Position numbers and translations under genes: made by a program. From assembly GCA_041666845.1 (NCBI GenBank), contig JBAYGC010000005.1:584-64583 (forward strand): a DNA stretch of 64,000 nt. Direction: 5' to 3'. This stretch comes from Patescibacteria group bacterium. GTDB lineage: Bacteria; Patescibacteriota; Patescibacteriia; UM-FILTER-42-10. How positions within the stretch are numbered: position 1 is the first letter of the stretch; each line of letters starts with the position of its first letter. Of the stretch, positions 1 to 64,000 are shown in pieces. The notes below the pieces were generated by a model. It made no database searches and was not told the DNA's origin. It saw nothing but the letters and a program-made list of their open reading frames with translations.

Positions 1-2937
1 GATTCCAATAATGTTATTCATGTAAAAATAGACCGCAAGCGTAAAGTGCCGGTCACAGCATTATTGCGCGCTTTCGGTTATTCCAGTAACGAAGAGATTA
101 AAGATATTTTCAAAGAAGTCGATACTCATCCGGATATCCGCTACATTGATGCGACAATTGCAAAAGATGTATCCCGCTCGGAAGCGGAAGGATTGAAGGA
201 AGTATATAAAAGAATCAGGCCGGGAGATTTAGCAACGGTTGATAACGCCAGATCGCTGATTCACTCCATGTTTTTTAACTTTGACCGGTACGATTTCGGA
301 AAAGTCGGACGCTACAAACTGAACCAAAGATTTGAATTCGATTTCCCGCTGACCAAAGAAAACCGTATCCTGAAAAGAGAAGACCTGATTGCAATTGTTA
401 AGGAAATAGTCCGGCTGAATTCCACGCAGGAAGAAGCGGATGATATTGATCATCTCGGCAACCGTCGCGTCAGAGCGATCGGTGAACTTGTGCAGAATAA
501 ATTCAGAGTTGGTCTTGCCAGAATGGAAAGAATCGTCAAAGACCGCATGAGCACTAAGGATGTTTTGACGCTTACGCCGAACCAGCTGATCAATGCTCGT
601 CCGGTGATTGGTGCAGTCAAAGAGTTTTTTATGTCATCCCAGCTTTCACAATTTATGGACCAGACCAACCCTCTGGCAGAATTGGAACATAAGAGAAGAT
701 TGTCAGCGATGGGCCCTGGCGGTCTATCCAGAGAAAGAGCCGGGTTTGATGTCCGCGACGTACACCGTACGCACTACGGTCGTATTTGCCCAATTTCCAC
801 TCCAGAAGGTCCGAACATCGGTTTGGTCGGCCATCTGACAACCTACGCCAAAGTAAATGAATTTGGTTTTATTGAAACACCATTCCGCAGAGTTTTGCAT
901 GATATTCCAAACAAGGCAACTGTTACCGAAGGTAAAACCACCCGAGAAGATGTGTTGGATAAGAGCGGGAAAGTCGTTTTGAAAAAAGGCGAAGTGATTG
1001 ATGCTAAAAAGGCAAAGGATCTGGAAAAAGCGGACGTGGAAAAAGTTCCGATCATTCCGGTAGTTACCAATGAAATAAATTATGTAGATGCATTTGAAGG
1101 TGAGCGCCGCGTTACGGTTGCTGCAACTGCCCCTTTGGATGAAAACGGACATTTTATCAATGAAAAAGAAGAAGTAAGAAAACTCGGACAGCCGACTGTT
1201 GAATATGTCCATAATATTGATTATATGGACGTGGCACCAAATCAGATTATCAGCGTTGCTACAGCTTTGATTCCGTTCTTGGAGCATGATGATGCGGTTA
1301 GAGCCTTGATGGGCACCAACATGCAACGTCAGGCAGTATCCTGTGTTCGGCCGGAAGCTCCGCTTGTCGGCACCGGTGTTGAATCACAGGCAGCGAAGGA
1401 TTCTGGACAGGTTATTATTACTAAAAAAGCCGGCATGGTCGCATCCGTTTCCGGTGCCGAGATTAAGATCCTGGAAGAAGACGGAAATTTGAAAGTATAT
1501 GAACTGGGCAAATTTGTCAGATCGAATGCGTCCACCTGCATGAACCAGAAGCCGATTGTTGAAAAAGGTCAGAAAGTTAAAGTTGGTGACGTGATTGCCG
1601 ACGGAGCATCAACCGACCGAGGTGAACTGGCATTGGGACAAAATATTCTGGTTGCTTACATGCCTTGGGAAGGTGGCAACTACGAAGACGCAATTTTATT
1701 ATCCGAGCGGCTGGTACGCAATGACCGCTACACCTCCATTCATATTGAAGACTATACAATTGACGTCCGTGATACCAAGCTTGGTGCGGAAGTAATTACC
1801 CGAGACATTCCGAACGTATCCGAAGAAAAACTGAAAGATCTGGATGAAGAAGGTATCGTCAGAGTCGGTGCCAATCTGTCATCCGGTGATATTTTAGTCG
1901 GAAAAATTACGCCAAAAGGTGAAACAGAATTATCCGCGGAAGAAAAATTATTGAGAGCGATCTTCGGTGAAAAAGCCAAGGACGTTAAAGACAGCTCTCT
2001 GTATTTGGAACATGGTGAACACGGAAAAGTTGTGGGAATTAAAATATTTTCCAGAGATAAAGGTGATAAACTACCGTCCGGTGTGATTAAGAGTATTCAG
2101 GTTTCAGTTGCCCAGCTCAGAAAAGTGCAGGTCGGAGATAAGATGGCCGGTCGTCACGGAAACAAAGGTGTCATTTCCAGAATTGTGGCGGTGGAAGATA
2201 TGCCTTTCCTGGAAGACGGCACACCGGTTGATATTATGCTCAACCCGCTCGGTGTTGCTTCCCGTATGAACCTGGGACAAATTTTAGAAACCCATTTGGG
2301 ATTAGCAGCCAAAACTTTAGGCTACTACGCAGCAACCCCGGCTTTGGACGGTATTGATGAAAAGGACATCCGGAGTGAATTAGTAAGAGCGGGATTCCCC
2401 AGTGAAGGTAAAATGGTTTTATATGACGGCAGAACCGGCAAACGTTTTGATAAAGAAGTCACAGTTGGTTATACCTACATGCTGAAACTCAACCATTTGG
2501 TTGAAGACAAAATTCACCAACGTTCTATCGGACCGTACTCTCTGGTTACTCAGCAGCCACTTGGTGGTAAAGCGCAGTTCGGCGGACAGCGTTTCGGAGA
2601 AATGGAAGTTTGGGCACTGGAAGCCTACGGCGCAGCCAATATGCTACAGGAAATGTTGACGATCAAATCCGACGATGTACCAGGACGTTCTAAAGCCTAC
2701 GAGGCGGTAATTAAAGGCGAGCCGATCAGAAATTTGAATGTCCCTGAGTCATTTAACGTTTTGGTCAGGGAATTAAAAGGCCTCTGTTTGGATGTTGATT
2801 TAATAATGGAAGAATCAAAAGATGGTAAGGTTGAAGAAAAGGAAGATGTGGAGAAAAATGACGAAGAGAATAGCGAAGCAGAAGTGAATGAAATAGAGAA
2901 GATTAAAGAGGAACTAGAGAAAGATAAAAAGGAATAA
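1..2937 (+). CDS. rpoB: DNA-directed RNA polymerase subunit beta, C-terminal ~979 codons (5' end lies upstream of window)
   Basis: Frame 1 is open from nt 1. Conserved rpoB motifs are present ([60 protein letters not shown]). Acidic C-terminal tail. Confidence 0.97.
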
Positions 2938-3012
2938 AACAGGTAATTGGTAACTAGTAATCCTCGAATTTTCATAAGCAGTTACAATCTATAGGTCATC
3001 AACTATACAAAT

Positions 3013-6000
3013 ATGATTGAAGAAAAAGAGAAAAAACTTGAATTTAACGCTATTCGTCTGAAGCTTGCTTCCCCGGATGAACTGCATGAATGGTCGCACG
3101 GCGAGGTACTCAAGCCGGAGACTATTAATTACCGTACGCAAAAACCGGAAAAAGACGGCCTGTTTTGTGAAAAGATTTTTGGTCCTTCAAAAGACTGGGA
3201 ATGTTATTGCGGAAAATATAAGAGAATCAGATACAAAGGGATTGTCTGTGACAAATGCGGAGTGGAAGTAACACGTTCCATCGTGCGTAGAGAGCGGATG
3301 GGTCATATCGATTTGGCGGTATCCGTTTCACATATCTGGTTTTTAAGAGGAGTGCCTTCCAAAATCGGACTGGTACTGGATCTTTCCGTACAGAATTTAG
3401 AAAAAGTAATATACTTCGCCAATTTTATTATTACCAAAGTCAATGACGAATTACGACAAGAGACAATTCAGCAAATTGACGGCGAATACAAGAGTAAGAA
3501 AAAAATAATCGAAGCGGATTTTAACCGCCGGTCGAATGAATCCAAACAGCTGGAAGCCAAACTGATCGCGGAAAATAAAGATACTAAGGCGCAGGCTAAA
3601 CTGATCAAGGAAGTTGAGCAGGAGCTGATCAACAACGCTGTCAATCGTGATGAGAAAATAAGAGACCTGCAGGAAGCGGTAGATTTGGCACGCAAGGAAC
3701 TAAAAGAGTTGAAACCTCTGCAGATTATTTCTGAAAATAAATACCAGGATCTCTCGTTAAAATATGGGCATGTTTTTGAAGCCGGTATTGGAGCGGAAAC
3801 CATCAGAAGACTGCTGGAAGAAATTGATTTGGACGAATTAATCGCCAAACTGGAAATCGAAACAGAGGAAAGCAGCAAGAATCAGCGAAGGCGTGTGGTC
3901 AGAAGGACGAAGCTGATCAAGAACATGAAGAAAAACAATATTCGCCCGGAATGGATGGTCTTAACTACAATCCCGGTGATTCCTCCTGATCTGCGCCCGA
4001 TGGTGCAGTTGGACGGCGGCAGATTTGCCGCATCGGATTTGAATGATTTATACCGGAGGGTAATCAACAGAAACAACCGTTTGAAACGTCTTTTGGATTT
4101 GAATGCCCCAGAAGTTATCACCAGAAACGAAAAAAGAATGTTGCAGGAAGCGGTGGATGCTTTGATTGATAATAATGCCCGCCATGGCAAGACCGTTACC
4201 GCCTCAACCGGCCAAAGACGACAGTTAAAGTCATTGGCAGACATGTTAAAAGGTAAACAGGGCAGATTCCGACAAAACCTGTTGGGTAAGCGTGTCGACT
4301 ATTCCGGTCGTTCAGTAATCGTCGTCGGTCCTCATTTGAAATTATATCAGTGTGGTATCCCGAAGAAGATGGCTTTGGAACTTTTCAAACCCTTTGTCAT
4401 CAGTCAGCTGATTAAACGAGAATACGTGCACAATGTCAGAAGTGCCAACCGTTTTATCGAATCCGGACGTGACGAAGTGTGGGATATCTTGGAAGAAGTT
4501 ACAAAAAACAATCATGTATTATTGAATCGTGCGCCGACACTGCACAGACTCGGTATCCAGGCTTTTCAGCTGGTACTGATTGAAGGTAATGCTATTCAAC
4601 TGCATCCTTTAGTCTGTCCGCCATTTAACGCGGATTTCGACGGAGACCAGATGGCTGTGCATGTACCTTTGACCCAAAAAGCAAAAGCGGAAGCAAAGGA
4701 TAAAATGCTTGCGACACATAATATTTTGAAACCGGCGACCGGTGAACCGGTAATTACCCCTTCACAGGATATTGTTTTGGGTTGTTATTATATGACCACC
4801 ATGCTGGATGAAGATAAGCCGGCCAAGAAATTCTTTTCCGCGGAATATGAAGCAATTCTGGCTTTTGAAACCGACAGTATTGAAATGCAGACAAAGATCG
4901 GATTATTGAAAGACGGCAAACGAATTGATACGACAGTCGGCCGGATCATTTTCAATCAAATTTTCTCCGATGACGTGCCTTATCAGAATAAGGTAATGGA
5001 CAAGCGGAATATTAAAGAAATTATTCAGAAAGCACTGAACAAGGACGGCTCGGAAGTCACATCCGTATTACTCGATGATATTAAGGAGATGAGTTTGAAA
5101 TATTTGACCCTTTCCGGATTGAGCTGGGGTATGGGCGATACACCGATCCCGGTTGGCAAGAAAGAAGCAATTGAAGCGGCGGAAAAGAAGATTGATGAAA
5201 TACACGGTCAATATGAAATGGGTCTTTTGACTAAAGAAGAACGCTATGCCAAATCGATTGATGTTTGGGCCAGCACAAAAAATGAAGTTCAGGAAATAAG
5301 TAAAAATGCATTAGATCCGCTCGGTTCTGTATTTGCCATGATTGACTCCGGTGCCCGTGGATCTTGGGGACAAATCACCCAGATGATGGGTATGAAAGGA
5401 TTGGTGACGAACCCGGCGGGAGAAACTATCGAATTGCCGGTCAAGGGAAGCTTCAAAGAAGGATTCAATGTTTTGGAATATTTTATCTCAACTCACGGTA
5501 CCAGAAAAGGACTTTCCGATACAGCGCTCCGAACTGCTAACGCCGGATATCTGACCAGACGTCTGGTGGATGTTGCACAGGATGTGGTGGTTCGGGATGA
5601 AGACTGTGGAGATACGGACGGTTATATCATGACCAAAGAGCAAAGCGAAGAAATCGGCGAAGAGCTTTCTAAGCGTGTTCTGGGCAGAGTAGTTTTGGAT
5701 GATATATTATCCGGTAAAAAAGTAATTGTTAAAAAGGGAGAACTGGTTACCGAGAAAGAGTATGAAAAACTGAAAGAGATGGATTTGCAGGAAGCCAGGG
5801 TGCGTTCCATAATCAGCTGTAAGAGCATCAGAGGCGTCTGTCGCAAATGCTACGGCTTTGACCTCGGATACAATAAGATGGTGGAACTGGGCGAGGCGGT
5901 GGGAATTATCGCCGCACAGAGTATCGGTGAACCGGGAACACAGCTGACCATGAGAACGTTCCATACCGGAGGAGTTGCCGGCCAGGATATTACTCAAGGT

Positions 6001-6876
6001 TTGCCGAGAGTTGAAGAATTGTTTGAAGCTAGACCTGTGAAGAAGGCGGCGATCATCAGTGAAATTGACGGACAAGTCAGTATTACGGAGCAGGATAAAC
6101 AGAAGATGATCAAGGTAATTGCGGAAAAACCGGTTACCGAGAGTTATGATATTGAAAAATTATTCAAAAAGGTAGGCTTTACCATCAAAGTAAAAAATGG
6201 CGCTTCGGTTGATAAGGGTGATGTGATTGCAGAAAATGATAAAGGTAAAGTGATTAAAGCGAAGGCACAAGGAAAAGTAACAGTTGAAAAATCAATCGTT
6301 AAGATTTCCGGCACTGAAGAAAATGTTTATGAATATGCTATTCCGATCGGCTTCTCGTTATGGGTTAAGGATGGGGACTTGGTTACATCCGGTCAGCAGT
6401 TAACTGAAGGCAGTCTTAATATCCAGGAACTGTATCGTCTGCGGGGCAAGGATGCCGTCCAGAGGTATATTATTAAAGAAATTCAGTATATTTATTCCTC
6501 ACAAGGTCAGAAACTAAACGATAAGCATATTGAAATAATTGTCCGCCAGATGTTCTCGCGTTATTATGTGAAAAATGCCGGTGACACGGATCTGCTGTCC
6601 GGTGATATTATTTCGGAAGACCAGTTGCTCGAGGCCAATATTGCACTCAAGAAGGGTGAAAAGAAGGCGTCCGGTGAGAACCTGCTATTGGGTATTACCA
6701 AAGCTTCGCTTTCCACTGACAGCTTCCTGGCAGCAGCTTCATTCCAGGAAACAGCCCGCGTGCTGATTGATGCTTCAATTTCAGGGAAGGTTGACAAATT
6801 AAGAGGATTGAAAGAGAATGTAATTATCGGAAAACTGATTCCAGTAGGAACCGGATTCAAGCCGAAAGTGAAGTAA
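3013..6876 (+). CDS. rpoC: DNA-directed RNA polymerase subunit beta'
   Basis: 1287 aa. Zn-binding CxxC motifs are present, plus [12 protein letters not shown] catalytic motif and trigger-loop region. Directly downstream of rpoB. Confidence 0.97.
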
Positions 6877-6900
6877 CGGATTATAAAAAAATATATAAAC

Positions 6901-6931
6901 GGGCGCCCTCGATTTAGGCGCCTGTTTTGTT
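6901..6931 (+). terminator. Rho-independent terminator after rpoC
   Basis: GC hairpin GGGCGCC-CTCGATTTA-GGCGCC followed by TGTTTTGTT. Confidence 0.6.
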
Positions 6932-7003
6932 CCAAAAGCTTCATATAATACTTTGACGAATACCCAATATTCGTGTTAAAATGAGTAATCAATCAGTATC
7001 AAG

Positions 7004-9268
7004 ATGGCAACAACTCAACCCAAAAAGCGAATAAAAAAAGAACATCTCGAAGAAGAGAAACAACCCATTTTAAACCCCGGGACACGCCGAGGGATTATTG
7101 TTGTTTCCCTGTTTGTGGTTGCGGCGATCAGTATCTTAAGCTTCTTTGAGCTGGCCGGCAGTGTCGGCAATTATCTTGATCAGCTGCTGAGAGTTATTTT
7201 CGGTTGGGGCTCATTCTTGTTTCCGATCATCCTTGCCGTTTTCGGTTATATGCTTATTTTCCCGGACAAATATTCCCTGAAGGCGTCCAATTATCTGGGT
7301 GTGTTCTTACTGTTACTGGCACTGCTCGGGATCATGCATCTTTTTGTCGGACAGGAAGCGGCGGTAGAAGCGATTGACGAGGGGCGCGGCGGCGGCTATT
7401 TGGGTTTAGTTATCAGCTTGCCACTCTTAAAAATTATGGGAATCTGGGCGACATCAATCGTACTGGTTGCCTTATGTTGCATTGCTGTTTTGATCGTATT
7501 TGCCACTTCAATTAACCGGCTGGTGGAAGGCGGCAGTGTCATCGGTTCGGTGATGCTCCGGATCAGGGAATTTTTCCGCAAAATTAACTACCGAGTTTCG
7601 GAAAGCCGCATGGAAAAAGAAGCCAGCGCGGAAGTGGAGGAAGAGCGTTCTTTTAGCAGAAAAACTATTACTCAAAAAGCAGATTTGGAAGACGGAAAGG
7701 AAGAAGTAATCAGCGCGGTTAATGAAGACGTGGAAACGGGTGATCAGATGAAAATTTTTAATAAGAATAAACACCGGCCGAAAATCGACATCCCGATTGA
7801 TTTGCTCGAGGGTACTTCCGCCAAACCGACCAGCGGTGATATAAATTTGAATAAAGAAAAGATCAAAAAGACCTTACAGAACTTCGGCATTGAAGTGGAG
7901 ATGGGTGAAACAAACGTCGGTCCGACCGTGACACAATATACGTTGAAACCGTCCGAGGGTGTGAGAATTTCACAGATCGACACACTGCAAAATGATATTG
8001 CGCTGGCCTTGGCGGCCCATCCGATCAGAATTGAGGCGCCGATTCCGGGCAAATCACTGGTTGGTATTGAAGTGCCGAACCAGAAAGTAGCGGTGGTTAA
8101 GCTGAAAGAAATTATTCAGAGCGAAGCGTTCAAAAAGCGGGAGTCAGATCTGAATATTTCCTTAGGCAAGGACGTTTCCGGTTTTCCGTGGGTAGCGGAC
8201 ATGGGTAGCATGCCCCACCTTTTAGTGGCCGGTGCCACGGGTTCCGGGAAGAGTGTCTGCATCAATTCAATTATTATCAGCCTCTTGTATCAGAATTCAC
8301 CGGATAAGCTAAAACTGATTTTAGTTGATCCGAAACAAGTGGAACTGACCATCTATAACGGTATACCACATCTGCTGACGCCGGTAATCACTAAGGCGGA
8401 TAAAACAATCAATGCGCTTAAATGGGCTGTTGCCGAAATGGAAAGAAGATTTGAATTGCTGTCACAAACCGGCCAGCGGAATATTAAAGGATTTAATGCC
8501 GGAGTTGCAGAAGGACTGCCATATATCGTAATTGTGATTGACGAACTGGCGGATCTGATGAGCGTGAATGCACCGGAAGTGGAAGGATCTATTATCAGAC
8601 TGGCGCAAATGGCCAGAGCGGTAGGTATCCATCTGGTAGTAGCCACGCAACGGCCGTCAGTGGATGTCATTACCGGTCTGATCAAAGCGAATATCACTTC
8701 CCGCATTGCCTTTACGGTTGCTTCGGGCACCGATTCCAGAACTATCCTGGATTTCGCCGGGGCGGAAAAACTCTTAGGTAGTGGTGATATGCTTTACGTA
8801 TCCGCCCAACTTTCCAAACCGAAACGTCTGCAGGGTGCGTATGTTACAGAACGGGAGATCCGGAATATTGTGGACTTTTTGAAAGAAAAAGGCGAACCGG
8901 AATATAACGAAGAAATTATTACCAGGCACGGAGCCCATGTCGGTGAAAAGGGCGAATCACTTTCGGAAGATGACGATGTGTTGGTGGACGATGCCCAGGA
9001 AATTATTTTGGAATCACAAAAAGCCTCCGCTTCTTTTCTGCAGAGGCGTATGCGGATCGGCTACGCGCGTGCCGCCCGCATTTTGGATATTTTGGAAGAG
9101 CGGGGAATTATCGGACCCGCGGACGGAGCTAAACCGCGTGATGTATATGTCAAAGATAAGGATGATATTGATATCATTTCTGATCCGGATAACCAAGATG
9201 AGGAAGAGGTTGTCGAGTCAGAATCCACCGAAGAAGAAATAGCAGAGGAAAAACAGAATAAACTTTAA
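7004..9268 (+). CDS. ftsK: DNA translocase FtsK/SpoIIIE
   Basis: N-terminal TM helices. Motor domain with Walker A GATGSGKSV and a gamma-domain (QRRMRIGYARAARILDILEERGIIG). Confidence 0.93.
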   Translation: MATTQPKKRIKKEHLEEEKQPILNPGTRRGIIVVSLFVVAAISILSFFELAGSVGNYLDQLLRVIFGWGSFLFPIILAVFGYMLIFPDKYSLKASNYLGVFLLLLALLGIMHLFVGQEAAVEAIDEGRGGGYLGLVISLPLLKIMGIWATSIVLVALCCIAVLIVFATSINRLVEGGSVIGSVMLRIREFFRKINYRVSESRMEKEASAEVEEERSFSRKTITQKADLEDGKEEVISAVNEDVETGDQMKIFNKNKHRPKIDIPIDLLEGTSAKPTSGDINLNKEKIKKTLQNFGIEVEMGETNVGPTVTQYTLKPSEGVRISQIDTLQNDIALALAAHPIRIEAPIPGKSLVGIEVPNQKVAVVKLKEIIQSEAFKKRESDLNISLGKDVSGFPWVADMGSMPHLLVAGATGSGKSVCINSIIISLLYQNSPDKLKLILVDPKQVELTIYNGIPHLLTPVITKADKTINALKWAVAEMERRFELLSQTGQRNIKGFNAGVAEGLPYIVIVIDELADLMSVNAPEVEGSIIRLAQMARAVGIHLVVATQRPSVDVITGLIKANITSRIAFTVASGTDSRTILDFAGAEKLLGSGDMLYVSAQLSKPKRLQGAYVTEREIRNIVDFLKEKGEPEYNEEIITRHGAHVGEKGESLSEDDDVLVDDAQEIILESQKASASFLQRRMRIGYARAARILDILEERGIIGPADGAKPRDVYVKDKDDIDIISDPDNQDEEEVVESESTEEEIAEEKQNKL

Positions 9269-9271
9269 AAA

Positions 9272-9961
9272 ATGGACAGTTTCAAAGGGAAAGAAATTCG
9301 TGAAACCCGCACGCTTGGCGATAAACTGCGCGAAGCCCGTGAAGAGGAAAAAATATCCTTGGCGGATGCCGGCAGTGCGATACAGATCCGCAAAGAATAT
9401 CTGCAGTATCTGGAAGAAGGGGAATACAGTAAACTGCCGGGGGAGGTTTATATCAGAAATTTTCTGATCAAATATGCCGAACTTCTCCGTTTGAATCCGA
9501 ACAGGGTGATCGAACTGTTCGAAGCAGAAAAAAAGATCTTTAAGACTATTACTCCGCTGGAAAAACACCCGACGGACGGAAAGGGCGTAGTTCGCAACCA
9601 CCCGATTATTAATCCCAAATTTTTCCGAACCGGCTCGGTTGTCCTGATTATTGTTGCGCTGTTGGTCTATTTCGGAATTGAGGTCAGCAAGACCGTATCG
9701 CCCCCTTCCCTGGTTATCTATTCTCCGCAGGAAGATAACATCACGACTTCGGAATATTCGTATGAAATTTCCGGTCAGACGGAAAGTGAAGCAACTATTT
9801 CAATCAACGGCGAGGAGATTCTGGGTGATCCGAGCGGATATTTCCAGGCGAAAGTTGATTTGAAAGAAGGAATTAACATACTGGAAATAACCGCTGTCCG
9901 GAAGAGCAGTAAACCAAATACTGTTTACAAAAAAATCAGAGTGGAACCGGGAGAAATTTAA
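9272..9961 (+). CDS. Helix-turn-helix (XRE-like) membrane protein, RodZ-like
   Basis: N-terminal HTH ([38 protein letters not shown]), a single TM ([14 protein letters not shown]) and a C-terminal extracytoplasmic domain. Confidence 0.65.
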
Positions 9962-9992
9962 ATACAATATTTTAATTTTTAACTTAAACTTT

Positions 9993-11012
9993 ATGCCAAA
10001 AAATCCAATTGGACGGTCCGATGAAAAAGACAAAGCCGCACAGGTAGCGATCGATCAGATCAAAGACCGGTTCGGTGCCGGAGCGATTATGAAATTGGGC
10101 GACACGCAAAAAATAAAAGTGGATTCCATCTCAACCGGCTGTGTTTCCCTGGATATCGCGCTCGGCGTGGGCGGAGTACCACGGGGCAGGATTATTGAAA
10201 TCTACGGTCCGGAATCATCCGGCAAAACAACCCTGGCTCAGCACATCGTCGCTGAGGTGCAGAAAATCGGCGGAACCGCGGCATTCATCGACGCGGAACA
10301 TGCGCTGGATCCCGGATACGCCAAAAAAATCGGCGTGGATACGGAAGAACTGTTGATCTCCCAGCCGGACACCGGTGAACAGGCTTTGGAAATATTAGAA
10401 ACCCTGGTGCGTTCCAACGCGGTGGACGTGGTAGTGGTGGACTCGGTTGCCGCGCTGACACCGAAGGCGGAGATTGAAGGTGAAATGGGTGATTCGCACA
10501 TGGGTCTGCAGGCCAGACTGATGAGTCAGGCCTTAAGGAAGTTGGCGGGCATTATCAGCAAGAGCAATACCGTAGTAATCTTCATCAACCAGATCCGCAT
10601 GAAGATCGGTGTATTTTTCGGCAACCCCGAAACGACCACCGGTGGCAACGCGTTGAAATTTTACGCATCAGTCCGTATTGAAGTACGCCGTTCAGCGCAG
10701 ATCAAAAAAGGCGAGCAGATTATCGGCAACCGTGTGAAGGTGAAAGTGGTCAAAAACAAAGTAGCCGCTCCTTTCCGAACGACTGAATTCGACATTATGT
10801 ACAACGAAGGAATCTCCATGGCGGGCGACCTGATCGATACCGCTCTGCAGTACGGCGTGATGACCAAAAACGGCAACTCCTACAGCTATGGCGAGGCGAA
10901 ACTGGGTGTCGGCCGGGAAACCGCCCGCATGGCATTGAAGGAAGATAAAAAGCTGATGAAGGAGATTAAAGAGAAAGTCCTGGTCGCGGTAAAAGTCGCC
11001 GAGGAAAAATAG
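9993..11012 (+). CDS. recA: Recombinase RecA
   Basis: GPESSGKTT Walker [16 protein letters not shown]2 region. Confidence 0.97.
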
Positions 11013-11031
11013 AAGCAACTTTCTAAGTAAA

Positions 11032-11066
11032 CAAAAACCCCCACGCTCACGATGAGTGCGGGGGTT
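11032..11066. terminator. Bidirectional intrinsic terminator between recA(+) and efp(-)
   Basis: AAAAA-CCCCCACGCTCACGATGAGTGCGGGGG-TTT hairpin flanked by A-run and T-run. Confidence 0.6.
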
Positions 11067-11076
11067 TGAATTTGAA

Positions 11077-11640
11077 TTAATTTACTCTTTCTACGTACTG
11101 CCCTGATTGGGTGTTCACCCGGATCGTATCACCTTCTTTGATGAAGAGCGGGGTCTGGACGGTATAGCCTGTTTCCACAGTAACCGGTTTGTAAACACTG
11201 CCTTGGGCGGTGTCACCCTTCACTCCCGGAGGAGCGGAGGTTACTTTCAGTTCCACTTTAGCCGGCAGGTTGATCGATACCGCTTTGCCGTCAAAATTCA
11301 GGACTTCCACATCAGAATCTTCTTTGACGAAGTTGGATATTTCTCCGATCTGCGCTTTCGGCAGGACAAACTGTTCAAAAGATTCGCTGTCCATGAAATA
11401 GAAGTCATCACCGTCGCGGTACAGGAAATTCGCCTTGGTGCGCGTGAGATCCGCTTCCTGGATCTTGTCACCGCCCCGGTAAGATATTTCCAATGTTCCG
11501 CCGGAAATCACGTTGCGCATTTTTGTACGTAGTACTGCTCCGCCACGGCCCATTTTCAAATGATCGGTAGAAAGAATTACATATGGTTCGCCGTTTTCCA
11601 CGACCACAGTACCGATTTTAATTTCGTTCATGCCTAACAT
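11077..11640 (-). CDS. efp: Elongation factor P
   Basis: 187 aa. KPGKGxA-like loop region and typical EF-P three-domain length. Confidence 0.93.
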   Translation of the reverse strand: MLGMNEIKIGTVVVENGEPYVILSTDHLKMGRGGAVLRTKMRNVISGGTLEISYRGGDKIQEADLTRTKANFLYRDGDDFYFMDSESFEQFVLPKAQIGEISNFVKEDSDVEVLNFDGKAVSINLPAKVELKVTSAPPGVKGDTAQGSVYKPVTVETGYTVQTPLFIKEGDTIRVNTQSGQYVERVN

Positions 11641-11653
11641 ATATTTTTCTCTA

Positions 11654-11893
11654 TTATCTGGTTGTATAAGGGATCAGTGCCATAAACCGGGCGCGTTTTA
11701 CCGCCTGGGCCAGTTTGCGCTGATGTTTGGAGCAGGTTCCGGTTTTTTTCCTCGGCAAAATCTTGGCATAGGAGGAAAGAAATCGCTGAAATGCTTTGGT
11801 GTCTTTGTAGTCAATTTCCGCAATCCCGTTGGCGCAGAAATGACAGACTTTGATTTTTGGTAGACTATTAGTGGTTGTTGTGCGTGGTCTCAT
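11654..11893 (-). CDS. rpsR: 30S ribosomal protein S18
   Basis: 79 aa. [60 protein letters not shown] is the canonical S18 signature. Confidence 0.95.
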
Positions 11894-11905
11894 ATTTATA
11901 GGGGG

Positions 11906-12337
11906 TTAAAAAGGAATATCCTCGACATTGATCTCTTCTTCATTCGATGAAGTTGGTGGCTGTGGTGTAGCTTCCGGTCTGGATGCGCTACTGTCAGTCG
12001 GACGGTCGCCCGGTCTGCCCAGCATGATCATATTTTCACCGACTATTTCCGTGCGGTAACGTTTCTTGCCGTCATCGCCGTCCCAAGAACGGGTCTGCAG
12101 ACGACCTTCAATGTAAACCTGTCCGCCTTTTTTCAGATACTGCGCGGCAATTTCCGCCAGCTTGCCCCAGGTGACAATGTTATGAAACTCGGATTTTTCC
12201 TGTTTCTGTCCGCTTTTGTCGGTCCAGTTGAAACTGGTGGCCAGGGAAAAAGTGGCGACAGTCTGTCCGGAAGGAATAGTCTTGGTTTCCGGATCGCGGG
12301 TCAGTCGCCCGATGATTGTTGCTTTGTTTAAGTCCAT
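11906..12337 (-). CDS. ssb: Single-stranded DNA-binding protein
   Basis: OB-fold N-terminus (NKATIIGRLTRDPE...FHNIVTWGKLAE) and an acidic C-terminal tail ending DIPF. Confidence 0.95.
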   Translation of the reverse strand: MDLNKATIIGRLTRDPETKTIPSGQTVATFSLATSFNWTDKSGQKQEKSEFHNIVTWGKLAEIAAQYLKKGGQVYIEGRLQTRSWDGDDGKKRYRTEIVGENMIMLGRPGDRPTDSSASRPEATPQPPTSSNEEEINVEDIPF

Positions 12338-12358
12338 AGTATTTTTGGTAAAGATTAA

Positions 12359-12916
12359 TTATGTTCCTAAAATATCGTCATCGAGAATATGATCCAGTTT
12401 CTCGTCCAGTTCCTCGAGCGATACTTTCTTCGGTTCCTTCTTAACCGGTTTTACTTCCTTTTCTTCTTCTAGCGGTTTCGGATCGGCAAATGAAGGTCTC
12501 GGTACGGCAGGTGCTTCCACTTTGGCGGCGACCGGTTCTTCGGCTGCGAAGATTGGTTTCACTTCCGCCGGTTTCTCAATTCTTCTTTCCTTGGCTTCTT
12601 TCGCCCGTTTCTCCGCTCTGGCGATTGCCAAAACGTCCCGGACGGTTACGATGTGTCTGGTTACTTCGTCCATAATCGCCAGTTCTTTTTCAATCTTGCG
12701 CAGATTGGCGCCCGGCAGATCAAAATCAACCTGCACGTAAAAACCATAGCGCTGGTTTTTGATCGGGTAGGCCAGTTTTTTCTTGCCCAGGTTGTTGTCG
12801 CGGACGATCACGCCCTCGTTTTTCTTGATCAGTTCGAACACTTTGTCGCGAACAAAAGGAATCTCTTCCTCAGAAATTTTGGAAGAGACAATTACTAAAA
12901 GCTCGTAATTTTGCAT
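12359..12916 (-). CDS. rpsF: 30S ribosomal protein S6 with Lys/Glu/Pro-rich C-terminal extension
   Basis: The S6 core starts at internal Met (MQNYELLVIVSSK...). An AGAGG RBS sits 8 nt upstream of ATG at 12916. The longer 323-aa ORF in the track has a non-S6 N-terminus and was rejected. Operon order is rpsF-ssb-rpsR. Confidence 0.85.
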   Translation of the reverse strand: MQNYELLVIVSSKISEEEIPFVRDKVFELIKKNEGVIVRDNNLGKKKLAYPIKNQRYGFYVQVDFDLPGANLRKIEKELAIMDEVTRHIVTVRDVLAIARAEKRAKEAKERRIEKPAEVKPIFAAEEPVAAKVEAPAVPRPSFADPKPLEEEKEVKPVKKEPKKVSLEELDEKLDHILDDDILGT

Positions 12917-13037
12917 ATTTTGACCTCTTTCTTGCCTGTCCATCTTGAAATGGTCGTCTATTTCCAAGACATGGGATTGAGCAGGCATTAATTTATAAGT
13001 TGTAAAGTTCCCCGCAATCTTACCAAAGGCAGGGGAA

Positions 13038-13150
13038 GGTGTCAACCCCCACACCCATACATGGGTGTGGGGGTTGCGTGTTGCGTTCCGCTTTCCAAAA
13101 AACCCGATTTCTTTAACCCCAAACCGGTTGCTTGTCGTAGCACGCGCGGT
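13038..13150 (+). repeat. R-module repeat (perfect 14-bp-stem hairpin CAACCCCCACACCC/GGGTGTGGGGGTTG, then AAAAAACCCGATTTCT...TTGCTTGTCG)
   Basis: Homologous copies occur at 17497-17545 (partial), 18727-18845 and inverted at 26110-26190. Confidence 0.7.
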
Positions 13151-13320
13151 GATTTGTTTTATAACGTTTCGGGTTAGTCGATGTCTGGCGATAGAGGAGT
13201 ATGGGCGGAGGTTTGCTAATAAGCAAACCGGAGTCAGATATTCGCTGTTATATGGTGTACGTATTTTCCTTTGATTTGGGACAAGCAAGTCTTTCAAAAA
13301 AGTATTATGAATTTCGTTTT

Positions 13321-15081
13321 TTACCACCAAGCTAGTCTTTTCATATGTTCTTCGTATGCAGTGGAATTTTTTTGAAATTCGGTAAAAGACTTATTGAATA
13401 GGCCTGCAGATATTGGGCCCCAATGATCTTTGCTTTTATCCGCTTCATCTAACATCATTTTGAAAGGATTTTCACCGAAGCGTCTTTGATATTTCCAGGC
13501 AAATCTACCAGGAGGCCCCCAACCACTTTGATTGACGTGTGAATACTCAAGGGCAAAAAGTATTTCAAAATAATCGAATAGATATTCGTAATTTCTTCCT
13601 AAGAAAAGTAAGTCTTCTAAAGTTGGCTGTAAAGTAGTAAACAGTTGCTCGCTTCTCGGCGCATAATGCCTTTCTCGACCAGGTATCCACTTAAATGATT
13701 CATGGATTTCTGACAAATTTGCCCCCACTGGAGTAACAAGTGCTTCACTTTGATCCGACAGGGGCTCTGGTCTTACTGGAGTTTCAAAAATAATCTTTAG
13801 CGCACCATAATTCTGACTGGACAGGGCAGTAATACCTGCCGAATACATTAGTAGTTGAATTGGATACCAAGTAAATCGAAGCCATAGCACCGTTCCTGAT
13901 GAACCTTTATCGGCTTCAGCCAAACGTGTAAATATTTTATTGAGCTGTTGTAATTGTTCGCTGTTACCCCATTTAGCCAACAAGATAGAGATAACTTGTA
14001 GGTCTTTCGATAATTCTTCGTATTCACTCAAACGTTGAATAAATTGATCCTTTTGAGCAGGGATTCCCTGTACTGGGAAATTACGTAAATCAGTTTCATC
14101 CAAAAAATGGCGAATGTGCTTTGAAACAAAATCATCTAATTTGATCTTGTTTGAAGGAACTGATAGCAATTCTTTGATTGTGTCGGCGATCGGTGTTTTT
14201 GGTTCAAATGGAGTCTCAATTTGAGGTGATGTATTCACTAAGATATCAACCTCTCCAGGCTCACCCTTTTCAGATGATTCGGGCTGAGGGGAGGAATTCT
14301 TTTTTTGTTCTAATACAGAGGTGTCAAAAATAAATTCGCCGTCACCATCCACAAAACCATAATGAGGAGTTTGGTGTGAGTATTGATCATTAGCAACATG
14401 GTCAAACACGTATGCCATTACGCCACTTGCCGAGATAATGCCGTCTTTTGTTGAAGCTGCCCCATCCAAAGCGTCTAGTAAGTGAGAAGTAAAAATCGAA
14501 TGGTCCGGTCTTGTTCCGTTCCCATCTGCGACTGTCTCATTAGCTTTACCGGCAGTAAGTAGTTGGCGTGAATATCGTTTTAGCATGTCTCCAATAAAGC
14601 GCATACTGCCTAGTGATGGGGTACGAAGAAAGGCTAATCCCCCATAGCACGCATCCATAAGAAAGAATATGTGCTTGGCAGGAATTAAATCAGAATTTCT
14701 AGTAAATTCGTCCCATCGAATTAATGTATCAATTTCATCTGGTTTGCCTTCGGCTGGAACAAGATAGCCGACCTCACCTCTTTTTCCAGAAACAGTATGG
14801 CCATGACCAGCATAAAATACTATCAACCTGTCGTCGGGGAGAGTCTTTTTAAAATCAAGAAATGATTTATTGATGGTATCCTTTGTTGCGTCTTTGTCGA
14901 TTAGTAAGGAAATATTCGATTTTGGAAACTGAAACTTTTTTTCTAAAATATCGGCAACTGCTTCGGCATCACTTTTTGCATACCCTAAAGGAGGGGCAAA
15001 TTTGTATTGATTAATACCAATTATTAATGCCCAGCTATTTGTATATTCTGGTTGGTAGACTAGTTTTTCTTGGGAGGACAT
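13321..15081 (-). CDS. Caspase-like peptidase (C14/CHAT-type His-Cys dyad) with ~330-aa uncharacterised C-terminal domain
   Basis: The N-terminal ~250 aa have caspase-fold spacing: ALIIGINQY...VFYAGHGH (catalytic His)...FLMDACYGG (catalytic Cys). The C-terminal half has no recognisable motifs. Confidence 0.75.
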   Translation of the reverse strand: MSSQEKLVYQPEYTNSWALIIGINQYKFAPPLGYAKSDAEAVADILEKKFQFPKSNISLLIDKDATKDTINKSFLDFKKTLPDDRLIVFYAGHGHTVSGKRGEVGYLVPAEGKPDEIDTLIRWDEFTRNSDLIPAKHIFFLMDACYGGLAFLRTPSLGSMRFIGDMLKRYSRQLLTAGKANETVADGNGTRPDHSIFTSHLLDALDGAASTKDGIISASGVMAYVFDHVANDQYSHQTPHYGFVDGDGEFIFDTSVLEQKKNSSPQPESSEKGEPGEVDILVNTSPQIETPFEPKTPIADTIKELLSVPSNKIKLDDFVSKHIRHFLDETDLRNFPVQGIPAQKDQFIQRLSEYEELSKDLQVISILLAKWGNSEQLQQLNKIFTRLAEADKGSSGTVLWLRFTWYPIQLLMYSAGITALSSQNYGALKIIFETPVRPEPLSDQSEALVTPVGANLSEIHESFKWIPGRERHYAPRSEQLFTTLQPTLEDLLFLGRNYEYLFDYFEILFALEYSHVNQSGWGPPGRFAWKYQRRFGENPFKMMLDEADKSKDHWGPISAGLFNKSFTEFQKNSTAYEEHMKRLAWW

Positions 15082-15249
15082 CTTTTAAAAAACGAAATTT
15101 ATAATGATTTTTTGACGGAGCGATAGCTTGAATGAAGGCATATATGCCTTATAATTTGTTTATTATACGAAGCTTTCTGTATCAAGCCCCGATTCCAGTC
15201 TAGCACAATTGCTAATGGTAGGTAATTTGGATGAGTGGGTTAAATAATA

Positions 15250-15597
15250 TTACAGGTCTAAATCGTCAACAATAATTGCACCTGTGACATCTCGTGTATC
15301 TTGTTTTAGTGATTCCAGGTCCTTTTCATCAATGCCTTGTTTCATATCAGTATAGATTTTCTTCATATCCTCACGACTAACTTTTAGCGCTTCCGCAAGT
15401 GCCAATAGCTTTATATCGTTACCGATTCGTGCCACTCTTAGCATTTTCCTGTTAAACTCAACTTGGCGACTGATTTGAAAGCCAACCCAAAGTATGCAGA
15501 GGAAGAAGTAGAACATGAACCATTTAATATCTTCTATAAAGATAATTATGACTAATCCAATGACAGTGAAGAATATGAATTCATGGAAATTTTTCAT
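15250..15597 (-). CDS. Small membrane protein (2 TM plus a charged C-terminal tail)
   Basis: 115-aa ORF. Two N-terminal hydrophobic helices, then a soluble Lys/Asp/Glu-rich region. Confidence 0.5.
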   Translation of the reverse strand: MKNFHEFIFFTVIGLVIIIFIEDIKWFMFYFFLCILWVGFQISRQVEFNRKMLRVARIGNDIKLLALAEALKVSREDMKKIYTDMKQGIDEKDLESLKQDTRDVTGAIIVDDLDL

Positions 15598-15662
15598 AGA
15601 ATAGTTGTTAGTTAATATTATTTAGTTCACGAACCGGCTAGCCCGTGTTAGCTGATGTACTG

Positions 15663-16319
15663 TTAATACTTCAGTAACCCCGCTTTTTTTAAAGCCCTGG
15701 ATATTTCTCTATGATCTTTATCGATCGCTTGTCTCTTAACAAAGTTTGGATTTTTCTTGCATCGTTTTTCTATTATCTTGATTAAGTCTTTGAATACACC
15801 CCGTACCTCATCGAGACTTTTTTTGCTGCTTGGAAATCTTTTACCATGAAATGAGAAGTCGTCTCCAATAAAGTTACCAAAATCAGAAATATGGACACGT
15901 TTTTTTCGGCTTGGTGTTAAAAAGCCAAGACATCGGTCTTCAATATGCTCCAGATGGTTCCTGATAGTTTTTATCTCAAATATATCCTTGATTCTGGTTT
16001 CAAGACTTTTAATTTCAACATCGCCTGTTTCCTCATACAAATTATGTAACAGTTTGTAAATCTTATCTATACAAATAAAGAAGAAATGAGTATCGCATGC
16101 AAGGTAGGTATGTAGAAATTTGTTCTTCCTGCTAAAATTTCCACCATGCGCTCTAGCGATGAACCTTCTCATTTCAGATCTGTGTTTTTCTAATCGTCTT
16201 ATCTCTAAGATTGACCCATTCACATAATTCTGAATGTTATTGAGCAGCAAAAAAAGCCGTGTGGATTTTTTAGCATTCGTATCAAGGTAGGGATAGTATT
16301 TGGTTATTGAATCAAACAT
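15663..16319 (-). CDS. Hypothetical protein with a HEPN-like R-x4-H motif (RNHLEH)
   Basis: 218 aa. IKTIRNHLEHIEDRCLG matches the Rx4-6H signature of HEPN RNases. No other recognisable motif. Confidence 0.35.
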   Translation of the reverse strand: MFDSITKYYPYLDTNAKKSTRLFLLLNNIQNYVNGSILEIRRLEKHRSEMRRFIARAHGGNFSRKNKFLHTYLACDTHFFFICIDKIYKLLHNLYEETGDVEIKSLETRIKDIFEIKTIRNHLEHIEDRCLGFLTPSRKKRVHISDFGNFIGDDFSFHGKRFPSSKKSLDEVRGVFKDLIKIIEKRCKKNPNFVKRQAIDKDHREISRALKKAGLLKY

Positions 16320-16486
16320 GATATTAACAGTATTTCTTCTAACTTTTTATTTTGCTATCTTCACCGTGAAATTAGCATAATTCTCTATAGTTAGCAATAA
16401 TCACGAACAACCCCCACCTTTTTGCCAAAAGCGGGGAGGGAAAGGGAGGAAATTACTCTATTTAAACAAAACTCTAATGATACCCG

Positions 16487-17419
16487 CTATTGGTTGTCTT
16501 TTTTCAGTATCAGAAACAACTGGGCCAGGATCAACAGCCCGAAGAAAATCCCTAGGTTCACTCCGGCGGGGATGGCGAAGGCCGGCACGATTTTTTCCAT
16601 TTCATATAACGGCAGATCCATCTGATCAAACAAAGCATTGGTTGAGTGTCTCAGAAAAGTTATGCTAAAAGTTAGAAACAGTAGAAGATAGTATACTGCC
16701 AATCCGAATCTGGCAAAGCGACGGTTGTGATAAAAAAGATAAGACAGAACTAATATCGCGAAGATTGCAAAGCTCAAAAGGTAAGTACCCTGTGCCTTAA
16801 ATATGAAATTGCCAAATAGGGGAAAAGCGCCTTGGAGGAAGATGAAAAGAAAAAATACAGAAACCCAGAGATAGTTCAGCAGTATGATCGCAAGTTTATT
16901 GGTCGAAAGGTTGGCGAAATAACTGTCTGAATTGGTAGTGTTAAACAATTGCTTGGTTTTTTCGTTTATGTAAAATTTTATCAAAAAGTAAGGTATGGCA
17001 ATCAAAAAGAATGAAATAAGAATTATGATGGTCAGCGATTGATAGGGCGCTATGGTTTTAAGCAGATTAAAGGAAAGCAGAATACTGGCTGTTGTTATGC
17101 TTCCAATAATAATAAGTTTTTTTAAGAATGCAATAGACAGATTGTATCCCCATTTTTTGAATCGGAAATTCCCGATCCCGAGGGGGATGCCAAAAAGTGC
17201 AAAGAAAAAATATGCCATTACATTGAGCACTATAAATGCAAACATCAGACTGCCAAAGCCAAAGCCTTCGTAGTGAAAATTTCCTCCTTCAGCAAATGCA
17301 TAAAAGGATGTGAATTCGGCAGGGACCAGCAACATCGAAAACAACCCGCCGACCAGCAGGACAAGTCCGATAGTTTTTATTAACAAGACTCTTTTGTTTG
17401 ATCCCGGTTTTGTCGCCAT
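16487..17419 (-). CDS. Polytopic membrane protein (~9 TM), function unknown
   Basis: 310 aa, with hydrophobic helices throughout. Confidence 0.6.
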   Translation of the reverse strand: MATKPGSNKRVLLIKTIGLVLLVGGLFSMLLVPAEFTSFYAFAEGGNFHYEGFGFGSLMFAFIVLNVMAYFFFALFGIPLGIGNFRFKKWGYNLSIAFLKKLIIIGSITTASILLSFNLLKTIAPYQSLTIIILISFFLIAIPYFLIKFYINEKTKQLFNTTNSDSYFANLSTNKLAIILLNYLWVSVFFLFIFLQGAFPLFGNFIFKAQGTYLLSFAIFAILVLSYLFYHNRRFARFGLAVYYLLLFLTFSITFLRHSTNALFDQMDLPLYEMEKIVPAFAIPAGVNLGIFFGLLILAQLFLILKKDNQ

Positions 17420-17496
17420 CTCTTCAAAATCAAATTTATCTTTTAAATTTGGTACTATTTCAGTCTAGCACCAAGGTTATAGCCGGGCAATATGCA

Positions 17497-17630
17497 CAAA
17501 AAACCCGATTGCTATAATTCCAGACTAGTCGCTTGTCGGAGAGGGTTCTAAATAATTGTGGATTCCCGGGTCCTGCCTCGCCTTGATCCGGCGGAGCGGC
17601 GGCAAGGCGGGCAAGCCCGAGAATGACAGT
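17497..17630 (+). repeat. Partial R-module (17497-17545) plus P-module variant (17560-17630: GGATTCCCGG...GGCAAGCCCGAGAATGACA)
   Basis: Shares both ends with P copies at 18864 and 25975. The inner core is divergent. Followed by TTGACA at 17637. Confidence 0.6.
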
Positions 17631-17712
17631 AAATTATTGACACTAACGGGTGTTTTGTAGTAAAAGAAAGGCACCTGCGCCAACCACGTTTTCCAAATTG
17701 AGGGGGGTGTTT

Positions 17713-17916
17713 ATGTCTTCAGATCTTAGGGCGGCGGTGATCAAATACACTGCCAAACAGCTCGGCGTGAGCGAGGATCAGGTCACCTTGGACACGGTGA
17801 TTCCCGACATCCACAGTCTGGTCACATTCGTGGCCATCGAGACCGGTAAGATCAGTTTCGTCCAGGATGTCCGTGCGAAGCACACCGTGGCGAAGGCGAT
17901 CAAATCGTTCCTTTAG
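17713..17916 (+). CDS. Acyl-carrier-protein-like small protein (67 aa), compositionally foreign (GC ~53%)
   Basis: Strong SD GAGGGGGG 6 nt upstream of ATG. The sequence follows the ACP pattern (QLGVSEDQVTLDT...DIHSLVTFVAIE), with Ser in HSL aligned to the phosphopantetheine-Ser position of DSL. Immediately downstream is a terminator. Confidence 0.5.
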   Translation: MSSDLRAAVIKYTAKQLGVSEDQVTLDTVIPDIHSLVTFVAIETGKISFVQDVRAKHTVAKAIKSFL

Positions 17917-17918
17917 TA

Positions 17919-17947
17919 GGGGTCGGATGTCTAGACCCCTTTTTTTA
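17919..17947 (+). terminator. Rho-independent terminator
   Basis: GGGGTC-GGATGTCTA-GACCCC followed by TTTTTTT. Confidence 0.8.
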
Positions 17948-17965
17948 TTTCCGCGAAAGAGAGGA

Positions 17966-18325
17966 TTATTGTTCAGCTTTTTTCTCAATCTTTTTCGCCA
18001 CAGTGCGGTTGAGATCATTGCGCCAGTTGTTGGTAAAGGTTTTTGTTTCGCCTAAGAGTCCGTCACAGAAGGCGGCTACATCTTGTCCTGTAATCTCCAG
18101 CGCGCTTCGACCATTGATGACTCCTTCTTCGAAGAGTTCGAGTAAACCTTTCAATACGTCTATTGATCCCAGTCCATTTTTAAACATGTAGCCTTTGATT
18201 TCATCATAGACAATCTGATAATCACGGGGCATTTTTTTGGCACGCGCTTCCATAGCCCGCCATTCTTTTTTATCGCCGGTTACTTTTTTCCAGAAGTTGT
18301 TGATCTCTTTTAATACGTTAGCCAT
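17966..18325 (-). CDS. DUF1048-like protein (PadR-associated)
   Basis: 119 aa immediately downstream of, and overlapping, a PadR regulator. This pairing is typical of PadR-DUF1048 operons. Confidence 0.5.
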   Translation of the reverse strand: MANVLKEINNFWKKVTGDKKEWRAMEARAKKMPRDYQIVYDEIKGYMFKNGLGSIDVLKGLLELFEEGVINGRSALEITGQDVAAFCDGLLGETKTFTNNWRNDLNRTVAKKIEKKAEQ

Positions 18326-18629
18326 TTGATTGTTCCTTTAGTTTGTTAATACTTTTTGTGATAAATTGCCATTTCCCCCAGAAGACGGACAGCTCCTTGC
18401 GTCCCGCGCTGTTGAGTGTATAGAATTTGCGCATCGGTCCCAGCTCGGAAGACCTTTTTTTGATATTCACCAGCCCGCTTTTTTCGAGCCTTAGGAGGAT
18501 GGTGTAAACCGTTCCTTCCACCACCTCTGTGAAGCCGAGTCCGCGGAGCTTGGATGCTATTTCGTAGCCGTAGGTTTCCTCCCGGCTGATGATCTCCAGG
18601 ATACAGCCCTCGAGTACGCCTTTTAACAT
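18318..18629 (-). CDS. padR: PadR-family transcriptional regulator
   Basis: MLKGVLEGCILEIISREETYGYEI...GTVYTILLRLEKSGLV is the classic PadR winged-HTH. The start was taken at the internal ATG (18629). The track ORF extends to a GTG at 18692. Confidence 0.8.
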   Translation of the reverse strand: MLKGVLEGCILEIISREETYGYEIASKLRGLGFTEVVEGTVYTILLRLEKSGLVNIKKRSSELGPMRKFYTLNSAGRKELSVFWGKWQFITKSINKLKEQSNG

Positions 18630-18680
18630 TTCCGTAATGTTTTCCAAAGTATTTCTCCTTTCCAATATTACTTGCTTAAT

Positions 18681-18707
18681 ATGTAGTATCACTTACTACC
18701 ACTACAT
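18681..18707. promoter_or_regulatory. Candidate PadR operator: ATGTAGT-N13-ACTACAT inverted repeat
   Basis: Palindrome ~50-75 nt upstream of padR. PadR operators are ATGT...ACAT palindromes. Also contains direct repeats TAGTATCAC x2. Confidence 0.45.
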
Positions 18708-18726
18708 AGTATCACGTAGTAGTTTT

Positions 18727-18845
18727 GGTGTCAAGAGATAGGGATTAGGTTTTAAGGGTAGGGTTGCCCCCACACCCAAGGCTGGTTGTGGGGGCTCTCC
18801 AGAAAACCCAATTTCTGTTGCTATGACTGGTCACTTTTCGGTGGA
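18727..18845 (+). repeat. R-module repeat (hairpin GCCCCCACACCC/GGTTGTGGGGGC plus CCAGAAAACCCAATTTCT...)
   Basis: Alignable with 13038-13150 (GGTGTCAA...CCCCCACACCC...GTGGGGG...AAAACCCGATTTCT). Confidence 0.7.
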
Positions 18846-18863
18846 CGTTTTCTAAAAACTTAT

Positions 18864-18965
18864 GGATCCCCGGATCCCCGGCCGCCTAACTGCCGTTAGG
18901 CAGTGGGGCAGGCAAGCCCGAGGATGACAATCAAATAACAAGTCATTCCCGCGAAAGCGGGAATC
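18864..18965 (+). repeat. P-module: ~100-bp MITE-like element with terminal inverted repeats GGATCCCCGG...CGGGAATCC
   Basis: Near-identical to 25975-26098 (59-bp core GGATCCCCGGCCGCCTAACTGCCGTTAGGCAGTGGGGCAGGCAAGCCCGAG[G/A]ATGACA). An internal perfect 7-bp hairpin GCCTAAC-TGCC-GTTAGGC overlaps an alternative CTGCC-GTTA-GGCAG stem. Confidence 0.75.
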
Positions 18966-19076
18966 CATGGAATTAATTTGATGCTGATATTAGCTAAAAT
19001 TAGCCCATTTAGTATTGACCCCGTTAGAGGAGTTCCTCTAAGCGGGGTTGACAAAAACCCAGTTTAGGTGTATGCT
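18966..19076 (+). promoter_or_regulatory. Q-module with outward sigma70-type promoter (TTGACA-17-TATGCT) driving 19231..19803
   Basis: The element ATTAGCTAAAATTAGCCCA...TTGACCCCGTTAGAGGAGTTCCTCTAAGCGGGGTTGACAAAA contains a 12-bp inverted repeat and ends in TTGACA at 19048. The -10 TATGCT is at 19071. An inverted copy lies at 25866-25985. Confidence 0.6.
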
Positions 19077-19230
19077 GTCAGGTTTCATGGTTCATTGAAA
19101 TATCACTGCGTATATTGCCGTGGCGTCCAGATTAGAAAGAAGATCAGTCTAATTTGACCGCTCCGGCAATGTTGCCAAGCATGACATCCTAATGTCCAGT
19201 ATGGATTCCAAAGCCATGAAGGAGATTTCC

Positions 19231-19803
19231 ATGAAGAAGTCGTACATGACTCAGGACGACATCTACGTTGCCCAGGCGTGGAAGAGTCTGGCGAAGAAGC
19301 TGTTTCCTTGCCAGATCGTCGTGACGCTGGTCATGGTGACGCTGACCTACATCGCCCGGCGCTTCATCAATCACCACTATTTCGATCATGTGGTGACGGA
19401 TGCTGTCGCTGGCAACATCCCCAACGTGGTGATCGCGCTCGTAGCGTTCATCTTCGCCGGTGTGTTCGCGGTGGCTGTCGCGACCAACATCGCGTTCAGG
19501 AACGCACCGATTCGTACGATCACGCTCGTTCTGCTCACGTTCCTGGTACCTGCTGTGATCGGCGCCTTCTCCAGCTTCTGCTCGCACATCTATCTCCGGC
19601 CGGCGGATATCGTGTATGATTTCATTCCGGCGGTTCTGCTCATCGGGGTCTGGTGGTACACCAGCAACGCGCTCGATGAGGCCAGCGGATCGAACTTCGG
19701 TCAGAGCAAGGTCGCGAAAAGGATTCGAAACAGGATCGAGTACGCCTGTATCGGACAGTTCGCGATCTTCATGATTCTGATGGCCTACGTCATCGGGATT
19801 TAA
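19231..19803 (+). CDS. Polytopic membrane protein (5-6 TM), compositionally foreign (GC ~58%)
   Basis: SD AAGGAG lies 6 nt upstream of ATG at 19231. The track ORF starts 13 codons earlier, without an SD. The sequence is hydrophobic throughout. The antisense 211-aa ORF was rejected as a high-GC artefact. Confidence 0.65.
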   Translation: MKKSYMTQDDIYVAQAWKSLAKKLFPCQIVVTLVMVTLTYIARRFINHHYFDHVVTDAVAGNIPNVVIALVAFIFAGVFAVAVATNIAFRNAPIRTITLVLLTFLVPAVIGAFSSFCSHIYLRPADIVYDFIPAVLLIGVWWYTSNALDEASGSNFGQSKVAKRIRNRIEYACIGQFAIFMILMAYVIGI

Positions 19804-19954
19804 CTGCCCTTTTGACCTGAGCAAGTCCTAAGAAGTGCTCACCCGCCAGGTAACTGACGGGTTTTTTCTTTGCCAAAAAATATTAACCGATAATCAAAAA
19901 CAAGCGCGGTCAAACCCGCGCCTGCATTTATATTTTTTACAAACAGTTATTTGA

Positions 19955-20611
19955 TTAGTTGCATTTTTCAAATGATGTGAGGTGTTTATCCTGTGAGGCA
20001 TCCATCAGGCTTGTAAATACCGTTGTAATATCTTCGTATTCGGTCACGGCGGGCAATAATTCATCTCTGTACAATCTCGCGTTGGCGATCTCAGCTTCTA
20101 CTCCCACCTGACATGTTTCTTTTATTGTCACGGGGATTTCAATAGTCGCAGGCTGATATGGATCCTCGGGTATTGTCTCGCCGTATTTATCATACAGCGC
20201 TTTCAGCGAACTGATGTGCTGTTCTTCCGCGCGGATGATCATTGAAAACGGCCGGACTGATCCGAATTTGCTTATTACCGCCTCATAAGTGGCGCGCGCT
20301 TTGTATTCGTCGTCAATAGCGCTGTTTAAGGCAGTCACAACGCTATTTGGTAGTTCACCCGCCGGATATTCCAGATTGCTGACCTGCAGACAATCGTCCG
20401 CCACGCAGTTGGATTTTGTGATAACTTCCGTTTCCGAGGTGTTGGTGTTCGAAATATTGACGTTACTAGTGTTTACATTACCGGCATTCACATTGTTTAA
20501 ATTAACGTTTTGGTTTGAATTATCATTCTGGAAATAATTATAAGATACAAATGCCCCGGTTAAAATTACGATAACTCCTAAAACTATGATCCCGTATTTC
20601 ATAATCATCAC
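19955..20611 (-). CDS. Membrane-anchored ferritin-like DUF2202-family protein
   Basis: N-terminal TM, Asn-rich linker, then a ferritin-like segment (SAIDDEYKARATYEAVISKFGSVRPFSMIIRAEEQHISSLKALYDKYG). Confidence 0.6.
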   Translation of the reverse strand: MMIMKYGIIVLGVIVILTGAFVSYNYFQNDNSNQNVNLNNVNAGNVNTSNVNISNTNTSETEVITKSNCVADDCLQVSNLEYPAGELPNSVVTALNSAIDDEYKARATYEAVISKFGSVRPFSMIIRAEEQHISSLKALYDKYGETIPEDPYQPATIEIPVTIKETCQVGVEAEIANARLYRDELLPAVTEYEDITTVFTSLMDASQDKHLTSFEKCN

Positions 20612-20713
20612 CCTTAATAATTAACGTGCAATTTGATTATAGCAAGTTTATTTTGCCCACTATAATGCCCCTTTCCCAAAATTCTGAAAGGGGCACTGAC
20701 TGGAGAGAACTTT

Positions 20714-21157
20714 TTAGCTTGCTAGATCACACTCACCGTCACCGGTTCCGTTCCCACTACCGTTTCCAGCGCCATTATTCTGTCCATTACCGCCCTGGCC
20801 GAACCCCAGGCCTCCGGAATATGGTCCTTCGCCGGTTTCACGTAGCTCGTTTCTCTGCGCCACTCTTTCTGCAATTTCTTCTTCACTGAAACCGCGTTCC
20901 TGCCATCTGGCCACCGCATTTGCTTCCATTTGCGCGTTCATTTCATCGATACTGACGCCCTGCTCCAAAGCGATCTCTTGATAATCTTTTGTCTCGCGTG
21001 CAGCAGAAAGCTCTTCAGTCGTCATACCTAGAATTTCCGCTTTTGTTTCCAACATGTTTGTTGAACCGTTACCGTTACCTTGCGCGTATACGACACCGCC
21101 GGTTAATGTTGCAATCGCAGAGATACCGAGGATGCCGCCTAATAAATATTTATTCAT
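20714..21157 (-). CDS. Secreted protein with signal peptide and Gly/Asn-rich C-terminus
   Basis: Signal peptide MNKYLLGGILGISAIATLTGGVVYA. No recognisable catalytic motif. Confidence 0.5.
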   Translation of the reverse strand: MNKYLLGGILGISAIATLTGGVVYAQGNGNGSTNMLETKAEILGMTTEELSAARETKDYQEIALEQGVSIDEMNAQMEANAVARWQERGFSEEEIAERVAQRNELRETGEGPYSGGLGFGQGGNGQNNGAGNGSGNGTGDGECDLAS

Positions 21158-21329
21158 ATAATTTTATTATTTGTTAATGTTAATTATTAATCCGACCTTT
21201 CACAACCTACTTGCATTCCCTTACTACGTGGTGGTATGGTATTTTATTTCAAAATATTTCCACAAAAAAAATTCCACTTATCGCGGAACTGCTATTCTAT
21301 TCAATGATGAGAAACTTGGATCAGCCGGC

Positions 21330-21593
21330 TTATTTGAAAGCGATTATCTGGAAACCGTATTTATCTACTTCTGCTTCGGTCCAGAAATTTTGGTCTTTGG
21401 TCTTAATAACGTGAGTAACCTCTTTTTCTATTTTCCGACCTGAATATTTTTTGGTCTGAGGATCCCATTCTTTCAATACCAGAAGATCGCCCGGCTGACA
21501 GTCGAAATCAGCCAATCGGAGTTCATATTTTTTGTCCCCGTCCATTATTTTTTGAAAATATTCAGGCCAAATTTTCTTTTCAATTTTTTTCAT
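21330..21593 (-). CDS. DUF3850-like (ASCH/PUA-like) small protein
   Basis: KIWPEYFQKIMDGDKKYELRLADFDCQPGDLLVLKEWD resembles the DUF3850 N-terminal signature. Confidence 0.45.
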   Translation of the reverse strand: MKKIEKKIWPEYFQKIMDGDKKYELRLADFDCQPGDLLVLKEWDPQTKKYSGRKIEKEVTHVIKTKDQNFWTEAEVDKYGFQIIAFK

Positions 21594-21623
21594 GTGAGCA
21601 ATGTTTGTGATACGGGTAAAGCC

Positions 21624-22316
21624 CTATGTCTTCTCAACCTTCTTTTTAATTTCTTCCAGAATTTCGATCTGCATTTCCTGTATCTGCATCATTTTTGACC
21701 ATTGATCCAGAAGCAGATGATCCACTTTCTCGTGCAGTGTCCGTATTTCGATTTCCGATTTTAAATTGACCTTGTAATCATTTTCCGATCTGATTCGGTC
21801 TTTCTTCTCCTGCCGGTTCTGACTCATCATAATGATCGGCGCTTGAATAGCGGCGATGCAGGATAAGATTAAGTTCATCAAAATGAAGGGGTAGGGGTCG
21901 AATGGCTTCTTCAGAATAAGCATACTGTTTAATGAGATCCACCCGAATAATATAATGAAAAATATAATAATGAATTTCCAACTGCCGCCGAACAGTGCGA
22001 CTCTGTCAGAAATCTTATCACCTAATTTCAAATCTTCTTTTGCCAGGACATTATCATTTTCTGTAATTGTTTCATTTTCTTTTATACTTTTTAACACTTC
22101 ATTCTGCAGATTCTGAATATTTCCCGTTTCTTCTTTGATGATGTTTAGTATGTATTTATCTCGGTATTTGTTGTAATCATCTTTACAAATCTTATTTGTA
22201 TCCGACCAGTCCGGAAAATCAATTCGAATCAAAGATTCAATCTCATGCCGGATGCCATGTCCTGATATCAGATCATCAGCTGAAAATGTTTTTTTACAAA
22301 TGTCACAAGTATTCAT
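21624..22316 (-). CDS. DUF1003-family membrane protein with N-terminal zinc-ribbon-like CxxC
   Basis: FGGSWKFIIIFFIILFGWISLN...PFDPYPFILMNLILSCIAAIQAPIIMMSQNRQ is the DUF1003 core. Followed by a C-terminal coiled coil. Confidence 0.6.
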   Translation of the reverse strand: MNTCDICKKTFSADDLISGHGIRHEIESLIRIDFPDWSDTNKICKDDYNKYRDKYILNIIKEETGNIQNLQNEVLKSIKENETITENDNVLAKEDLKLGDKISDRVALFGGSWKFIIIFFIILFGWISLNSMLILKKPFDPYPFILMNLILSCIAAIQAPIIMMSQNRQEKKDRIRSENDYKVNLKSEIEIRTLHEKVDHLLLDQWSKMMQIQEMQIEILEEIKKKVEKT

Positions 22317-22338
22317 ATTAGTGGCCTCCCATTATTTT

Positions 22339-22833
22339 TTAAACCACTTTGGCATAAAGATACGCGTCGTGTAGTTCATCACCGCGCCGCGCCGCTTTGC
22401 GCATAATGCCTTCTTTTTTGTATCCGCATTTGATCGCTACTTTCTGACTGCCGGAATTTTTAGTATTCATCTTGATTTCGATCCTGACAAGTTTCATTTT
22501 TTTGAATCCTATTTTTTCCAACTGTTTTACCGCTTTGGTGGTGATACCTCTGCCCCAGTAGGCCTCGTCTAGAAAATAACCGATCTCTCCGCACTGTTTA
22601 TTGTCGGGGTTGATTTTGATTCCGCAACCGCCTACCATCTTTGTATCGTACATGATAGCGAAGTGCTGGTTCAGACTCTTTTTATTCTGCTTGGCGTGTT
22701 TCTGAAGTATCTTTCTTTCTGCTTCAATTGATTTTGGGCAGATCCGGAAATAAATAAAATTGGGGTTGTTTAATATTTCATAAAACCTTTTGGCGTCGGA
22801 TACTTTCTGTTTGCGGATTGTTACTTTGGGCAT
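22339..22833 (-). CDS. GNAT-family N-acetyltransferase (RimJ/RimL-like)
   Basis: Acetyl-CoA binding motif (QCGEIGYFLDEAYWGRGITTKAVKQL). Start taken at internal ATG (MPKVTIRK). Confidence 0.75.
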   Translation of the reverse strand: MPKVTIRKQKVSDAKRFYEILNNPNFIYFRICPKSIEAERKILQKHAKQNKKSLNQHFAIMYDTKMVGGCGIKINPDNKQCGEIGYFLDEAYWGRGITTKAVKQLEKIGFKKMKLVRIEIKMNTKNSGSQKVAIKCGYKKEGIMRKAARRGDELHDAYLYAKVV

Positions 22834-22834
22834 G

Positions 22835-23059
22835 CTATTTATGCATTTGATTTGGATGATTACCGTTGCCTTCCTCAATAATTTTTATGATAATTAATGA
22901 GATTACGGAGGCGACAAGTATAACACCTAGTGTGCTTAGTGCTTTCCAGGCAACATCATCATTGTATACACCCCAAATAGAAAGTATGGATAATGTTGCC
23001 ATCAAAATGACGGCCATGGTAAGTATAATCGCTACCCATCTTCGGGCTGTTTTTAGCAT
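22835..23059 (-). CDS. Small membrane protein (2 TM)
   Basis: 74 aa, hydrophobic. Its stop abuts the start of the GNAT gene, suggesting translational coupling. Confidence 0.45.
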   Translation of the reverse strand: MLKTARRWVAIILTMAVILMATLSILSIWGVYNDDVAWKALSTLGVILVASVISLIIIKIIEEGNGNHPNQMHK

Positions 23060-23169
23060 AGTATTTTTGAATTATTGATTTAAGTCTTCGGAATATGAGG
23101 CTTTAGCTTTATATGAGGTAAGGCTAAAGCCTTACATTCCATTACCATTTAATTTTTAATGTCTTCAAA

Positions 23170-24258
23170 CTAGTTATCACTTTTTGCTGAAGCTTGTTGA
23201 ATCCGCCGACAGCGTTCCAGGTGATAGTCATAAAAAACACATCCTTCGCCAATACAGCTGGTACGTGGGCAGACGGTGGCAAGTTGGTTCGGATCAATCG
23301 CTTTTTTTAAAATTTCCTTAATTTCTTCTAAGCTCAATCTGGTTGGCGTCACGCCCTCCGGTGCGATCCCGCCGTTCTGAATGCTATTGGCAGTGGTGTC
23401 ATAATACCATTCTTCCACCCCCTTCAGGCGAGCGGATTTTGCCAGTTCATCAATGCTGGTGATTTCTAAGATAGCATCTTTCTTGCGTGCCTCTTCTATC
23501 CGGAGCATGACAGCGACGTCTTTGAGGTTGATGTCGCGCATTTGCCTGGTAATCAAGTTGGTGTGTCCCGTAGAAAGTCTTTGTACGACTACATCCGCTT
23601 TAGTGTCCGGATTTGCCCGCAAAAAACCCACCAGACTAATATCATCATTTTCTACGACCACGATTTTTACCAGTTTCTTACCCTGGAATACTTCAAACTG
23701 GTCGGTCTTTTTTTCCTGCTGGAGTTTTTCCCATTCCTGCGGAAGAACGGTCATTCTTTTGCGTTCCTCGCGGTAGTGTGAAACAAAAATCGGCATGACA
23801 ATATTGATAATCTTCTGCGGCTCACTTTGGTATTCGCGGTTCAGGTTCATAATCAGGCCGGAAAGGCCGAAAGCCCGGTCGATCGGGTCGCTCGAGATAA
23901 TCCCTTTTCCTTCCAGATCGTCTCTTTTGACATAAGTAATCAGTTTCTTCAGTGCTGGGTCATTTTCCACACCTAGGAATTTTGCCACCAAAGTAGTGGC
24001 ACATTCTCCCGTGTTATCTTTACCGCCTTCCTCGGTGTGGTGGTCAAATTTTCCGCCACCCATGTCGATGAGTAAAATACCCTCGCTTTCCAGTTCATCA
24101 GTATTCCTGCCTTCCGGAACACTGTTCCAGAATTCAATCTTGCTGTTTCTAACCCCCGGGAACTTTTCTTCGCCAAAAAGCTTCAATAACATAATCGCTA
24201 CGATATTGTCCGGATGCGGACGGGGAAAGATTACGATTGTATGGATTGGTTGGGACAT
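23170..24258 (-). CDS. MYG1/UPF0160-family metal-dependent hydrolase (putative 3'-5' exoribonuclease) with C-terminal Cys-rich zinc-ribbon
   Basis: N-terminal H-P-D-N-I-V-A-x-x-LL matches the MYG1 motif H-x-D-E-A-L-A-x-x-LL. LLIDMGGGKFDHH matches MYG1 VVDVGGEYD...YDHHQ. C-terminus is CPRTSCIGEGCVFYDYHLERC. Host-like GC. Confidence 0.6.
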   Translation of the reverse strand: MSQPIHTIVIFPRPHPDNIVAIMLLKLFGEEKFPGVRNSKIEFWNSVPEGRNTDELESEGILLIDMGGGKFDHHTEEGGKDNTGECATTLVAKFLGVENDPALKKLITYVKRDDLEGKGIISSDPIDRAFGLSGLIMNLNREYQSEPQKIINIVMPIFVSHYREERKRMTVLPQEWEKLQQEKKTDQFEVFQGKKLVKIVVVENDDISLVGFLRANPDTKADVVVQRLSTGHTNLITRQMRDINLKDVAVMLRIEEARKKDAILEITSIDELAKSARLKGVEEWYYDTTANSIQNGGIAPEGVTPTRLSLEEIKEILKKAIDPNQLATVCPRTSCIGEGCVFYDYHLERCRRIQQASAKSDN

Positions 24259-24560
24259 GGGGTTTTTATACTGTCATCAAAGTAATTACTGAATGTCACT
24301 TCGACCGTAGTGGACCCGCCTCGCGTCGACGAGTAGAAGCGAGTCGAGGCGGGGAAGTCTATAGATTTCTCGGCTTCGTCTTGCTTTGCGCGACTACGCT
24401 CGAAATGACACACAGGAGGGAAGTAATGGTTTCATACATAAGTATAACGCAAAAAGCTTTATAAAAAAAGTAGGCCCCCGGAGTAAATCATCATGCAGAA
24501 TTGCAGACGAAATACTCGCGGGGGCACAGGGGTGAAAGAGCGAAACGATGCTGGCGAACG

Positions 24561-25616
24561 CTAGCGGATGGTTTCCTTCACCAGGTCGATGAAGGTCTCC
24601 GCGCGCCGGCCGGTCGGAGTGGTGTTGCGAGCGCCACCCGAACCGTTGAGGATCGCGTTGATCCTCGTGTCATAGAACCAGAGGTCCTTCGCGTCACGGC
24701 CGTCGGTGCGGTAGGCACTCTCGGTCGCGATGATGACGTCGTACAGTCGGTTCAGGTTGATCCGCGGCTGGACCCGGTTGGAGGTCAGGATGACGATCCG
24801 CTTGGAACGACTGACTACGATGATCAGGTCGACCCGACCATCGTTGAGGAGGGCGCGGGGGACACGGGTGTCGTCGGTGTGGATCAACACACCGCGTTGA
24901 TCCCGACCACTGGACTTGAAGACGAACTTCGTCGTGTCCTTGTGGTCGAGGATGTCGATCGCCTTGTCCTTGGCCACCTCGTTGGCGGCCTTGCACTTGG
25001 CGAACACCTCGCGCCACCAACGAGCCTCGCGGAGGATCTCACTGTCGGTGGCGCCGGTGATCATCAGGTTACGGATGTAGCCTGCCATACACCAGGGGGA
25101 CTCGTGGTTGCCCAGATGCTGGACGAGCGTCTGGACGTCGGGATGCCGACGGTCCACGGGGACCTTCAGCTCCTTGCCGATGCTGTTGACGTAGGCGTCG
25201 ATCACGCGGAAGATCCGCGAGATGACGGTCATGGGGGCATACCCTTGCTTGTACATCTCCCGAAGGAGCCATACGAGCGAGTAGGGCAGACCCTTAAGTC
25301 CACCCGTCTCGTTGTTCTCGTTGCAGATCGCAACGAGCGGGATCAGGCGGTGACTGCGAACCTTCAGGGTCTCGGCGACGATCTCCGTCGCGGAACCCTT
25401 ACCGGCCACTTGGTACTTGTACGGACCGATGTCGATGATGAACATGCGGTCCCGCTGCCACTCGTCGATCTGGGACTGTTCCGGCTGGAACTCGCCCGAG
25501 AGCACGAGGTTGAGGTCTTCGAGCTTCGTGACCGTGAACCTGCAGTACAGGTACAGGGCGACGATCTTGTCGAACACCGGACGAGCGGGGATGACGACGC
25601 CAGTAAACCGCTTCAT
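24561..25616 (-). CDS. Divergent, probably catalytically inactive paralogue of the adjacent MYG1/UPF0160-like protein (GC ~60%)
   Basis: Collinear with 23170..24258 (PARP/FPRP N-terminus, FIIDIG vs LLIDMG, FYDTRINAILNGSGGARNTTPTGR vs YYDTTANSIQNGGIAPEGVTPTR). It lacks both His motifs (VFD for HPD, GPYKYQ for GGGKFDHH). Strong SD AAGGAG sits 6 nt upstream of ATG at 25616. The antisense 407-aa ORF was rejected. Confidence 0.7.
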   Translation of the reverse strand: MKRFTGVVIPARPVFDKIVALYLYCRFTVTKLEDLNLVLSGEFQPEQSQIDEWQRDRMFIIDIGPYKYQVAGKGSATEIVAETLKVRSHRLIPLVAICNENNETGGLKGLPYSLVWLLREMYKQGYAPMTVISRIFRVIDAYVNSIGKELKVPVDRRHPDVQTLVQHLGNHESPWCMAGYIRNLMITGATDSEILREARWWREVFAKCKAANEVAKDKAIDILDHKDTTKFVFKSSGRDQRGVLIHTDDTRVPRALLNDGRVDLIIVVSRSKRIVILTSNRVQPRINLNRLYDVIIATESAYRTDGRDAKDLWFYDTRINAILNGSGGARNTTPTGRRAETFIDLVKETIR

Positions 25617-25865
25617 GGCTTTCTCCTTCGGCCAGAAGTAGGTGCACATGTGTCTCGGGAATCGAGACGGTCATGTTTTCAAGGAGCGGATCTCCTTGTT
25701 GGAGCCCGCGATCACTTACAGTGATCCTAGGCTCAAACAAAAAGCTTTCAGTGTACACATGGAGAGACTCTGAAAGCGCTGAATGTTGACATAGCTCTCT
25801 CCTCTGTCCTCCGTAGTGCCGCGAATGCGGTACGAAGGAGTGACAGAATTCTATGTTAACAGGCC

Positions 25866-25985
25866 AGTATACACCCAAAAGGGGGTTTTGTCAACCCCGT
25901 TAGAGAAACTTCTCTAACGGGGTCAAGACTGTGTGGGCTAATTTTAGCTAATGTTAGCAATTAATTAATTTGATGGATTCCCGGA
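25866..25985 (-). promoter_or_regulatory. Inverted Q-module with promoter TTGACA-17-TATACT pointing leftward toward 24561..25616
   Basis: Its reverse complement aligns with 18966-19056. -35 is at 25889-25894 and -10 at 25866-25871, both on the minus strand. Confidence 0.6.
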
Positions 25986-26098
25986 TCCCCGGCCGCCTAA
26001 CTGCCGTTAGGCAGTGGGGCAGGCAAGCCCGAGAATGACAAATAATACACCCCACCCCTGTCATTCCGGAATCCGACGAGAGGAGGATATCCGGAATC
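25975..26098 (+). repeat. P-module copy (MITE-like, TIR GGATTCCCGG...CCGGAATC)
   Basis: Core identical to 18864-18925 except one base. The right-end hairpin ATTCCGG...CCGGAAT is present. Confidence 0.75.
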
Positions 26099-26109
26099 TA
26101 TCTTAATCC

Positions 26110-26190
26110 GCTCAAGCGCTCCGACAAGCGACCTGTCTAGGATTATAGTAATATGGTTTTCTGGAGAACTGAACCCCACCCTTAACCTTT
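26110..26190 (-). repeat. R-module copy in inverted orientation, abutting the uvrC start
   Basis: The reverse complement (CTCCAGAAAACCATATTACTATAATCCTAGACAGGTCGCTTGTCGGAG) aligns with 17497-17545 and 18800-18845. Confidence 0.55.
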
Positions 26191-26219
26191 AGGCAATAGA
26201 CAAGTATAATTAAAACACC

Positions 26220-27983
26220 ATGCAGAAAAAACTGGAAAACATACCACAAAAACCGGGGGTCTATTTTTTCAAAGACGGGAAGAATAATATTCTTTATATC
26301 GGCAAGGCGACGAACCTGAAAAGCAGGGTGCGTTCCTATTTCCAGAAATCCGCTTCCTTGGAAATTACTAAACAGATCATGGTGCAGAAAGCGGTGGACG
26401 TAGATTATGTAATTGTAGACTCGCCGACAGAGGCACTACTACTCGAATCCAGCTTAATCAAAAGATACAAACCGCCGTATAATATTAATCTTAAAGATGA
26501 CAAATATTTTGTTTATCTGAAGGTGACACTGGAAGAGGAGTTTCCGCGGGTACTAACGGTGCGACGGGTGGAAAAAGATAAAAACCGCTATTTCGGCCCA
26601 TATGCATCCGCCACAGCGGTCAAAAACACTTTGCATCTATTGAAAAGGATATTCCCGTACAAGATTTGTAAAAATCCTCCAGAGCAACCGTGTCTGGGTT
26701 ATCACATCGGCAGGTGCCTTGGGCATGTTACAGATGTAAATACGAAGAAAGATTACCAGCAGATCGTCCAGGGTGTTCTAAACTTTCTGGAAGGAAAAAA
26801 TACCAAGATTGTTTCCGATCTGAAATCCGAAATGAAACTGGCAGCCAAGCAGAAGAGATTCGAAAAGGCGGCCAGGCTACGCGATCAGATTTTTTCCATC
26901 GGATCGGTAATGGAAAGACAGAAAGTGGTGTCCACCAAAAAAGAAAACCAGGATTATATCAGCATTGCCCGTACTGAAAGTATCGCCGCAATCAACCTGT
27001 TTATGGTACGCGAAGGAAAACTGATCCATCAGGAAAGCTTTCTACTGGAGCATGTGAAAAACCGGCCGGATGAAAAATTGCTGGAGTCTTTTTTGAGCCA
27101 GTATTATTCACAAGTTTCCCAATTCCCAAAACAGATATTTATTCCGGTGGGGCTAAACGATGCTGAAATACTGGAACAGTTCACCAAAGCAAAAATTTCT
27201 GTGCCAAAAAGAGGAAAAAAACAAAAGCTGATCAAACTGGGTGCGGTAAATGCTGAGCAGTATTTGCGACGACATGAATTGGAAGTTGCTAGTCGTGACC
27301 AGATCGGCATGAAGGCGATTCAGGAGCTCGCGGAAAAGCTGGGTTTGAAAAAACCCCCGCACCGGATTGAGGCATACGACATATCCAATATCCAAGGGAC
27401 AAACGCAGTCGGTTCCATGGTGGTTTTTACCGACGGTCTGCCGAATAAAGCACAGTATCGCAAATTTAAAATCAAGACTGTCAAAGGTGCAAACGATCCC
27501 GCAATGATGCGTGAGGTTTTGAGCCGGAGGTTTGAAAAAGTCAAAACAGAGATGAAAAACCGCTGGCTGTTGCCGGATCTGGTTATTCTGGACGGGGGAA
27601 AGGGGCAGTTGAGTTCTGGAGTTTCAGTCTTTGCGCGTAGTGGAATTAAAATCCCGATTGTTGCGCTGGCCAAGCAGGAAGAAGAAATATTTATTCCGGG
27701 GAAAAGTGAATCAATCAGGATCTCCCATGATTCGGAAAGTTTGAAACTACTACAAAGAATCCGTGATGAAGCGCACCGTTTTGCAATCGGATTTTATCGT
27801 TCAAGACACAGGAAGGCAACACACCGTTCGCTTTTGGACGAGATCCCGGGAGTCGGTCCCGTATTAAAGAAAAAACTGATCCTGGAATTTGGTTCAGTGC
27901 AGGGGATTCGTGAGGCAAGCGGACAGGAGTTAGAAAAAATATTAGGAAAAAATTTAGCCAAAAATATTAAACAATATATTTAA
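26220..27983 (+). CDS. uvrC: Excinuclease ABC subunit C
   Basis: GIY-YIG (GVYFFKDGKNNILYIGKATNLKSRVRSY), a UvrBC-interaction region, RNase H-like domain and a C-terminal HhH. Confidence 0.95.
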   Translation: MQKKLENIPQKPGVYFFKDGKNNILYIGKATNLKSRVRSYFQKSASLEITKQIMVQKAVDVDYVIVDSPTEALLLESSLIKRYKPPYNINLKDDKYFVYLKVTLEEEFPRVLTVRRVEKDKNRYFGPYASATAVKNTLHLLKRIFPYKICKNPPEQPCLGYHIGRCLGHVTDVNTKKDYQQIVQGVLNFLEGKNTKIVSDLKSEMKLAAKQKRFEKAARLRDQIFSIGSVMERQKVVSTKKENQDYISIARTESIAAINLFMVREGKLIHQESFLLEHVKNRPDEKLLESFLSQYYSQVSQFPKQIFIPVGLNDAEILEQFTKAKISVPKRGKKQKLIKLGAVNAEQYLRRHELEVASRDQIGMKAIQELAEKLGLKKPPHRIEAYDISNIQGTNAVGSMVVFTDGLPNKAQYRKFKIKTVKGANDPAMMREVLSRRFEKVKTEMKNRWLLPDLVILDGGKGQLSSGVSVFARSGIKIPIVALAKQEEEIFIPGKSESIRISHDSESLKLLQRIRDEAHRFAIGFYRSRHRKATHRSLLDEIPGVGPVLKKKLILEFGSVQGIREASGQELEKILGKNLAKNIKQYI

Positions 27984-28438
27984 TGACTGAACAAAAAGCA
28001 ATTAATAAAAAATTAACCATGTGGAAGAAATGGAGAATTATTATCCTTGTTGCATTATTTCCAGTTATATATAGTATTCCTTTCTCTGTGTTTTGGAGAC
28101 AGATATTATGGGCATATTATATTGGTTATTTAGCAAGCATTGTTGGAGGTTATCTCAAAACAGCATTTTCAAAAGTATTCAGTATTACGAAGTCAGTTGA
28201 AAATGCAAAAGGAAATTCAATAATACGTTCAATAGTATTCATTTTTATTGTAGTGGTGTCTGTATTTATAGGCTGGATATTTATTACGTTGTATATGATA
28301 GTGGATCTTATGATTAGTCAGGGTCAAGGAGATGTGGAATTATGGATGATAATGATTAGCATTTTCAGTTTCTTCAGCCCTACACTATGGCAATTTATCC
28401 GTAGTGGTTTATCTGAGAAACATATAAATAATTCCTGA
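27983..28438 (+). CDS. Membrane protein (4 TM), unknown function
   Basis: Its start overlaps the uvrC stop (TAATG). Hydrophobic. Confidence 0.5.
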   Translation: MTEQKAINKKLTMWKKWRIIILVALFPVIYSIPFSVFWRQILWAYYIGYLASIVGGYLKTAFSKVFSITKSVENAKGNSIIRSIVFIFIVVVSVFIGWIFITLYMIVDLMISQGQGDVELWMIMISIFSFFSPTLWQFIRSGLSEKHINNS

Positions 28439-28638
28439 TTCAAATTATAAAAAAGGAACGTGGACTGATCAGTCCACGTTCCATTGACGGAAAACAATAT
28501 GCCAGCAAAGAAAATAAATATTGAAGAGGAGAGTGAAGCACTGAAAGCAATCCGACGGCAGAAAAAGAAATCACCCAGAATGAAGGTTTCGGGGGGTTCT
28601 GTTCGTGAGCTCGCGAGGATTATTAAAAATAAATCTGT

Positions 28639-28692
28639 AAAAAAGTAACCATTGCCCGATGCATTTATTTCATAAATGCCCGGGTCGCAATG
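28639..28692 (-). terminator. Intrinsic terminator downstream of pcrA (long imperfect palindrome plus T-run on minus strand)
   Basis: CCATTGCCCGATGCATTTAT-TTC-ATAAATGCCCGGGTCGCAATGG. AAAAAAG precedes it on the + strand, giving a T-run on the minus strand. Confidence 0.55.
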
Positions 28693-28707
28693 GTTTCTCT
28701 ATTTCTA

Positions 28708-30813
28708 TCATTGGATATATTTATTGGGTATTTCAGTGATAAAACGGGAGGGGACGGACATTCTGGTGCTACCCCAAATTGTTCTCTGTTCGGTATGCGT
28801 GATGTATACTCTTTTTCTGGCGCGGGTTATTCCGACATAGCAAAGCCTTCGCTCTTCTTCTATTGCACCGGGCTCAAACAAGCTGTTGGTATGGGGGAAG
28901 AGGCCTTCTTCCATGCCGGCCAAAAAGACAACGTCGAATTCCAGACCCTTGGCGTTGTGGGCGGTCATCAGCGTGATACCCGGTTTAGTGCTGTCTAGAA
29001 GGTCAATGCCGTTTACTAAGGAAACTTCTTCCAGATACTGGTGTATTCCATCCAATCCCAAAAGATTGTCAAACTTCTTTGCCACTGATTTTAATTCCAT
29101 AATATTTTCCCAGCGGGTTTCGCCTTCGGGCGTGCCGTCCTGGGTAAATTTTTTATAACCGGTTTTCAAAAGAATCAGATCAATAATCTCTCTCGGCATC
29201 AAATCTTTTGCTTTGTATTTAATATCGTCAATCATTCCGGCAAAATTCTCGAGCGCCAGTGCCGCTCGTTTGGACAGTCCGGCGATCGACTGTGCTTCCA
29301 TGGCTGCTTGCAGGCAGTCAATATTTTTTTCGGCGGCGTACCCGCATAAGACAGACAGTGTCTTTGTTCCGATCCCGCGGGTTGGTTCGTTGATTATTCT
29401 TTTTAAGCTGATAGAGTCTTTCGGTTCGAGTAGTATTCTCAAATAAGCCAGAACATCTTTAATCTCTTTGCGTTCATAAAACCGTACGCCGCCGACAATC
29501 TGGTAGGGCACTCCGTAGTCCAAAAGCGATTCTTCCAAGGCGCGGGACTGGGCGTTGGTTCGGTAGAGGATTACGTATCGTGATAAATCAACATCATTTC
29601 CCCTGATTTTTTTCTGAATTTCGTTTCTGACGGACGGTGACCCGATACGCATGCTTCTTTTGATCCCTTCCACTCGCATGATTGTATCCAGAATCCCCAT
29701 TCCTTGAGATTCCTCTGATTCATAAACTATTTCATCATCGTCATTGTTACTTTCTTCTTTGGGATTTAAACCAAAAATTTCCTTAATAATAAAATCTCCT
29801 TCATCACCCTCGTCGTTAACTTGTTTAACAACTATTTTATGACCTTCAATCTGGTCCGTCCACAATTTCTTGTCAGTTCGGGATGCATTTTTGGCGATAA
29901 CATAGTTGCTGGCGTCGACGATCGTTTTAGTTGAGCGGTAGTTCTGTTCCAAATGGATCACTTTGGCGTCCGGATAATCTTTTTCAAAGTCCAGAATATT
30001 CTGAATGTCCGCTCCGCGGAAGGAATAGATACCCTGCCAGTCATCCCCGACCACACAGAGATTACGGGACCGCTTCGCTAGCAGGTTGGCGAGGACATAC
30101 TGGGCATGATTAGTGTCTTGATATTCATCCACCATAATATATTTAAACCGCTGCTGGTATTTTTCCAGAATTTCCGGGAATTTCTGGAAAAGTTTGACAG
30201 TCAGCATAATCAGGTCGTCAAAATCCAGCGCATTCAGATTTTTTAACTGCCGCTGGTATTCGATATAAGCATCCGCGGCGATCTTTTCCAGATGTTCCTT
30301 GGCTCTGGACTGGAATTCCTGTGGTGTCAGCATATTATCTTTACCCTGATGGCAGATCATACTTAAGATAGTGCGCGGGGAATATTGTTTCGGATCTATA
30401 TGGAGAACTTCAAACACTTCTTTCATCACGGAGTTCTGATCATACTGGTCGTAAATGATGAAATTATTATTGTAGCCCAGCGCTCCGATTTCTTTCCGCA
30501 GTATTCTGACACAGAAAGAATGGAAAGTTCCGACCCAGGGCTGGTTGTCATTGAAAAGCTGGGAGGGGCTGAATTTTGTCCTCAGCAGTTGCTCTACCCT
30601 CTGTCGCATTTCAGTTGCCGCTTTGTTGGTAAAAGTGACGGCCAGCACTGACGATGGCTGTACTTTCATCACGTCTATTAAATAAGCAACCCGATGGACC
30701 AGCGTGCGGGTTTTCCCGGAACCGGCACCGGCTAAAATTAAAACAGGGCCGTCGGTCTGTTTTACTGCTTCCTGTTGCTTGTTATTTAGATCTTTGAGGA
30801 TAGGATTTTCCAT
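28708..30813 (-). CDS. pcrA: ATP-dependent DNA helicase PcrA/UvrD
   Basis: Walker A GAGSGKTRTL. SF1 helicase motifs I-VI across 701 aa. Confidence 0.93.
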   Translation of the reverse strand: MENPILKDLNNKQQEAVKQTDGPVLILAGAGSGKTRTLVHRVAYLIDVMKVQPSSVLAVTFTNKAATEMRQRVEQLLRTKFSPSQLFNDNQPWVGTFHSFCVRILRKEIGALGYNNNFIIYDQYDQNSVMKEVFEVLHIDPKQYSPRTILSMICHQGKDNMLTPQEFQSRAKEHLEKIAADAYIEYQRQLKNLNALDFDDLIMLTVKLFQKFPEILEKYQQRFKYIMVDEYQDTNHAQYVLANLLAKRSRNLCVVGDDWQGIYSFRGADIQNILDFEKDYPDAKVIHLEQNYRSTKTIVDASNYVIAKNASRTDKKLWTDQIEGHKIVVKQVNDEGDEGDFIIKEIFGLNPKEESNNDDDEIVYESEESQGMGILDTIMRVEGIKRSMRIGSPSVRNEIQKKIRGNDVDLSRYVILYRTNAQSRALEESLLDYGVPYQIVGGVRFYERKEIKDVLAYLRILLEPKDSISLKRIINEPTRGIGTKTLSVLCGYAAEKNIDCLQAAMEAQSIAGLSKRAALALENFAGMIDDIKYKAKDLMPREIIDLILLKTGYKKFTQDGTPEGETRWENIMELKSVAKKFDNLLGLDGIHQYLEEVSLVNGIDLLDSTKPGITLMTAHNAKGLEFDVVFLAGMEEGLFPHTNSLFEPGAIEEERRLCYVGITRARKRVYITHTEQRTIWGSTRMSVPSRFITEIPNKYIQ

Positions 30814-30974
30814 ATTGGTTAACCTACTATATCACATTGAGTTAAAAAATCTACTGATTCCACGAGGGTATCCCATACTTTACAAATGACACCCCATATG
30901 TTAGACTAGAGACCAATCGCTTTCCAGTAATAAAATATAGGACAAATTAAATCTTTATTTTTTTTGCGAAATTA

Positions 30975-31190
30975 ATGAAAGATATTCTCAACATTGTTCA
31001 GTTAGTAGTGGCGGTCGCTCTAATAATCGCGATTTTACTTCAAAATAAAGGAGCCGGACTCGGTGGTGTTTTTGGCGGTGACGGAAATACCTACTCAACT
31101 AAACGTGGCTTTGAAAAAAACTTACATATAGTTACGATCGTGCTAGCGGTTCTATTTATCTTGTTGGCACTGAGCAACTTCATCATTTAA
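30975..31190 (+). CDS. secG: Preprotein translocase subunit SecG
   Basis: 71 aa, two TM. LLQNKGAGLGGVFGG glycine-rich loop is characteristic of SecG. Confidence 0.8.
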   Translation: MKDILNIVQLVVAVALIIAILLQNKGAGLGGVFGGDGNTYSTKRGFEKNLHIVTIVLAVLFILLALSNFII

Positions 31191-31250
31191 TTTATTGCTT
31201 CCAAGAGGAAGAATTACTTATTCTTAGGTATCCACAAGGAATTATTCAGA

Positions 31251-33161
31251 GTGGGAAAAGAGAACAATACATCAGACGAAAAAATACCGGTTGAAAATAA
31301 ACCTGAAAAAGGTAAGCGGTTTTCAAAAGTTTTTTCAGTTATCAAAAAGAATAAATCAAATAGTGCCGGTTCTTCGGACAGAAATAAATGGATTAAGACG
31401 CAAAAATTAATAGACAAAAAACTGGTAACTTCTTTGAATGATAAGAAAATTCCGACCTATCGCCAGTTTAAATATTTGCCTCGCTATCTTTCCAAAAAAG
31501 AATCAAACATAATCCAAATTGCGTTGTTTGTGTTTGCTGTGTCTTTCATTTTCGTCTTGGTAAGAATATATCAGAATGTAACATACATTATTCCACGACC
31601 GGGCGGTGAATATACGGAAGCGCTGGTCGGATCACCAAAATACATCAATCCGATTCTTTCCCAGACCAATGATACGGATATGGATATCACCAGGCTGGTT
31701 TTTTCCGGTTTGTTGAAAATTAATCCGGATCAGCAGTTGGTTAATGATGTGGCGGAAAGATATGAAATATCTGAAGATCAGAAAGAATATACTTTTTATC
31801 TCCGCAAGGATGTAAAATTTCACGACGGGGAGGATTTGAATGCCGATGATATTCTGTTTACTTTCGAAAGCATTCAGGATGTGAGTTACCGGAGCCCTTT
31901 ATATCTTAATTTCAGTGGTGTAGCACTGCAGAGGGTTGATGATTATACGGTCAAGTTTGTTTTGCAGGAACCATTTACTCCATTTTTGTCCAGTTTGACT
32001 TTCGGCATATTGCCGGAACACATTTGGGCTGAAGTTTCACCTGAATCAACGTATCTTGCCGAATACAATTTAAAACCGATTGGTTCCGGCCCGTTCAGTT
32101 TTAATAACTATACTAAAGACAAAAACGGGAACATTAAATCATACGAGTTAAAAAGATTTGACGGTTATTACAGTGACAAACCATATCTTGACCAAGTCGC
32201 GTTTAAATTCTATTCGGATTCCATCTCAGCTTTGGAAGCGGCGGAAAATAAGCAGGTAGATGGTATCAGCTTTGTCCCCAGTGACGCAAGAGAGGAGCTG
32301 AAAAAGAGGAATGGCAATATTGAGTATTATTCTATGCGCCTGCCCCAGTATACCGCAATATTTTTCAACCAGAAGAACGAATTATTAAAGACCAAAACTG
32401 TCAGAGAGGCGTTGGCGTATGCGGTCAATAAAGTATCAATATTGGAAAATGCTTTAGGTGGGGAAGGCGAAATAATCAACGGTCCGATATTGCCGGGTTA
32501 TATCGGCTACAATCCGGAGATTAAGAAATACGATTTCAATCTGGATGAAGCCAGAAGAATACTGGAAGAAGACGGCTGGAAGTATCCGGAAGTTGCGGAA
32601 GGTGAACCGGCGGCGACTGTTCGTTCAAAAGACGGTGCGGAATTGGCATTTGCGATTTCTACGATCAACTCACCGGAGTATCTGGCAACGCTTAATATAA
32701 TTAAAGAGGCCTGGGAGAGTATCGGAGTACGGTTGGAAGTGAAGGAGTATTCTACAAAGGATATCCAAAAAAGGGTAATCAGCCCGCGTGCTTATGAAGC
32801 ACTGTTGTTCGGAGAGATTGTCGGTACTGATCCGGATCCGTATCCTTTCTGGCATTCTTCACAGAGCAGAGACCCGGGGTTGAACCTGGCCGTATTTTAT
32901 AACAAGGATATTGATCAATTATTGGAAGAAGCAAGAAAAACTAATGATGCAGAACAGCGCCGGTTGAAGTATCTGCATTTTCAGAATATTCTTGCCGATG
33001 AACTTCCCGCAATCTTTTTGTACAATCCCGTATATACATATGGCATAGATGAAAAAGTAAAAGGACTGGCAGGACAATATATTTCGGTGCCTTCAGACCG
33101 TTTCTCGGGTATCGTAAATTGGTTTATTAAAACCAATCGTAAATGGGGGAAAGAGTCATAG
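31251..33161 (+). CDS. ABC transporter substrate-binding protein, family 5 (peptide/nickel type), membrane-anchored
   Basis: GTG start. N-terminal TM, then an SBP_bac_5-like domain of ~520 aa. Confidence 0.75.
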   Translation: MGKENNTSDEKIPVENKPEKGKRFSKVFSVIKKNKSNSAGSSDRNKWIKTQKLIDKKLVTSLNDKKIPTYRQFKYLPRYLSKKESNIIQIALFVFAVSFIFVLVRIYQNVTYIIPRPGGEYTEALVGSPKYINPILSQTNDTDMDITRLVFSGLLKINPDQQLVNDVAERYEISEDQKEYTFYLRKDVKFHDGEDLNADDILFTFESIQDVSYRSPLYLNFSGVALQRVDDYTVKFVLQEPFTPFLSSLTFGILPEHIWAEVSPESTYLAEYNLKPIGSGPFSFNNYTKDKNGNIKSYELKRFDGYYSDKPYLDQVAFKFYSDSISALEAAENKQVDGISFVPSDAREELKKRNGNIEYYSMRLPQYTAIFFNQKNELLKTKTVREALAYAVNKVSILENALGGEGEIINGPILPGYIGYNPEIKKYDFNLDEARRILEEDGWKYPEVAEGEPAATVRSKDGAELAFAISTINSPEYLATLNIIKEAWESIGVRLEVKEYSTKDIQKRVISPRAYEALLFGEIVGTDPDPYPFWHSSQSRDPGLNLAVFYNKDIDQLLEEARKTNDAEQRRLKYLHFQNILADELPAIFLYNPVYTYGIDEKVKGLAGQYISVPSDRFSGIVNWFIKTNRKWGKES

Positions 33162-33198
33162 AATATACAAAGAGTGGTGGTAATAAAGAAAAAAATAT

Positions 33199-33216
33199 GC
33201 CGAAGTGGTGAAACTG
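33199..33216 (+). repeat. Direct duplicate of the first 18 nt of tRNA-Leu (GCCGAAGTGGTGAAACTG), 108 bp upstream of the intact gene
   Basis: Exact match to 33307-33324. It is followed by a structured segment with overlapping 9-bp and 13-bp hairpins. Confidence 0.7.
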
Positions 33217-33306
33217 CCATGAACCACTAAAGGGTTCATGGCTATCACGTACCCTTTAGTGGTACATGATGGTATGGAATAAAATTAATAATCATTGAAA
33301 CAATCT

Positions 33307-33393
33307 GCCGAAGTGGTGAAACTGGTATACACGCAGCGTTCAGGACGCTGTGGGCGCAAGCCCGTGGGAGTTCAACTCTCCCCTTCGGCACCA
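33307..33393 (+). tRNA. tRNA-Leu (anticodon CAG), type II with long variable arm
   Basis: Manual fold: acceptor GCCGAAG/CTTCGGC. D-stem GTG/CAC. Anticodon stem CAGCG/CGCTG with loop TTCAGGA. Variable arm GGGCGCAAGCCC. T-arm GGGAG-TTCAACT-CTCCC. Discriminator A plus an encoded CCA. Confidence 0.85.
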
Positions 33394-33509
33394 GAATATT
33401 AATTTCTAGTGATACTTCCAGTCTCGATATTTTCGGATGAAGTGAAACATCGTCGGGGTTTTAATCCTAATAACTTAAACAACAATAAACAAATTTATTC
33501 AAGTAATTT

Positions 33510-35285
33510 ATGAATCCAAAAAACACAAAACATCGCTCCAGGCAGAATAACCGGATTAGAGTATACCGCTCAGATCCCGCTGAACATAAGCAGGAAAAGA
33601 AAGAAGACACAAGTAAAAGAAACGAGCCTACGCTTAAAGTAATTGTAATGGGTGGAAATGAAGAAGTGGGACGCAATATGACAATTCTGGAATACGGCAA
33701 AGATATTATTATCATCGATATGGGTTTGCAGTTTCCGGAAGAAGATATGCCGGGGATTGACTATATTATTCCGAACATTTCTTACCTCAAAGGAAAAGAA
33801 AAAAATGTTAAAGGAGTGATTATTACGCACGGTCACTATGACCATATCGGTGCGATCCCACATTTAATGAATAAAATCGGTAATCCGCCGATCTATGGCA
33901 GTCCCTTAACATTGGGAATTATCGCCAAGCGCCAGGAAGATTTCAAGCAGAGCGGTAAGCTGAATCTGAATTCAGTCAGTAACAAGGATATTCTCACCAT
34001 TGGCCGGTTTAAAATAGAATTTTTTGGTGTCAGCCATAATATCCCGGGGTCTTTCGGGGTGATCATTAATACTCCGGTCGGACCGATTGTCCACACGGGA
34101 GACTTCAAGCTGGACCTACAGCCGGTTGGTGATGTGGAGCCGGATATCGCCAAGATTGCCAAGTTGGGGGAAAAAAATGTACTAGCCTTGCTGTGTGACA
34201 GCACCAATGCAACTCAGCCGGGACATCAGTTTACAGAGACCGAGATTCAGGGGAACTTAGAAGATATTATCCGGCTGGCTCAGGGCAGAATTATTGTCGG
34301 GACATTCGCCTCGTTACTGATGAGGGTACAGCAGATTATCATGTTGGCGGAAAAATACAACCGTAAAGTTGTAATTGACGGTTACAGTATGAAGACTAAT
34401 ATTGAAATTGCGCAAAAGTTGGGTTATCTGAAAATCAACAAGGGCACTTTATTGCCGATGAGTGAGTTAGAAAATTACCCCAGCCGCAGAATTCTGGTGC
34501 TTTGTACCGGAGCGCAAGGAGAGGGTAGGGCGGTGTTGATGCGTATCGCTAATCGGGAACATAAGGTAATCAGAATCGAACCGGAAGATACGGTTGTATT
34601 CTCATCTTCAGTCGTACCAGGTAATGAAAGATCCGTCCAAAGATTGGTTGATACTTTGTATCGCGAAGGCGCGGAAGTAATCAATTATAAAATGATGGAC
34701 ATCCATGCGGGCGGTCACGCAAAACAGGAAGACCTTAAACTAATCATTAAGTTGATTAACCCGAGATATTTTGTTCCGATTGAAGGCAATCATTCCTTTT
34801 TGAAGGTGCACGCAAAAGTCGCGGAATCAATCGGGTTTGATCCGAAAAAGATTTTTGTCGCGGATAATGGACAAATAATGGAATTTACCAAAACAACCGG
34901 CCGCCTAACATCAAAAAAAGTTCCTTCTGATTATGTGTTTGTGGACGGATTGGGAGTTGGTGATGTTTCTAACGTAGTTTTGAGGGATCGCCGAATGATG
35001 TCCGACGACGGTATGCTGGTTGTAATCGCCACAATCGACGGAAAAACAGGTAATCTGATCGGTAATCCGGATATCATTTCCCGCGGGTTTGTGTATATGA
35101 AAGAGAATAAAAAACTGATTTCAGACACACGTGAGAAGGTCAAAAATCTGCTGAAAGACAAGCACCCGAATTCTTCAGCCAACGATGCGTATATAAAGAA
35201 CAAAATCAGGGATGATATCGGCCAGTTCTTGTTCAGCAAAACGCAAAGACGGCCGATGGTCTTGCCGGTAGTTATTGAAGTATAG
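33510..35285 (+). CDS. rnj: Ribonuclease J
   Basis: Metallo-beta-lactamase motif HGHYDHIG. beta-CASP and C-terminal domain. 591 aa. Confidence 0.9.
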   Translation: MNPKNTKHRSRQNNRIRVYRSDPAEHKQEKKEDTSKRNEPTLKVIVMGGNEEVGRNMTILEYGKDIIIIDMGLQFPEEDMPGIDYIIPNISYLKGKEKNVKGVIITHGHYDHIGAIPHLMNKIGNPPIYGSPLTLGIIAKRQEDFKQSGKLNLNSVSNKDILTIGRFKIEFFGVSHNIPGSFGVIINTPVGPIVHTGDFKLDLQPVGDVEPDIAKIAKLGEKNVLALLCDSTNATQPGHQFTETEIQGNLEDIIRLAQGRIIVGTFASLLMRVQQIIMLAEKYNRKVVIDGYSMKTNIEIAQKLGYLKINKGTLLPMSELENYPSRRILVLCTGAQGEGRAVLMRIANREHKVIRIEPEDTVVFSSSVVPGNERSVQRLVDTLYREGAEVINYKMMDIHAGGHAKQEDLKLIIKLINPRYFVPIEGNHSFLKVHAKVAESIGFDPKKIFVADNGQIMEFTKTTGRLTSKKVPSDYVFVDGLGVGDVSNVVLRDRRMMSDDGMLVVIATIDGKTGNLIGNPDIISRGFVYMKENKKLISDTREKVKNLLKDKHPNSSANDAYIKNKIRDDIGQFLFSKTQRRPMVLPVVIEV

Positions 35286-35297
35286 TTGGGTAGCAGG

Positions 35298-35326
35298 TTG
35301 ACAAAAGCCAGTTTTTAGAGTACAAT
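35298..35326 (+). promoter_or_regulatory. Near-consensus sigma70-type promoter TTGACA-17-TACAAT
   Basis: Read directly: TTGACAaaagccagtttttagagTACAAT. Confidence 0.6.
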
Positions 35327-35352
35327 GAACAGGTAAACACTAATATTACCCA

Positions 35353-35433
35353 ATGTTTGAGGAGGCAAAATTGGTAAATATTAAACAAAAAGGCGCAAAC
35401 CTTTTGGTTACAAATTATAAAAAAAGCTGCTAA
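35353..35433 (+). CDS. Possible 26-codon leader ORF ending inside an intrinsic terminator
   Basis: ATG is 20 nt after the predicted TSS. An in-frame TTG has a GAGGAGG SD 5 nt upstream. The stop is embedded in hairpin AGCTGC-TAACAA-GCAG plus TTTTTTGTTTTT, 30 nt before the 35481 start. Confidence 0.25.
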   Translation: MFEEAKLVNIKQKGANLLVTNYKKSC

Positions 35434-35480
35434 CAAGCAGTTTTTTGTTTTTAAAGTGTAATTTAATTAAATAATAACTA

Positions 35481-38400
35481 ATGAACAAAGCTATGCAAAG
35501 TCTCAAAAAGATCGCCGGGTTTGGCGTATTAGGTTTTTTTGCGATTACCTTGCTTCTCTCGGGAGCAAATATCGCTTTGGCAGAAGATATGCCAAGCCCC
35601 CCGGCCGACACACGTATAACCAGCTTCACAGTTACTCCGGTATCAGCGGCATTGGGGGCGACGACTACATATAACGTCAGTCTTACTTTGAACACGACCG
35701 TAGATGAAATACCGCTTTGGATCGGTGGAACTGGAGTACCGCTAGGAATAAGTTTTAATACTAGCGGTGGCTGTCCACCGGAAGTAGATTGGCGAGCCTG
35801 CAGAGTTGATTTATCGAATGCCTCAATCTCTGGTTTGGCAGGAAGTGTGACGGGAGATACAAATGAAGATAATGTGTATTTTATCGCCGACAATGCACTA
35901 GCAGCCGGCACAATTAATTTTTCTATTACGGGTGTAAAGAATCCGACTTATGGTGGTGGATTATTCAACGGAAAAATACAAATCCAGTCTCCGCAGGTTG
36001 CTGAGGATGAAATGTGGCCAGAGGGAACATCTCCAAACTTTATTTTAGGAGCCGTTTCTTTTTATGGTAAGGTTTTGACCCCCAGTGGAGATCCGATTAA
36101 TGGAGTTGGTGTAAATGTCCGGAATGAAGATTTTTCTTTTAATTATGGTACGGGCGCGTCTCCGGATGGAAGCTTTGCTTTACCGTCAACCGGAATGACG
36201 GCCGGCATGAAATATTATATAGAAATATGGTTGCCAAGCGGCACACAGGGGTATATTGCACCAAGTGCAATACAAAAAACATATACCGGAACTGTACAGA
36301 ATGTCGGCACGATAACTTTAGCCGTAGCTGCAAAAACAATTACGGGTACGGTTAGATATGATACTGGCGGGGCAGTTACCACGGCCAATATTAGGGTTTG
36401 GAATAATAGCGGATCAAGTGCTCAGGCGGATGTAAATGCCAGCGGGCAATATACATTAACCATCGGTGGCGGAAATTGGGAGATGATGGTTGATAAACAA
36501 TATAATGAGAACGGCCCAGTGGAAACGGATTGGGTATACAATGAGAATAAAAAGCAGATTTCGTTTGCTGATAACAATAGCAGTGAATCGCAAACAATGA
36601 ATTTTACTGTTCAGAAAACAAACTCGATAATCAAAGGTTGTGTGAAAACTCCGGATGGACACTTTCTACAGGGCGGATGGGTTGATATTAGAACCGGTGA
36701 CGGTCAAGGTAACGGGGCAGGTATCAATGGACAGAATGGTTGTTTTACCGCCAACGTCAATAATGGCAGTTATAAACTGCAGATCTTTCCGGATAACCAG
36801 AATCCTGATATGGCAAGGTTTTATCTTCCGGAGATGAAAGTAGACATCGCTGACGGACAGACTATTAATCTTGGTAATCTGGTTATGAAAGAAAAAACTT
36901 CCCAGATCAAAGGGAAGGTCATGCTGGAAGACGGTACGGGTGTAGGAGATATACGCGTCGGTTGTTGGCAGAATAATGCGTCGGGTTGGGGTGAATCGGT
37001 TTCCGCGTTTGATGGAACTTATACGCTCTGGCTACAACCGGGCCAATGGCAATGTCAGGCTCAGACCAGTACGGATTCGGATTATATTCCAATCAATGCC
37101 GGCGGGAAAACCAGTATGTATGAGCTAAAAGATAGCACAACCGTCTCGGGGGTAAACCACATTGTTAAATTGGCGGATGCCACGTTAGTTGTTAAAACTG
37201 TCGGTGAAGACGGCAAGGCAATCACCGGCAATGCTTATGGTTGGGCTTATGCTCGCGTAAAAGGGGCAGGCTTTGAGAAAGGATCAGAATTCGGCGGCAA
37301 TCTTGACCGGGGAACGGCTACAATCAAACTGATCGGTGGTAGTACATTTATTGTGGGTGCTTATATGCCTGCTGATCAGGGAGGATATTTGCTCGAAAAA
37401 GAAGTTGAGATAACCGTGCCGAAAAATTCTTCAAAAGAGACAACCTTAACTTTAGTTTTACCGGATGCTGAAATATTTGGATTTTTGAAAGATCAGGATG
37501 GAAAAGTGGTAAAGGGGGTTGAAGCGGAAATATACGCTAATATTGCGGAGAATACGGGTCCGGGCAGTAATCCGGGTGCTTTTACCAGAGTTAATCCTGA
37601 AGATGGAAGTTATAGTCTAAAGGTGCGTGGTGGTAATAAATATGTATTAGGATATTGGTTCAATATGAATGATGAATTTGTCCAAACTCATCCGGACTTT
37701 ACCCCGTTTACTGTACCAGTGGGTGGAAAAGTTCCAAAAATCATTACCGCTTTTCGTGCCAATGCGTCTATTGATGCTATGTTGCTTGATCCGGATGGAA
37801 AGAGTATTGATTTTGGATTCGTATGGTGTTCCAACCAGGTCGCCTTAAAAGATAAAGTCAAAGGTGATTTCGAAGGAGGTAAAGTAATTGAAGCCGGTGG
37901 GGATGTAATAGGCGGTAAGGCACATATTCCATTAATTTTCGGTGAATACGAATGCGGAGCAGGTATGAAATCCGGGGACAGTACCTATATGCCTCCGGAG
38001 AATAAGGTAGTTACAGTAAATTCCGGTGAGTCACAGAAAATTACATTACAATTCCGTGAAGCTGACGCAACTTTATCCGGTTCGGTAAAGCTTGAAGATG
38101 GCAGTGATGTACCATATGGTTGGTGTCATGCCTGGCAGAATGAAGGCGGTTTTTCCGGTGCTGAAGCATTCGACGGGAAAGCCAGTATTCCACTGACGAT
38201 CGGAACATGGTACGTGGGATGTGATTCAAAGATTTCGGGTGATGATAAATTTTATCGGTCTGAAGAGACAAGAGTGGTTGTATCTGAAAAAGGTGAGCTA
38301 AGTAAAAACTTTGTCCTGGCGGAAGCGGCTTTCAATCTACCGGAAGGTCTGACTGAAGTTTTCGATTCCACTATCCAGAAGGTAATTAATTTGCCGGATG

Positions 38401-39854
38401 GCACATCATTGAACATACCAGCAAACGCGCTAGCAACCGAAGGGAATGTAACGCTCATTGCTTCTCCGAATGTAAATGTGTTCCAGACTTCCGATACCAA
38501 GATTCCATTTTATGCCTGGGATTTTGAAGCATTGGACGCAAGTTCTCAGCTTATTTCGGAATTCAGCAGCAATGTAACAATTTCTATTCCTTACGATCCG
38601 TTAGTTCTTGCGGAAATGGGAATTGATGAAAATAATCTGGTGGCCAAGTATTATGATGATACGGCCGGTGCCTGGAAGCTGCCTACCGGTGTTACTGTTG
38701 ATACGGAGGGTAATATTATAGTTGTTCAGGTCAATCATTTTACCAACTACGCGATAACTACCAATGAAACAGGGGTGGGGAATCTCTCAGGCTCCAATGG
38801 ACCTTTCAATTTGGTGGCAACACCAATGTCAGAAGGCGGACCGCAGGTCGGAGTCTTTGATAAAGACGGCAATATGATCGCCACTTGGTTTGCCTATTCA
38901 TCCAGTTTAAGAATGGGTATGACTGTAGAAGTTGCGGATCTGGACGGCGACGGCAATCCGGAGATAATCACTATTCCTGGTGAGGGATTCGACGCTCAAA
39001 TACGCGTATTCGATCAGAACGGCAATGTCTTGAGCCAATTCATGGCATATCCGGCCGGATTCCGAAACGGCGTCAGCGTAACCGCATACGATCTGGACGG
39101 TGACGGCGAAATGGAAATTATCACTGTGCCGAAAGATGCAACTGCCGATGTAAAAGTATTTGATCGTAATGGAAATCTGCTGGCCCGATTCAATGCCTAT
39201 GGATCCAGGTTCATGATGGGTGCTGAAGTGGCAGCCATGGATCTGGACGGTGACGGCACCGGTGAAATAGTAACTTATCCGACTACCGGTTCAGGACAAA
39301 TTCGTGTGTTCGACAAAGACGGCAATGCGTTGTCGCAATTCAACACTTACGGGAATGGTTATCGCAATGGTGTACGTGTAACTCTTTCCGATTTGAACGG
39401 TGACGGTACAGTTGAAATTATCACATCACCTAAAAATGCCGCAGCGCACGTAAAGGTATTCAATAAAGACGGCGGATTGTTAACCCAATTTATGGGTTAT
39501 GCTTCGACCTTTAGAGGTGGAGTGAAAACATATACCGGTGATGTTGACGGCAATGGAATTAATGAAATCGTATTACTGCCTGATACCAATGGTTCCGCTC
39601 AAGCCAGGGTTTTTGACAAGGACGGCAACCTGCTTTCCCAATTCTTCGCCTATCCTTCAGCCATCAGAGGATCGTTCTCTGCGGCTGTGGGAGATCTGGA
39701 CGGCGACGGAGTGGCGGAAATCAGTTTCGGACCGGGTACCGGACTGGGACCGCAAGTGCGTGTGTTTGATAAGGACGGCAATGCGCTGTCACAGTTCTTC
39801 TCACTGCATTCCGGGTACCGTGGTGGGATCAATCTGTCATTAATCAACCAATAA
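35481..39854 (+). CDS. Large secreted surface protein: signal peptide, Ig/carboxypeptidase-regulatory-like beta-sandwich repeats, C-terminal FG-GAP beta-propeller repeats
   Basis: 1457 aa with an N-terminal signal/TM. The C-terminal ~520 aa carry about 10 repeats of ~47 aa with the DLDGDG/DVDGNG Ca-binding motif (VFDKDGN...F.AY...R.G..V...DLDGDG..EII). Confidence 0.8.
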   Translation: MNKAMQSLKKIAGFGVLGFFAITLLLSGANIALAEDMPSPPADTRITSFTVTPVSAALGATTTYNVSLTLNTTVDEIPLWIGGTGVPLGISFNTSGGCPPEVDWRACRVDLSNASISGLAGSVTGDTNEDNVYFIADNALAAGTINFSITGVKNPTYGGGLFNGKIQIQSPQVAEDEMWPEGTSPNFILGAVSFYGKVLTPSGDPINGVGVNVRNEDFSFNYGTGASPDGSFALPSTGMTAGMKYYIEIWLPSGTQGYIAPSAIQKTYTGTVQNVGTITLAVAAKTITGTVRYDTGGAVTTANIRVWNNSGSSAQADVNASGQYTLTIGGGNWEMMVDKQYNENGPVETDWVYNENKKQISFADNNSSESQTMNFTVQKTNSIIKGCVKTPDGHFLQGGWVDIRTGDGQGNGAGINGQNGCFTANVNNGSYKLQIFPDNQNPDMARFYLPEMKVDIADGQTINLGNLVMKEKTSQIKGKVMLEDGTGVGDIRVGCWQNNASGWGESVSAFDGTYTLWLQPGQWQCQAQTSTDSDYIPINAGGKTSMYELKDSTTVSGVNHIVKLADATLVVKTVGEDGKAITGNAYGWAYARVKGAGFEKGSEFGGNLDRGTATIKLIGGSTFIVGAYMPADQGGYLLEKEVEITVPKNSSKETTLTLVLPDAEIFGFLKDQDGKVVKGVEAEIYANIAENTGPGSNPGAFTRVNPEDGSYSLKVRGGNKYVLGYWFNMNDEFVQTHPDFTPFTVPVGGKVPKIITAFRANASIDAMLLDPDGKSIDFGFVWCSNQVALKDKVKGDFEGGKVIEAGGDVIGGKAHIPLIFGEYECGAGMKSGDSTYMPPENKVVTVNSGESQKITLQFREADATLSGSVKLEDGSDVPYGWCHAWQNEGGFSGAEAFDGKASIPLTIGTWYVGCDSKISGDDKFYRSEETRVVVSEKGELSKNFVLAEAAFNLPEGLTEVFDSTIQKVINLPDGTSLNIPANALATEGNVTLIASPNVNVFQTSDTKIPFYAWDFEALDASSQLISEFSSNVTISIPYDPLVLAEMGIDENNLVAKYYDDTAGAWKLPTGVTVDTEGNIIVVQVNHFTNYAITTNETGVGNLSGSNGPFNLVATPMSEGGPQVGVFDKDGNMIATWFAYSSSLRMGMTVEVADLDGDGNPEIITIPGEGFDAQIRVFDQNGNVLSQFMAYPAGFRNGVSVTAYDLDGDGEMEIITVPKDATADVKVFDRNGNLLARFNAYGSRFMMGAEVAAMDLDGDGTGEIVTYPTTGSGQIRVFDKDGNALSQFNTYGNGYRNGVRVTLSDLNGDGTVEIITSPKNAAAHVKVFNKDGGLLTQFMGYASTFRGGVKTYTGDVDGNGINEIVLLPDTNGSAQARVFDKDGNLLSQFFAYPSAIRGSFSAAVGDLDGDGVAEISFGPGTGLGPQVRVFDKDGNALSQFFSLHSGYRGGINLSLINQ

Positions 39855-39893
39855 AACTTAGACTCCCCCTAAAGATAGGGAGAATGTAGAAAA

Positions 39894-39925
39894 TAAAAAC
39901 GCCGCTTGTCCAGCGGGGTTTTTAT
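39894..39925 (+). terminator. Intrinsic terminator after the large surface protein gene
   Basis: CGCCGCTTGTCCAGCGGGG followed by TTTTTATT. Confidence 0.65.
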
Positions 39926-39930
39926 TATAT

Positions 39931-39968
39931 AAAAAAAGTGACCTGGCAGATTTGAAGTCTCTGCCAGG
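39931..39968 (-). terminator. Intrinsic terminator for the minus-strand gene 39997..40497
   Basis: CCTGGCAG-ATTTGAAGTCTC-TGCCAGG, preceded on the + strand by AAAAAAA (a T-run on the minus strand). Confidence 0.7.
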
Positions 39969-39996
39969 CCCACGAAACCAACCCACGATGAAGTGG

Positions 39997-40497
39997 TTAT
40001 TTCCCAAACAGCTTCTTGCGAAGCTCGTAGAAATTGACCACGATCGTGTAGAAAAGAACGTCGGCGAGCACCTTGCCCACCAGCACGCCGAGTAGCATGC
40101 CGAGCATCCCATCCATCATGATTGACTGAGAAGCCAGCATCAATGATGGCCGGATGACTGCGCTGTCAGCGAACTCTGCTGGTCCGTATTCCCAGACCAG
40201 ATTCCAGAAGGTGATCCAGGCAATCCGCCAAGCTGAGGTGTTCTCCCGCCGGTGGAGACGAATCTCCCGGACAATGGCGATGCCGTAGAAACCGACGTTC
40301 TCGCCAACCGTTCCGGCGTAGGAGATGATGATGGGGTTCTTGGTGAAAATCTGAGCAATTATGGCGCCCAGAATGGCTGTGGCCGTCCCGAGGATTTCCT
40401 GCGGAAGATACCGCCGGATCCATTCAGTAATCTTCTGCTTTGCCTTCAGAAGAAACCGTTTGGTGTTCTCGGTCAGCTTGTGCCTTAGTTGTGGCAC
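39997..40497 (-). CDS. Small 4-TM membrane protein, compositionally foreign (GC ~54%)
   Basis: GTG start with a GGGGA SD. Has its own TTGACA-17-TACAAT promoter and its own terminator. Unrelated to the flanking trpS and surface-protein genes. Confidence 0.65.
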   Translation of the reverse strand: MPQLRHKLTENTKRFLLKAKQKITEWIRRYLPQEILGTATAILGAIIAQIFTKNPIIISYAGTVGENVGFYGIAIVREIRLHRRENTSAWRIAWITFWNLVWEYGPAEFADSAVIRPSLMLASQSIMMDGMLGMLLGVLVGKVLADVLFYTIVVNFYELRKKLFGK

Positions 40498-40562
40498 TTT
40501 TTTCCCCTTAGGAAGGAGCTGTCCTATTGTTAAAAAGGGGTTCTACCCTATATTAACCGGAC

Positions 40563-40591
40563 ATTGTATCAGATATTTATGCAAATGTCAA
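40563..40591 (-). promoter_or_regulatory. Consensus-like promoter TTGACA-17-TACAAT on minus strand
   Basis: The reverse complement reads TTGACAtttgcataaatatctgaTACAAT. It lies ~70 nt upstream of the GTG start at 40497. Confidence 0.6.
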
Positions 40592-40693
40592 TGCTAGTGG
40601 AGATAAGATAAAATAGGTATGGTTTAGATTGGGAATGATAATTCTAATTAGTGTATGTCGATTTTTTAAAATATATATGTTAAACTATTATAT

Positions 40694-41686
40694 ATGAAAG
40701 AAAAGAAATACATTTTCAGCGGTATCCAGCCGTCCGGGGCTATTCATCTGGGCAACTATTTCGGCGCGATCCGGCAGTGGGTAGAACTGCAAAAGACCTA
40801 CACCGGTATTTTCAGTATTGTTGACTATCACGCAATAACGGTAAATTACGATCCGCACAAACTCCAACGCAGGATCTTAGAAGCGGCGGCGGATTATCTG
40901 GCGGCGGGGATTGATCCGAAAAAAAGCATGATCTTTGTCCAGTCGGATGTTCCGGAACATGTTGAGCTTGCGTGGTTATTCAATACAATTCTTCCGGTAT
41001 CTGAATTGCGTCGGATGACCCAGTACAAAGAAAAGTCCGGACGACAGCAGTCAGCCAGCGCCGGTTTGTTAAACTATCCGATTCTGATGGCGGCGGATAT
41101 CTTACTGTACAAAGCAATCGGTGTTCCCGTAGGTGAAGATCAGATACAACATGTGGAATTAACCCGGACAATTGCCAGAAATTTCAACCGGAAATTCGGC
41201 AAAGTGTTTGTTGAACCAAGTGTGATATTATCTCGCGGTTCTCGCATTATGTCGCTGGCTGATCCTTTGAAAAAAATGAGCAAGAGCCTGGGCGAGAAGC
41301 ATTATGTCGCGCTTTCGGACAGTCCGAGTGTCATGCGCAAGAAGTTTATGAGTGCGGTGACTGATACCGGCGTGACGATGTATGAGAAGAAAAAAAGCCC
41401 GGGTGTTTATAATCTGTTTGAATTGCTAGAATTGATGACGGACGCGCAGACCGTGGCGCGCTTTGAGAAGAAATATCAAACCGGTAATCTTTCATACAAA
41501 GAATTAAAGGAAACACTGGGTAATGCTGCGGTTGATATGTTCGCTTCATTCCAGGAGAAAAGGACAAAACTATTATCCGACGAAAAGAAGCTCAGAAAAA
41601 TTCTGGCGGACGGTGCAAGTAGAGCACGAAAAATCGCCCAAAAGACCCTCCAGGAAGCGAAGCAGAAAATGGGAATTGCAAAATAA
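40694..41686 (+). CDS. trpS: Tryptophan--tRNA ligase
   Basis: HIGH-type motif (GIQPSGAIHLGNYFGA) and KMSKS (KMSKSLG). Confidence 0.95.
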   Translation: MKEKKYIFSGIQPSGAIHLGNYFGAIRQWVELQKTYTGIFSIVDYHAITVNYDPHKLQRRILEAAADYLAAGIDPKKSMIFVQSDVPEHVELAWLFNTILPVSELRRMTQYKEKSGRQQSASAGLLNYPILMAADILLYKAIGVPVGEDQIQHVELTRTIARNFNRKFGKVFVEPSVILSRGSRIMSLADPLKKMSKSLGEKHYVALSDSPSVMRKKFMSAVTDTGVTMYEKKKSPGVYNLFELLELMTDAQTVARFEKKYQTGNLSYKELKETLGNAAVDMFASFQEKRTKLLSDEKKLRKILADGASRARKIAQKTLQEAKQKMGIAK

Positions 41687-41689
41687 ATC

Positions 41690-41725
41690 AAAAAAGACGC
41701 CGAGGTTTAACTTAGCGTCTTTTTA
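41690..41725. terminator. Bidirectional intrinsic terminator between trpS and murI
   Basis: AAAAAGACGC-CGAGGTTTAACTTA-GCGTCTTTTT. Confidence 0.75.
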
Positions 41726-41736
41726 GTTGATGAAAA

Positions 41737-42546
41737 CTAGTTTAGTTCGATCGTTTCTGCCTGTATGTTACGACCTAAATACTTTCTGGCTGATGCTTCA
41801 AATCTGGTGTTTTTTTCGGTAGTAAAGAAAATCCTTTTTGCCGGCATTGCTTTCGATATTTTGGCAAATTGAGGATGTTTTTGCAGATAGGCCGTCAGTT
41901 TATCAGCTACAATTTTTCCACTGTCTAAAACTTTAACTCTGCTTCCGAAGTAATTTTGAATATCTTTTTGTAGCCAGCCATAATGCGTACAGCCCAGTAT
42001 TACCGTATCAGGTTGGTGGTTTTTTAAAGGCCTGATATACTTTTTCAAAATCATTTTTGTTTCCGGACGTTTTTCCCATCCCTCTTCAATCAAAGGTACC
42101 AACAAGGGGCACGCCTGTTGTACCACTTTAATTTTTTTGTCCAAACTCTTAATTTCCCTAGTATAGGATTGTGATTCTACTGTACTGCGAGTGCCCATAA
42201 CCGCTACTGTCTTTTTTTTGGTTATAATGGCAGCCTCCTCAGCCAATGGTCTGATTACACCCAGAATATTCTTATTTGGGTACTTTTTTGGTAAATATTC
42301 CCGCTGCAATTTTGGCAGAGCTTCAGCTGACGTTGTGTTACAAGCCAGAATTATCAGATCACACCCTTGTCCAAACAGAAAATCCACAGCCTGTTGGGCG
42401 TATTCATAGATTACTTCCTGACTGCGATTGCCATATGGAGCACGCGCGTTATCGCCGAGATATATGTAATCATATTGCGGCAAGGCCTCTTCTATTTTTT
42501 TATAGATTGTCAGCCCGCCAAATCCAGAGTCGAATACTCCTATCAT
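41737..42546 (-). CDS. murI: Glutamate racemase
   Basis: IGVFDSGFGGLT N-terminus, conserved catalytic Cys residues (CNTTSA, GCTHY). Confidence 0.93.
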   Translation of the reverse strand: MIGVFDSGFGGLTIYKKIEEALPQYDYIYLGDNARAPYGNRSQEVIYEYAQQAVDFLFGQGCDLIILACNTTSAEALPKLQREYLPKKYPNKNILGVIRPLAEEAAIITKKKTVAVMGTRSTVESQSYTREIKSLDKKIKVVQQACPLLVPLIEEGWEKRPETKMILKKYIRPLKNHQPDTVILGCTHYGWLQKDIQNYFGSRVKVLDSGKIVADKLTAYLQKHPQFAKISKAMPAKRIFFTTEKNTRFEASARKYLGRNIQAETIELN

Positions 42547-42551
42547 ATAAT

Positions 42552-44096
42552 TTATTCAATTAAACTTATTCCTGTCATTTCCTTTGGTTTTTCTATGCCC
42601 AGAATTGCAAGTGCGGTGGGGGCAACATCCTTTAGTGCGCCAGAATGTAATTTGCATTTTTTTAGTTCTGGCTTTTCAGAAATAATTATTAATGGCACGT
42701 CCGCGTCTGTGTGATGGGTATGTTCCATGTTCTTGTGCTGATCATAAGTTATCTCAGCGTTACCATGGTCAGCTGTAATAATTACAGTTGCGCCTATTGC
42801 CTGAGCTTTTTTTAGCAGTTTTGCCAAGTACTTGTCAATAGTGGCTACTCCTTTAATTACAGCTTCTTTGATTGCAGTATGGCCAAGAATGTCCGGATTA
42901 GCATAGTTAATAACAACCAAATCATATATATGCTCGTCTAATTTTTGAAGAACCGTTTCAGTTATTTCAGCAACTTTCATTTCCGGTTTAAGATCATATG
43001 TAGCTATTTTATCAGAGGGGATCAATATCCTATCCTCACCGTCAAAAGGATCTTCATGCATTCCGTTAAATATTTTTGTGCAGTAAACCCATTTTTCTGT
43101 TTCGGAAATCCTTAGTTGTTTTAAACCTGCCTTACTCACTACTTCTCCCAGGCAGTTTTTAATTCTTTCTCGGGCAATGGCGAACGGAACTGGAATTCGG
43201 TCGTAATAGTCAGTAAGAGCGACATACTGAATATTCAGTTTGTTTGGCCGGCTGAATTCCTTAAAATTATCTTCTACAAACGCCTGAGTAATTTCAATCG
43301 CACGATCAACTCTAAAATTGAAATTAAACACGGCATCTCCATTCTTAATTACGGCCAAAGGTTTTCCATTCTTGGTAATGATGGTCGGTTTAATAAATTC
43401 GTCCGACTCGCCACGCCGATATGCATCGGCCACTGCCTGATCTACAGAATCAGCCTGGTAATCTCCTTTTCCTTCCGTGAGTGCCCGGTATGCTTTTTCT
43501 ACTCTTTCCCAGCGATGATCCCGGTCCATTGCCCAATAACGACCCATGACCGACGCAATTTCGCCCACTTTTAATTCTTTCATGACTGTTTTGAGCCGAT
43601 CCAGGTATATTTCAACTTCTTTTGGTGGTGTGTCCCGCCCGTCAGCAAAAATATGAATGTATACTTTGTCCAGTTTTTCTTTAGCAGCTAACTCAAGAAT
43701 CATATGGCAGGTCAAATCATAGCTATGTACTCCTTCATTCGAGAGCATGCCAATCAGATGAAGTGCGCCGTTGTCTTGCTTAATTTTTTTAATAGCATTA
43801 ACATACGCAGGCTCTTTCAGGAGCTTGCCACTTAGAATGGCTTGTTTAATCTGCATCTGGGGAAGTAGGGCATTTCTTCCCGCTCCGATAATCAAGTGTC
43901 CAATCTCTGATGCTCCCTGATGCCCATGTTCCAGCCCGATTCCTTCTCCACCCGCCTTTATTCTGGTGTGAGGCCTGGTTTTCTCCAGATTATCCATAGT
44001 TGGCGTGGGTGCCAAAAATATTGGATTATGTTCATCCTTCTTTCCGATTCCCCACCCATCAAGAATAATGATGATTAGAGGTCCCTTATTTTTCAT
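42552..44096 (-). CDS. gpmI: 2,3-bisphosphoglycerate-independent phosphoglycerate mutase
   Basis: LIIIILDGWGIG N-terminus, a metal-binding ADHGNAE motif. 514 aa. Confidence 0.93.
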   Translation of the reverse strand: MKNKGPLIIIILDGWGIGKKDEHNPIFLAPTPTMDNLEKTRPHTRIKAGGEGIGLEHGHQGASEIGHLIIGAGRNALLPQMQIKQAILSGKLLKEPAYVNAIKKIKQDNGALHLIGMLSNEGVHSYDLTCHMILELAAKEKLDKVYIHIFADGRDTPPKEVEIYLDRLKTVMKELKVGEIASVMGRYWAMDRDHRWERVEKAYRALTEGKGDYQADSVDQAVADAYRRGESDEFIKPTIITKNGKPLAVIKNGDAVFNFNFRVDRAIEITQAFVEDNFKEFSRPNKLNIQYVALTDYYDRIPVPFAIARERIKNCLGEVVSKAGLKQLRISETEKWVYCTKIFNGMHEDPFDGEDRILIPSDKIATYDLKPEMKVAEITETVLQKLDEHIYDLVVINYANPDILGHTAIKEAVIKGVATIDKYLAKLLKKAQAIGATVIITADHGNAEITYDQHKNMEHTHHTDADVPLIIISEKPELKKCKLHSGALKDVAPTALAILGIEKPKEMTGISLIE

Positions 44097-44113
44097 AAGC
44101 AGAGAGTAACCAA

Positions 44114-45601
44114 TTATACCCAGCCTAAACGTCCGGTTAAGCTCATAACTTCTTTTCGGTCTAATTTATCCTCAATTTCCGGGAACTGCTCCAGGAAATC
44201 GGCAACAACATTTTTCATCTCCAGTACCCGTTCTTTGGTATCTGCCTCAAAACGGACGGTAAGGTAAGGACTGGTATTGGATGCGCGAACAATCGCCCAA
44301 CTCTTATCATCAAAACTCATTCTCACGCCGTCGATTGTGACTGTCTTGTATAGTTTGGAAAAATGTTCCTGCACTTTTTTGATCACATCGAATTTTACTT
44401 CATCGGCGCAGGGTAGTTTGAGTTCAGTGGTCCGAACAGTAACCGGGAAATCTTTAAACAGAGCGGAAAATGGCTCATTGGAATCCGCGAGCAATTCCAA
44501 TATTCTGGCACCGGCATACATGCCGTCTTCGCTTCGGAACAGCTCTTTAACAAAATAGATATGTCCGGATACTTCACCGCCAAAAATAATGTCAGGATCT
44601 TTCCGGAACGTATCTTTGATCGGCGCGTGACCGGTAATATGCATTAGTGGAACCCCACCGAATTTTGGAATCAGTTCTTCCATCAGCCTGGTGCATTTGA
44701 CGTCATATAGGATTTTTTTACCCGGATCGGTTTTTAATGCTTCCCGGGCAAGCAGTAAAATCATCATGTCCGTATCAACATATTCGCCGTTTTCATCCAC
44801 AAACCCCACCCGGTCACCGTCCGCATCCAGACCAATCCCGCAGTCTGCTTTTGTTTCCACCACTTTTCTGCCTAACTCCTCCATATTGTTCGGCATTTCC
44901 GGGTCCGGCACGTGATTTGGAAAGGTCGCGTCAGGCGTAGTGTAGAGTTCCACTACTTCACAACCCAGCTTGCGGAAAAATTGCGGTGCGAAAAGTCCGG
45001 CACTGCCGTTACCGCAATCAATAACTACTTTCAATCTACGTTTAATATTCAATTTTTTTGTCATGAATTCTTCGTAGTCCGGATATACTTCTTTCTTTTT
45101 CAATTCACCCTTTTCCGCCTGAATGAAGTCCTCCTTTTCCACCATTTCTCTGACTACTTGTAATTCATCGCCATAAATTGGCAGCACACCCTTGCCGTTC
45201 ATTTTAAAACCATTATAAAAATACACGTTATGACTACCGGTAACATTGACGCCGCCGTCAAATTCGTAAAAGCCGTTGGCAAAATAAACCAAGGGTGTCA
45301 GCGCAATACCGACATCAGTGACATCACATCCGGTGGATAGAATGCCGTTAATGAAACCTTGGGTTAGTTCGTTGGAAAACGGACGCAATTCCTGTCCGAC
45401 CACAATGTTTTTGCCGTTATATTTTCTCTGGATGTATGTACCATAAGCTTTGCCCAGAGCCTCTGCTACATCGAGCGTGATATTAATCCCCGGGAAGGGA
45501 CCATACCATTTTTCAAACTCTGCGATTGCATCTTTTGAAAATTCTTTTCCCGCGATGCCGCGGATATCATATAAGCGGAAGATTGTTGGTGATACTTTCA
45601 T
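44114..45601 (-). CDS. Phosphoglucomutase/phosphomannomutase family protein (alpha-D-phosphohexomutase)
   Basis: Active-site TGSHN loop (VNVTGSHNV), a metal-binding GLDADGDR loop and a sugar-binding GEVSGH loop. Confidence 0.9.
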   Translation of the reverse strand: MKVSPTIFRLYDIRGIAGKEFSKDAIAEFEKWYGPFPGINITLDVAEALGKAYGTYIQRKYNGKNIVVGQELRPFSNELTQGFINGILSTGCDVTDVGIALTPLVYFANGFYEFDGGVNVTGSHNVYFYNGFKMNGKGVLPIYGDELQVVREMVEKEDFIQAEKGELKKKEVYPDYEEFMTKKLNIKRRLKVVIDCGNGSAGLFAPQFFRKLGCEVVELYTTPDATFPNHVPDPEMPNNMEELGRKVVETKADCGIGLDADGDRVGFVDENGEYVDTDMMILLLAREALKTDPGKKILYDVKCTRLMEELIPKFGGVPLMHITGHAPIKDTFRKDPDIIFGGEVSGHIYFVKELFRSEDGMYAGARILELLADSNEPFSALFKDFPVTVRTTELKLPCADEVKFDVIKKVQEHFSKLYKTVTIDGVRMSFDDKSWAIVRASNTSPYLTVRFEADTKERVLEMKNVVADFLEQFPEIEDKLDRKEVMSLTGRLGWV

Positions 45602-45650
45602 ATTTTTTTGGATAAAATATGGCCGAGAAATTCCCGGTCATATTTACTGA

Positions 45651-46850
45651 TTATTTATTGCTTTCTGCCAACTGGATTTTTTTTACTTGGACTATTGCTC
45701 CAAACGCCCAGATTACGGCAATGGCATTAATCACCCAGCCGAGCGCCGGTATTGAGGTGAAAATGCTCAGGATAATGATGCCGATAATCATGGCCAGCAG
45801 GAGAGAAAATGACTTGTCTTTTTTCTTTTTTCTAATGCCCAGAAGTATCCAACGGCCGATGAGTAGGCCGACAAACACTTTGCTGATGTAGGCAATTATC
45901 ATATAAATCGCCATAGTGATCATTGCCAGCGGTACACCGATGATTGTGACAATAAGTACGGTACAGACAATCGGCACCAAAATCAGCAACGCCAGCCCCC
46001 AGCCCATGCTTTTGGCCGGCTCATTTTTCATCTGATCAACTATTTTTATGCTATCCTTCTTTAATATTGATACAATAATCATCCCAACGATGAACAGACC
46101 GAACAGGCCGGTTATCTTAAAAAATGCGGTAGTCAGTCCGATAAATTTAAAGAAATCACTTTTATCAAATGGTTGAATGACAGGGGCTTTTTTGATTATA
46201 TCTCCTCCCACTACCGCTTTGTCGGACACGGTCGGATCGGTAACACTTGAATAAGTGAAGTTGCCATTGATAATTGCTTTATCGGTGAGAGTGATTTTAC
46301 CGTTTTCCTGATTGGCATAGATATTCACGTTGCCGCCGATGGTTGCTGAAATATAACTGGTGGCACTGCCGTCAACATGTCCGCCGACTGTGCCTTTGAT
46401 GTTGGCTGTCTCCGCCAGATAGGAAAGACTCCAGCCAATTGAATTATTCAGTGAGGTTGAAAATGACTTAGCGGCTACGTTGGTGTTCTTTCCGATTACT
46501 GCATCCAAATCAACCGTATTGCCGGCGACTCTCACATTTCCCAATACTTCGCCTCTGATGCTAATTGTATTGCCGGCCGCAATTACATCACCTTGAACCG
46601 TGGAATTGATTGTAATGTTTGTTCCGGCCACGACAATGTCGCCGTTTACCGGACCGTTTATTTCAATATTTTCCCCGAATCCGATGAAATTATCATTGAT
46701 CGTCTGGTCGGAATCGATATAGATATTATCCTGTGCTAATATTTTACCGTCAGTAATTCCGGCTAAGGAAGCCTGCGGCAAACCGAAAACAACGCTGATG
46801 GTTACAACAAAAATTATCGCTAATATTGAAAAGATAATCCCACGTTTCAT
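45651..46850 (-). CDS. Membrane protein with extracytoplasmic bactofilin-like beta-helix repeats and a C-terminal multi-TM domain
   Basis: Signal/TM. Repeated GDIVVAGTNITIN/GDVIAAGNTISIRGEVLGNVRVAGNTVDL motifs resemble polymer-forming cytoskeletal (DUF583-like) repeats. About 6 C-terminal TM helices. Confidence 0.55.
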   Translation of the reverse strand: MKRGIIFSILAIIFVVTISVVFGLPQASLAGITDGKILAQDNIYIDSDQTINDNFIGFGENIEINGPVNGDIVVAGTNITINSTVQGDVIAAGNTISIRGEVLGNVRVAGNTVDLDAVIGKNTNVAAKSFSTSLNNSIGWSLSYLAETANIKGTVGGHVDGSATSYISATIGGNVNIYANQENGKITLTDKAIINGNFTYSSVTDPTVSDKAVVGGDIIKKAPVIQPFDKSDFFKFIGLTTAFFKITGLFGLFIVGMIIVSILKKDSIKIVDQMKNEPAKSMGWGLALLILVPIVCTVLIVTIIGVPLAMITMAIYMIIAYISKVFVGLLIGRWILLGIRKKKKDKSFSLLLAMIIGIIILSIFTSIPALGWVINAIAVIWAFGAIVQVKKIQLAESNK

Positions 46851-47065
46851 ATGTTTGTGCTTAATAATTTACCAGCGGTTATTGTACCATTTTTCGCTTA
46901 TAATATAAAGCAAATCACGGTATTTGAATTATATTTTAACCTGTGCTAACCTGACAGTAACATTATGATCTAATAACCCGACAATTTTCATTGAACCTTC
47001 GCCCAAAAGCGCGTGGGTTTTATTTATTGTATTTTTAAGATATTATTCAAGTGAAAGGAAAAGAT

Positions 47066-48361
47066 ATGAATATAAAAAATTTGAAAGAAACAGACCAAAT
47101 AATCGCGGAAACGCTGGAAAAGGAACTTGACCGGCAACGCAACGGAATAGAGCTGATAGCTTCGGAGAACTTTGTTTCCCTGGCAGTAATGCAGGCTTTG
47201 GGCAGTATCGGCACTAATAAATACTCGGAAGGGTATCCAAACAGAAGATATTATGGCGGATGCAAATATGTGGACGAAATTGAAAGTCTGGCGATTGAAC
47301 GGGCAAAAATGTTATTTAATGTTGACCATGTCAATGTACAAGCCTACTCCGGTTCGCCGGCCAATCTGGCGGTTTATTACGCATTGCTGAAACCGGGTGA
47401 TACTGTACTGGGTGCCAAGCTTTCTTTCGGCGGACATATGACTCACGGATTGAAGGTAAACTTTTCCGGCACTTTATATAATTCAGTCAACTATACCTCA
47501 GATAAAAACGGTTATCTGGATTTTGATGAAATCCGGAGTCTGGCTAAGGAGCACAAACCTAAACTGATAATCGCCGGTTTCACCGCCTACCCCAGAATTA
47601 TTGACTGGCAGAAGTTCAGGGCGATCGCGGACGAAGTAGGGGCGTTTTTACTGGCCGACATTTCTCATATTGCCGGGCTGATTATCGGCGGACAGCATCC
47701 CTCGCCGGCCAGGATCGCTGATGTTACCATGACGACTGCGCATAAAACATTGCGCGGGCCACGCGGAGCGATGATTCTTTCCAACGGTACCGTCTCCAAT
47801 TCTAATAAGCCGGTGGAACTGACCAAGGAGAATATTCCGACGCTGATTGACCGGGCAATTATTCCTGGTCTGCAAGGTGGGCCACACAACCATACGACAG
47901 CGGCTATTGCTGTTGCGTTGCAAGAGGCGATGCAGCCGGAATTCAAGGAATACGCGAAACAGATTGTCCTGAACGCCAAAGCTTTGGCGAAATCTTTGAT
48001 GGCGGAAGGATTGGAACTGGTCACCGGCGGAACGGATAACCATCTGATGCTGGTTGATCTGACCAAAACGGGGGTCACCGGCAAGGAAGCCGAAGTGGCG
48101 CTGGGAGAGGCCGAGATCTTTGTGAATAAAAATACCGTTCCTCATGATCTGCGCAAACCCACTGATCCGTCCGGTATCCGACTGGGTACGCCGGCTCTGA
48201 CTACTCGTGGACTTAAAGAAGATGACATGGAACTGATCGGACAGCTGATTACCAAAGTGATCAAGAATATTAATGACTCATCGGTTAAGGGAGAAGTAAA
48301 AAAACAGGTGAAAGAACTGATGGATCAATATCCGCTTTATCCGGGATTAACCTATTTGTAA
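47066..48361 (+). CDS. glyA: Serine hydroxymethyltransferase
   Basis: PLP-lysine motif TTHKTLRGPRGA. Start taken at the ATG with AAGGA SD. The track ORF begins at an upstream GTG. Confidence 0.95.
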   Translation: MNIKNLKETDQIIAETLEKELDRQRNGIELIASENFVSLAVMQALGSIGTNKYSEGYPNRRYYGGCKYVDEIESLAIERAKMLFNVDHVNVQAYSGSPANLAVYYALLKPGDTVLGAKLSFGGHMTHGLKVNFSGTLYNSVNYTSDKNGYLDFDEIRSLAKEHKPKLIIAGFTAYPRIIDWQKFRAIADEVGAFLLADISHIAGLIIGGQHPSPARIADVTMTTAHKTLRGPRGAMILSNGTVSNSNKPVELTKENIPTLIDRAIIPGLQGGPHNHTTAAIAVALQEAMQPEFKEYAKQIVLNAKALAKSLMAEGLELVTGGTDNHLMLVDLTKTGVTGKEAEVALGEAEIFVNKNTVPHDLRKPTDPSGIRLGTPALTTRGLKEDDMELIGQLITKVIKNINDSSVKGEVKKQVKELMDQYPLYPGLTYL

Positions 48362-49186
48362 ATGGCTAAAATATTAAATGGACGGAAACTGGCTGTCGGT
48401 ATCCGACGTAATCTGAAACAAAAAATCGCGAAATCAAATATCCAGCCCGGACTGGCTGCTATTCTAGTAGGTAATGATCCGGCTTCGGAAACTTACGTCA
48501 GTCTGAAGGAAAAAGCATCCGCTGAGGTCGGTATTTATTTTGAAAAATATCTTTTTCCGGCCAAAACCACGCAGGCAAACATTATTCGCAAGGTCAAGAA
48601 ACTGAACCGGGATAAAAAAATCCATGGAATATTAGTACAGTTGCCACTGCCGGGTAGGTTGAATGAAAACAAAGTGATTCATGCGATTGATGTAAGAAAA
48701 GATGCTGATGGTTTCCACGCGGAAAACGTAAAATTATTCCTGAAAGGGAAGTCCGTTATTCAACCCGGTCTGCCTTTCGGGATAGTGACACTTTTGGTAA
48801 GCACTCATGTTTCCCTGAAAAATAAACACGCGCATATTCTAGCGAAGAGCCCGATTTTCATTAGCCCCTTGAAAAAGATGTTGGAAGCAAAAGGGGTGGA
48901 GGTTACATCAGGTAGAAAGATTGATGCAGTAAAAAATATGGACATCGTAATTTCTGCTTTAGGCAAACCTCATTTCATTCAATCAAAACATATCAAAAAA
49001 GGCGCGATTGTTATTGATGTCGGCTATAACCGGAAAGGAAAAAAAGTTGTCGGCGATGTGCATCCTTCGGTAATAAAAAAAGCCGGCTATCTTTCGCCGG
49101 TTCCGGGAGGAGTGGGACCAATGACGGTCGCTATGCTTCTCGAGAATACATACCAATTGGCGAAGCACATCAGGCGCCATTCATAA
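48362..49186 (+). CDS. folD: Bifunctional methylenetetrahydrofolate dehydrogenase/cyclohydrolase
   Basis: NGRKLA N-terminus, a PGGVGP motif and conserved YVSLKEKA lysine region. Its ATG immediately follows glyA. Confidence 0.9.
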   Translation: MAKILNGRKLAVGIRRNLKQKIAKSNIQPGLAAILVGNDPASETYVSLKEKASAEVGIYFEKYLFPAKTTQANIIRKVKKLNRDKKIHGILVQLPLPGRLNENKVIHAIDVRKDADGFHAENVKLFLKGKSVIQPGLPFGIVTLLVSTHVSLKNKHAHILAKSPIFISPLKKMLEAKGVEVTSGRKIDAVKNMDIVISALGKPHFIQSKHIKKGAIVIDVGYNRKGKKVVGDVHPSVIKKAGYLSPVPGGVGPMTVAMLLENTYQLAKHIRRHS

Positions 49187-49628
49187 TTCCCTTGACCCAG
49201 CTTTTCCACTCGCCGTTATCGTCGTTATCTGCCTGAAAGTGACGCCAAAATTCCTGTGGCTTCACCATTTTTATTTTTTTGTATTCACCGAGGAATAAGA
49301 GATCATTGTCTTCGGTAACGATAAATCCGGCTTTTCCGTCGATTGCCGCTTCGATCAGTTTATTATCTTCCTTGTCCCATTTCACTACATTCACCCTGCT
49401 TTTGTGCGGGATGTTTTTTGATTTTCTGTAGAAATCCTCCAGAATTTCAAGATAGGCTTTTTCTCTGATCAATTCCCGGGATTTCTGCCTGTTTTCCTTC
49501 AGTAAGGAACGGTTAAAAACCGCCTGGAGCTTCATTTCCCGGCAGGCATTGATAATCCGAAAAGCATAGCTGGATTCGTCCTGCAAACCGGTGATTAATA
49601 CGTTAGTGTCTAGTACTATTCTGATCAT
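49170..49628 (-). CDS. PIN-domain protein (VapC-like nuclease fold)
   Basis: MIRIVLDTNVLI N-terminal acidic motif and later TEDNDLL. Its 3' end overlaps the folD 3' end by 17 nt (convergent). No antitoxin ORF upstream. Confidence 0.7.
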   Translation of the reverse strand: MIRIVLDTNVLITGLQDESSYAFRIINACREMKLQAVFNRSLLKENRQKSRELIREKAYLEILEDFYRKSKNIPHKSRVNVVKWDKEDNKLIEAAIDGKAGFIVTEDNDLLFLGEYKKIKMVKPQEFWRHFQADNDDNGEWKSWVKGIMNGA

Positions 49629-49815
49629 GGTGTTATTCTATAGGTCTTGTTACAAGTTAGCAAATATCTGATATGATTGGGTGGTAAATGGTAATCGGCA
49701 ATTCGTAATTGGTAATTGTATTCATACATCCATGTTACAATAATATGACTATTTACCACTTACTAATTACATATTTTCAGTTACTAATTACGAATTACTA
49801 ATAAATACAACCCCC

Positions 49816-50880
49816 ATGTCCTTCTCCATCGGAATCGTTGGTCTGCCGAATGTCGGAAAATCAACCCTATTTATTGCTTTAACTAAGAAACAGGTAGATG
49901 CGTCTAACTATCCTTTTTGTACCATTGAACCGAATGTGGGAGTAGTGGCGGTTCCGGATGACCGGCTGGACAAGCTGACTAAAATCTACAATTCAGAAAA
50001 AACTATTCATACGACCATCGAGTTTGTGGATATTGCCGGGTTGGTGAAGGGCGCAGCCAAGGGTGAGGGTCTGGGGAATAAATTTTTGGCGCACATCCGG
50101 GAAGTGGATGCGATTGTGGAGGTTGTGCGGGATTTCAAAAATGACGACATTATTCATGTGAACGGAAAAATTGATCCGGAAGAGGATGTCGCGACCATCA
50201 ATCTGGAATTAATTCTGGCTGATCTGGAAACTGTGAGTAAGCGGTTAGGCCCATTAGAAAAACAAACCAAAGCATCTAAAGATAAAGACTTATTGAAAAA
50301 TGTCGAGATTCTGCAGAACCTGAAAAAGATTCTGGAAAGTGAACAGTTCGCGATTAATCTGGAAGTGAATAAAGAAGATATTAAATATGTGAAAGAACTG
50401 AGCCTGCTGACATATAAGCCGGTGCTGTATGTTTATAATGTTTCGGAAGATGAGATTAATACACCGCGGGAAAACCGCAAAACACCGAATCTGGCCATTT
50501 GCGCCAAGCTAGAAGCGGAACTGGCAACATTACCTGAGGATGAGGTGAAAGAATATCTGTCAGAAATGAAAATTGAGCAGACCGGACTTGAGAAACTGAT
50601 TGTGGAATCATATAAAATGCTGGGACTGGTTACCTTCCTGACTGCCGGTCCCAAAGAAACCCGCGCCTGGACGGTAAAGTCGGGGACACTGGCACCGCAG
50701 GCGGCTGGGGTAATTCACACCGATTTTGAAAAAGGATTTGTCCGCGCGGAAGTAACCAACTGGCAGGATCTGGTGACCTGTGGCGGCGAACAGGGCGCAA
50801 AAGAAAAAGGCCTGATGCATCTGGAAGGCAAAGAATACGAAATAAAAGACGGGGACACGATCTATTTCCGGATCGCCTAG
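49816..50880 (+). CDS. ychF: Ribosome-binding ATPase YchF (Obg-family)
   Basis: G1 motif GLPNVGKST, a DIAGLV motif and a C-terminal TGS domain. Confidence 0.93.
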
Positions 50881-50954
50881 TTGCTTTACCCGTCTAAAGT
50901 ATGATAATATATAAACAGGGTCTCACCATAAGACACTTCTTCTGAGGAGTCGGC

Positions 50955-51122
50955 ATGGACGACGACACAACCAAGCGGATGTCTCCGCACAAGAAGAAGC
51001 ACACGCCTCCTCCCACAACCAAGAACGGTCAACTGACCGGAAAGGGGGTCACCGTGCTCCTCTCCCGCAGGGAAACTCCCCGTACGAGGAACTTCGTGGA
51101 CGCCAAACCGGCCTTGTGCTAG
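50955..51122 (+). CDS. Hypothetical 55-aa Lys/Thr/Pro-rich protein in high-GC island
   Basis: GAGGAG SD 5 nt upstream of ATG. A hairpin plus T-run terminator follows at ~51250-51290. The overlapping 114-aa minus-strand ORF was rejected as an antisense artefact. Confidence 0.3.
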   Translation: MDDDTTKRMSPHKKKHTPPPTTKNGQLTGKGVTVLLSRRETPRTRNFVDAKPALC

Positions 51123-51457
51123 AGAGGGGGTGATTATATCTCTCTCAAGGGTAGGCGAGAGTCTAAATCTACCCCTTGAGAGTACGAGGGGAGGTGATCC
51201 CACCAGATCGTTTTCATGACCACCGGTCACGTTTCAATACCATGTGCGCCGAGGCTTACTGGGAGGGAAGCTTCGGCATTTTTTTCTAAATTAATTAAAA
51301 CACTTATCAGACCACAGTTGAGTGGTTTTTTTATAATAAAAAATCCTCGGGTACTATAAGAATTAACAGCGATAAATATTGACAATTTGATGATTCTTGC
51401 TACTATGTTGGACTGGTCGCACATTCAAAACAGAAACCGGGAGAGGGGGGTGACACA

Positions 51458-51727
51458 ATGTCCAGCAAAAACAAGCGGAACATTCTCTACTTCAAGGCCA
51501 AGACCGTGCAGAAGCTCTATGAGCGCATGCAGGTCTGGCAGAAGAAGCACAACAAGCGCTTTCTTTCGATCAGCATCCAGAAAGACGGCGACATGTTCTG
51601 CTGTATCGCTCTGACCAATCCGAGCGAGGTGGTAATCACCAGCATGGATGGTAAGCGTCATGCTAATGTCTTGGATATTCCTAATGGACGGGATGGATCG
51701 GGATTTTTGCGTACTTCCAATGGTTAG
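51458..51727 (+). CDS. Hypothetical 89-aa protein in high-GC island
   Basis: Strong promoter TTGACA-16-TACTAT (51379-51410) and extended SD GGGAGAGGGGGTG. GC ~52%. Confidence 0.55.
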   Translation: MSSKNKRNILYFKAKTVQKLYERMQVWQKKHNKRFLSISIQKDGDMFCCIALTNPSEVVITSMDGKRHANVLDIPNGRDGSGFLRTSNG

Positions 51728-51773
51728 ATAAGAGGGTCTGTTTACATAGCAATAGATTCTCTTTTTTCTTTGA

Positions 51774-51803
51774 ATAAAAAAATCCGTCATTTTTTCATGA
51801 CGG
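51774..51803 (-). terminator. Intrinsic terminator for minus-strand gene 51817..52131
   Basis: CCGTCAT-TTTTTC-ATGACGG hairpin preceded on the + strand by AAAAAAA. Confidence 0.7.
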
Positions 51804-51816
51804 AAACGCCACAGAT

Positions 51817-52131
51817 CTAGAAGCCATAGGACCTATGGCGGAACGGGTAGTGCAATGGATTATAATCGTCGGAAGGGTCTCCCTTAAAGGGCGGGATGAC
51901 TTCGCGTTCGTACGGCTTGGGTGCGAGGTTCCCGGCCTTGCCACAGGCTGAGGGCGATTCGCGGATGATCTCCGCGCCGTGCTTGTCGTAGAGGACGCCG
52001 TGATCCCAGCGCCACGGCAGAGGGTGTGCCTCGATGGTGGCGGGCTTGAGCATCTTGCGACGGAGTTGCTTGCGCCGACCCTGAGCTGACCGGTCGCGAA
52101 GTTCAGGTTTGTTGTTCTTGTGCCTGGTCAT
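51817..52131 (-). CDS. Hypothetical 104-aa basic protein in high-GC island
   Basis: SD GGAGGGG 8 nt upstream of ATG. Arg/Lys-rich N-terminus. GC ~58%. Confidence 0.5.
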   Translation of the reverse strand: MTRHKNNKPELRDRSAQGRRKQLRRKMLKPATIEAHPLPWRWDHGVLYDKHGAEIIRESPSACGKAGNLAPKPYEREVIPPFKGDPSDDYNPLHYPFRHRSYGF

Positions 52132-52487
52132 TGCTTTTCCCCTCCGGTTATCTGAAACACAAAAACGACTGAAGAACGACTTGCTAATCCTAGTCCCGAC
52201 TATTTATTTTGTCAATAAAAAACACCTGAGCTGTTATGCAGAGGTGGCTTTTTTTGTTTTTTTAAGATCGTCCTTTTTGATATTATGAGTCAGGTATTGA
52301 CACTTGCGATTAACTGTGCTATATTTCCGCGTTCAATACTCTTAGATTAATGAGTCAATTACGGTTTTCTCTGCGCGTATTTTACTTAGAAATACTTACA
52401 GAGAAGACCATAACAAATGTGGTTTTCCTCTTTGCCGTGTTGGCGAGGAGAAAGCTTTCTCGAAAGAGGAGGCGAAGGAGCATTGTG

Positions 52488-52952
52488 ATGATCAACACGT
52501 TGCGTTCCGTGGCTCACCTGCAGCGGGAGATCGGCGACGATCTCTTCGAGGCGCTGGTAAGTTCGGATCACACGGAAGCGGTCCGGAGATTCGCCAAAAA
52601 GTTGGCGAAGATCTTGCCGACCAAGATCACGGTCGGCGGCAGAACATACGAGATTCTCCCCATCCTTCGGGAGGGGGAAGAGAGCGTCAAGGGCGACATT
52701 GTGGTCGCCCGTGCCAGGGAAATGAATGCCCATCTCGGCATAGACGACGGCGAGCATCTACTGGCCCACCGAGACGAGCTTCCCGCCGTCTTGCGCGGTC
52801 AGGGGATCGTCTTCGTCTTCACCGACTGGTGTCACCCCGAGGACCCTAAGTCTGTCGCCCGTGTCTATCATATCGGCGGCGACTGGACTCTGGGCTGGGA
52901 CGGGCTCCACTACGACTTCAGTGACGATACTCGGGTGCTCCGCCGCAAGTAA
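52488..52952 (+). CDS. Hypothetical 154-aa protein in high-GC island
   Basis: SD AAGGAG 7 nt upstream of ATG. The track ORF starts earlier but has no SD there. GC ~60%. Confidence 0.5.
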   Translation: MINTLRSVAHLQREIGDDLFEALVSSDHTEAVRRFAKKLAKILPTKITVGGRTYEILPILREGEESVKGDIVVARAREMNAHLGIDDGEHLLAHRDELPAVLRGQGIVFVFTDWCHPEDPKSVARVYHIGGDWTLGWDGLHYDFSDDTRVLRRK

Positions 52953-52959
52953 GGTGCTT

Positions 52960-53019
52960 AGACCCTCGGGATCAGGGAACTCAACAAATTCCTCGGTCCC
53001 TTGGGTCTCTTTTTATTTT
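52960..53019 (+). terminator. Intrinsic terminator (complex hairpin AGACCC...GGGTCT plus TCTTTTTATTTT)
   Basis: Directly after the stop at 52952. Confidence 0.65.
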
Positions 53020-53398
53020 ATCTGGCGGTTGTTAGAATATTTTCGGATAATAAATAAACAGTCCGCAGTTAGGACTTCGATTCTTTTTCTCAAAATATTC
53101 AGAATACCACGATAGCTCGCCGCGTTTTGAAGTAAAAAATACACGGAATTATCAGTTGTTTGGTGCGAGAGGATAGATATTCACTCATGCGTAATTAGTT
53201 AATTATGACTATCTGCAGAGCAAGCTCTGCACCTACGTTACTTATAAAATGAAATATCAAATTAATTAAGTGTAGGTGGCGAGCTTGTTCGCCTGGTTAC
53301 TATCTTTTAATCTCAACCACACTTCTTTTCACGACTATTTTTGTCAATAAAAAATGCACCAAACAAATGGTCTGGTGCGGGCGCTGATTCTATGTCAA

Positions 53399-53602
53399 TC
53401 AAGTGATGTGCCTAGTTATCCGCCGTGAGGATTGCCATTGCCACAAGCAGAACGCAGTGCCTATTGCCACGACAATGACTAAAAAGTGCAATAATGCCAC
53501 CAAGGCTCTGGATTCGGACCTACAGAAGAAAGCGATTATTCCCAGAGCAAAGATGGTACCGTCACCAATCCAGAAAAGCAGATCGTATATTCTCGCTTTC
53601 AT
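53399..53602 (-). CDS. Small 2-TM membrane protein
   Basis: 67 aa. GGGAG RBS. The upstream promoter is TTGACT-16-TATACT with a T-rich UP element. Confidence 0.45.
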   Translation of the reverse strand: MKARIYDLLFWIGDGTIFALGIIAFFCRSESRALVALLHFLVIVVAIGTAFCLWQWQSSRRITRHIT

Positions 53603-53726
53603 TTGTTCACTCCCTTATCAGGTGAAGAGCCATGGCTTGTACTAATACGTTTAGTATATTCTGGTTTTTGGTTAAGTCAATAAAAAAACTGTCAGAGTGG
53701 CAATTTGTGTTATTCAGATGGAATCT

Positions 53727-54185
53727 CTACCTGTAGAGACCCACTCTCTGATACCAGTGCGGTTTGGATACTGAATCGGGTTGCAATGTCTGATCTTCTT
53801 CACTGGATGTTATTATAATTGGATTAATATTAGTATCTGTATTTACCAAAAACTGAAATTCGCGCGCACCTTTGCCTAAATATGTTGAAACAATTGCAGT
53901 ATGATTTTCGCTGGATTCTACAAACGCATAACAATCAAATCCGGAATATCTAATGATAGGAATATTGAGATCAAAGCTGACCAGCGTACAAAATGGAACA
54001 CTTCCGCGCAAAACGATATTGTACATGCCAGGCTTCCGGTCTCCGGAATACTTCCATACAATCGCTTGGTTTGAATGCTGAACGAAATTTTTCACGAAGC
54101 TGAACTTTTTTAGCATCTCCTTGCCCAAAAAGACGGAGATTATCAGAAGTATTACAGCTAAGATTGAAATAATGGTGAGTGTCAT
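53727..54185 (-). CDS. Membrane-anchored hypothetical protein
   Basis: N-terminal TM, then a 130-aa soluble domain with no recognisable motifs. Confidence 0.45.
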   Translation of the reverse strand: MTLTIISILAVILLIISVFLGKEMLKKFSFVKNFVQHSNQAIVWKYSGDRKPGMYNIVLRGSVPFCTLVSFDLNIPIIRYSGFDCYAFVESSENHTAIVSTYLGKGAREFQFLVNTDTNINPIIITSSEEDQTLQPDSVSKPHWYQRVGLYR

Positions 54186-54197
54186 AGACGTTGTGAT

Positions 54198-54590
54198 TTA
54201 AAAATTACTGTCAACAAGAGTATTAATCTGATCTCTAATTTTTCGATGAAACTCTAAATCTGTTCCTGCCGCGTCTTCAACATCCCAAAAAATCATTTTT
54301 CCAGAATTAATTAAGTAATCGGGTAAATTTTCTTTCTTATCCATAATAATTATCTTATCAGCTTTGTTTACCATGTCAGGAGTCAATTGCTTTCGAATAT
54401 TGTTTGATAGATCAATATCCAGCTCTTTCATTACTTCAATCACATATTCATGAATTATGGTGCCGGATCGATCGCCCACCTGACTGCCTGCATCAAGAAC
54501 GATTAATTCTGGTTTTCTTTTTTTTAAAAAAGCGGCGGCCATTTGGCTGCGGCCGGTGTTTGATTTGCAAATGAATAATATTTTATCCAT
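54198..54590 (-). CDS. Low-molecular-weight protein-tyrosine-phosphatase / ArsC-type (LMW-PTP fold)
   Basis: P-loop C-X5-R-S: LFICKSNTGRSQMA. Confidence 0.75.
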   Translation of the reverse strand: MDKILFICKSNTGRSQMAAAFLKKRKPELIVLDAGSQVGDRSGTIIHEYVIEVMKELDIDLSNNIRKQLTPDMVNKADKIIIMDKKENLPDYLINSGKMIFWDVEDAAGTDLEFHRKIRDQINTLVDSNF

Positions 54591-54641
54591 GGTATAGAGT
54601 AATTATCGAATTTTTAACTTTCTCTCCAGTCATGAATCAAT

Positions 54642-55025
54642 TTATAAATTATCGTCAAGGAATTTTTTCAAGGCCACAATGTCCCTGGTGTCTTTATTAT
54701 AGTGAAATGTATTGATGCCGATTGACTGGGCGCTTTTTATCGCGTCTTCGTTATGTTCAAAATAAATCACATCATCTGTTTTGAGATTGAAATGTTTCAG
54801 CATGGTTTCATAGTATTTGGGATCGGTTTTTTCCGGATTATGTTTCAGCGTAAATACCTCGTACGGCATATTATCCAGGCCGAATATTTTCATTTGCTCG
54901 TCATTGGCGCCGGTCAGGATAATCTTCCTGTTCGGATATTGATCAAGCATTTCGTGCATAGCTTCATAAATACCCCCATCTTTGATCACAAACGTATTGA
55001 CTGCGTCCATTAGGATTGTTTTCAT
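54642..55025 (-). CDS. HAD-like hydrolase (short, degenerate motif I)
   Basis: ILMDAVNTFV at the N-terminus resembles HAD motif I with Asp1 only. Later GANDEQ is motif-IV-like. Confidence 0.45.
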   Translation of the reverse strand: MKTILMDAVNTFVIKDGGIYEAMHEMLDQYPNRKIILTGANDEQMKIFGLDNMPYEVFTLKHNPEKTDPKYYETMLKHFNLKTDDVIYFEHNEDAIKSAQSIGINTFHYNKDTRDIVALKKFLDDNL

Positions 55026-55029
55026 GGTT

Positions 55030-55515
55030 TTATGATTTAGATTTTAGATTATCGATAGCAAAAACTAATTGGGGAATTGACTGATTAATGTAATTAACAA
55101 TCTCCGCCATTCTACCGGGCTTCGATTTATTTGTGACGGGCGGAGAAATTATAATTGATGATTTCTCATTTTTATATAATTCATTAAAGAGTGGAATATC
55201 AAGATCAAAATTATTTTTCACATATTTCTGATGGTTGTCGGCCATCGCGATGACAATATCGTTTTTATCAAGCAAGTCTTTGGTTACTTGGATCCTTTTG
55301 TGTCCAGACGTATCAATTCCCATTTCCTTTAATATTTGAAAATGTTCCAGACTGAATGAGCTGGTATCGCTATTAGCGTTTGTACCGCAGGAAGATACTT
55401 CAATATCAAATCTGTTGTTTTTAGCCAGCCAGTCTTTCAGCAGATACTCGGCGATCAGGCTTCGGCCGAAATTATCACTGCACACAAATAATACTTTTAT
55501 TTTATTTTCTTTCAT
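55030..55515 (-). CDS. Low-molecular-weight protein-tyrosine-phosphatase family protein
   Basis: P-loop VLFVCSDNFGRSLIAE (C-X5-R-S). Confidence 0.75.
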   Translation of the reverse strand: MKENKIKVLFVCSDNFGRSLIAEYLLKDWLAKNNRFDIEVSSCGTNANSDTSSFSLEHFQILKEMGIDTSGHKRIQVTKDLLDKNDIVIAMADNHQKYVKNNFDLDIPLFNELYKNEKSSIIISPPVTNKSKPGRMAEIVNYINQSIPQLVFAIDNLKSKS

Positions 55516-55646
55516 AAAAATAGAATTGTATAATATAATGTAATAGTAACATTATAGATTTACCGTGGCAATTTACAAAAACAGCTCTTTTTAAAGCTGT
55601 CTTTTTAGCATACGCGCGTTGTGGGAAGTTTAAAAGATCATAATTA

Positions 55647-56336
55647 CTAGACATCTATTTTCTTTAAGTAAGGATATTCTATATCATTCCGCATTTTTAA
55701 AACAAAACTGAACTTATCAATGGCCATGCATAAGTCAAAGTCCCTGGCCGGCGCCCAATCTTTAGCATCATCGAAGAACTTTTGCGCACTTTTGTATTCT
55801 CGAAGATGATCAACTATTCGTTTAAAATCATTTACTTTTCCCTCTAGCTCGTTTTTGATGTATTTCGCACATAGGGTGTCTTCGTCTGCTATGTGAATAC
55901 CGGCGCTACCCATAGCTACCAGCGAAACAGTTTTAGGATTTTGGGAAATGATGTATTTAACAATCGCACCTGCGTTTAGGAAACTACCCGTAATGATTTC
56001 ATCAGCGTTCTTTGCCTGATCAATCCCTTGAGTACCCGCTGAGGTAGTCTGGACAATGATCATATCGGTGAAATCTATATGTTCAATCTGTGTGGGGGAA
56101 TTACCATGATCAAAATTTGGAGGTTTAATTCCTTTTCTTTCGCCAATCAGTATATAGCCCGGGTTACTTTGTTTTATCTTGTAGGCATTGTCGATATTCC
56201 CAACCGGAATAATTCGCTTCGCGCCATTATTAAAAACGTAGCATGCGGTAGAAAAGGCGCGAAATACGTCAATGATAACCGTTAATCCGGTAGCTTGCTG
56301 AGCGCCAGATACAAGTTCTAGAATTTTTATTTTCAT
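55647..56336 (-). CDS. comB: 2-phosphosulfolactate phosphatase (ComB) family protein
   Basis: VIDVFRAFSTACYVF matches the ComB family signature (V-I-D-V-x-R-A-t-t-T). Confidence 0.7.
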   Translation of the reverse strand: MKIKILELVSGAQQATGLTVIIDVFRAFSTACYVFNNGAKRIIPVGNIDNAYKIKQSNPGYILIGERKGIKPPNFDHGNSPTQIEHIDFTDMIIVQTTSAGTQGIDQAKNADEIITGSFLNAGAIVKYIISQNPKTVSLVAMGSAGIHIADEDTLCAKYIKNELEGKVNDFKRIVDHLREYKSAQKFFDDAKDWAPARDFDLCMAIDKFSFVLKMRNDIEYPYLKKIDV

Positions 56337-56433
56337 GAAATATTTTTTTAATTTCGTACAACAGGACAGGATATCCGGCGTCCCTTGTGATTATAAACAA
56401 ATGAACGAGGGGTTTGAGTGGGGCGAGTTAAAA

Positions 56434-57194
56434 TTATTTATTTTTGCTCATGCACAACAATGTTTTACCGGGTATCCGCAGGGGTTCTTTATATTTTGAT
56501 AATTCTATTTTTATTTTCTTTAAAAGTATTTCCTTGTGTTCTGTTTTCAAAGATGACACCCATGAAAATGTCTGAATTAACTTAAAATAATGAGATCTTG
56601 TGAATGAAGTAGTACGCGGGTATTGTTTCAAGACTACTCTTTTAAAGGACGGATCATCTCTGAAGATCTTAATAGTTCTATTAGCCGCGCCTGGTTTAAA
56701 ATCAGGACAATATTTTATATATAATTTTTCAATTTGTCGTAACATTTTCGATTTATCTTTATCGGTCAGGTTCCAAAAAACCGCCAAAGTCCCACCCTTT
56801 CTAAGTAATTTATGGGTTTTTTAAAACTCAGTTCCTGGTCAAGCCAGTGAAATGCTTGAGCGGAAAAAATCAAATCGAAATTCTTGGAAGGTAGCCTCGT
56901 TTTTTCAAATGAATTAATAATGTACTTAGTATCTTTATATTTTTTAAATTTATTTTTTGCAATAATAATCAACTTTTTGCTAATATCAAGCATCGTTAAT
57001 TTAAACCCCTTAGATAAAAAATATTCCGAAGCTAAACCCGAACCGGTGCCAATCTCTAGGATGTTTGATGATTCTTGTATTCCAGAATACAAAATTATGT
57101 CATCGATTAATTTTTGAGGATAATCCGGTCGGTACCTATCATAGCTTTTTGATACCGAATTAAATGAATTTCCTAATTTTGTGTTTGAGACCAT
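56434..57194 (-). pseudogene. Class I SAM-dependent methyltransferase split by a -1/+1 frameshift near an A6 run (~56790-56826)
   Basis: The upstream ORF carries motif I (LEIGTGSGLAS) and post-III (FHWLDQ...ERV). The downstream ORF continues in another frame with LRKGGTLAVFWN, the expected RVLKPGG-like motif. The fragments overlap by 22 nt and flank a GGGTTTTTTAAAA homopolymer. Confidence 0.6.
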
Positions 57195-57250
57195 TCATTT
57201 ATATAATTAATTTTAGTTCGTAAACCGGCAATCCGGTGTTGGGCAATGGT

Positions 57251-57616
57251 TTATAAATTTTCTAAAATGAGGATTATCTCTTCAATTAAAGAATCAGCTC
57301 TTTCTATATCGTCTTTAGTTGTTAAGCGATTTTTAAATTGCTCATCTTCATAATCTTGCTTAAACTGATTTATAATATTTGTTAATTCTTCATGATTGCC
57401 TCCAGAAAGAAGTGGTAGAATCCTTTGGTCTAATATAACAAATAATCCTGCCCACCAGTTTTTTCTAACTTTATAATTTTTATCTGGTGATACCCCGCAA
57501 AGGATCTCGTCAGGAATTTCAGATTTATAAGCATCTTTAAGGTAGTGCAATTGGTTTAGTGCTTCTGTAATATATTCATTTTTTTGGTCTCTATTTAATT
57601 GTGGTCCCTTTTCCAT
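57251..57616 (-). CDS. Hypothetical protein
   Basis: 121-aa ORF with host-like composition. Confidence 0.4.
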   Translation of the reverse strand: MEKGPQLNRDQKNEYITEALNQLHYLKDAYKSEIPDEILCGVSPDKNYKVRKNWWAGLFVILDQRILPLLSGGNHEELTNIINQFKQDYEDEQFKNRLTTKDDIERADSLIEEIILILENL

Positions 57617-57714
57617 TTTTATATTCGAAAACTTATAAAATTTCGCCTAGCAGTGTATTTACGCATCTGTTGACACTGTAGCCAACGTTAGCTAACAAGT
57701 AAAAATTTATCGTA

Positions 57715-58938
57715 TTACTTTTCAAACACAAATATTTCTCTCATCACTTTCTGTTCCGGGCGGGAATACAGATACCCGCCCCGGGAGCTTGCGTCGGTAT
57801 ACTTCTTTATTTTAAATCCCAGCTTGCTGATATCTTCCAGGATCGGAAGATAATACTCTTTATTGTCTTTTCTCATTACCGGGAAAATGATCACTATTTT
57901 TCCGTCCTCTTTGATCAAGTTTTGAAAATTGCGGAAGGATTCAATATATAACTTAGAAAGCTCTTTGATATTTTCCTGCAATTGCATTACCGATTCACTC
58001 CCACGAAGTGGCGGTCCCAAGAAAGGCTCGGCCACAATCGCGTCTACTTTGGTTTTTAATATTTTCGGCAAATTTCGCACGTCACTTTGGAATATTTGGT
58101 AATTTTTTTCGGAAAGATTTAATTCTGAAGTTAACCATTTCAAATTATTTGTGGTGTCACTAATCGCCCTGGGGCTGATATCAGCTCCGATTACTTTTTT
58201 TACTCCCAAAAGTAAAGCTTCCTGCAGAATTGTACCTGAACCGCAAAAAGGATCCAGTAATATCCCGTCCGACTTAATTTGTGACAGATTCACCATGATC
58301 CGGGCGACCTTCGGAGGGAGCATACCGGAACGCGGATCGGCGCTCGGTCGGCCGTAATCAAACTTGCCGAAGGATTTATAATCCTGAACGGCGATGGTCT
58401 TGCCGATGAATATTTTTTCTTTTTCAAAAAAAAGGCAGAGATCCGCTCCGCGTTCGATCAGTTTATTTTCGCCGACAATCACCGAGGAAAGCGTTTTGTC
58501 TTTGGCAGTCACGAAACGGGCATTATGACCTTTTCTTTTCAGCCCCATCTTGATCTGTATTCCGTTCCTGGTTACGTCTTTTTCAAACGAGTTGGAATAT
58601 GTTCCGCCGGTTTTATACAGGCTGAAACCGAATGTGATTTTCTGGTCAGTCTGCGGGAGGTATTTGTCGATTAACCGGTCAACGGTCAGAGTTTTGAAAA
58701 TTTGTTTATTATCTTCCACTTCGTCAATAATTTTCCCGATTTTAATCGTTCCGCCCAACCTGTCTATCAGATCTTTCGTTTGAAATTTATTGTCGCCGAA
58801 TATTTTGAAATCCAAAAACAAAACATCATCAACAATTTCCGGTATTCCGTATTCACCGGGTAATGTCGGCAATATTGATTCAATCTCCGCCCGGGACAGT
58901 TTGGGCGATCTGCCTAAAATAAAGAAATATTTGTGCAT
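57715..58938 (-). CDS. THUMP-associated RNA methyltransferase (RlmL/Trm14-like N2-guanine or N6-adenine class)
   Basis: SAM motif I DPFCGSGTILQEALLLG. Upstream PSADPRSGMLPPKVARIMVNLS resembles the conserved pre-motif of THUMP MTases. The N-terminal ~150 aa are a non-catalytic domain. Confidence 0.6.
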   Translation of the reverse strand: MHKYFFILGRSPKLSRAEIESILPTLPGEYGIPEIVDDVLFLDFKIFGDNKFQTKDLIDRLGGTIKIGKIIDEVEDNKQIFKTLTVDRLIDKYLPQTDQKITFGFSLYKTGGTYSNSFEKDVTRNGIQIKMGLKRKGHNARFVTAKDKTLSSVIVGENKLIERGADLCLFFEKEKIFIGKTIAVQDYKSFGKFDYGRPSADPRSGMLPPKVARIMVNLSQIKSDGILLDPFCGSGTILQEALLLGVKKVIGADISPRAISDTTNNLKWLTSELNLSEKNYQIFQSDVRNLPKILKTKVDAIVAEPFLGPPLRGSESVMQLQENIKELSKLYIESFRNFQNLIKEDGKIVIIFPVMRKDNKEYYLPILEDISKLGFKIKKYTDASSRGGYLYSRPEQKVMREIFVFEK

Positions 58939-59048
58939 ATCTGTATTATAAAGCACCCACTGTTTATGGCAAACCCCTTGATGCTTGACCTTACATTAAA
59001 ATTCATGTATACTGTTATCCATTGATTAAATTTTAACAATATTCCAGC

Positions 59049-61919
59049 ATGGCCGACTCAATCGTAGTTAAGGGCGCGCGCGTCAATAATTTAAAGAATA
59101 TCGATATTACCATTCCCCGTGACCAGTTGGTTGTTATTACGGGGCTTTCCGGTTCCGGAAAATCTTCACTGGCCTTTGATACGATTTATGCCGAAGGACA
59201 AAGACGCTATGTGGAAAGTCTGTCCGCTTATGCCAGGCAGTTTTTGGGTCTGATGGATAAGCCGGACGTGGATCAGATTACCGGGCTTTCTCCCGCTATT
59301 TCCATTGATCAGAAAACAGCTTCACACAACCCGAGATCGACCGTCGGAACGGTGACGGAAATTTACGACTACCTCCGTTTGTTATACGCCCGTGCCGGTA
59401 TTCCCCACTGCCCGAAATGTGGTCGTCTGGTGGTGAAACAGAATGTTGATCAGATTGTTGAGCATGTGTTAAGCCTACCGGCGAGTACCAAGATTATGAT
59501 TATGGCGCCGGTAATTAAAGACAAAAAAGGTGAGCACAAGAAGACACTGGAAGAAATCAGAAAAGTGGGGTATGTCCGGGTGCGTTTAGACGGTGAGATA
59601 TACAGTATTGAAGAAGCGGAGGACTTGGATATTGATAAACAGAAAAAACACACGCTGGATGTGGTAGTGGACCGTCTGGAAATGAGCGCATCGATGAAAA
59701 AGGACCGTGCCCGTATTTCTGAGTCAGTAGAAACCGCTTTGGATCTGGGTAACGGAGTCCTTTTGATTTCATTTGCTGATGAAAAGAAAGCAGATTTAAT
59801 TTTCAGCCAGTATTTTGCCTGTGAAAATTGCGGAATTAATCTTTCTGAAATAGAACCGCGTAATTTTTCATTTAACAGCCCGCACGGCGCGTGTCCGGCC
59901 TGTACCGGACTTGGAACCAAGCTGGAAGTTGACCAGAAACTGATCATCCCCAACCAAAAACTTTCAATCGCCGAGGGTGCAATCCGCCCCTGGAGCCGTA
60001 CATCTTCCAGTCAGACCTGGATGCACAGAATTCTGGAAGCGGTGGCAAAAGAAAATAATTTTTCCATCAATATTCCGGTTAAAGATATGAAGAAAGAAGA
60101 CATGGATATTGTTTTATACGGTACCGGCAGCAAGGGCTACGATGTCAATAATGATTACGGTACCGGCAAAGTGAAGGAGTTTTGGACAACCTATGAAGGT
60201 GTGATTCCGAACCTGGAGCGGAGATACAAAGAAACGGACTCGGACTACATGCGCTCGGAGATAGAGCGATATATGCGTATTCATAAATGCCCGGTCTGCA
60301 ACGGCAAACGCCTGAAATTAGAAGCATTGGCAGTAACAGTCAGTGGCAAGTCGATTGATCAGGTGGTAGAAATGACAATTGATCAGGCCAGCGAATTTTT
60401 TAAAAAGCTCAGTACCAAAAACAAGGCTAATGATCCAGAAGCGCTTACTGAAAGGCAACAAAAAATTGCCAAACAAATACTGAAGGAGGTCAGATCCAGA
60501 ATCCAATTTTTGCAGAATGTCGGACTGGATTATCTGACTCTGGACCGTTCGGCATCCTCGCTTTCCGGCGGAGAGGCGCAACGCATCCGGCTAGCTACGC
60601 AGATCGGGTCTTCTCTGGTCGGTGTGGTTTACATACTGGATGAGCCGTCTATTGGTCTGCATCAACGTGATAATAACCGGTTGATTGATACGCTGAAAGA
60701 ACTGCGTGATTTAGGCAATACGGTTTTAGTAGTGGAACACGATAAAGACACGATTATGGCTGCCGATAATGTTATTGATATCGGACCGGGCGCGGGCGAG
60801 CACGGCGGAGAAGTAGTGGCACAAGGGACGCCGGAGTTTGTCGCAAAATGCAAGAAGTCGCTTACCGGACAGTACCTGGCGGGTACCAAAGAAATTCCGT
60901 CACCGAAAAAATACAGAAAAGGCAACGGAAAAAGTCTGGAGATAATCGGTGCCAGTGAGTTTAATCTGAAAAATATTAATGTATCAATTCCACTCGGAAA
61001 ATTTGTTTCCATCACCGGCGTTTCGGGATCGGGTAAATCCACATTGATGACGGAAATTCTGGCAAAATCTTTGTCTCATTATTTTTATCAGTCAAAAGAT
61101 CTGCCGGGCAAACACGAAGAAATCAAAGGGGTGGAAAACCTGGATAAAGTAATTAATATTGACCAGTCGCCGATCGGCAGAACTCCGCGCTCCAATCCGG
61201 CAACTTATACCGGAGTCTTTACTTATATCCGCGACCTGTTTACGAGAACTCCTGAAGCCAAAATTAGAGGTTATAAAGCCGGCAGATTCAGTTTCAATGT
61301 GAAGGGTGGTCGCTGCGAGGCATGCCAGGGTGATGGGGTAAAAAGAATTGAAATGCATTTCCTGCCGGACGTATTTGTGGAATGTGAAGAGTGTCATGGC
61401 AAGAGATATAACCAGCAGGCCTTGGAGATCCATTATAAAGGGAAAAATATTGCTGATATTCTAGGCATGACAGTGGAAGAAGGATTGAAGTTTTTTGACA
61501 GCATACCTGCCATCAAACAAAAAATCCAGACACTGGAAGACGTCGGCTTGAATTATATGAAACTCGGTCAGAATGCCACAACTCTGTCCGGCGGAGAAGC
61601 ACAGCGCGTCAAACTGGCGACTGAGCTGTCACGCCGTTCAACCGGCAAAACACTCTATATACTGGACGAACCGACAACCGGCCTGCATTTTGAAGACGTT
61701 AAGCGTTTACTTAGTGTATTGAACCAGCTGGTTGATAAGGGTAATACGGTCTTGATTATTGAACATAATATTGATGTGATAAAATCAACAGACTGGATTA
61801 TTGATCTTGGTCCGGAAGGTGGAGATAGGGGTGGAGAGATTGTGGCGGTTGGGACCCCACTGGATGTCGCAAAAGTCAAGGAATCATATACCGGCCAGTA
61901 TTTGAAAGCGGAAATATAA
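59049..61919 (+). CDS. uvrA: Excinuclease ABC subunit A
   Basis: Two ABC ATPase modules ([20 protein letters not shown]; signatures LSGGEAQR x2). Zinc-finger CxxC pairs. Confidence 0.97.
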
Positions 61920-62014
61920 CAGCCTATGAAAAGAACCCGTCTCAGGTAAGAGTATTTCTTCCTGTGGCGGGTTTTTTGATTGAGTTTTACTAACCGTCAA
62001 GCTATAATCAATAT

Positions 62015-62980
62015 ATGCAGGAAAATAACTACACAGAACTGGAAAAGGCAATTATGGCAACTTTTTGTTACTTTGACTCCTTTGATTATCCTTTGACGCT
62101 GATGGAAATAGCGAAGTGGTTGTTTACTGGAGGCAGCGGAAGAAAGTACAGTTTAAGGGAAATACTGGAAGTGCTGGAACAAAGCCCGGCCATCTCGAAA
62201 AAAATCGAAACAGAAAGAGGGTTCTATTTCTTGAGCGGGAGAGGGAATACTGTGGAAATCAGAAAGCAAAGATACCGGCTGGCGGAAGGAAAAATGAAAA
62301 GAGCGGTGCGGGTGGCGAAAATACTGCGCTATATTCCTTTTGTTAATATGATTGCCGTCTGTAATAATCTGGCCTACAGTAATGCTAGCAATCTGAGTGA
62401 TATCGATGTATTTGTAATCCTAAAACGGAATCGTCTTTGGCAAACCCGTTTTTTTGTATCGGTAGCTACCCACCTGATGAGGATGAGAAGACATCACCGT
62501 ATAATCAGCAACCGGATATGTCTAAGTTTTTACATCACCGATGAACATCTTAACCTGGAGCAATTGATGATTAAACCTTTGGATCCGTATTTTATTTATT
62601 GGTATGGGCAGTTGGTTCCGATTTATGATCATCAGAACAGTTTTAGCAATTTGGTAGCGGCAAACAAATGGATTGAAAAGTACTTGCCCAATTTGATCAT
62701 CAACAAACCGGTTCTGCGTAGGAGTGTTAAAGATACGGAGTGGTCGCTTGCGGTCAAAAAACTTCAGGAAACTGTGCTTGGCGGATCGTTCGGCAATTAT
62801 GTGGAAAAAATATTGAAAAAAATTCAGAAGAAGAAAATGATCAGCAATAAAGAAAGTAAATTGTGGGAAAATAGCACCGCCGTAATTATTAAAGACGATA
62901 TATTGAAATTCCATGAGAATGACCGGCGGAGACAGTACGCGGAAAAATTTATCAGCAAACTTGAAAGTGAGTTAAATTAA
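62015..62980 (+). CDS. Hypothetical protein
   Basis: 321-aa ORF. No recognisable catalytic motifs. Confidence 0.45.
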   Translation: MQENNYTELEKAIMATFCYFDSFDYPLTLMEIAKWLFTGGSGRKYSLREILEVLEQSPAISKKIETERGFYFLSGRGNTVEIRKQRYRLAEGKMKRAVRVAKILRYIPFVNMIAVCNNLAYSNASNLSDIDVFVILKRNRLWQTRFFVSVATHLMRMRRHHRIISNRICLSFYITDEHLNLEQLMIKPLDPYFIYWYGQLVPIYDHQNSFSNLVAANKWIEKYLPNLIINKPVLRRSVKDTEWSLAVKKLQETVLGGSFGNYVEKILKKIQKKKMISNKESKLWENSTAVIIKDDILKFHENDRRRQYAEKFISKLESELN

Positions 62981-62981
62981 A

Positions 62982-64000
62982 ATGATGAAACAGAAAATTA
63001 CAAGACTGCTGGAATGGGGAATCTATCTGTGGATTTTTTTACTGCCCTGGCAGACGCGTTTGATTATTCAAGAGGGGGTATTGAATAAGGATATTTGGGA
63101 ATACGGAACGGTCAGTCTATATGTAGTTGATATTATTCTGGTTATTCTCATTATCCTGCGCATAATAACAAAAGGAGATGAAGCAAAATCGGCTATTTTT
63201 CGGATCCGCACTTTGAGCGTCTGGCCGTTTGCAGTCGGGCTTCTGGTAGTTTCATTTATTTCCATCTATTGGGCACGCGATTCCTACGTTTCGTTATACG
63301 GAGTAATAAAAGTTGCTGAAGGGGTAATCTTGTATTGGCTGGTTTCAACCAGCAAGTTTGATTTAAGCAAAGCCAGCGTTGCATTTGTTGCCTCTGCCGT
63401 TATTCAGAGTGTAATTGGCATTGTTCAATTTACATTCCAAAAAACAATCAGTTCCAAATGGCTGGGCATGGCTTCCCACGAATCCTTTGTTTCCGGTACC
63501 AGCGTTGTGGAGACGGCCACTAACCGTTTTTTGCGGGCGTACGGATCATTGCCCCATCCGAATATTTTAGCCGGCTTCTTGGTTATTGGTTTTATTATTT
63601 TACTGGGATTGTATCTGGATAAAAAAAATTATCTCAATCAGTTTATTCCCGGGGCGTTTGTTCTACTGACCGCCGGTTTGTTTTTCTCATTTTCACGCGC
63701 CGGTTGGCTAGGATTATTGTTGGCGATAATATTTTTTCTTATCATCGCTTTATACAAGTCAAAAATGTGGAGGCCGGAGATTGCCAAAGTTGTCAGCATT
63801 ATCGTCGCGGTATTTCTAATATTGATCATGATCTATCCGGAAACTTTTTCCACCAGAATTGTATCGTCATCCCGTTTGGAACAGAAATCATTTACCGACC
63901 GCGCGACTTATTTTCAACAGGCAACGGAATTACTGGGGGAAAACTGGTTACACGGAGTCGGTGTGAATAATTATACTCTGGCGGTGGAAGACAGTGTTGA
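62982..64000 (+). CDS. O-antigen ligase / polymerase-like polytopic membrane protein (3' end beyond window)
   Basis: Open frame from tandem ATG-ATG to the window end. About 10 TM helices. Loop FSFSRAGWLGLL resembles the Wzy_C/WaaL signature. Not in the ORF track because there is no stop. Confidence 0.6.
   Translation, partial: MMKQKITRLLEWGIYLWIFLLPWQTRLIIQEGVLNKDIWEYGTVSLYVVDIILVILIILRIITKGDEAKSAIFRIRTLSVWPFAVGLLVVSFISIYWARDSYVSLYGVIKVAEGVILYWLVSTSKFDLSKASVAFVASAVIQSVIGIVQFTFQKTISSKWLGMASHESFVSGTSVVETATNRFLRAYGSLPHPNILAGFLVIGFIILLGLYLDKKNYLNQFIPGAFVLLTAGLFFSFSRAGWLGLLLAIIFFLIIALYKSKMWRPEIAKVVSIIVAVFLILIMIYPETFSTRIVSSSRLEQKSFTDRATYFQQATELLGENWLHGVGVNNYTLAVEDSV

Follow-up and report, generated by a model that had tools for sequence, protein, structure and literature searches.

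Free-standing homing endonuclease genes insert at gene ends together with a duplicated gene segment, as exemplified by the GIY-YIG and LAGLIDADG ORFs at the mitochondrial atp6 and cox genes of fungi and by the seg and mob genes of T4. The characterised GIY-YIG homing endonucleases have a DNA-binding domain. Short GC-rich palindromic elements are also found in AT-rich genomes, including the GC clusters of yeast mitochondria, the double-hairpin elements of Allomyces and the REP/MITE-like palindromes of bacteria. As far as is known, displacement of the 5' end of a tRNA gene is unusual for integrases; the att duplications left in tRNA genes by integrase-encoding islands and prophages were reportedly divided into sublocation classes by Williams in 2002.

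In three further systems, tRNA genes are interrupted or replaced. In the tRNA-dependent lysogeny of actinobacteriophages, the incoming element destroys a host tRNA gene and supplies a tRNA that has the same isotype, the phages being at least 40 kb in size and using a tyrosine integrase with a core of about 10 bp (Guerrero-Bustamante & Hatfull 2024, PMC10865867). In Caldiarchaeum subterraneum, disruption of a tRNA-Thr gene by inserted mobile DNA has left a 5' fragment upstream of an intact gene; a 1.8-kb recombinase-encoding element lies between the pieces, and the case has been linked to BHB introns (Sugahara et al. 2012, PMC3293823). Group I introns interrupt tRNA genes of Patescibacteria, including at position 35/36 (Nakagawa et al. 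2026, PMC13011429). Here we describe a tRNA-Leu(CAG) locus that resembles each of these systems in part.

The window, i.e. the whole 64-kb stretch of DNA analysed, belongs to a Patescibacteria (CPR) bacterium, and homologues of its RNase J place the organism within Patescibacteria, near Komeilibacteria. At the locus analysed, the genes run secG – peptide-binding protein – tRNA-Leu(CAG) – rnj (Table 1). The tRNA gene is the sole one in the window and is continuous and complete according to both ARAGORN and Rfam, with the acceptor GCCGAAG/CTTCGGC, discriminator A and an encoded CCA. The solute-binding protein gene, whose stop codon marks the start of the upstream flank, is also located 5' of the tRNA in L001, L003, L004, L008 and L310. 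Other genes in the window have housekeeping functions (rpoB, rpoC, ftsK, recA, efp, ssb, uvrC, uvrD, uvrA, glyA, folD and ychF), and a class I Trp/Tyr-type tRNA synthetase is encoded as well. Pfam scans of the 64 kb detected no integrase, transposase, phage gene or free-standing nuclease among the approximately 50 ORFs, and no GIY-YIG ORF was found in the window with phmmer/hmmsearch and Pfam. For comparison, rnj was used as the anchor of every locus; the linkage of tRNA-Leu(CAG) to rnj is kept in 96 of the 169 loci fetched.

Table 1. Features of the tRNA-Leu(CAG) region and its neighbouring genes in the window
Feature	Position	Strand	Basis
Extracellular solute-binding protein (SBP_bac_5, family 5)	31251..33161	+	Pfam PF00496, E 4.7e-74
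Putative native (distal) upstream flank of the old gene copy	33162..33197	+	Position of the L001 tRNA upstream flank
Putative displaced 5' remnant (base -1 to G18) of an earlier tRNA-Leu(CAG) copy	33198..33216	+	Exact 19-mer repeat
Short perfect hairpin GCCATGAACC / GGTTCATGGC; 10-bp stem 33216-33225/33233-33242, 7-nt loop	33216..33242	+	Repeat search
Long imperfect palindrome; 23-nt arms 33218-33240/33246-33268	33218..33268	+	Repeat search; minimum-energy structure in RNA and DNA folds
AT-rich proximal spacer, putative upstream flank that came with the present tRNA gene	33269..33305	+	Match to L089
Intact tRNA-Leu(CAG)	33307..33393	+	ARAGORN; Rfam RF00005, 52.4 bits
Ribonuclease J (rnj)	33510..35285	+	Pfam RNase_J_b_CASP, RNase_J_C, Lactamase_B

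An earlier sequence-only reading had proposed that the 5' end of the tRNA gene is duplicated, and this was borne out. Within the 64 kb of the window, the 19-mer TGCCGAAGTGGTGAAACTG has just two exact occurrences, 33198-33216 and 33306-33324, each on the plus strand; two matches were obtained in 0 of 100 shuffles, and no third copy exists in the window even when 3 mismatches are allowed. The downstream copy corresponds to base -1 to +18 of tRNA-Leu(CAG), and the displaced piece runs from the 5' strand of the acceptor through the first half of the D arm into the D loop, where it stops. The two copies are spaced 108 nt apart and are separated by an insert of 89 nt without an ORF. A repeat search extended the similarity inexactly to 36 nt at 83% identity; since the upstream extension, which lies in AT-rich sequence, is not significant (239 of 500 shuffles were equally good), the repeat length is 19 nt. 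The upstream copy is complementary to the 3' acceptor strand of the tRNA.

The same reading had described two overlapping alternative hairpins, and both were recovered. They are mutually exclusive. The long one forms the first part of the inserted segment; its arms are 87% complementary with a perfect 13-bp core (ACCACTAAAGGGT/ACCCTTTAGTGGT), and it is the minimum-energy fold (RNA, -30.7 kcal/mol, z -3.4; DNA, z -5.6). Similarity of the palindrome to an inverted plus a direct copy of the tRNA D arm (AGTGGT...TGGTAT) was considered and is not significant, and the GTAT found 3' of the hairpin is too short to count as nt 19-22 of a tRNA. The spacer has no significant similarity to the tRNA body or to the flanks. 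In Rfam, the segment gave only chance-level matches to miRNA-like hairpins, and no promoter-like or terminator-like site was detected. The proximal spacer has no counterpart in L001, and its sequence TAATAATCATTGAAAC resembles the proximal flank of L089, TAATAATCATTAAGAAC (29 of 500 shuffles equally good), whereas the distal flank weakly resembles that of L001 in local alignment (23 of 500 shuffles equally good). Both flank homologies are only marginally significant. The locus L310, from an independent ENA assembly, matches the window colinearly over 7,216 nt with a single mismatch and has an identical intergenic region, so that the structure is real and not an assembly artefact. An assembly chimera can likewise be excluded for its relatives: L002 is the same as L001, and L007 the same as L003, each pair being from different assemblies, as are the window and L310.

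Relatives were graded by the identity of their RNase J to that of the window: L001/L002, 99%; L003/L007, 96%; L004/L005, 95%; L089, 90%; and L090, 86%. L089 and L090 were the only new close relatives among the matches listed in scans of contig collections, in which the clade is thinly sampled. The 108-nt unit is an insertion/deletion polymorphism among these genomes, being absent from L001, L004 and L090 (RNase J identity 86-99%). L004/L005 and L090 have a plain tRNA gene without the repeat, and the acceptor of this sole intact gene is GCCGAAG in L004 and GGGGATG/CATCCCC in L090. L001/L002 also lack the 5' repeat, their tRNA gene abutting a flank that corresponds in position to the distal flank of the window; the upstream 19-mer of the window thus sits where the tRNA gene starts in its closest relative. 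About 110 nt downstream, L001/L002 contain a remnant consisting of a T arm (GGGAGTT), a 49-nt GC-rich insert and then CAACTCTCCCCTTCGGCACCA. Distribution of the scar does not track RNase J identity, the scar being absent at 99% and present at 96% and 90%, and a single sample, ERZ27249449, holds L310, L001 and L003, i.e. three configurations co-occurring.

The junction ...TG/CCATRAACC...GTTCATRGC (slash, junction) is common to the window, L003/L007 and L089. In the latter two it is found on a GGGGATG-type fragment, the homologous junctions being GGGGATGTGGTGAAACTG/CCATAAACC in L003/L007 and GGGGATGTG/CCATGAACC in L089. The limits of the repeat, -1 to +18, are identical in the window and L003. 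Alignment indicated that the short hairpin is partly kept in L003 and L089 with uncompensated mismatches, and the second arm of the long hairpin is not conserved in either. L003 is nested: a GGGGATG piece of nt 1-18 with the hairpin is followed by a GGGGATG piece of nt 1-36, GC-rich DNA, an intact GCCGAAG-type tRNA, GC-rich DNA again, and pieces of nt 36-58 and 45-87, the last ending in CATCCCCACCA. When joined, its outer pieces make a tRNA-Leu(CAG) that is accepted by ARAGORN. Among strains 96-99% related, one and the same tRNA is broken at four positions, in the D loop, anticodon loop, variable arm and T loop. The fetched flanks of L001-L007, L089, L090 and L310 contain no GIY-YIG ORF, and neither a GIY-YIG gene nor the palindrome CCTGCCTGCCGGCAGGCAGG (see below) was found in any of the 6 close relatives (window/L310, L001, L003, L004, L089 and L090). 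The 19-nt identity, despite the GGGGATG type of L003 and L089, can be explained by co-occurring strains having crossed over inside the TGGTGAAACTG that they share or, alternatively, by derivation of L001 from a window-like genome through deletion between the repeats. An identity that is exact, with limits shared by the window and L003, could also reflect a target-duplicating mechanism or a recombinase core.

We found that the displaced piece of the window is not an isolated case. When all loci were queried with every tRNA-Leu found, extra tRNA-Leu pieces at most 600 nt away were detected at 12 independent loci of the approximately 92 with a tRNA-Leu beside rnj. The pieces all share the strand of the intact gene; neither the opposite strand nor more distant sequence has any. 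They also obey a strict order: 5'-end pieces are upstream (12/12) and 3'-part pieces downstream (13/13), a nested topology in 25 of 25 cases. At L003, L027, L091, L097, L122, L048, L063 and L065, the acceptor of the intact gene is perfectly paired and differs from that of the flanking pieces, and therefore whole genes must have come in. The acceptor types among tRNA-Leu(CAG) alleles include GCCGAAG, GGGGATG, GCCGCGG and GGGCGAG. Outer pieces can be rejoined into an ARAGORN-valid tRNA-Leu(CAG) in three loci, L091 and L121 in addition to L003; such split outer copies occur only in relatives of the window and always surround an intact inner gene. L091 and L121 are clean gene-in-gene loci, and L027, with GCCGAAG outside and GGGGATG inside, mirrors L003. 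Short GC-rich sequences that are complementary to each other, and different between loci, often bracket the inner gene. In L121 and L026, units of 57 nt and 102 nt form arrays, which unequal crossing-over between short repeats can generate. No fragment-bearing locus was found to have an integrase or phage gene in its flanks of 2.5-4 kb. Relatives carrying the same duplication with a functional second tRNA had been named in the sequence-only reading as evidence against an att scar; none was seen. Two intact tandem tRNA-Leu(CAG) genes were found at none of the 96 loci.

At 7 further loci, a gene for a GIY-YIG protein of 78-80 aa is located between the displaced piece and the intact tRNA-Leu, and the piece always contains CCTGCCTGCCGGCAGGCAGG, a single 20-nt perfect palindrome designated PAL. 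One of them, L048, shares the rnj locus: its upstream piece, a 5' half spanning nt 1-42, has the palindrome CCTGCCTGCCAGCAGGCAGG inserted between nt 21 and 22, and next come an 80-aa GIY-YIG ORF (Pfam E 6e-17) and an intact tRNA-Leu(CAG) of another acceptor type. The GIY-YIG family comprises 396 clusters (E <1e-5) from Patescibacteria, Bacteroidota and other groups. All 4 of the Patescibacteria homologues whose contigs were fetched (L297, L298-303, L304 and L305-308) have the same cassette on tRNA-Leu(CAA/UAA), in the order upstream flank, tRNA-Leu nt 1-21, palindrome, tRNA-Leu nt 22 to about 26-39, a spacer of 10-30 nt, the GIY-YIG ORF, a few nt and an intact tRNA-Leu (CAA or UAA). L293 has the cassette on a tRNA-Asn-like gene, which also contains an intron-like insertion at 35/36. 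In the Bacteroidota locus L309 the design is mirrored, with the intact tRNA-Leu(CAA) first, then the ORF and a displaced 3' piece bearing two copies of the palindrome in its T loop. ORF-less versions with the palindrome, L063 and L065, are present at the rnj locus.

PAL is inserted at nt 21/22 in L048, L063, L065, L293, L297, L298 and L304. Exact copies were also found in 35 contigs of viral collections, with GC contents of 38-68%, and in L286 PAL is in the variable loop of a tRNA-Met. It is not always beside a GIY-YIG gene, as L293 is the only one of the 35 viral contigs with an ORF nearby. The GIY-YIG proteins consist of the catalytic domain only, without the DNA-binding domain of the characterised homing enzymes, and otherwise match only SLX1, weakly (E 0.008), and group I intron endonucleases, below threshold. 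They may cleave tRNA-Leu genes. Searchable literature yielded no mention of PAL or of such cassettes, and this pattern of tRNA-Leu gene invasion and replacement is apparently undescribed.

The window and the ORF-less cassettes are laid out alike: a native flank is followed by a 5' piece that ends in the D loop, then by a palindrome, an AT-rich spacer and an intact tRNA-Leu. The window differs from the cassettes in the sequence of its palindrome, in the position of this palindrome (nt 18/19, not 21/22) and in that its piece ends there and not at nt 26-42. As with free-standing homing endonucleases, the cassettes have a nuclease ORF beside an intact gene with a decaying, displaced duplicate of the gene end beyond it, and a cycle of invasion, decay and loss leaves ORF-less scars. 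A displaced gene-end duplicate on the same strand is found in the window, L048, L297, L298, L304, L305 and L309; an adjoining GIY-YIG ORF and PAL in the loop of the displaced piece are not found in the window. Unlike those systems, the putative homing described here has a bacterial tRNA gene as its target, a bare catalytic domain and a constant palindrome on the piece. The gene-in-gene loci L003, L027, L091, L121 and L122 follow the same logic as tRNA-dependent lysogeny, but the units are 100-400 nt, encode at most a 78-aa GIY-YIG ORF, and no phage was found. The C. subterraneum locus is similar in the heterogeneity of a population at one tRNA locus and in the 5' fragment left upstream, yet it is archaeal, involves BHB introns and has its pieces separated by the 1.8-kb recombinase element. 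Group I introns occur in the same phylum, and position 35/36 is also the break point of the outer gene of L003 and the site of the insertion in L293. However, the tRNA of the window is uninterrupted, which rules out an intron-containing or split tRNA; no Rfam model of a group I intron or other known RNA matched the window region, L001, L003 or L008; and the inserts are too short, one of them containing a whole tRNA. PAL, like the GC-rich mini-elements, is a short, dispersed, multi-copy palindrome in loops or other palindromes, such elements being tied to recombination hot spots; it differs in occurring in genomes of 38-68% GC and repeatedly inside tRNA loops, and the palindrome of the window is another sequence. 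We know of no transposition mechanism for PAL.

We put at about one half the probability that the feature of the window is an ORF-less, non-functional, decayed scar of a nuclease-driven, homing-like insertion or replacement of a tRNA-Leu gene. The upstream 19-mer would be the remainder of a tRNA-Leu(CAG) gene that resided there earlier and was interrupted after G18 of the D loop by an incoming DNA segment. This segment would have consisted of the palindrome, an AT-rich flank and a complete tRNA-Leu(CAG), the latter being the present functional gene 108 bases downstream. Nucleotides 19-87 of the old gene, which together with the new gene would have made a direct repeat of 68 nt, were probably lost by recombination; a short 5' piece would have survived, and the nuclease ORF would have been lost. 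The scar may derive from a GIY-YIG/palindrome cassette, a link drawn from architecture because the close relatives have neither the GIY-YIG gene nor PAL. Since fragment and gene have the same acceptor in the window, it is the related loci, and not the window by itself, that demonstrate entry of whole genes. Today the segment would be inert DNA, acting at most as a longer 5' leader for removal by RNase P.

The duplicated end had first been read as an att scar. That it marks an insertion in a tRNA gene is upheld by the tRNA start position in L001, the polymorphism and the recurrence at other loci; the integrase was not found. A remnant of integration by a tyrosine or serine recombinase, in which the 19-mers would be the attL and attR cores and the element either deleted to 89 nt or a tiny one mobilisable in cis, is a rather unlikely origin. 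Such integration would account for an exact direct repeat made of a tRNA end that brackets an insert and leaves the gene intact with the displaced piece outside, for the single repeat copy at empty sites (the distal-type flank runs directly into the tRNA in L001/L002, and L004 and L090 are plain), for a presence/absence polymorphism with precise limits, and for the same limits in the window and L003; it also predicts the nested topology. The palindrome CCATGAACC-7 nt-GGTTCATGG is arranged 9-7-9, like the core site of a recombinase. The absence of a second att half, which had been offered as a counter-argument, is moot because the two repeats are the two halves. In a variant of this explanation, an element that broke the host tRNA brought along a tRNA-Leu of its own, as happens in tRNA-dependent lysogeny, and nothing else of it was kept; elements that replace a host tRNA with their own have a precedent (PMC10865867). 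On the other hand, neither the ORFs of the window nor the flanks of the fragment-bearing loci contain an integrase or phage gene; the 5' end is displaced, within the D loop; and the repeats are only 108 nt apart with no third copy. Four break positions in one tRNA are unlike the fixed sublocation of one integrase, and the complete tRNA genes with different, self-consistent acceptors that entered related loci could not have been delivered by an attP containing part of a tRNA. A viral origin was rejected, as no viral contig of IMG/VR contains the hairpin or the 5' region of this tRNA, and no matching attP came to light in that collection. The GGGGATG-type 5' ends common in phage tRNA-Leu(UAG/UAA/CAA) are uninformative, since none of these tRNAs is CAG.

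Ordinary recombination between strains or with DNA taken up, using the conserved tRNA core TGGTGAAACTG as a short homology anchor and leaving a partial duplicate through an illegitimate join on one side, would require no mobile element. It fits the three configurations in ERZ27249449, the resemblance of the distal flank to that of L001 and of the proximal flank to that of L089, the presence of recA in the window and a scar distribution independent of RNase J identity. We consider it improbable as the origin, since it leaves unexplained the palindromes at the D-loop break, which are seen in many independent lineages, the association of the pieces with an identical palindrome and a nuclease gene, and the involvement of 12 of about 92 loci at one tRNA; inter-strain recombination probably contributes to the spread and loss of the scar instead. 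A decayed paralogue, the other suggestion of the sequence-only reading, would have arisen by tandem duplication of the tRNA followed by deletion and insertion of an unrelated palindrome in the upstream copy. The same strand, adjacency and 108-nt spacing agree with this, as do the arrays of L121 and L026 that unequal crossing-over can expand. However, random decay should make 3' and 5' pieces equally frequent upstream, and misplaced pieces were found in 0 of 12 and 0 of 13 cases; moreover, the acceptors of pieces and intact genes often differ, and the spacer lacks similarity to the tRNA body and flanks, making a paralogue very unlikely. The small regulatory RNA also proposed there fares no better. 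A tRNA-like 5' copy with two exclusive hairpins might control how tRNA-Leu is transcribed or processed, or might constitute a small RNA, and the strong structure (RNA z -3.4), the alternative pairings and the complementarity of the upstream copy to the 3' acceptor strand could be read in this way. But the segment is absent from L001, at 99% identity, and from L004 and L090; the second arm of the long hairpin is not kept in L003 and L089, where mismatches in the stem of the short one are uncompensated; and beyond chance-level hairpins there is no Rfam family, nor a promoter-like or terminator-like site. The probability of a functional leader is therefore slight.

With somewhat less than even probability, the homing-like scar belongs, in decayed form, to a family of mobile cassettes, as yet undescribed, that target tRNA-Leu genes and at least one tRNA-Asn-like gene in Patescibacteria and Bacteroidota. 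Such a cassette would be composed of the gene for a bare 78-80-aa SLX1-like GIY-YIG protein, the constant 20-nt palindrome in the D or T loop of the displaced piece, and a replacement gene copy. Repeated invasion would swap whole tRNA-Leu alleles between lineages and leave 'Russian doll' loci behind.

For annotation, these results mean that repeats of tRNA ends in such genomes are not automatically integrase att sites or the borders of islands. The 'island' here is 89 nt, and its machinery, if there was any, would be a nuclease since lost. The value of the dead remnant in the window is that it led to a recurrent pattern of tRNA-Leu invasion and allele replacement: the comparison points to an essential-looking tRNA gene as a recurrent battlefield in ultra-small genomes, at which whole tRNA-Leu alleles with different acceptors replace one another at a fixed locus. 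It also points to a tight linkage, in two phyla, of displaced tRNA pieces with a GIY-YIG nuclease reduced to its catalytic domain and with a 20-nt palindrome that is ubiquitous. If confirmed, this would be a new type of gene-targeted selfish element, providing a route for horizontal turnover of tRNA alleles and a candidate structure-specific nuclease with a site in cis.

The constant palindrome of the GIY-YIG cassettes, PAL, reads CCTGCCTGCCGGCAGGCAGG and is perfectly palindromic over its 20 nt; close variants also occur, sometimes compensated. Genomes in which it or close variants are dispersed range from 38 to 68% GC, and no mention of CCTGCCTGCCGGCAGGCAGG was found in the literature searched. 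In every GIY-YIG cassette examined, PAL is borne by the displaced tRNA piece.

Positions of PAL copies in the comparison loci and of two ORFs in the window
Feature	Locus	Position	Strand
PAL or close variant	L048	1268-1287	
PAL or close variant	L063	523-542	
PAL or close variant	L065	2171-2190	
PAL or close variant	L293	515-534	
PAL or close variant	L297	~1461	
PAL or close variant	L298	~1446	
PAL or close variant	L304	~1280 and ~1464	
PAL or close variant	L309	~1766-1807	
PAL or close variant	L035	4385-4404	
PAL or close variant	L066	4250-4269	
PAL or close variant	contigs L262-L296		
362-aa ORF, first	window	23170-24258	minus
362-aa ORF, second	window	24561-25649	minus

At the tRNA-Asn-like locus L293 (454-900), on a contig classed as viral in IMG/VR, the GIY-YIG ORF is flanked by two copies of a tRNA-Asn-like 5' exon, and a sequence resembling a group I intron follows GGCTGT (position 35/36) in the downstream copy, in agreement with the insertion site reported for the tRNA-Asn of Patescibacteria (PMC13011429). 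At the rnj locus L048, the cassette-bearing tRNA-Leu is directly followed downstream by an ORF (1666-2385) that encodes a polyvalent-protein-type ADP-ribosyltransferase domain (ART-PolyVal, E 4e-8). ADP-ribosyltransferase domains of this type are typical of mobile elements.

The Rfam scan of the whole window (1-64000, gathering thresholds, fast-filter mode) gave zero matches, even for the tRNA-Leu. The latter scored 52.4 bits in a local scan, against a gathering score of 29; fast-filter negatives for short RNAs should not be trusted. Two neighbouring 362-aa ORFs in the window (within 23170-25724, a region without Rfam match) both lack a Pfam match; they are distantly related paralogues, with 30% identity across 100 aa (E 4e-6). 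A 407-aa ORF on the other strand overlaps the second, which lies within a GC-rich patch (0.55 versus 0.42). Elsewhere in the window, a caspase domain (Peptidase_C14) is present in a 586-aa ORF (13321-15081). The ORF next to it encodes ribosomal protein S6 and, at 323 aa, is unusually long; its S6 domain occupies residues 141-228.

Downstream of the intact tRNA-Leu, both L001 (3751-3884), from a close relative, and L304 (~1829-1931) carry a remnant T arm (GGGAGTT) with a split T loop, followed by a duplicated 3' end. The splitting insert is about 49 nt long with GC-rich hairpins, and this design is thus shared by these two distant genomes. Tandem arrays surround the single intact tRNA-Leu(CAG) in L121 (1400-2080) and L026 (1-290), with three 57-nt units (5' piece, CCCCGCGCC and spacer) and four 102-nt units (spacer, GGTGCGGGG and nt 20-85); the bracketing GC-rich 9-mers are mutually complementary. 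These arrays may have been distorted by short-read assembly or have expanded by unequal crossing-over.

PAL is found repeatedly inside tRNA loops, namely the D loop (nt 21/22), the T loop and the variable loop. The variable loop of tRNA-Met(CAT) holds the 20-nt PAL in contig L286 (2239-2330; ...CACGAGG-PAL-TCGCCGG...) and likewise in contig L263 (~8570-8650). Since the L286 sequence is still called as a tRNA by ARAGORN, the insert may be tolerated and may mimic a long variable arm.

What the first reader, a model, noticed from the sequence alone, without database searches (positions are those of the whole stretch)
39931..40600. Self-contained GC-rich 4-TM gene with consensus promoter, possible SD-sequestering stem and its own terminator
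A 54%-GC island lies between the surface protein and trpS. It has a TTGACA-17-TACAAT promoter. In the 5' UTR, CCCCTTTTT can pair with AGGGGAAAAA, which contains the SD, and so may gate translation. A dedicated terminator follows. The protein is small, 4-TM and positively charged at the N-terminus. It could be a holin-like or immunity-type membrane protein.
Basis: partly seen in the sequence, partly recalled or inferred. Interest (0 to 1): 0.5.

Follow-up and report, generated by a model that had tools for sequence, protein, structure and literature searches.

The report
Orphan-family four-helix membrane protein gene

Summary
The gene is real: minus strand 40497..39997, 166 aa, GTG start. It has a near-consensus extended -10 promoter (11/12) and its own terminator, which shows compensatory changes in relatives. 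Its GC is 54% and GC3 0.71, against 43% for the window.

The possible 6-bp version costs +4 kcal/mol, stays under 5% in the ensemble, and is broken in the ortholog. Folding instead pairs the SD with the adjacent CUCCUUCC tract and puts the GUG start in a GUGCC/GGCAC stem. The 59-nt 5' UTR is 91.5% identical to a syntenic relative; the CDS is 66% identical and other intergenic DNA 60-65%.

The protein has four long helices (AlphaFold2 pLDDT 94.6) built from an internal two-helix repeat. Its family has 936 cluster representatives across bacteria and archaea. It has no curated Pfam or NCBIfam match and no PDB, phage, plasmid or defence match, so holin or immunity is not supported.

In 38 of 77 genome loci, almost all Actinomycetota, the gene sits directly upstream of, or is fused to, a lysine/ornithine decarboxylase. 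My best guess, at modest confidence, is a small oligomeric transporter of cationic amines, similar in architecture to PACE pumps. Interest is moderate to low.

The parts
40563..40591 (-). Sigma-70-type promoter: -35 TTGACA (40591-40586), 17-nt spacer with TG (40571-40570), -10 TACAAT (40568-40563). The start of transcription is inferred near G40557.
   Evidence: 11 of 12 matches, TG present. Conserved in L002 as TTGACA-17-TATATT. 86% identity to L002. The transcription start is inferred, not measured.
40498..40557 (-). 5' UTR of about 59 nt. It is the most conserved stretch in the neighbourhood.
   Evidence: 91.5% identical to the syntenic ortholog, against 66% for the CDS, 79% for trpS and 60-65% for other intergenic DNA. 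Binomial P = 2.5e-6 against a 0.65 background. No Rfam match at E <= 10. The sequence is unique in the window.
40529..40557 (-). Predicted 5'-terminal hairpin (GUUAA..GGGU-AGA-ACCC..UUAAC). As DNA it is an imperfect palindrome at about +1 to +30.
   Evidence: -7.6 kcal/mol in the window and -10.5 in L002, where the U-to-A change adds a pair. Whether it acts as an mRNA stabiliser or as an operator is inference.
40502..40518 (-). Anti-SD tract CUCCUUCC (40518-40511), a 3-nt loop, then the Shine-Dalgarno AAGGGG (40509-40504). Together they form a local hairpin that occludes the SD.
   Evidence: In the ensemble the SD guanines pair only with this tract. Hairpin energies are -5.3, -6.2 and -5.4 kcal/mol in the window, L002 and L084. 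It appears in the consensus fold but without covariation.
40480..40497 (-). Start-codon hairpin GUGCC-ACAACUAA-GGCAC. The GUG start (40497-40495) lies in the stem.
   Evidence: Pairing probability about 1.0 from 10 to 55 C. Energy -8.5 kcal/mol. The stem is invariant in three relatives, including at synonymous positions. The same palindrome scores as a + strand terminator.
39997..40497 (-). CDS of 166 aa: a four-helix membrane protein built from an internal repeat of two helices. Conserved motifs are RRYxPxE, GENxGFY, EFGPAExxDSxxxRP and GKxxADxxFY.
   Evidence: invariant R29, E103, R116, F149. (repeat, P = 1.3e-4). (pLDDT 94.6). (936 family representatives).
39931..39970 (-). Dedicated intrinsic terminator: an 11-bp stem (39970-39960 with 39950-39940), a 9-nt loop and a T7 run (39937-39931).
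   Evidence: Sequence read. Consensus fold with 2 compensatory pairs over three relatives.
39902..39916 (.). Second, bidirectional terminator hairpin (CCGCTGGACAAGCGG). It is shared with the convergent FG-GAP surface-protein gene.
   Evidence: One search lists it on both strands.

Best explanation
This is a monocistronic chromosomal gene in a Patescibacteria-like genome. It encodes a small inner-membrane protein. The N- and C-termini are predicted to be cytoplasmic. Four helices are formed by a duplicated two-helix unit. Conserved Arg/Tyr/Glu motifs lie at the cytoplasmic helix ends, and E66, K142 and D146 lie inside helices 2 and 4.

It belongs to a widespread family that no curated database describes. 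The most likely function is a small, oligomeric (probably dimeric) secondary transporter or facilitator for a cationic nitrogen compound, such as a diamine or a basic amino acid. This parallels the architecture and logic of PACE and SMR pumps.

Transcription starts from a near-consensus extended -10 promoter and ends at a dedicated terminator. Translation is probably held low, or regulated, by a strongly conserved leader. A 5'-terminal hairpin is followed by a hairpin pairing the SD with an adjacent anti-SD tract, and then by a hairpin containing the GUG start.

Shown here: the gene, promoter match, terminator covariation, leader conservation, family breadth, internal repeat, and the decarboxylase linkage in Actinomycetota. 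Inferred: transport, substrate class, oligomeric state, topology, and any regulatory role of the leader.
For: Gene anatomy.

Family:
- 936 representatives at E <= 1e-3 and 686 at E <= 1e-10.
- Members in CPR, archaea, Alphaproteobacteria, Gemmatimonadota, Myxococcota, Bacteroidota, Acidobacteriota and Actinomycetota.
- Invariant or near-invariant charged residues.
- Internal repeat aligning RYxPAE with EFGPAE and GENxGFY with ADxxFY, P = 1.3e-4.
- Confident four-helix model.

Link to amines:
- 38 of 77 loci with enough downstream sequence carry a same-strand decarboxylase that starts less than 400 nt after the match.
- In Microbacterium trichothecenolyticum the two ORFs overlap by 4 nt.
- That decarboxylase is closest to solved lysine/ornithine decarboxylases: 2plj at E = 1.5e-86, then 5gjm.
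- Fusions exist. P0088 is the domain plus a decarboxylase. Klenkia soli P0008 is two tandem copies plus a decarboxylase, which suggests a parallel dimer as the working unit.
- Fusion order places the soluble enzymes in the cytoplasm, which fits the positive-inside prediction.
- Two Bacteroidota loci have an APC amino-acid permease directly upstream.
- PACE pumps are likewise four helices in two tandem pairs, with conserved acidic and aromatic motifs near the cytoplasmic helix ends. They work as dimers, and cadaverine is reported as a native AceI substrate (PMC6195760, PMC9045395).

Leader.
Against: - The decarboxylase link is confined to Actinomycetota plus one Acidobacteriota locus. It is absent in this window and in all CPR or archaeal loci, so it is transferred by homology only.
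- Some Actinomycetota loci lack the decarboxylase.
- Other fusions (FHA, BTAD-NB-ARC-TPR, CPT-like kinase) fit a generic membrane anchor or sensor module equally well.
- Helix 3 is only weakly hydrophobic.
- The leader structures show no covariation. Only three sequences are available, one of them partial, and the folding z-scores are weak at -1.4 to -2.0.
Confidence: 0.38

Rival explanations
1. The four-helix domain does not transport anything. It is a membrane anchor, scaffold or sensor module that tethers or regulates cytoplasmic enzymes. The partners would be a decarboxylase in Actinomycetota, a kinase in Woesearchaeota and FHA or SARP-type regulators elsewhere. In this genome a stand-alone copy would serve an unknown partner.
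For: Fusion partners are diverse: Orn/DAP/Arg decarboxylase, CPT-like P-loop kinase, FHA-FHA and BTAD-NB-ARC-TPR. Neighbours outside Actinomycetota are heterogeneous. There is no similarity to any transporter fold.
Against: Charged residues within and at the ends of the helices are invariant across phyla (R29, E34, E66, E103, E108, D111, R116, K142, D146). That is unusual for a passive anchor. Most of the 936 representatives are stand-alone proteins of about 140-170 aa. The tandem-duplicated form (P0008) resembles a fused transporter dimer.
Confidence: 0.25
2. It is a distant GtrA-like protein, that is, a polyprenyl-phosphate-sugar translocase or the membrane domain of a glycosyltransferase system. 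It would act in cell-surface glycan synthesis, next to the large surface protein.
For: UniRef names two Hymenobacter members 'GtrA family' or 'GtrA-like domain-containing'. GtrA proteins are also small four-helix proteins. The gene is convergent with a 1457-aa FG-GAP surface protein.
Against: Those same proteins, and the window protein, have no PF04138 hit at E <= 10. hhalign of the family profile gives probability 0.1% against E. coli YfdG and 0.06% against a 120-sequence enterobacterial GtrA alignment. No glycosyltransferase is adjacent here. In relative L084 the surface-protein gene is absent and the four-helix gene remains.
Confidence: 0.06
3. One reading: a holin-like or immunity-type membrane protein on a GC-rich, horizontally acquired islet. 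Translation would be gated by a CCCCUUUUU:AGGGGAAAAA stem.
For: GC3 of 0.71 is the joint highest among window ORFs. The protein is small, has four helices and has a basic N-terminus.
Against: No PHROG, PADLOC, phage, plasmid or BFVD match. There is no endolysin, toxin or bacteriocin neighbour. The locus is syntenic in a relative about 25% diverged, and the high GC3 persists there (0.73) and in another relative (0.79), so the acquisition is not recent. The proposed stem is a parallel complement, and its 6-bp antiparallel remnant is disfavoured and not conserved.
Confidence: 0.03
4. The leader is conserved at the DNA level, not the RNA level. The imperfect palindrome GTTAATATAGGGT-N-ACCCCTTTTTAAC at about +1 to +30 would be an operator for a dimeric repressor. 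The SD and start-codon hairpins would be incidental.
For: Conservation covers loops as well as stems, and there is no covariation. The palindrome lies just downstream of the inferred transcription start, a typical repressor position. RNA folding z-scores are weak.
Against: No regulator gene is adjacent. High conservation continues through the SD and the first six codons, beyond the palindrome. The anti-SD/SD complementarity is kept in three relatives despite sequence changes on both sides.
Confidence: 0.3

Closest known systems
PACE family efflux pumps (AceI, PA2880; two tandem BTP domains, Pfam PF05232)
   Same: Size of about 150 aa. Four helices that arose by duplication of a two-helix unit. 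Conservation concentrated in paired motifs near the cytoplasmic helix ends, with Arg plus an acidic residue in helices 1 and 3 and aromatic plus acidic residues in helices 2 and 4. PACE pumps function as dimers and have a link to short-chain diamines. Here the diamine link comes through the co-encoded or fused lysine/ornithine decarboxylase (PMC6195760, PMC9045395).
   Different: No PF05232 hit. The motifs differ: RRYxPxE / GENxGFY / EFGPAExxDSxxxRP / GKxxADxxFY here, against RxxHAxxFE / WNxxYNxxFD in PACE. The taxonomic range is CPR, archaea, Actinomycetota and others, rather than mainly Proteobacteria. Transport has not been shown.
SMR family (EmrE, Gdx, MdtJI; Pfam PF00893)
   Same: A small four-helix membrane protein likely to need oligomerisation. 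Carboxylates within the helices. Some SMR genes sit behind structured regulatory leaders, such as guanidine riboswitches.
   Different: No Pfam or structural match. It is longer, with about 30-residue cytoplasmic helical extensions. It has an internal repeat that SMR proteins lack. No Rfam riboswitch lies in the leader.
Decarboxylase-coupled amino acid/amine antiporter operons (cadBA, speF-potE, adiA-adiC)
   Same: In Actinomycetota the family gene and a lysine/ornithine-type decarboxylase form a tight operon or a single polypeptide. The layout matches membrane-carrier-plus-decarboxylase modules, as I know them from the literature.
   Different: Those antiporters are 12-helix APC proteins. No decarboxylase is present in this window.
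GtrA family (Pfam PF04138)
   Same: Small four-helix proteins. Two family members carry this name in UniRef.
   Different: Pfam and profile-profile tests are negative. There is no glycosyltransferase context.
SD-occluding leaders (RNA thermometers such as ROSE and fourU; translational operators)
   Same: The SD and start codon are predicted to lie in local hairpins, and the leader is strongly conserved.
   Different: No Rfam match. The predicted occlusion does not respond to temperature between 10 and 55 C. There is no covariation.

Membership tests
PACE / BTP domain (PF05232) | Match to the BTP domain profile, in two tandem copies | tested here: not met
   No PF05232 hit for the window protein at E <= 10. 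It is not among the 25 families most often matched by the 103 members at E <= 1.
PACE / BTP domain (PF05232) | Four helices formed by duplication of a two-helix unit | tested here: met
   hhalign of the N-terminal half against the C-terminal half: 62 columns, P = 1.3e-4. Four helices in the AlphaFold2 model.
PACE / BTP domain (PF05232) | Motifs RxxHAxxFE (helices 1 and 3) and WNxxYNxxFD / YtxxYNWxYD (helices 2 and 4), as given in PMC6195760 | tested here: not met
   The family consensus carries RRYxPxE, GENxGFY, EFGPAExxDSxxxRP and GKxxADxxFY instead.
PACE / BTP domain (PF05232) | Proton-coupled efflux of biocides or diamines | not testable with these tools
   This needs transport assays.
SMR (PF00893) | Profile match and a conserved Glu in helix 1 of a protein of about 110 aa | tested here: not met
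GtrA (PF04138) | Profile match to the GtrA/DPMS membrane domain | tested here: not met
   No hit at E <= 10, even for the members that UniRef names GtrA. hhalign probability is 0.1% and 0.06%.
DUF456 (PF04306) | Score above the gathering threshold of 29.4 bits | tested here: not met
   23.1 bits, covering residues 37-101 only. Only 1 of 103 family members hits it.
LysO lysine exporter (PF03956) | Homology to E. coli LysO | tested here: not met
   4 of 103 members give weak hits, best E = 0.0057. hhalign of the family against E. coli LysO gives probability 0.5%.
Phage holins | Membership in a phage protein family, or a lysis-cassette context | tested here: not met
   No PHROG hit. No tblastn hit in phages. 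No BFVD match at E <= 0.001. The neighbours are trpS and a surface protein.
Anti-phage defence or immunity proteins | Match to a defence-system component, or a plasmid or bacteriocin context | tested here: not met
   No PADLOC hit. No plasmid hit.
Known cis-regulatory RNA families (Rfam 15) | Covariance-model match in the 5' UTR | tested here: not met
   No match overlapping 40498-40557 on the minus strand at E <= 10.
RNA thermometer | SD occlusion that melts over the physiological temperature range | tested here: inconclusive
   The predicted probability that the SD is paired is flat: about 0.52 in the window and 0.9 to 0.72 in L002 between 10 and 55 C. This is in silico only.
Intrinsic terminator | GC-rich stem followed by a U-run, with the stem kept in relatives | tested here: met
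   11-bp stem plus T7. Two pairs carry compensatory changes across three sequences.

The most novel reading that the evidence does not exclude
The gene represents an undescribed, phylogenetically very broad family of miniature transporters. Each is a duplicated two-helix pair working as a dimer, and the family moves diamines or basic amino acids. It would be the counterpart of PACE pumps in Actinomycetota, CPR and DPANN. In this Patescibacteria lineage it would be controlled by a new, compact translational riboregulator of about 75 nt that sequesters both the SD and the start codon.
Probability: 0.2. Interest if true: 0.6.

Novelty: new variant of a known kind. Interest (0 to 1): 0.33.

Why it matters
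If the transporter reading holds, it gives a function to a protein family with hundreds of diverged cluster representatives and no curated description. It would also identify the missing membrane partner of actinobacterial lysine/ornithine decarboxylases, and it would add a candidate metabolite carrier to the very small transport repertoire of CPR bacteria and DPANN archaea. The leader is a small, testable example of strong purifying selection on a 5' UTR in an uncultivated lineage. If the reading does not hold, this is an ordinary conserved hypothetical membrane protein gene with good expression signals.

Tried and rejected
It is a parallel complement, costs +4 kcal/mol, stays under 5% in the ensemble, and is not conserved.
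- Known riboswitch or leader: no Rfam hit in the UTR.
- More leader copies: a metagenome scan with CCTAAGG-N5-10-GTGCCNNAACTAAGGCAC returned only the contig already held. The leader motifs are unique in the window and occur in only 2 of the 88 fetched loci, both cut from the same contig. A covariation test was therefore impossible.
- Curated protein families: Pfam, NCBIfam, PHROGs and PADLOC give nothing above threshold.
- PDB sequence profile search: nothing.
- LysO lead, from weak Pfam hits: rejected by hhalign.
- GtrA lead, from UniRef names: rejected by Pfam and hhalign. The last homology search returned only near-identical enterobacterial GtrA proteins, so the GtrA profile was shallow.
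- Conserved neighbours outside Actinomycetota: none. Upstream genes are an ABC ATPase, a DRL oxidoreductase, ProRS, a recombinase, an APC permease, a PKD protein and a methyltransferase.
- Naive ORF clustering in high-GC loci was confounded by spurious long ORFs.
- Recent horizontal transfer as the cause of the GC island: not favoured, because high GC3 persists in diverged orthologs.
- Literature search for the decarboxylase-linked membrane protein found nothing relevant.
Full report
**1. What is there**

The region 39931-40600 holds one gene on the minus strand, 40497..39997. It encodes 166 aa from a GTG start. It is divergent from trpS (40694-41686, + strand) and convergent with a 1457-aa FG-GAP/CarboxypepD_reg surface protein (35481-39854).

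The promoter scan finds TTGACA, 17 nt, TACAAT. That is 11 of 12 matches, with a TG extended -10, at 40591-40563.

Downstream of the stop codon lies an 11-bp GC-rich stem (39970-39940) with a T7 run. A second hairpin at 39916-39902 is bidirectional and shared with the surface-protein gene.

The CDS has GC 0.544 and GC3 0.711. The window GC is 0.434 and the mean ORF GC3 is 0.46, sd 0.096.

The protein has a +7 N-terminal segment and two strongly and two moderately hydrophobic segments. AlphaFold2 predicts four long helices: 2-51, 55-81, 89-126 and 130-164. Mean pLDDT is 86.6 with 8 sequences and 94.6 with 103. So the descriptive part of the finding is correct.

**2. The proposed SD-sequestering stem**

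CCCCTTTTT and AGGGGAAAAA are complementary only in parallel register. The reverse complement of CCCCTTTTT is AAAAAGGGG.

The only antiparallel remnant is CCCCUU:AAGGGG, 6 bp. Forcing it gives -22.6 kcal/mol, against an MFE of -26.6. In the partition function no SD base pairs with the distal C-run at more than 5%. In the syntenic ortholog the two sides have become CCCCUA and AAGGAG, which breaks the pairing.

What the folding does show in the window, in L002 and partly in L084 is three elements:
- a small hairpin pairing the SD with the anti-SD-like tract CUCCUUCC three nucleotides upstream (-5.3, -6.2 and -5.4 kcal/mol);
- a hairpin GUGCC-N8-GGCAC that holds the GUG start (-8.5 kcal/mol, pairing probability about 1.0).

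The thermodynamic signal is modest. z is +0.22 for the UTR alone and -1.4 to -2.0 with the first codons included. There is no covariation with only three sequences. The predicted occlusion is flat between 10 and 55 C.

**3. The leader is nevertheless under selection**

A Patescibacteria MAG contig (L002/L087, Ga0172379_10000601, the same organism as GCA_041664365.1) is syntenic with the window: FG-GAP protein, this gene, trpS, murI. Overall nucleotide identity is about 75%.

Identity by segment:

| Segment | Identity |
|---|---|
| 5' UTR | 91.5% (54 of 59) |
| Promoter | 86% |
| CDS | 66% |
| trpS | 79% |
| murI | 80% |
| Other intergenic stretches | 60-65% |

Four-fold degenerate sites in identical residues are only 39% identical. 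The binomial probability of at least 54 of 59 at a 0.65 background is 2.5e-6.

A third relative (L084) keeps CTCTTCCCTAAGGGGGAAAAGTGCCGAAACTAAGGCAC at its contig end.

The leader has no Rfam match. It does not recur in the window or in the other fetched loci. A metagenome scan found no further copies.

The conservation could reflect RNA structure, a DNA operator (the 5' hairpin is an imperfect palindrome at about +1 to +30), or both.

The terminator does show covariation: 2 of its 11 pairs carry compensatory changes.

**4. The protein family**

The word-index search found only 7 relatives. An exhaustive profile search found 936 cluster representatives at E <= 1e-3 and 686 at E <= 1e-10.

A genome scan placed members in Patescibacteria/CPR, archaea, Alphaproteobacteria, Gemmatimonadota, Myxococcota, Bacteroidota, Acidobacteriota and many Actinomycetota.

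Across 103 members, R29, E103, R116 and F149 are invariant. Y30, E34, Y71, F104, G105, E108, D111, P117, G141, K142, D146, Y150 and E158 are at least 90% conserved.

The two halves align to each other, RYxPAE with EFGPAE and GENxGFY with ADxxFY. hhalign gives P = 1.3e-4 over 62 columns. The protein is therefore a duplicated two-helix unit.

No curated description exists:
- Pfam gives only a sub-threshold DUF456 hit, 23.1 against 29.4 bits, seen in 1 of 103 members.
- NCBIfam, PHROGs and PADLOC give nothing.
- The PDB sequence profile search gives nothing.
- There is no tblastn hit in phage or plasmid collections.
- Two leads were tested and rejected: LysO (hhalign probability 0.5%) and GtrA. 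UniRef gives the GtrA name to two Hymenobacter members, but Pfam has no PF04138 hit for them and hhalign gives 0.1% and 0.06%.

**5. Context and fusions**

Of 77 loci with at least 1.5 kb downstream, 38 carry a same-strand Orn/DAP/Arg-type decarboxylase that starts within 400 nt.

In Microbacterium trichothecenolyticum the two ORFs overlap by 4 nt. That decarboxylase scores below the lysA cutoff. It is closest to solved lysine/ornithine decarboxylases: 2plj at E = 1.5e-86, then 5gjm, then eukaryote-type ODCs.

The linked loci are all Actinomycetota of several families, with two exceptions. One is an Acidobacteriota locus. The other is labelled Planococcus but is syntenic with Microbacterium.

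Two decarboxylase fusion architectures exist. P0088 is the domain plus a decarboxylase. Klenkia soli P0008 is two tandem copies plus a decarboxylase.

Other fusions are a CPT-like kinase in Woesearchaeota (seen on 25 contigs), FHA-FHA, and BTAD-NB-ARC-TPR.

Outside Actinomycetota the neighbours are heterogeneous, although two Bacteroidota loci have an APC amino-acid permease directly upstream.

The window itself has no decarboxylase and no second family member.

**6. Mechanism proposed**

Shown: a tightly conserved small membrane protein with charged residues in and at the ends of its helices, an internal duplication, and a strong operon or fusion link to diamine-forming decarboxylases in one large phylum.

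Inferred:
- N-in/C-in topology, from the positive-inside rule and from the order of domains in the fusions.
- A dimer as the working unit, from the tandem-copy fusion.
- Transport of a cationic amine or basic amino acid.

The inference draws on two analogies. One is carrier-plus-decarboxylase modules such as cadBA and speF-potE, from my own knowledge. The other is PACE pumps, which have the same duplicated four-helix design, conserved motifs near the cytoplasmic helix ends and a dimeric state, with cadaverine reported as a native AceI substrate (PMC6195760, PMC9045395).

Expression would combine a strong promoter with a translation-initiation region buried in two hairpins. That suits a membrane protein needed at low or regulated levels. 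I put the transporter reading at roughly 0.35-0.4 and the anchor or sensor reading at about 0.25.

**7. Comparison and novelty**

The protein fails the membership tests for PACE, SMR, GtrA, DUF456, LysO, holins and defence proteins. It resembles PACE in architecture only. I therefore file it as a new variant of a known kind: small duplicated-helix-pair membrane proteins with an occluded translation start.

The holin or immunity idea is not supported.

The GC-richness is real. High GC3 persists in diverged orthologs, at 0.73 and 0.79, and trpS four-fold sites are also fairly GC-rich, at 0.51-0.60. Recent horizontal transfer is therefore not the favoured cause.

**8. Verdict**

This is a correct anatomical observation with one wrong detail, the stem, and an unsupported functional guess, holin or immunity. 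What remains is a conserved hypothetical membrane protein from a large unannotated family, with a suggestive diamine link elsewhere and an unusually conserved leader. Interest is moderate to low, at 0.33.

Noticed in passing
window 40480-40503 (+ strand): The start-codon palindrome GTGCC-N8-GGCAC is followed on the + strand by TTTTTT, and the scan scores it as a + strand terminator. It could stop antisense read-through coming from the surface-protein gene.
   Followed up: no
window 35481-39854; L084 582-1609: The 1457-aa FG-GAP/CarboxypepD_reg surface-protein gene is absent in relative L084. There the four-helix gene directly abuts DNA homologous to window 34260-35287. This is a presence/absence polymorphism.
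   Followed up: partly
window 42552-44096: This 514-aa ORF reads like a phosphoglycerate mutase, a judgement from its sequence only and not a test. It lies between murI and the PGM/PMM gene in the window but is missing at that position in L002/L087, where the alignment jumps from 42548 to 44114.
   Followed up: no
window 52350-52952 (+), 24501-25724 (+), 19189-19824 (-): Three other compositional outliers have no Pfam hit. Their values are GC3 0.71; GC 0.60 with first-position GC 0.83; and first-position GC 0.78. The last two may not be real genes.
   Followed up: partly
L001 4001-4612 and L002 3926-4447 (MAG GCA_041664365.1): The related MAG has two family members. The non-syntenic paralog (P0003, 65% identity) is closer to the window protein than the syntenic one (P0004, 57%), and it lacks the conserved leader. 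The syntenic gene is probably called 75 nt too short, because an in-frame GTG at 3926 matches the window's start.
   Followed up: partly
P0026, P0075, P0154 (family members elsewhere): The four-helix domain is also fused to a CPT-like P-loop kinase in Woesearchaeota (25 contigs), to two FHA domains, and to a BTAD-NB-ARC-TPR regulator.
   Followed up: partly
P0180, P0214 (Hymenobacter): UniRef labels these family members 'GtrA family' or 'GtrA-like domain-containing'. Neither Pfam nor profile-profile comparison supports that name.
   Followed up: yes
window 33307-33393 and 33510-35285: The only tRNA in the window (tRNA-Leu, anticodon CAG) lies just upstream of an RNase J gene. RNase J is relevant if the 5'-terminal hairpin of the leader protects the mRNA from 5'-end-dependent decay.
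   Followed up: no
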